From: a virus
Taxonomy: Duplodnaviria > Caudoviricetes
Strand: one strand, 5' to 3'
Virus record (IMG/VR): IMGVR_UViG_3300018475_000011
Location: 1 to 64,000 of that record
Length of the DNA stretch: 64,000 nucleotides
The notes under the pieces were generated by a model. That model had not been told where the DNA came from and searched no databases. It saw only the letters and a program-made list of their open reading frames with translations. The translations under genes were made by a program, and so were the position numbers. Below are positions 1 through 64,000 of the stretch, piece by piece (position 1 is the first letter of the stretch; each line of letters opens with the position of its first letter).

Positions 1-28244: not shown

Positions 28245-29277
28245 AGTTGTTTTATTTATGATTGTGGTGTTATTAGCAATAATGAATCCGATAAGAGCCA
28301 ATGCGGAAACGGGGGACAGATATCGAATTAACGGGAGTGATAATTTGATTGCTGTTGGCGGGTATAACCAATATGATGAAATCAAAGTGTTTACACAAGA
28401 AGATGCCCTTGCCTTAGAAGCACGAATGAAAACCGACGGATATATTCAAGTGTCGGGAGAAGGACGGGTAATATCGGACGAAGAATACAATCTGATAATG
28501 CAAGAAAACGAAGTGTGGTATTACCATTATAAAGACAGCTATAACGTGAAAATATTTATATATAAGCCCGTCTATGATGATTATATAGAATATAAGGCAA
28601 ACGGCTTAACTGTGCCGATTGTGACGTTAGATGAATTAATGACAAGCTCTGTTGTGTTGGATTATTTTAATTTGGAGCAAATAGAATTGTCGGGTACATA
28701 CGATAATCAAGTGGGAGATGCAATACCGTCGCATTTTAAGGCGGGGTGGATAGAGATACATAGCCCGATAGATTGCGAAATCGTATTGTGGAATGATGAA
28801 TCTAATAGATATTATAGCTTTTTGATTGAGAAGAATACGCCTTTTAAGGAGAAGCTGAAATGCGGGAGTTATCGTTTGGTAGAAATTAATAAATTGGCGG
28901 TACAAACAAGAATAGACAACGAAGGCGAAGATACGTTGCCTTACAATAACCGTATTCAAATAGGCGATTGGAATACCGAAGATAATCCATATCTTCTTGA
29001 CTTTACAAATATAACAATAAAATATCGCTTAACAGATATTAACAAAGAAGAGTATGTCCCCAAAGAAAATGTACCTTATATCGTGCCTACCGAACAAATC
29101 AAAGTGATAAAAGGCGAAGAAGAAACGGTAATAGAAAAAGCAAAAAAAGTATTTAATGGTAAGACATTCGGCATTATTCTTTTTGTGCTAATAATAGCGT
29201 TATTAATAGCGTATGCAATAATTATTATCCGAAAAAACAAGAATGGAGCAAGCGACGATGATGAATATATTAGATAA
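28231..29277 (+). CDS. Surface protein with signal peptide and C-terminal TM anchor
   Basis: N-terminal signal peptide ending ANA; C-terminal hydrophobic stretch followed by a basic stop. Confidence 0.75.
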   Translation: MKTNKVVLFMIVVLLAIMNPIRANAETGDRYRINGSDNLIAVGGYNQYDEIKVFTQEDALALEARMKTDGYIQVSGEGRVISDEEYNLIMQENEVWYYHYKDSYNVKIFIYKPVYDDYIEYKANGLTVPIVTLDELMTSSVVLDYFNLEQIELSGTYDNQVGDAIPSHFKAGWIEIHSPIDCEIVLWNDESNRYYSFLIEKNTPFKEKLKCGSYRLVEINKLAVQTRIDNEGEDTLPYNNRIQIGDWNTEDNPYLLDFTNITIKYRLTDINKEEYVPKENVPYIVPTEQIKVIKGEEETVIEKAKKVFNGKTFGIILFVLIIALLIAYAIIIIRKNKNGASDDDEYIR

Positions 29278-29452
29278 TTTGAAGGTTGATAGCAATATGA
29301 CAAAAGATGAATGGAACGCCTTTTGCAGAAGATATCGAAATCGGAACGCATCAACGATATCAATTATATTAAGCAAAAGGTACAATATTAACATAAATCA
29401 AGATGCTTTGAATGTTGAAATCAAGAAAGAAATAGAAAATGCAAAAAAATAA
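29243..29452 (+). CDS. Small hypothetical protein (start uncertain)
   Basis: Fills the gap before a promoter. Confidence 0.4.
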   Translation: MEQATMMNILDNLKVDSNMTKDEWNAFCRRYRNRNASTISIILSKRYNININQDALNVEIKKEIENAKK

Positions 29453-29474
29453 TGTCTTTTTTCTAAAAAAGCAC

Positions 29475-29503
29475 TTGACAACGCACATAGAAGATGCTAT
29501 AAT
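29475..29503 (+). promoter_or_regulatory. Class-II repeated promoter (CACTTGACAAYGCA)
   Basis: TTGACA-17-TG-TATAAT, similar to 35083. Confidence 0.75.
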
Positions 29504-29552
29504 CAAAATATAGTAAAACACAACCAACCAAAAAGAATAAGGAGAAATGATT

Positions 29553-29876
29553 ATGGCAAACGGAAACAGAACTTACAACATTTGTACTAATTGGGGGCTT
29601 TATTGCTTCGATATGAAGGAAACAAACACGGGTGTTCGTCTTAATTGTGCAATGAACGGCAAGAAGAAGGACGACGGTACATACGAAAAAGGGTTGTCAA
29701 TGAGCGTTTTCTGCTCGTTTGAAACTTGCGACATTATCGAAGATGATTACAGTAATTGCTTCATTGATGTAGACGGTGGATTTACCATTTCGGAATATAT
29801 CGGAAACGATAATACGCCCCGCACATCTATTACGATTTTCGCCGATAAGGTGCGTAAGCACGAATGGAACAATTAG
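29553..29876 (+). CDS. ssb: Divergent single-stranded DNA-binding protein (OB fold)
   Basis: KKKDDGTY...FIDVDGGFTISEYIGNDNTPRTSITIFADKV parallels the SSB strands; no acidic tail. Confidence 0.6.
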   Translation: MANGNRTYNICTNWGLYCFDMKETNTGVRLNCAMNGKKKDDGTYEKGLSMSVFCSFETCDIIEDDYSNCFIDVDGGFTISEYIGNDNTPRTSITIFADKVRKHEWNN

Positions 29877-29895
29877 TAATAATTCCATAAAAATT

Positions 29896-29931
29896 AAGGG
29901 GTGGGGGGTACAAAAGCCCCTATCCCTTTTT
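29896..29931 (+). terminator. Intrinsic terminator
   Basis: AAGGGGTGGGGG / CCCCTATCCCTT followed by a T-tract. Confidence 0.7.
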
Positions 29932-29949
29932 TGATTGAAAGGGATAGCA

Positions 29950-30396
29950 ATGAACGAATTAGAAAACAAATACAACTTTGTAGATATATATATATTTGGA
30001 AGGGTTGATAATGGATATATTAGTCTTTCCGATTGGCACATGAGCGAAGAACACTCATGCGTAATGAAGTTTGATTCGGATAGCAAATACTTAATAGGTT
30101 TTAATATGTTTAGAAAAAGGGAATATTATATAGCCGAAATAAGTCTTGAAGAATTAATGATACTTGCGGGAATTACCACAACCACGAATTTTGTCAAACA
30201 GTTTCGTAATGGTGTAGAAGAAGATAACGCCAATGACCTTATGGCAATAATGTGTTCTCAAAAAATACTCAATTACGGCTTTGGAAAATGCGTTAAAACA
30301 GATAGCGGAATGGAATTTAAGAGAAGGCAACTGATTAACGGCAAGAGAGAATATGTGGTAGTTCTAAAAAAGAAAATGCGAAAGGAAACAGCATGA
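29950..30396 (+). CDS. Hypothetical protein
   Basis: GAAAGGGA RBS. Confidence 0.65.
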   Translation: MNELENKYNFVDIYIFGRVDNGYISLSDWHMSEEHSCVMKFDSDSKYLIGFNMFRKREYYIAEISLEELMILAGITTTTNFVKQFRNGVEEDNANDLMAIMCSQKILNYGFGKCVKTDSGMEFKRRQLINGKREYVVVLKKKMRKETA

Positions 30397-30935
30397 AGAA
30401 ACGAAAACCCGAAGATGTAATATTTGCAATATTGGTTTTTGTATCTCTTATATCAATAGTGTATTGCGTGGCAACAACGGTAGTAGAAACTGTAAAAGAT
30501 AATCCGATAAGCCTAGACGATACACTATTTGTTTCATTAAAGCCTAGTATTGAGCTTGCGAAACGAATACCGCAAGCGATTGATTCAGCATCAAACGCTT
30601 ATAAGATAAAAGAATATGATGATGAATGTACCGTTAGTAAAGTGGAATATGATACTATTGAAGTATTAATCGGCAACCATAAAAGGAGCTATAATTTGAC
30701 GGGAGTTGAATTAAAATATGATGTTTTGGGAAGCAGATTAAAAGAAGGCGATATATTGCATATAGATTACGTTGGATTAAATGCAAACTTATATTTTAGG
30801 GACGGGACGATGATACAACATTGGTTGTTGCTTAATGGATATGCTATCGTATCGAAAGAAGGAACGCCCGATGAAGAATTTGAGCAAATACAAGAAATGG
30901 CAAAAGAAAGAAAAGTCGGCTATTGGGCTGATTAA
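30393..30935 (+). CDS. Degenerate membrane-anchored SNase-fold protein
   Basis: VSKVEYDTIEV...LLLNGYA...AKERKVGYW retains the SNase scaffold but lacks DGDT, GIDxPE and YGR. Confidence 0.6.
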   Translation: MKKRKPEDVIFAILVFVSLISIVYCVATTVVETVKDNPISLDDTLFVSLKPSIELAKRIPQAIDSASNAYKIKEYDDECTVSKVEYDTIEVLIGNHKRSYNLTGVELKYDVLGSRLKEGDILHIDYVGLNANLYFRDGTMIQHWLLLNGYAIVSKEGTPDEEFEQIQEMAKERKVGYWAD

Positions 30936-30960
30936 ATATTATATAATAAAGGAGAAGCAC

Positions 30961-31305
30961 ATGGAAATTAAAGCAAGGAGAATTACACAAGACGATGTAA
31001 CAAATAACGAATACATGGCTTTGGTTAGAGCGGTTTCTTATGTTAAGGCACGTTATGCTAATGAAGTATCGGGAATGTGGCTTATAACAAATAAGTCAAT
31101 CGAAGGAGATACCCAAATTGTTGTGCAAACAACATTGGAGCGGGGAAGCGTTGATTATGTTCTTTTGAGCGGGAACATGAGTAGTATTCTTGGTGGTTGT
31201 ATCATGTATGATTACGACGATTTAGAAACCGATACTTACGGAGTGAAAGAAGAAATTGAAAACGGAAATGCTCTTTTGCTTTATATGAACAAAAAAGGAG
31301 AATAA
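30961..31305 (+). CDS. Possible degenerate minimal nucleotidyltransferase (MNT)-like protein
   Basis: Directly upstream of HEPN; ends KEEIENGNALLLY like the MNT C-terminus; no GS or DxD motif. Confidence 0.4.
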   Translation: MEIKARRITQDDVTNNEYMALVRAVSYVKARYANEVSGMWLITNKSIEGDTQIVVQTTLERGSVDYVLLSGNMSSILGGCIMYDYDDLETDTYGVKEEIENGNALLLYMNKKGE

Positions 31306-31308
31306 CAA

Positions 31309-31833
31309 ATGGGATTAAGTGAAGATACAATACAATCAGACCTATATATCGCTAAACATATTTTTTATGACGATAAGGGAAAGGACGCATGGCATAGAAA
31401 TCCGCAATTATTAAATATGTGTGCTTATCATTGTGAGCAAGCGATTGAAAAAACATTGAAGCTCTTTTTGCAGAGCATTAATGAAGATGCGTACCGTTCC
31501 GTTGCAAATTCACATAACATTTCGGAATTACTTGTAAAAATGCAATGCAATTCGGAAAATTTTATCGAAAACCATAAAGAGTTAGCCCATAATGCAGATA
31601 CGATTACCAAAATGAATAATTTGCGATATGGAGTAGGGGAAGTATCAAAGAACGATTGTTATATCGTTTTGTCAAATGCAAAATCTCTTTTTGCAGAATA
31701 TCAGAAAATATACGGGAAAGAGCATATAAGGACTATCAGCTCATTGGACGGCAACAAGCATAAACAAACAGAAGCGGATAACTCAAAAAAAGTAAATTTT
31801 ACAATGAAGCGGATAGGTTCGGAAAGGGATTAA
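31309..31833 (+). CDS. HEPN-domain protein
   Basis: AYHCEQAIEKTLK...SHNISEL...LRY. Confidence 0.85.
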   Translation: MGLSEDTIQSDLYIAKHIFYDDKGKDAWHRNPQLLNMCAYHCEQAIEKTLKLFLQSINEDAYRSVANSHNISELLVKMQCNSENFIENHKELAHNADTITKMNNLRYGVGEVSKNDCYIVLSNAKSLFAEYQKIYGKEHIRTISSLDGNKHKQTEADNSKKVNFTMKRIGSERD

Positions 31834-31834
31834 T

Positions 31835-32371
31835 ATGAAATACGCACATGGAGAATACGCAAGTGCAAGCAAGGAGCATATTAATAAATATAAAATGGCT
31901 CATTGTATAGGCGTAGCGGAATATATGCGGGATAACGCATGGAAATACGGCGAAGATAAAAATAAGATGTATGCCATTGGATTATTGCACGATATCGGAT
32001 ATTTAGAAGGCAGAAAAGACCACGAAGCAACGAGTTATGAAATATTAGATAGTTTAGGAATGAGTGAAGATATCCTATTTGCTATCGTAAACCATGGAAA
32101 AAATCCGTATGAAGTAGAAGATGCCTTCCAAAAAAATTTATTGAAAGAGTGTCCCGTACTTGTGCTTTTATACGAAGCTGATATGAGCGTAAATGCACAA
32201 GGATATAAAGTAGGATTCGATAAGCGGTTGCAAGATATCGGGGATAGATATGGTTACGACCATATTGCCTATGAAACGGCAAGTAATACCGTGAAATTTG
32301 TAAAAGAAAAGCACAAGGAATTAGGACTACACAAGGGAAAAAAGGGGGCAGAGCATGAAGAAGTACGCTAG
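31835..32371 (+). CDS. HD-domain phosphohydrolase
   Basis: AHCIGVAE, GLLHDIG, DH, NH, EAD. Confidence 0.9.
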   Translation: MKYAHGEYASASKEHINKYKMAHCIGVAEYMRDNAWKYGEDKNKMYAIGLLHDIGYLEGRKDHEATSYEILDSLGMSEDILFAIVNHGKNPYEVEDAFQKNLLKECPVLVLLYEADMSVNAQGYKVGFDKRLQDIGDRYGYDHIAYETASNTVKFVKEKHKELGLHKGKKGAEHEEVR

Positions 32372-33026
32372 TTTTATTGCTTTATTAGTAATTTGTGTAA
32401 TTATCGTATGTATCATTGTTATTAAAAATTACGATGGAGTGCGGGAAAGCTATGAAAGCATAGAAGATATTAAGGTGTCACATTCTCAAAAGAGCGATGT
32501 TGCAAAAGTTACTATCGTAGATACCTACATTAAAGGCGGGGAAACATATTACGAATTAACCACATCAGTATCGGGAACGGAATTGTTTACCTTTTCCCAA
32601 AAGGAATATAACGAAATCTTTGGGGAAGGCAATACTGCCGTGGATTGCGAAATATACACACTTGAACTAAATGCGAAAATTACAAACTATCAAGCTCCGA
32701 TATTTTCTAAATACAACAAATTAGATATGAAAAAGTTGACAAAGTATAAAGATAATCCGTATGGTTTTAAGAGCGTTTATATTCCTACGGCATCTTACGA
32801 TATGTATTGCCAATTTTCATCTTCCGAAAAAGAAGGGACGTATTTTAATTATTATATAAATTGTTATAGTTCATTAAGAGAAGGAACAACGCTAACGATT
32901 GAATATTCCGAATGTAGATATTCATTTTTGGGGGAAGAAGATTTTACGGAAGAAGAAATCGCATATTACAAAAATAATATAGACGAGATAAATCGTTACA
33001 TTTTGGAAGCGTTAGATAACTATTAA
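32355..33026 (+). CDS. Membrane-anchored hypothetical protein
   Basis: N-terminal TM segment. Confidence 0.7.
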   Translation: MKKYASFIALLVICVIIVCIIVIKNYDGVRESYESIEDIKVSHSQKSDVAKVTIVDTYIKGGETYYELTTSVSGTELFTFSQKEYNEIFGEGNTAVDCEIYTLELNAKITNYQAPIFSKYNKLDMKKLTKYKDNPYGFKSVYIPTASYDMYCQFSSSEKEGTYFNYYINCYSSLREGTTLTIEYSECRYSFLGEEDFTEEEIAYYKNNIDEINRYILEALDNY

Positions 33027-33045
33027 GAAAGGAGAATGAAAGCGT

Positions 33046-33252
33046 ATGGGTAATTTTATGTTTGGAGTTTTGGTGGGCTTTTTGGCGGGAACGGTTATGT
33101 CATGTATTTTGTTAGCAAAGAAAAACCTTCAAGCCAAAGACGCAATAGAATCATCAATCGAAAATAAGGTGGTATCGGCTAAAGATGCTTTTGCGGAAGC
33201 AAAGAAGTCTTTTAAGGAACAAATGCAAGCGTATGACGAAGCAAATAAATAG
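33046..33252 (+). CDS. Small membrane protein (YtxH-like)
   Basis: FMFGVLVGFLAG N-terminus plus coiled coil. Confidence 0.65.
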   Translation: MGNFMFGVLVGFLAGTVMSCILLAKKNLQAKDAIESSIENKVVSAKDAFAEAKKSFKEQMQAYDEANK

Positions 33253-33263
33253 GGGGTTAATAC

Positions 33264-33800
33264 ATGGGTATTGAAGTAATAATGGCGGGAGTTACAAAAT
33301 ATGAACAATTCGCCAACATGAATGATGCTTACCAAATAGAATACAATAACGTATGTGGTTTTAAGCTGTATGCTGTATTAAGCAATCCTTCGCCCAATGA
33401 AATAGAAAACATGATAGGAAATTCGGATTTTACTATGTCTTTTTCGGTTATTGAAGAAATTGGTATTTTATCATTTATGTTCGATACAATGGTAGGCGAT
33501 TGCATATTAGAACCGCATATATGCGGAGATAATGAGCCAATGGACGTAATCCCAACGGGACGGGGAATAGCTCTTAATATAATTGTTATTGATTCAACGC
33601 AAGGCGGTTTAGTTAGGGGTATGCGTGCAATCGGATTAGGCGAAGAATTATCTAATAATATAAGAGAATGGTACAATGAAGAATTTAAGAAGCCATTTGA
33701 CAAAGGAAAGCACATTGATACAGTAAATAAAATATATCAAAAATACTCTCCGTATGATATAATCGTAAGGTGCAGAGCGTCATGGTCTTTAGATATTTAA
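33264..33800 (+). CDS. Hypothetical protein
   Basis: AGGGGG RBS. Confidence 0.75.
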   Translation: MGIEVIMAGVTKYEQFANMNDAYQIEYNNVCGFKLYAVLSNPSPNEIENMIGNSDFTMSFSVIEEIGILSFMFDTMVGDCILEPHICGDNEPMDVIPTGRGIALNIIVIDSTQGGLVRGMRAIGLGEELSNNIREWYNEEFKKPFDKGKHIDTVNKIYQKYSPYDIIVRCRASWSLDI

Positions 33801-33818
33801 TTGAAAGGGGATATGCAG

Positions 33819-34088
33819 ATGAAATTAGCGGAAGCTAAAAAAACATATCAGCGATATTTCAACCGTCCACCGACAAAAGAAACAACCTTATGCCTTGCAA
33901 AACTATCATATAGTTTAACAAGGGAAATTCCACTTATTTCCGTTGTTGTCGGAAGCGACAAAATTGCTTTGTATTACAAAGATGAATTAAAAGCAGAATT
34001 TAACGGAAGCGATTTCAATGATGTAACAGACAAACTATTTAATAGCTCTATATTATTAGAACTATTGGATAAAGCAGAAAATGAGTAA
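33819..34088 (+). CDS. Hypothetical protein
   Basis: GAAAGGGG RBS. Confidence 0.65.
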   Translation: MKLAEAKKTYQRYFNRPPTKETTLCLAKLSYSLTREIPLISVVVGSDKIALYYKDELKAEFNGSDFNDVTDKLFNSSILLELLDKAENE

Positions 34089-35010
34089 AGAAAGGCGAAA
34101 GATTATTATGAAGAAAAGATTATTAACATTAGCACTTGTGGCTTTATGCACGTTATCATTATGTGCTTGCCAAACATCAACATCGGGCAAAAATAAGGGC
34201 GTAGGCGACGAATCAACACCCGAAGCAACAGCAACACCCGAACCCACGGAAGCACCCAAAACGATTACGGCAGAGCAAGTAAATGACCCGTATAAAGATG
34301 TGGAAGAACCCAAAGATAATACAGAGAAAGAAGAAACCGAAAAAGAAGCAACAGCAACAGCAACGCCCGAACCCACGGAAGCACCCGTACCCACGGGGGA
34401 ATTAGCAAGCCCTATTATAAATAGCATTAAGGCGGTTATGCAAGATAGCGAAGAAGCAAGATATTTCTATACAAATCGTGATGATATGGACGTATGGAGA
34501 ACAGCTTTGTCCCAAATGTGTGTATCATTTCCTTCAAGCAAGGAAATTACCGAAGGCTTAAATGTAAAGTCGGTAACATCAGAAGATGAATTAATTGATT
34601 ATATCAATACATATAGCGATATATGGAGTATTAAAGAAGATAGTATTACCGTTGAAGGCAATCTTTACTCATATAACCATTCTTGGTTTTATAATCACTA
34701 TATGTCTAATGGCGACGGGAAAATATATTATTATATAATTGAAAATCCCAATTTCGACATGGCATATAGTTATGAAGTAGACGAAAAGGAAGTATACTAT
34801 GATGAATCAACAAAGAATTTGTATTTAACCCTTGTTCCGAATTTTAATTATGAAGAATACTTGTATGTGACAAATGCAACAAATACAATCGAAGATATTA
34901 AAGAAGGGGCAAAATCCAATAGAATGTTTATGGTATTACATTATCCCGATGAAGTGGAAATAAACGATGTTATCGTTCTTATGCCCCGTGTAGTAGCTTC
35001 AAATAATTAA
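34081..35010 (+). CDS. Lipoprotein with duplicated ATATPEPTEAP linker
   Basis: Lipobox LCAC; start may be the later ATG at 34108. Confidence 0.8.
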   Translation: MSKERRKIIMKKRLLTLALVALCTLSLCACQTSTSGKNKGVGDESTPEATATPEPTEAPKTITAEQVNDPYKDVEEPKDNTEKEETEKEATATATPEPTEAPVPTGELASPIINSIKAVMQDSEEARYFYTNRDDMDVWRTALSQMCVSFPSSKEITEGLNVKSVTSEDELIDYINTYSDIWSIKEDSITVEGNLYSYNHSWFYNHYMSNGDGKIYYYIIENPNFDMAYSYEVDEKEVYYDESTKNLYLTLVPNFNYEEYLYVTNATNTIEDIKEGAKSNRMFMVLHYPDEVEINDVIVLMPRVVASNN

Positions 35011-35082
35011 AAATGGTTGCAAATATATCTCCAATGAGAATCGGTTGTGCTTGACAATGCACAATATTTATTAAAAAAACAC

Positions 35083-35111
35083 TTGACAATGCAATGTAGG
35101 AGTGTTATAAT
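35083..35111 (+). promoter_or_regulatory. Class-II repeated promoter
   Basis: TTGACA-17-TG-TATAAT; upstream TTGTGC-TTGACAAT-GCACAA inverted repeat at 35045-35064. Confidence 0.75.
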
Positions 35112-35178
35112 AAATATATGATAAAGAAAGATTTATCATCAACACAACCAATAAATATCGAATAAAGGAGATGTAATT

Positions 35179-36045
35179 ATGGCAACACAAACAAGTGCAA
35201 AAACCAACAGTAACGAAGCGGTAGAAGAAAAGAAAACCGCAAAGAAAACAGAAATCGCTAAGATGAATATTTTTCAGAAGATGCTTGCAATCACAACTGA
35301 ATTGCAGACAGTAGCGAAGAACATGGAAGTCGGAACGGGCAACAACAAATATAAGGCTGTATCGGAGAGAGATATTCTTGATGCGGTTAAGCCTATCGAA
35401 GAAAAGTACGGCGTATATTCATATCCATTCGCAAGAGAAATTCTTGAAAGCAATTTGCTTGAAAGCGAAAGTGCATATAACGGACAAGTCACTAAAAAGA
35501 CTACGTTTATGACAAGAATTATGACCGTATATCGCTTTATCAATGTTGATAACCCGTCGGATTATATCGAAACAACAACATTTTCGGAAGGCATTGATGC
35601 ACAAGACAAGGGGAGCGGTAAGGCAATGACTTATGGCGATAAATACGCTTTAATGAAAGCCTACAAAATCTCTACGGGCGACGACCCCGATGCAACCGCA
35701 AGCGTAGACGAAAATTACACCAACAGTAAGACTACATCAAGTGCGGGAGCAAGTAGGTGGAAAAATGCGAATGCCAACGCTAACGCTAATGCAAACGCAA
35801 ACGCAAACGCAAACGCTAATGCAAACGCTAATGCAAACGCTAACGCTAATGCAAACGCTAATGCCAACGCTAATGCAAACGCCAATGCTAACGCCAACGC
35901 TAATGCAAACGCTAATGCAAACGCTAACGCTAATAACGGCACTAAATCCAATGCGGGAGTAAGTAGGTGGAAAAATGCCAATGCTAATGCGACACAAAAT
36001 CAGACATCAGAGCTTCCGAAGGCAAGTGGTTACAACGGCAAATAA
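35179..36045 (+). CDS. ERF-family ssDNA annealing protein
   Basis: NNKYKAVSERDILDAVKP, DKGSGKAMTYGDKYALMKAYKISTGDDPD. Confidence 0.85.
   Translation: MATQTSAKTNSNEAVEEKKTAKKTEIAKMNIFQKMLAITTELQTVAKNMEVGTGNNKYKAVSERDILDAVKPIEEKYGVYSYPFAREILESNLLESESAYNGQVTKKTTFMTRIMTVYRFINVDNPSDYIETTTFSEGIDAQDKGSGKAMTYGDKYALMKAYKISTGDDPDATASVDENYTNSKTTSSAGASRWKNANANANANANANANANANANANANANANANANANANANANANANANANANANANANNGTKSNAGVSRWKNANANATQNQTSELPKASGYNGK
35764..35931 (+). repeat. (Asn-Ala)28 coding hexamer repeat
   Basis: 28 AAY-GCN units with synonymous variation. Confidence 0.95.
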
Positions 36046-36058
36046 GGTCAAACAGTTT

Positions 36059-36090
36059 GCGGGGGTGGCAAAGCTATCCCCGCTTGTTTT
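36059..36090 (+). terminator. Intrinsic terminator after erf
   Basis: GCGGGGGTGGC-AAA-GCTATCCCCGC-TTGTTTT. Confidence 0.7.
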
Positions 36091-36110
36091 ATAAAGGAGA
36101 GCGTATAAGT

Positions 36111-36374
36111 ATGGCAGATGAAAAAACAAGATATGCAAAAGTGGTAAAAATCACATATAGCGATATCGAAAAAGATAGAGTTGACGGGATTATTAATGAT
36201 ACGGTCAACAAAATAAAAGAAAACGGCGGGAAAGTAATATCTTTCATGCAAGAAGTTATCGGGGTGGGCTTTTCGACGGTTTATTTGCTATATACGATTA
36301 TATATGAACGTCACGAAGAAATACCTTGCGAAATCTTCAAAGAAGAAAAGAAGGGAGATGACGACAATGACTAA
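36111..36374 (+). CDS. Hypothetical protein
   Basis: AAGGAGA RBS. Confidence 0.7.
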   Translation: MADEKTRYAKVVKITYSDIEKDRVDGIINDTVNKIKENGGKVISFMQEVIGVGFSTVYLLYTIIYERHEEIPCEIFKEEKKGDDDND

Positions 36375-36696
36375 TCAAACATCAAGCGAAATGATAAGGG
36401 AGATTTGGGCTAGTTCGGGATTGAGTTATTGCGAATTATCTAAGATAGTGGGGATTGCTGAAAACACATTGGCTTGTTGGATATCGGGACGCAGAAACCC
36501 ACCGCATTATGTTGTGGAGTATGTAAAAATGAAATTAGCTTTATCATCATTAAACACAAATGAAGATATAATCCGCAATTTGAGTAAAAATGATTTGGCT
36601 GATTTATTGGAGCTTGTAAGCACAAACGGGTTTGGTAAAAGAACCGCATTAGAGTTTTTGGAAGGAACGGATTTAAGAGAAAGGTATCGGGTATGA
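36367..36696 (+). CDS. XRE-family HTH protein
   Basis: SGLSYCELSKIVGIAENTLACWISGRRNPP. Confidence 0.75.
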   Translation: MTNQTSSEMIREIWASSGLSYCELSKIVGIAENTLACWISGRRNPPHYVVEYVKMKLALSSLNTNEDIIRNLSKNDLADLLELVSTNGFGKRTALEFLEGTDLRERYRV

Positions 36697-54006: not shown

Positions 54007-54426
54007 ATGAAAGACCGTAATTTGCTTATATCCCGATTAAAAGAAGTCGGGGAAAACATCGCTAAAGAGCGTGGCATAACCCAAAAAGACGTTAAAGTAA
54101 AAGATAAGTTGGGCGTATGGGGAGCAGACGCATTGAAACACCTTGAAAAAGAGCATGGGGATTGTTCCGAAGAAATAACATGGATTGATGATAACGGGCA
54201 GAAAGTAGAGTTTCGTTACAGATTTTCAGACCCCGTTTTATCAGTTCTATATAAGGGCGACAACGGACAAGAAATCATGGCAAGCATAGAATACAGCAAT
54301 TTCAACCACATTACAAAGGAATACGACAGCGAATTTGCCGAACATGAATATATGGTATGGGGTGGTAGAAAAGGCATCGAACTATTAAATGATTTGCTTG
54401 AAAAATGCAAAAATGTATTGGATTGA
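54007..54426 (+). CDS. Hypothetical protein
   Basis: GGAAGG RBS. Confidence 0.7.
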   Translation: MKDRNLLISRLKEVGENIAKERGITQKDVKVKDKLGVWGADALKHLEKEHGDCSEEITWIDDNGQKVEFRYRFSDPVLSVLYKGDNGQEIMASIEYSNFNHITKEYDSEFAEHEYMVWGGRKGIELLNDLLEKCKNVLD

Positions 54427-54430
54427 TAGT

Positions 54431-54458
54431 AAAGGGCAAGTGAAAACTTGCTCTTTTA
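54431..54458 (+). terminator. Intrinsic terminator
   Basis: AAGGGCAAG-TGAAAA-CTTGCTCTTTT. Confidence 0.75.
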
Positions 54459-54470
54459 TTTTGCAAAATA

Positions 54471-54516
54471 TGTAATAATGTGTTGACAAATGCGTTACGA
54501 TATGCTATTATATAAT
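54471..54516 (+). promoter_or_regulatory. Class-I repeated promoter/operator, copy D
   Basis: TTGACA 54483, CGTTAC 54493, TATTAT 54506. Confidence 0.85.
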
Positions 54517-54558
54517 TAACAACCAACCAATAAAATCGAATAAAGGAGATATTAAATT

Positions 54559-54876
54559 ATGGAAGTATTATCATTAGTGTTAGGATTAACAATGAGTTTT
54601 TCAAAGGCGATTATCGTGGAATATTGCAGAATTAGTCGCCGTCTAAATGAATTTATCTGTATGGTTAATGCGGTGGTTAGCATGGCACTTCTTTTTTTGA
54701 ACAGAACAATGGAAACAGACAGCTTTGTATGCGGTTTGCTATTTGCCGTTAGTTTCTTTAGCGTATCGGAGATTGTAACAAGCGTTGTAGAAGATGCCCG
54801 CCGTAGAGAAGCAAAGGAATTACGTCAACGAAAAGAACGTATGCAGATACAAAGAGAATACAGAAAGGCAAGCTAA
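54559..54876 (+). CDS. Three-TM membrane protein
   Basis: AAGGAGA RBS; hydrophobic segments. Confidence 0.7.
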   Translation: MEVLSLVLGLTMSFSKAIIVEYCRISRRLNEFICMVNAVVSMALLFLNRTMETDSFVCGLLFAVSFFSVSEIVTSVVEDARRREAKELRQRKERMQIQREYRKAS

Positions 54877-54890
54877 AGGGGGACAATGAT

Positions 54891-55430
54891 ATGAGCGAAT
54901 TAAGTGCAAGAGAACAAATTAGAGCTTTCATGGGGAGCGAAACCCATTTATCCGAAAGGGAAATCAAGGTAATCGGGGATTTGCTCGAAGTTGATACAAT
55001 AGACGGAATGGAAATTGCAAAGGACTTTGATATTGCCGTAAACAATTTTTGCTTGAATGCAGACTTGTTCGGACGTTCTATTTCAAAAATCGAAAGCGAT
55101 GATATCCATGAATTTATTAAATATATGATATTTACATATATTCATCTTTCCGCAAAATGTTATCGGGCGGGAAGATACGATTTGCGTAATGAAGATGCTT
55201 GTAGAAACGCCAATATGATTGCTAACGTATGGACGGAATTGGAATCAGCTCTTTCTTCCGAAATGCGTAACAAAGCCGAAGCGATTGCAAACTATTGGAG
55301 TATTCATACGCATAGAACTTTACAACAATCTCTTATGAGAGTATTGTTCTGTTATATTAAAAATAGAACAGACAAAGAATATGCAGAAATCAGCGACATT
55401 GTTGCAGATGCAAGCATGAGATTTATATAG
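54891..55430 (+). CDS. Hypothetical protein
   Basis: AAGGGGG RBS. Confidence 0.75.
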   Translation: MSELSAREQIRAFMGSETHLSEREIKVIGDLLEVDTIDGMEIAKDFDIAVNNFCLNADLFGRSISKIESDDIHEFIKYMIFTYIHLSAKCYRAGRYDLRNEDACRNANMIANVWTELESALSSEMRNKAEAIANYWSIHTHRTLQQSLMRVLFCYIKNRTDKEYAEISDIVADASMRFI

Positions 55431-55446
55431 AAGGGAGCGTGATAAT

Positions 55447-55656
55447 ATGGGATATGGTCACTTACGGGACATGGTAAAAATCATTTCTGCTGACGAAGAA
55501 ACCGAATACCGTAACGGAACTTGCATTGTTACAGAAGCAAATAAGTTTTTTGCGGAGTGTAATACCAATGGCAATCAGATAAAAGACGTACAGTATTTTG
55601 CCGATGCAAAAGGTATCGTTAGGAGTATTGTTATTCGATATTCTGTGGTTATATAA
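55447..55656 (+). CDS. Hypothetical protein
   Basis: AAGGGAG RBS. Confidence 0.65.
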   Translation: MGYGHLRDMVKIISADEETEYRNGTCIVTEANKFFAECNTNGNQIKDVQYFADAKGIVRSIVIRYSVVI

Positions 55657-55662
55657 AGAAAA

Positions 55663-55696
55663 GGCAACCTTCTCATTAAGAGTGGGTTGTTTTTTT
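55663..55696 (+). terminator. Intrinsic terminator
   Basis: GGCAACC-TTCTC...GAGT-GGGTTGTT followed by a T-tract. Confidence 0.65.
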
Positions 55697-55710
55697 ATAA
55701 AATACATTAA

Positions 55711-55749
55711 GTGTGTTGACAAGTGCGTTACGCAATGTTATAATATAAT
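55711..55749 (+). promoter_or_regulatory. Class-I repeated promoter/operator, copy E
   Basis: TTGACA 55716, CGTTAC 55726, TATAAT 55739. Confidence 0.8.
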
Positions 55750-55812
55750 AAACACAATCAATACTAATCGGGCAAAGAAATAGCGGTACGGAAAGGAGAA
55801 TATGGATAGAAG

Positions 55813-56064
55813 ATGAAGAATGAAATGCAGACTAAAACATTGTATCGGGTGTCTGAATTAGCAAAGATATTGGGCTTAAAATCAAAAGCGTTTCGTGAAA
55901 TAAATGAAAAAGAAGGTAACCCATTGGGATTAGTCGGAAACGACAAGGTGCATATTGCCGACATTGATACATGGGTGGAAGAATGGAAACGTAAGCACGA
56001 TACAAAAGAGTATTATGCCGATAAAATATTTGAATTGGCAAAACAGAGAAATTCTATTAAATAA
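55813..56064 (+). CDS. Excisionase/MerR-like HTH protein
   Basis: LYRVSELAKILGL...IADIDTWVE. Confidence 0.55.
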   Translation: MKNEMQTKTLYRVSELAKILGLKSKAFREINEKEGNPLGLVGNDKVHIADIDTWVEEWKRKHDTKEYYADKIFELAKQRNSIK

Positions 56065-56076
56065 GGAGATAAGGCA

Positions 56077-56568
56077 ATGCTTATAGGCGTAAAAGAAGTG
56101 GGAAAGCCATTACAATTTGTTCAAACAGAAGAAAAATATCGGTCTGATTGTTGCAAGAAACATATCGGGCTTGACATTGATAACGATAGGTGCGATTTTG
56201 TTGGATTAAGTCAAGACGGTCTTTTCTTAGCCGTAGACGAAGAAGGTCTTTTGAAAAATAGCCCGACAAATTTTTATCTTGAAATGCAAAATCCACAATA
56301 TCCAATTCAAAAAATGGTGGGTACGGGCGTTTTTGTTCGCATTAAGCCCGTAAACATATATGAAGAAGAAATATGGGATTACGAAGTTACTGATTTGACA
56401 CAAGCTGATATGGCATTTATATTGACGTTATTAAATGACCGATATCAAAACGAATTAAGTAAAAACTTCAAAGATTATACGTTTGGAAGTATGCCAATAC
56501 AGTTTCAAACATTTAATGATGATGATGATTTCTTTGAGTTTTTATCAAAAATAACGGGGGGAAGATAG
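56077..56568 (+). CDS. DUF3846-like protein
   Basis: LAVDEEGLLKNSPTNF...MVGTGVFVR. Confidence 0.6.
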   Translation: MLIGVKEVGKPLQFVQTEEKYRSDCCKKHIGLDIDNDRCDFVGLSQDGLFLAVDEEGLLKNSPTNFYLEMQNPQYPIQKMVGTGVFVRIKPVNIYEEEIWDYEVTDLTQADMAFILTLLNDRYQNELSKNFKDYTFGSMPIQFQTFNDDDDFFEFLSKITGGR

Positions 56569-56576
56569 AAATAGTT

Positions 56577-57311
56577 ATGAAAAAACAACACACACCAAAT
56601 AAAACCAACTTGGAAGGCGTAAAAGAGATTGCAAAATTATTGTATATGGCTGTGGAAATTAAGCCAAACGAAATTGTACCCTTTATTGTAAACCACCCTT
56701 TCATCGAAAGTACCCATGTTCAAATAGAAGGCAAGGGATTTGACCTTTTAGATATTACAAAGGAAGAAAATGCAAAAATGGCACAAGAGATGTGGTTTCG
56801 TCGATTTGACGAAGCAACGTCCATACACGACATAACTTGTCATGTGTCAAAGCCATATAGATTGACTTTTTTGAAGTATGCAAAAGAGTATTTATCATTG
56901 GCTGACTTTTCATCATATCTTGCAGAATCTTGGGTTACAAGCGAAAACGGAAACAACGATGTTAATTGTTCGTTAAAAGAGATTGTGTCATGGTTTAGAA
57001 AGGCTGATAAAAAAGCTCTTATGGGCGAAGAAGATTACGAAATATATAATAATTTCCCCGAAACATTTACCGTATATCGTGGCGTGGCTGTGGGGCGTGT
57101 AAAAAACGGGTTGTCATGGACTAGAAATCTCAAAACAGCTCAATGGTTTGCAAATCGTTGGGGAAAGAAAGGATATATTCAAAAAGCAGAAATATCCAAA
57201 GAAAATGCTCTTGCGTACTTAAATAGTCGTGGGGAAGATGAAGTCGTAGTGGACGTATTTGCGATTAAAAATAATATAGTTCGCATGGAAGCGGAAGGAG
57301 ATGCAGAATAA
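56577..57311 (+). CDS. Putative ADP-ribosyltransferase (R-S-E clade)
   Basis: TVYRG, GLSWT, RGEDEVVV in the canonical order. Confidence 0.6.
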   Translation: MKKQHTPNKTNLEGVKEIAKLLYMAVEIKPNEIVPFIVNHPFIESTHVQIEGKGFDLLDITKEENAKMAQEMWFRRFDEATSIHDITCHVSKPYRLTFLKYAKEYLSLADFSSYLAESWVTSENGNNDVNCSLKEIVSWFRKADKKALMGEEDYEIYNNFPETFTVYRGVAVGRVKNGLSWTRNLKTAQWFANRWGKKGYIQKAEISKENALAYLNSRGEDEVVVDVFAIKNNIVRMEAEGDAE

Positions 57312-57577
57312 TGGCTGATATGGAGAAAATGAACAAATATGTGAAGATTGCCGAAAGAGCTGAAAAGTCGGGAATGTATGTAATGGATAGGTTGAGCGTC
57401 CTTATGGATATAGAGAGTGCGGATTTGCGTTTCAATATCCGTCTTGATGATTGGCTCAATGCCGATGATGAAAATTTCTTCCATGATTTTACGGGCATTG
57501 TCACGAACATCGAAAGAACAAAATTTCCCGCAACGGAATTTAATCTGTTCGTGCCAAGATTTGCGGGAGAAGAATAA
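57311..57577 (+). CDS. DUF6874-like small protein
   Basis: MDIE...LDDWLNADDENFFHDFTGI...FVPRF. Confidence 0.55.
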   Translation: MADMEKMNKYVKIAERAEKSGMYVMDRLSVLMDIESADLRFNIRLDDWLNADDENFFHDFTGIVTNIERTKFPATEFNLFVPRFAGEE

Positions 57578-58059
57578 TGAAACGTATTGAAACAATGATA
57601 ATTGAGAAGGTTCTTTTGGCATCGTGCTTTGGCTCAAACCCCAAACTCGCAAAAGAATACGGAACGACGGAAGTTACTATTGATTTTCAAAGAAACGGTA
57701 ACGGAAAAGAGATTGTTGACTTTATGAGCTATAATCCCAAAGATGATATTGTAAAATGTTATGAAATCAAAGTGACAATGCAAGATTTTAATAGCAATGC
57801 AAAAAAATCATGGTACGGCAACTATAATTATTTGGTGTTGTCTGCGGAATTATATAATGAGCAATCGCTTGAATTTTGGAAAGAAAAAACTCCCGTTACC
57901 GTAGGAATTATTGTGATAAATACGGAAACAACAGTAAAAATGTGCGTGAAACGTGCAAAATTTATTTGTTGCTCCATGGATAAAAGTGCGTTGAAAGATA
58001 GCCTTATCCGAACATTATTTTATCAAAATCAAAAAGACGATTGGTATTTAAGAAAATAG
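57577..58059 (+). CDS. PD-(D/E)XK nuclease-fold protein (MmcB-like)
   Basis: TEV...VDFM...CYEIKVTMQDF...GNYNYLV. Confidence 0.7.
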   Translation: MKRIETMIIEKVLLASCFGSNPKLAKEYGTTEVTIDFQRNGNGKEIVDFMSYNPKDDIVKCYEIKVTMQDFNSNAKKSWYGNYNYLVLSAELYNEQSLEFWKEKTPVTVGIIVINTETTVKMCVKRAKFICCSMDKSALKDSLIRTLFYQNQKDDWYLRK

Positions 58060-58065
58060 AAACAC

Positions 58066-58098
58066 AAGGGTCATTTGGTTAATTCCGAATGACTTTTT
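58066..58098 (+). terminator. Intrinsic terminator
   Basis: AAGGGTCATTTGG / CCGAATGACTTTT. Confidence 0.75.
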
Positions 58099-58109
58099 AT
58101 TTAACAAAT

Positions 58110-58155
58110 TGCAATAATGTGTTGACATTATCGTTACGCTATGCTATAATATATT
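58110..58155 (+). promoter_or_regulatory. Class-I repeated promoter/operator, copy F
   Basis: TTGACA 58122, CGTTAC 58132, TATAAT 58145. Confidence 0.85.
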
Positions 58156-58178
58156 TAGACGAAAGGGGTGGCAACAAT

Positions 58179-58448
58179 ATGGCTATGACAGAAAAGCAGA
58201 TAAAAAGACGCATGGACGAAGCATGGGAAAGTCACTATATACAGTACGATATGGAAGCCGAATGGTACGCAACAGATGATTTTCACGAATGGATATGCGA
58301 TATCCCGTCGAAGCAGATAACCGTCAAAATGGTACTGATTGAAGATGCGAAGAGAGTTACCATTTACGAAGCTCCATTGGAGAAACAAAGACGATATGAT
58401 TATGTAAGAGAAACCGAATGGAAAGTACGGGGACATTATAGTTGGTAA
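58179..58448 (+). CDS. Hypothetical protein
   Basis: GAAAGGGG RBS. Confidence 0.7.
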   Translation: MAMTEKQIKRRMDEAWESHYIQYDMEAEWYATDDFHEWICDIPSKQITVKMVLIEDAKRVTIYEAPLEKQRRYDYVRETEWKVRGHYSW

Positions 58449-58469
58449 AACAAGGGGGATTAGAGAGTT

Positions 58470-58793
58470 ATGTTGTATGAAATTAGAAAGGCTGATGTGC
58501 AGAATTTCAAAGAGATTACTATATGGAAGCACGCCAACGAAGATATATGGGAAGTACGCCCTAATGATTGGCACATTGGTTCGGATATTCTTATCCTTGT
58601 TGATGAAGAAAGGGTAATGGAGTTCGATTATGAAGGACAGCATTTTTCGATTCTATTGAAGAAGGGATATCCCGAATACTTTACCAAAGAAGAACCATTT
58701 AAGGATATGGGGATTCGCAAGGTGGTGTATTTGCGATTTACAGACGATGATTTTGTAAGCAAACAAATACCTACGTTAATAAGAAAGGGGTAA
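58470..58793 (+). CDS. Hypothetical protein
   Basis: AAGGGGG RBS. Confidence 0.7.
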   Translation: MLYEIRKADVQNFKEITIWKHANEDIWEVRPNDWHIGSDILILVDEERVMEFDYEGQHFSILLKKGYPEYFTKEEPFKDMGIRKVVYLRFTDDDFVSKQIPTLIRKG

Positions 58794-58794
58794 C

Positions 58795-59022
58795 ATGAAA
58801 ACATTAAGAGATTTAATGCCGTTCATATCTTATACGGCTGATTTACAGATTATGGAAACAGAAAGGGATTTCAAGAAATACGATTATGTCTTTCCCAAAT
58901 GTGACATTATCAAAAGGAAAACCATTGAAGAACATTATCCCGAATTGCTCGATAGAGAGCTTTCCGACGGCATTCATGGAGAAGGAGTAAGGGACGGCGT
59001 ATATATTCACTTATATAAGTAA
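58795..59022 (+). CDS. Hypothetical protein
   Basis: GAAAGGGG RBS. Confidence 0.7.
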   Translation: MKTLRDLMPFISYTADLQIMETERDFKKYDYVFPKCDIIKRKTIEEHYPELLDRELSDGIHGEGVRDGVYIHLYK

Positions 59023-59033
59023 GGGGGACACAC

Positions 59034-60137
59034 ATGAGAAGAAATAGTAACTCAAACGATGTAGATTTAGCTTTGAAATGGGTAAAAGGATTGACCGAAG
59101 ATATGGGGGCATTGGAAAAGCTCGTTTCCGTTCCTAGTCCCGAAGATATAAGAAAGCTCTTTTTGATAGATGCTTCTACAACGCTTGAAGAATCAGCAGA
59201 GTTGATGAAGAAACATAAAGAGTTTTATAAATTAATGTGCCAAGCAAGAGAATTTGACAAGTCTGCATATACGGAAACCGTTAATGATTTGGACGCAATA
59301 AGTATGTTGCAAATATGGGCTAGAAATAAGCAGATATTTTCATTTGATGCGGATTTTCTTGCTGAATTGCTTAATACAGATACGCCAACATTTGAAAAGG
59401 ATAGTTGGGATTACCTACCCTACAATCCGTTTTACGTTGATTTATCTGATAGCGAAGAGTTAAGTCAAAAAATAGGCAAGGGATTCTTTTTGTATATAGA
59501 AAAAACGGGAAACGATACGTTTATGCCCGAAATGCAAAACAGTTATTACGTTCATTTGTGCCGTGTAACTGATGAAATGTACTTTTGCGATATGTTTTCA
59601 CGCAAGAATACAAGCGGTACGGTGGAAATTAATAAAGACGCAACCGTAGTCGTTCCCACTATGGCAATGGATAAAAAACACGGCGAAATGTTTTCGATAG
59701 AAGATATTAAAACGGGCGAAGCTACATTGAGTAGCGGTTTATATGATTTGTTGGTTATGCAAATTCTTACCTATTTATCAAGCCTTGAACCCGATATTAA
59801 GGAAAACAGTATTACAAAAAATACATACAGAAAGCCGAAAACAGATTCCAAGCCAAAGAATAAGTTTTCGGAAGTGCAAAAATGGAATGTCGGAGAATCG
59901 TTTGGCGTTTCTTATAGGAAATGGGAAAAGGAACGCTCTGCGTCCCATGGCGGTCATGGTGGCGGTAGTGGAGCAAGCGGAGTTAAGAAGCGTCCACATT
60001 CCCGTAAAGCCCATTGGTCGCATTATTGGTATGGAAGTGGCGACAACAAAGTGCGTCGCCCTAAGTGGATATCGGCAACCTTTGTTAATGCAAGTGATAC
60101 GGAAATGAAAGTAACAGTAAATACAGTTAGTAAATAA
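59034..60137 (+). CDS. AcrVA2/FinQ-like protein
   Basis: WARNKQIFSFDADFLAELLNT...LPYNPFYVD and C-terminal KRPHSRKAHWSHYWYG...KWISATFVN. Confidence 0.6.
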   Translation: MRRNSNSNDVDLALKWVKGLTEDMGALEKLVSVPSPEDIRKLFLIDASTTLEESAELMKKHKEFYKLMCQAREFDKSAYTETVNDLDAISMLQIWARNKQIFSFDADFLAELLNTDTPTFEKDSWDYLPYNPFYVDLSDSEELSQKIGKGFFLYIEKTGNDTFMPEMQNSYYVHLCRVTDEMYFCDMFSRKNTSGTVEINKDATVVVPTMAMDKKHGEMFSIEDIKTGEATLSSGLYDLLVMQILTYLSSLEPDIKENSITKNTYRKPKTDSKPKNKFSEVQKWNVGESFGVSYRKWEKERSASHGGHGGGSGASGVKKRPHSRKAHWSHYWYGSGDNKVRRPKWISATFVNASDTEMKVTVNTVSK

Positions 60138-60139
60138 GC

Positions 60140-60172
60140 AAAAGCTACCCTTTTTTTAGGGTGGCTTTTTTA
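60140..60172 (+). terminator. Intrinsic terminator
   Basis: AAAAGCTACCCT / AGGGTGGCTTTT. Confidence 0.8.
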
Positions 60173-60180
60173 TTTTAATA

Positions 60181-60226
60181 TGCAATTATGTGTTGACATT
60201 ATCGTTACGCTATGTTATAATATATT
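60181..60226 (+). promoter_or_regulatory. Class-I repeated promoter/operator, copy G
   Basis: TTGACA 60193, CGTTAC 60203, TATAAT 60216. Confidence 0.85.
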
Positions 60227-60233
60227 TAGATGA

Positions 60234-60622
<389 letters not shown>

Positions 60623-60623
<1 letters not shown>

Positions 60624-60853
60624 TGAGTTGGGAAGAAATTAAAAAGGATTTAATCAAAAGAAATTATAAATTTGATACTAACAATGTATTTGCTAGGATT
60701 TGGTGCGATACAGAAGAAGATGCAAAAGATATTCAATCATATTTAACAAGATTTTACTTTTATAAAGAAGTTGGGGAATATGGTTGGGAAAATGTGTATG
60801 ATTATGATACCGACCATTCATTTACGGTTTGCGTAATCGGATTGGAAATGTAA
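60623..60853 (+). CDS. Hypothetical protein
   Basis: TAATG coupling with the previous gene. Confidence 0.65.
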
Positions 60854-60875
60854 AGAAAACAAAAGGAGATTCATT

Positions 60876-61079
60876 ATGGCAAAGATAATCGCATTATTGC
60901 ATTACAAAAAACCTTTAACCCAAGGTGCAGATTACGCTACTGTATCTGAAAGAGAATATCCCAAAAAGGATTTGTATAAATTCTACTCAAAGGATAATTT
61001 ACCGCAAAAATATAGAAAAGTAATAGAAAGACCTTGCGATAAAGATGCAAATAATATTGAGAAATGGTATTTTGAGTAA
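60876..61079 (+). CDS. Hypothetical protein
   Basis: AAGGAGA RBS. Confidence 0.65.
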   Translation: MAKIIALLHYKKPLTQGADYATVSEREYPKKDLYKFYSKDNLPQKYRKVIERPCDKDANNIEKWYFE

Positions 61080-61126
61080 CCAAAACCGATTCCACATTTT
61101 ATTTAAGAAAAGGAGATTAAGAAGAA

Positions 61127-61318
61127 ATGGAAAGAGAAAATCATTTTTATATAGAAACATTTGACGAAGAAATCAATATGCGTGTTCAGTTTCATTATTG
61201 GACGGAAGCGGATAAGTTTTATTCAAGTACAGAATTGGAAAATGGCACAACGGCGTGGCAAGGAGAGATAAGCGAAGATTCGTTTGTAAGTGCATTAGAA
61301 ACATTGCATAACGCATAA
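61127..61318 (+). CDS. Small acidic protein
   Basis: AAGGAGA RBS. Confidence 0.65.
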   Translation: MERENHFYIETFDEEINMRVQFHYWTEADKFYSSTELENGTTAWQGEISEDSFVSALETLHNA

Positions 61319-61344
61319 ATGGTACACATCTGAAAGGAAATAGT

Positions 61345-61533
61345 ATGGCGATAGCAACAGAAATGTATTGCGACGGGTGCGGAGCATTACGACATTATAG
61401 CGGTAGCGTAGGCAAAGTCCTTATGGAGCGAATGGCAAGGAAAGACGGTTGGCAAATTGGAAAATATCATCTTTGCCAAGAGTGTAAAGCCAAAGGCGTA
61501 AATTGCCTAAAAAAAGAAGGGTGGATAAAATAA
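61345..61533 (+). CDS. Small Zn-finger protein
   Basis: CDGC...CQEC. Confidence 0.7.
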   Translation: MAIATEMYCDGCGALRHYSGSVGKVLMERMARKDGWQIGKYHLCQECKAKGVNCLKKEGWIK

Positions 61534-61534
61534 A

Positions 61535-62215
61535 GTGTTCAATAAGGAGTGGATAAAAAACGTAAAAATAAAAGAAGATAGGGTAATTGCTAAACTATAT
61601 GATAATACAAAAACATTTAAGGGTTCAGTTGTTATTCCTACGGCATATTACCCATTGTGTAACAATGAAATAAGAGTATTTCATGCTGATAATTGCAAGG
61701 AAATAACCGACGAAAAGATACTTTCCATATTGGATAAGGTAGAGTACAAGGTGGGGCATTGTTATACAAATAGCGAAGAATTATGTAGATTGTTAAAGGA
61801 AGCGGGATATGATGCGAAAACATATTCGGGGTGGTTCTTTATTTGTGAAAGCGAATATCCCGTACATCACGCATGGGTAGTAGTGGGCGACAGCGTAATA
61901 GATTTAACCGACGATTTTACAATGATGTGTTCGGATAGCGATAAATGGAGCGGTATTGGGTCAAAAGAAAAATGGGGTCAACAAATGGTTGATTTCTATA
62001 AGGAAATAAATGATAAGCAGATACCTAATAGCGTAAGAATAGCTCCCGTAGGCGTGCCGACAAGCTCGTTTTTATATGTAGGGTGCGAAAGCAATCCATT
62101 ACAAGCAAAAATGCTGTGGAATGACTTAATGGCGACATATCCAAACCATACAACACGGCGACATAACTCAAAGGGGATAACCCCGACGCAACAATATGTA
62201 ATGCAACGCTTATAA
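61535..62215 (+). CDS. Possible transglutaminase/papain-like protein (GTG start)
   Basis: GHCYTNS...HHAWVVVGDSVIDLT. Confidence 0.6.
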   Translation: MFNKEWIKNVKIKEDRVIAKLYDNTKTFKGSVVIPTAYYPLCNNEIRVFHADNCKEITDEKILSILDKVEYKVGHCYTNSEELCRLLKEAGYDAKTYSGWFFICESEYPVHHAWVVVGDSVIDLTDDFTMMCSDSDKWSGIGSKEKWGQQMVDFYKEINDKQIPNSVRIAPVGVPTSSFLYVGCESNPLQAKMLWNDLMATYPNHTTRRHNSKGITPTQQYVMQRL

Positions 62216-62350
62216 TATGCCAAAATCCCTTGCATATCGTCGATTTGACGGCACTTAAAATGCAAGACGATAAAATATAGGGGTGGCGGTAAAAAGACGC
62301 TAAAAACGGCAAATAAAGGGGCGTGTTAGAAAAAATATTTTAACAAAATA

Positions 62351-62396
62351 TGCAATTATGTGTTGACAAATGCGTTACAGTATGTTATTATATAAT
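62351..62396 (+). promoter_or_regulatory. Class-I repeated promoter/operator, copy H
   Basis: TTGACA 62363, CGTTAC 62373, TATTAT 62386. Confidence 0.85.
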
Positions 62397-62441
62397 TAAC
62401 AACCAACCAAATACAACTGAATAAAGGGAGATAACGGGAGC

Positions 62442-62609
62442 ATGAGTGAGTACAAGTATGATTGTATAATGAGTTTATGCGAAAAGGAATGGAACGCTAG
62501 ATTGGGGGAATCTGACGGTCTGTGGAATACTCAAACAGTTCAGACAAAAAACAAATTCTTTGAGAAGATGTGTCGTGAATTAGAGAGTGAAGAAAGGTGG
62601 AGAGTGTAA
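62442..62609 (+). CDS. 55-aa protein (not in the ORF track)
   Basis: MSEYKYDCIMSLCEKEWNARLGESDGLWN...ERWRV; first ORF after promoter H; GGGAG RBS. Confidence 0.55.
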   Translation: MSEYKYDCIMSLCEKEWNARLGESDGLWNTQTVQTKNKFFEKMCRELESEERWRV

Positions 62610-62646
62610 CAACACTCTCCATACATTACAAATAGGGAGATAAGAA

Positions 62647-62913
62647 ATGAAAGTTTTTCACTTAAAGGGTGCAAGTCAAGAAACCAAAAATGAATTTATG
62701 AATTATTTGGAGAAATGCCTTATATCTCAATGTATAGAACAGCATAGAGAAAAAGATATTACCGTTATAATGAAGGGTGGCGTAGAAAACTACGAAATAC
62801 ACCACGAAAACAACGATGATTATATTTCAATCCAATATAAGAATGGAGAAGTGTGGGAATACCGTGATGTTGATTTTGGTGCTGACGGCATGGAATATAA
62901 GCGTGTCAAATAG
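62647..62913 (+). CDS. Hypothetical protein
   Basis: AGGGAGA RBS. Confidence 0.7.
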   Translation: MKVFHLKGASQETKNEFMNYLEKCLISQCIEQHREKDITVIMKGGVENYEIHHENNDDYISIQYKNGEVWEYRDVDFGADGMEYKRVK

Positions 62914-62928
62914 CAGAAAGGCAGAAGC

Positions 62929-63312
62929 ATGAATATTAAAGAATTTAGCGTCGGACAGAATGTATATATTAGACTTTGCGGAAACGCAAGTAGGGGGAAA
63001 AGCGAAGATGCCCTTATCGAAGAATGGGAAATTGTTTCAGTTGGAAGAAAACTGATTAAGGCAAAACGCAAGGGTTGGACGGACGCTTGTGCGGTAACAT
63101 TTGAAAAGAGAGAACACGGGTATAGCGATAAATTTGTCGAAAAGACGAATACTTGCGTCGATTTTATCTTGTATAGTAGTCGGAAAGAAATAGAAGATGA
63201 AATTGAGCGGGAGAGATTACTTTGCTCTATATCAAATTATTTTCGTGGCTACGGGGAGAAGAAAGTATCTCTTGAAAATCTTAGGCTGATAGCGGAAATG
63301 ATTGGTGTATAG
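62929..63312 (+). CDS. Hypothetical protein (beta-barrel-like N-terminus)
   Basis: FSVGQNVYI...SVGRKLIK. Confidence 0.7.
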   Translation: MNIKEFSVGQNVYIRLCGNASRGKSEDALIEEWEIVSVGRKLIKAKRKGWTDACAVTFEKREHGYSDKFVEKTNTCVDFILYSSRKEIEDEIERERLLCSISNYFRGYGEKKVSLENLRLIAEMIGV

Positions 63313-63313
63313 T

Positions 63314-63535
63314 ATGAGTGCAAAAAGAAAACACGCACACAAACGGCAAGATATTTACAAAACGTCTTACGATGAACTCATTAAGAGTGCAAAAAGAAAA
63401 CACAATGAAGAATTTTATATTTTCAAAACCATTGTGGGCGGTGTAGAGTGGTATAGTGAGTGTTCAGTAGATACAATGGGAAGTAGCATTGAGTATTGGA
63501 AGAAAATAAATGGTAAATGGCAGATAGTAAGCTGA
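63314..63535 (+). CDS. Hypothetical protein
   Basis: Coupled ORF. Confidence 0.55.
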   Translation: MSAKRKHAHKRQDIYKTSYDELIKSAKRKHNEEFYIFKTIVGGVEWYSECSVDTMGSSIEYWKKINGKWQIVS

Positions 63536-63552
63536 TAAAAAGGAGATTTACA

Positions 63553-64000: not shown

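What the first reader, a model, noticed from the sequence alone, without database searches (positions are those of the whole stretch)
59034..60137. AcrVA2/FinQ-like protein in a Firmicute plasmid
Seen: N-terminal W..Q.IF.FD..L..L.T...LP..FY and C-terminal RPHxRxAHWxxYWxG...KW motifs. As I recall the families, these match AcrVA2 (which suppresses Cas12a biogenesis) and its homologue FinQ (fertility inhibition); this needs verification. Lachnospiraceae are known Cas12a carriers. Inference: an anti-CRISPR, or a translation-coupled silencer of another defence or conjugation gene, expressed from promoter F.
Basis: partly seen in the sequence, partly recalled or inferred. Interest (0 to 1): 0.72.

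Follow-up and report, generated by a model that had tools for sequence, protein, structure and literature searches.

The report
AcrVA2/FinQ-family gene on Clostridial plasmid
The 367-residue protein is a real member of the already catalogued AcrVA2/FinQ family, whose one studied member shuts off a single target gene by destroying its mRNA during translation; here it sits on a conjugative plasmid of gut Clostridia and its target is unknown, so this is an ordinary new member of a known family.

Summary

Family membership holds by sequence and by fold:
- AcrVA2 (PDB 7CI1/7CI2) is hit at E=3.6e-7 with the single sequence and E=1.7e-14 with a 35-sequence profile.
- AcrVA2 is the only structural match: Z 15 over 271 residues spanning the full length, next best Z 2.5.
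- All five residues shown by mutagenesis to matter in AcrVA2 are kept: W79/D89/H286/R288/H291 correspond to W95/D105/H322/R324/H327.
- Close homologues carry the Pfam family PF26125, "AcrVA2-like".

The host element is an 88-kb circle with Rep3, a MobV-type relaxase, VirB4, a coupling protein, PrgI and TraX. It is a conjugative plasmid, although IMG/VR files it as a virus.

The gene is last in a four-gene cassette. A perfect sigma-A promoter drives the cassette and a terminator closes it. That promoter is one of eight copies of a promoter family.

A Cas12a target is not supported. No Cas12a was found in the element or in five genomes that carry relatives. The parts of the protein expected to recognise the target are hypervariable.

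This scan has already reported this family in at least 64 other genomes.

Verdict: new member of a known kind, modest interest.

The parts
58122..58150 (+). Promoter F: TTGACA, 17-nt spacer containing CGTTAC, TG-extended TATAAT. It is one of eight copies of the same promoter family in the window.
   Evidence: 12/12 consensus match. The pattern occurs 8 times against 0.29 expected. The eight copies are aligned and the sequence is read.
58179..58448 (+). First gene of cassette F, 89 aa, no known family. It is preceded by an AAAGGGGTGG Shine-Dalgarno sequence.
   Evidence: no Pfam or PHROG hit.
58470..58793 (+). Second gene of cassette F, 107 aa, no known family.
   Evidence: no Pfam or PHROG hit.
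58795..59022 (+). Third gene of cassette F, 75 aa, no known family. It ends 11 nt before the AcrVA2-like start codon.
   Evidence: no PHROG hit. A 75-aa gene sits in the same position in the sister plasmid L020.
59034..60137 (+). AcrVA2/FinQ-family gene, 367 aa (P0001).
59034..59297 (+). Residues 1-88: helical N-terminal module, hypervariable among homologues (mean pairwise identity 21.5%).
59298..59483 (+). Residues 89-150: conserved core with W95, N98-K99-Q100, D105, L128-P129, Y134, D136 and G150. W95 and D105 correspond to AcrVA2 W79 and D89.
   Evidence: mutagenesis of W79/D89 is described.
59484..59738 (+). Residues 151-235: beta-rich middle module, hypervariable (mean pairwise identity 23.5%).
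59739..59927 (+). Residues 236-298: conserved module (Q243, L245, Y247-L248, S250, P253, E257 ... S279-E280, W284, G287, G291, R295). Mean pairwise identity 60.7%.
   Evidence: aligned to AcrVA2.
59928..59987 (+). Residues 299-318: variable Gly/Ser-rich linker of low predicted order.
59988..60089 (+). Residues 319-352: signature module R-P-H322-x-R324-x-A-H327-W ... W332 ... W345, corresponding to AcrVA2 H286/R288/H291. Mean pairwise identity 70.8%.
   Evidence: these residues are essential in AcrVA2.
60140..60169 (+). Intrinsic terminator (12-bp stem, T run) starting 3 nt after the stop codon. The next promoter of the family starts at 60193.

Best explanation
The gene encodes a full-length member of the AcrVA2/FinQ family (Pfam PF26125, PHROG 6160). 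It is carried by an 88-kb circular Rep3/MobV conjugative plasmid of gut Clostridia.

By analogy with AcrVA2, the only mechanistically studied member, it most likely recognises a short peptide of one particular target protein as that protein is being translated. It would then cause loss of that protein's mRNA through the conserved C-terminal H-x-R-x-x-H-W module. The hypervariable N-terminal and middle modules would set the choice of target.

It is transcribed as the last gene of a four-gene cassette from a strong consensus sigma-A promoter. That promoter shares an operator-like CGTTAC motif with seven other cassette promoters. This layout would give a burst of expression when the plasmid enters a repressor-free recipient.

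The target is unknown. My odds are:
- a host defence or other host protein that is not Cas12a: about 45%
- a protein of a rival mobile element (FinQ-like): about 20%
- Cas12a: about 10%
- something else: about 25%

Shown here: family membership, fold, conserved residues, cassette anatomy and plasmid context. Inferred: the silencing mechanism, the burst expression and the class of target.
For: Sequence:
- phmmer against PDB finds AcrVA2 7ci1 at E=3.6e-7.
- The 35-sequence profile finds it at E=1.7e-14.
- hhalign against the Moraxella phage Mcat24 orthologue gives probability 97.3%.
- PHROG 6160 is hit at E=3.9e-28.
- All 61 homologues, including a 98%-identical one, carry precomputed PF26125. 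One search names that family 'AcrVA2-like'.

Fold:
- The AF2 model has pLDDT 82 and pTM 0.81.
- Foldseek finds only AcrVA2: E=2.4e-7, probability 1.00.
- VIA-align gives Z 15.2, rmsd 4.7 A, 271 residues, model 7-352 against chain 0-316.
- In an exhaustive search of 48,161 chains AcrVA2 scores Z 14.8 and the next chain Z 2.5.

Residues:
- W95, D105, H322, R324 and H327 align with AcrVA2 W79, D89, H286, R288 and H291.
- Mutating those AcrVA2 residues weakens or abolishes Cas12a mRNA down-regulation.

Modularity:
- Mean pairwise identity is 21-24% in residues 1-88 and 151-235. It is 50-71% in residues 89-150, 236-298 and 319-352.
- The sister plasmid L020 carries two tandem paralogues that differ mainly in the variable modules.

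Context:
- The element encodes Rep3, topoisomerase, a Mob_Pre relaxase, a VirB4-like ATPase, a T4SS coupling protein, PrgI and TraX, and no phage structural family.
- Homologues sit in the same kind of Rep3/TraX/ERF/PIF1 plasmids.
- The promoter family, cassette and terminator are documented. The same promoter flanks the orthologous cassette in L020.
- Repeated strong repressor-controlled promoters drive 'establishment' (anti-defence) operons in pLS20-family plasmids (PMC8708921).
- The plasmid lacks GATC, GGCC, CCGG, GCGC, CGCG, CCWGG and GCNGC entirely. This shows strong selection by host restriction systems.
Against: - The mechanism is known from one family member that is only about 16% identical, and its mRNA-decay step is itself unexplained.
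- No target can be named.
- The three co-transcribed small genes and the neighbouring cassettes contain no recognised anti-defence gene.
- The gene lies 35-53 kb from the relaxase gene, so it cannot be placed in a leading region.
- No repressor for the promoter family was identified.
- No expression data could be obtained.
Confidence: 0.62

Rival explanations
1. It is a true anti-CRISPR against type V-A. Like AcrVA2, it binds the nascent N-terminus of the host's Cas12a and removes cas12a mRNA.
For: It belongs to the same family and fold and keeps all functionally tested residues. Cas12a does occur in Lachnospiraceae: 9 of 401 sampled genomes. AcrVA2 itself acts on LbCas12a from a Lachnospiraceae bacterium.
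Against: No Cas12a was found in the element or in 5 of 5 genomes that carry relatives. The 2 of 401 sampled Lachnospiraceae with a family member are not among the 9 with Cas12a. The published survey of about 1,800 orthologues finds them typically without Cas12a. The presumed recognition modules are hypervariable, at about 22% identity even among close plasmid relatives. The host of this plasmid is unknown.
Confidence: 0.1
2. It is a FinQ-like fertility inhibitor. It lowers transcripts of transfer genes of a competing conjugative element in the same cell.
For: FinQ is a family member found on conjugative plasmids, and it reduces F transfer-gene mRNA. This gene is on a conjugative plasmid, and its relatives all sit on similar plasmids.
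Against: FinQ itself was not retrieved or aligned here. No rival element or target is known. The gene sits among cassettes whose shared strong promoter looks like that of an entry-time regulon. That fits anti-defence better than a role in an established donor.
Confidence: 0.18
3. It is a family member with a role unrelated to targeted silencing, for example control of the plasmid's own genes or an undescribed nucleic-acid activity of the basic His/Arg/Trp module.
For: The biochemical activity of the family is unknown. The fold resembles no enzyme or RNA-binding protein: the next best structural match is Z 2.5. Many members occur with no identifiable target system.
Against: Conserved effector-like modules combined with hypervariable modules, and tandem paralogues that differ in the variable parts, are what a target-specific conflict protein would show. 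A housekeeping regulator would not be expected to look like this.
Confidence: 0.1

Closest known systems
AcrVA2 (Moraxella bovoculi prophage anti-CRISPR; PDB 7CI1, 7CI2; Pfam PF26125 AcrVA2-like; PHROG 6160)
   Same: Same three-domain fold over the full length (Z 15.2, 271 residues). Significant sequence match in the C-terminal third. W79/D89/H286/R288/H291 are all conserved. Both are carried by mobile elements.
   Different: Only about 16% identity overall. This protein is 44 residues longer, with a longer helical N-terminus and a Gly-rich linker. It is on a Gram-positive conjugative plasmid, not a Moraxella prophage. There is no adjacent acrVA1-like gene and no Cas12a in sight. The region equivalent to the Cas12a-contacting E98 is not conserved.
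FinQ (fertility inhibitor of IncI/F-like plasmids of E. coli)
   Same: Same family according to Marino et al.. Both are encoded by conjugative plasmids.
   Different: FinQ comes from Enterobacterial plasmids and acts on F transfer genes. Its sequence was not compared here. No fertility-inhibition phenotype is known for this gene.
Establishment (anti-defence) regulons of pLS20-family plasmids, repressor type (p576; PMC8708921)
   Same: Several clustered operons of small variable genes, each behind the same strong promoter with a shared operator-like element.
   Different: The regulatory sequences are unrelated. No repressor was identified here. No ardA/ardC-type gene was recognised in the cassettes.

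Membership tests
AcrVA2-like / FinQ family (PF26125) | Significant sequence or profile similarity to AcrVA2 | tested here: met
   phmmer E=3.6e-7; profile E=1.7e-14; hhalign probability 97.3% against a Moraxella phage orthologue; PHROG 6160 E=3.9e-28.
AcrVA2-like / FinQ family (PF26125) | Match to the Pfam model PF26125 itself | tested here: inconclusive
   The model is missing from the local Pfam copy. All 61 homologues, including the 98%-identical P0002 and the 78%-identical P0003, carry a precomputed PF26125 hit. One search names it 'AcrVA2-like'.
AcrVA2-like / FinQ family (PF26125) | AcrVA2 three-domain fold over the full length | tested here: met
   Foldseek E=2.4e-7, probability 1.00. 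VIA Z 15.2, rmsd 4.7 A, 271 aligned, model 7-352. It is the unique hit among 48,161 chains, with the next at Z 2.5.
AcrVA2-like / FinQ family (PF26125) | Conserved functional residues: W79, D89 and the H286-x-R288-x-x-H291 motif | tested here: met
   W95, D105, H322, R324 and H327 occupy these positions. They are invariant in 35 homologues. W, H, R and H are invariant across phyla.
AcrVA2-like / FinQ family (PF26125) | Translation-dependent down-regulation of a specific target mRNA | not testable with these tools
   Needs RNA-seq or qRT-PCR with wild-type and H322A/R324A/H327A protein.
Type V-A anti-CRISPR (functional class) | Co-occurrence with Cas12a in the host | tested here: inconclusive
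   No Cas12a was found in the element or in 5 genomes with relatives. There is no overlap in 401 Lachnospiraceae. The host of this plasmid is unknown.
Type V-A anti-CRISPR (functional class) | Inhibition of Cas12a interference | not testable with these tools
   Needs an interference assay.
FinQ-type fertility inhibition (functional class) | Reduces transfer of a co-resident conjugative element | not testable with these tools
   Needs mating assays. The FinQ sequence was not retrieved.
Repressor-controlled establishment regulon (p576 type) | The same strong promoter/operator upstream of several clustered operons | tested here: met
   Eight copies against 0.29 expected, 11-12/12 consensus. Seven copies occur in 16 kb of the sister plasmid.
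Repressor-controlled establishment regulon (p576 type) | A plasmid repressor that shuts these promoters after entry | not tested
   Several small HTH proteins exist, but none was linked to the CGTTAC element.

The most novel reading that the evidence does not exclude
The protein silences a Clostridial defence or host protein other than Cas12a by recognising its nascent chain. The sister-plasmid variants, including tandem paralogues, keep the C-terminal H-x-R-x-x-H-W module but swap the N-terminal and middle modules. If so, they form a natural set of re-targetable, polypeptide-specific gene silencers deployed from an entry-time regulon. Finding its target would extend the AcrVA2 mechanism beyond CRISPR and into Gram-positive bacteria.
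Probability: 0.45. Interest if true: 0.55.

Novelty: new member of a known kind. Interest (0 to 1): 0.3.

Why it matters
AcrVA2 is so far the only bacterial example of a protein that removes one specific mRNA after reading the nascent polypeptide. How it does this, and what the roughly 1,800 relatives without Cas12a act on, are open questions.

This plasmid gives a clean Gram-positive test case:
- a single-copy, full-length member with every key residue
- a defined promoter and terminator
- natural variants on sister plasmids that differ mainly in the presumed recognition modules

The gene is not a new kind of system. The family is in Pfam and in the literature, and this scan has already met it in many genomes.

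Tried and rejected
- Pfam-A (local copy), NCBIfam and PADLOC gave no usable hit for the protein. PF26125 is absent from the local Pfam library, and no paper mentions that accession.
- hhalign against a Moraxella orthologue aligned only the C-terminal 104 columns. The N-terminal correspondence rests on the fold match and on the multi-phylum alignment.
- Complex prediction of the protein with the first 120 residues of a Lachnospiraceae Cas12a returned 'no answer' (score 0.00). This is evidence neither for nor against binding.
- The FinQ sequence could not be retrieved. tblastn of plasmids returned only 'hypothetical protein' relatives in Providencia, Moellerella, Salmonella, Leptospira and others.
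- I considered a phage or phage-plasmid identity, because IMG/VR files the record as a virus. I rejected it: no structural, terminase or portal family was found among about 115 ORFs scanned, while a full conjugation set is present.
- I considered a leading-region location. It cannot be asserted because oriT and the transfer direction are unknown.
- The co-operonic small proteins have no Pfam or PHROG family. They are not conserved next to more distant homologues, so I rejected an obligatory partner.
- The relative in L008 contains an in-frame stop and was left out of the alignment.

Full report
**Observation.** The window holds an ATG-initiated ORF at 59034-60137 on the + strand encoding 367 residues. 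The C-terminal string R-P-H-x-R-x-A-H-W-x-x-Y-W-x-G ... K-W is present exactly at residues 320-345.

**Family membership by sequence.**
- The local Pfam-A, NCBIfam and PADLOC libraries gave nothing. PHROG 6160, of unknown function, matched residues 73-354 at E=3.9e-28.
- phmmer against all PDB chains found one significant hit, AcrVA2 (7CI1/7CI2), at E=3.6e-7. The alignment covers residues 242-354 and includes the His/Arg/Trp motif.
- A search of 5.8 billion proteins returned 61 homologues, all from metagenomes. All carry a precomputed hit to PF26125. That model is missing from the local Pfam copy, and a later tool output names it 'AcrVA2-like'.
- A profile of 35 homologues (alignment A1) raised the AcrVA2 match to E=1.7e-14.
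- hhalign against the AcrVA2 orthologue of Moraxella phage Mcat24 gave 97.3% probability.

**Family membership by structure.**
- The AlphaFold2 model built on A1 is confident: mean pLDDT 82, pTM 0.81.
- Foldseek against the PDB returned only AcrVA2 chains as significant (E=2.4e-7, probability 1.00).
- VIA-align gave Z 15.2, rmsd 4.7 A, over 271 residues spanning model residues 7-352 and chain residues 0-316. The match is full length, not only C-terminal.
- An exhaustive comparison with 48,161 representative chains again gave AcrVA2 alone (Z 14.8), with the next chain at Z 2.5.

**Functional residues.** Marino et al. (bioRxiv 10.1101/2022.11.29.518452) report the following.
- AcrVA2 lowers Cas12a mRNA in a translation-dependent way, after binding the N-terminal Cas12a polypeptide.
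- W79A and D89A weaken its activity. H286A, R288A and H291A abolish it while binding is retained.
- FinQ is a family member.
- About 1,800 orthologues occur on plasmids and phages, mostly without Cas12a.

In the present protein W95, D105, H322, R324 and H327 occupy those positions. I confirmed the numbering against the PDB alignment. These residues are invariant in the 35-sequence alignment. In an alignment that adds members from a Lactobacillus phage, plasmids of Leptospira, Providencia and Salmonella, and a Moraxella phage, W, P129, H, R, H and W345 remain invariant. I put family membership at about 97%.

**Modular conservation.** Mean pairwise identity differs sharply by region among the 35 homologues.

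| Residues | Region | Mean pairwise identity |
|---|---|---|
| 1-88 | helical N-terminus | 21.5% |
| 89-150 | W/D core | 49.9% |
| 151-235 | beta-rich middle | 23.5% |
| 236-298 | conserved module | 60.7% |
| 299-318 | Gly-rich linker | 18.6% |
| 319-352 | H-x-R-x-x-H-W module | 70.8% |

Two homologues (P0005, P0007) are 100% identical to the window protein in the last module but only 23-28% identical in the variable ones.

A sister plasmid (L020, orthologue 78% identical) carries two tandem family genes of 372 and 363 aa. They differ in the variable parts at both protein and DNA level.

This pattern is what a conserved effector module joined to fast-evolving recognition modules would produce. 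That reading is an inference.

**The element.**
- The window is the first 64 kb of an 87,999-bp record with a 35-bp terminal overlap, so it is a circle. IMG/VR lists it as a virus.
- Its genes say conjugative plasmid. They include a Rep3 initiator, a type IA topoisomerase, a Mob_Pre relaxase, a VirB4/HerA-like ATPase, a TraG/VirD4 coupling protein, PrgI, TraX, RecD- and PIF1-like helicases, ERF, two SNase genes and a resolvase.
- On the other arm it has RecJ-like, primase-like, PARP-WGR and NT5C genes.
- No phage structural family appeared.
- Homologues lie in the same kind of Rep3/TraX/ERF/PIF1 elements of 60-150 kb.
- Relatives in species-representative genomes are all Clostridia: Blautia, Parablautia, Hespellia, Anthropogastromicrobium, Oscillospiraceae and Faecalibacterium.
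- 'Firmicute plasmid' is therefore supported. The exact host is not known.

**Expression anatomy.**
- A perfect TTGACA-17-TATAAT promoter with an extended -10 lies at 58122-58150. A Shine-Dalgarno sequence and an ATG at 58179 follow it.
- Four genes follow with gaps of 1-21 nt: 89, 107, 75 and 367 aa.
- A 12-bp-stem terminator starts 3 nt after the stop codon (60140-60169). The next promoter starts at 60193.
- The promoter belongs to a family of eight in the window: 40158, 42472, 47603, 54483, 55716, 58122, 60193 and 62363. All have CGTTAC at the same spacer position, against 0.29 matches expected by chance.
- The sister plasmid has seven copies in 16 kb, including copies on both sides of its AcrVA2-like cassette.
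- In pLS20-family plasmids, repeated strong promoters held off by a plasmid repressor drive clustered, variable 'establishment' operons. These fire transiently in the recipient (PMC8708921).
- The resemblance suggests the same logic here. No repressor was identified, and no known anti-restriction gene was recognised in the cassettes.

**The Cas12a question.**
- Cas12a (TIGR04330) is absent from the element and from five genomes carrying relatives.
- As a positive control, the same search found Cas12a in 9 of 401 sampled Lachnospiraceae.
- The family profile hit 2 of the same 401 genomes, and neither has Cas12a.
- These numbers are too small for a statistical test, but they give no support for Cas12a as the target.
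- Combined with the published distribution and the hypervariable recognition modules, I put Cas12a at about 10%.
- A complex prediction with a Lachnospiraceae Cas12a N-terminus gave no verdict and counts neither way.

**Mechanism and odds.**
- Most likely (0.62): a target-specific, translation-coupled silencer in the AcrVA2 manner, produced at plasmid entry, with an unknown target.
- Rivals: Cas12a-specific anti-CRISPR (0.10); FinQ-like fertility inhibitor (0.18); a different, undescribed activity (0.10).
- The biochemical step that removes the mRNA is unknown even for AcrVA2.

**Novelty.**
- The family is catalogued (Pfam PF26125, PHROG 6160, PDB 7CI1/7CI2), and its wide spread on plasmids and phages is published.
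- The scan's own index lists 85 earlier notes on AcrVA2/FinQ-like genes in at least 64 other genomes, including tandem pairs in jumbo phages and plasmids.
- This is a new member of a known kind.
- Its useful features are the clean cassette, the complete set of key residues and the natural module-swapped paralogues on sister plasmids.

Noticed in passing
whole element (window 1-64000 plus L001, L002): The 88-kb element contains no copy at all of GATC (about 281 expected from base composition), GGCC, CCGG, GCGC or CGCG (about 84 expected each). It also has none of CAGG/CCTG (about 380), CCAG/CTGG (about 295), GCNGC or GGNCC, and only one CCTC/GAGG (about 193). This is an extreme purge of a whole panel of short restriction-type motifs.
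   Followed up: partly
window 40158, 42472, 47603, 54483, 55716, 58122, 60193, 62363; also L001:1725 and L002:3641 (-): A family of near-identical consensus sigma-A promoters has an invariant CGTTAC in the spacer and a conserved ATAATGTG upstream. Each heads a cassette of small genes and often sits right after a terminator. This looks like a single-operator regulon. The same family occurs in the sister plasmid L020.
   Followed up: partly
whole record (G000): IMG/VR lists the record as a virus with direct terminal repeats. Its gene content is that of a conjugative plasmid (Rep3, Mob_Pre relaxase, VirB4-like, T4CP, PrgI, TraX), and no phage structural gene was found.
   Followed up: partly
L001:14329-16020 (-), i.e. 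element 78326-80020: A 564-aa protein has an N-terminal WGR domain and a PARP catalytic domain (Pfam E=1.5e-24). This is a eukaryote-like PARP layout on a bacterial plasmid.
   Followed up: no
element 66080-84022, minus strand (L001): Most of the larger minus-strand proteins end in a Lys/Arg-rich tail that finishes with x-E-R or x-D-R (VER, WER, IDR, YER, GDR, KGR, IER-D, IER-G). Plus-strand cassette proteins do not. It may be a shared C-terminal signal. An earlier scan note on another genome also saw a shared C-terminal tag around an AcrVA2-like gene.
   Followed up: partly
L020:10001-12212: The sister plasmid carries two tandem AcrVA2-like genes (372 and 363 aa) where the window has one. The copies share the conserved modules but differ strongly in residues 1-88 and 151-235.
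   Followed up: yes
window 56577-58059: The neighbouring cassette E holds a 244-aa protein (PHROG 4776), a DUF6874 protein and a 160-aa protein (PHROG 2776, weak DNA-repair-like hit). The three recur together next to the AcrVA2-like cassette in L020.
   Followed up: no
L008:8001-8738: The family relative in a sheep-rectum Clostridia MAG contains an in-frame stop codon. It may be a pseudogene or a sequencing error.
   Followed up: no
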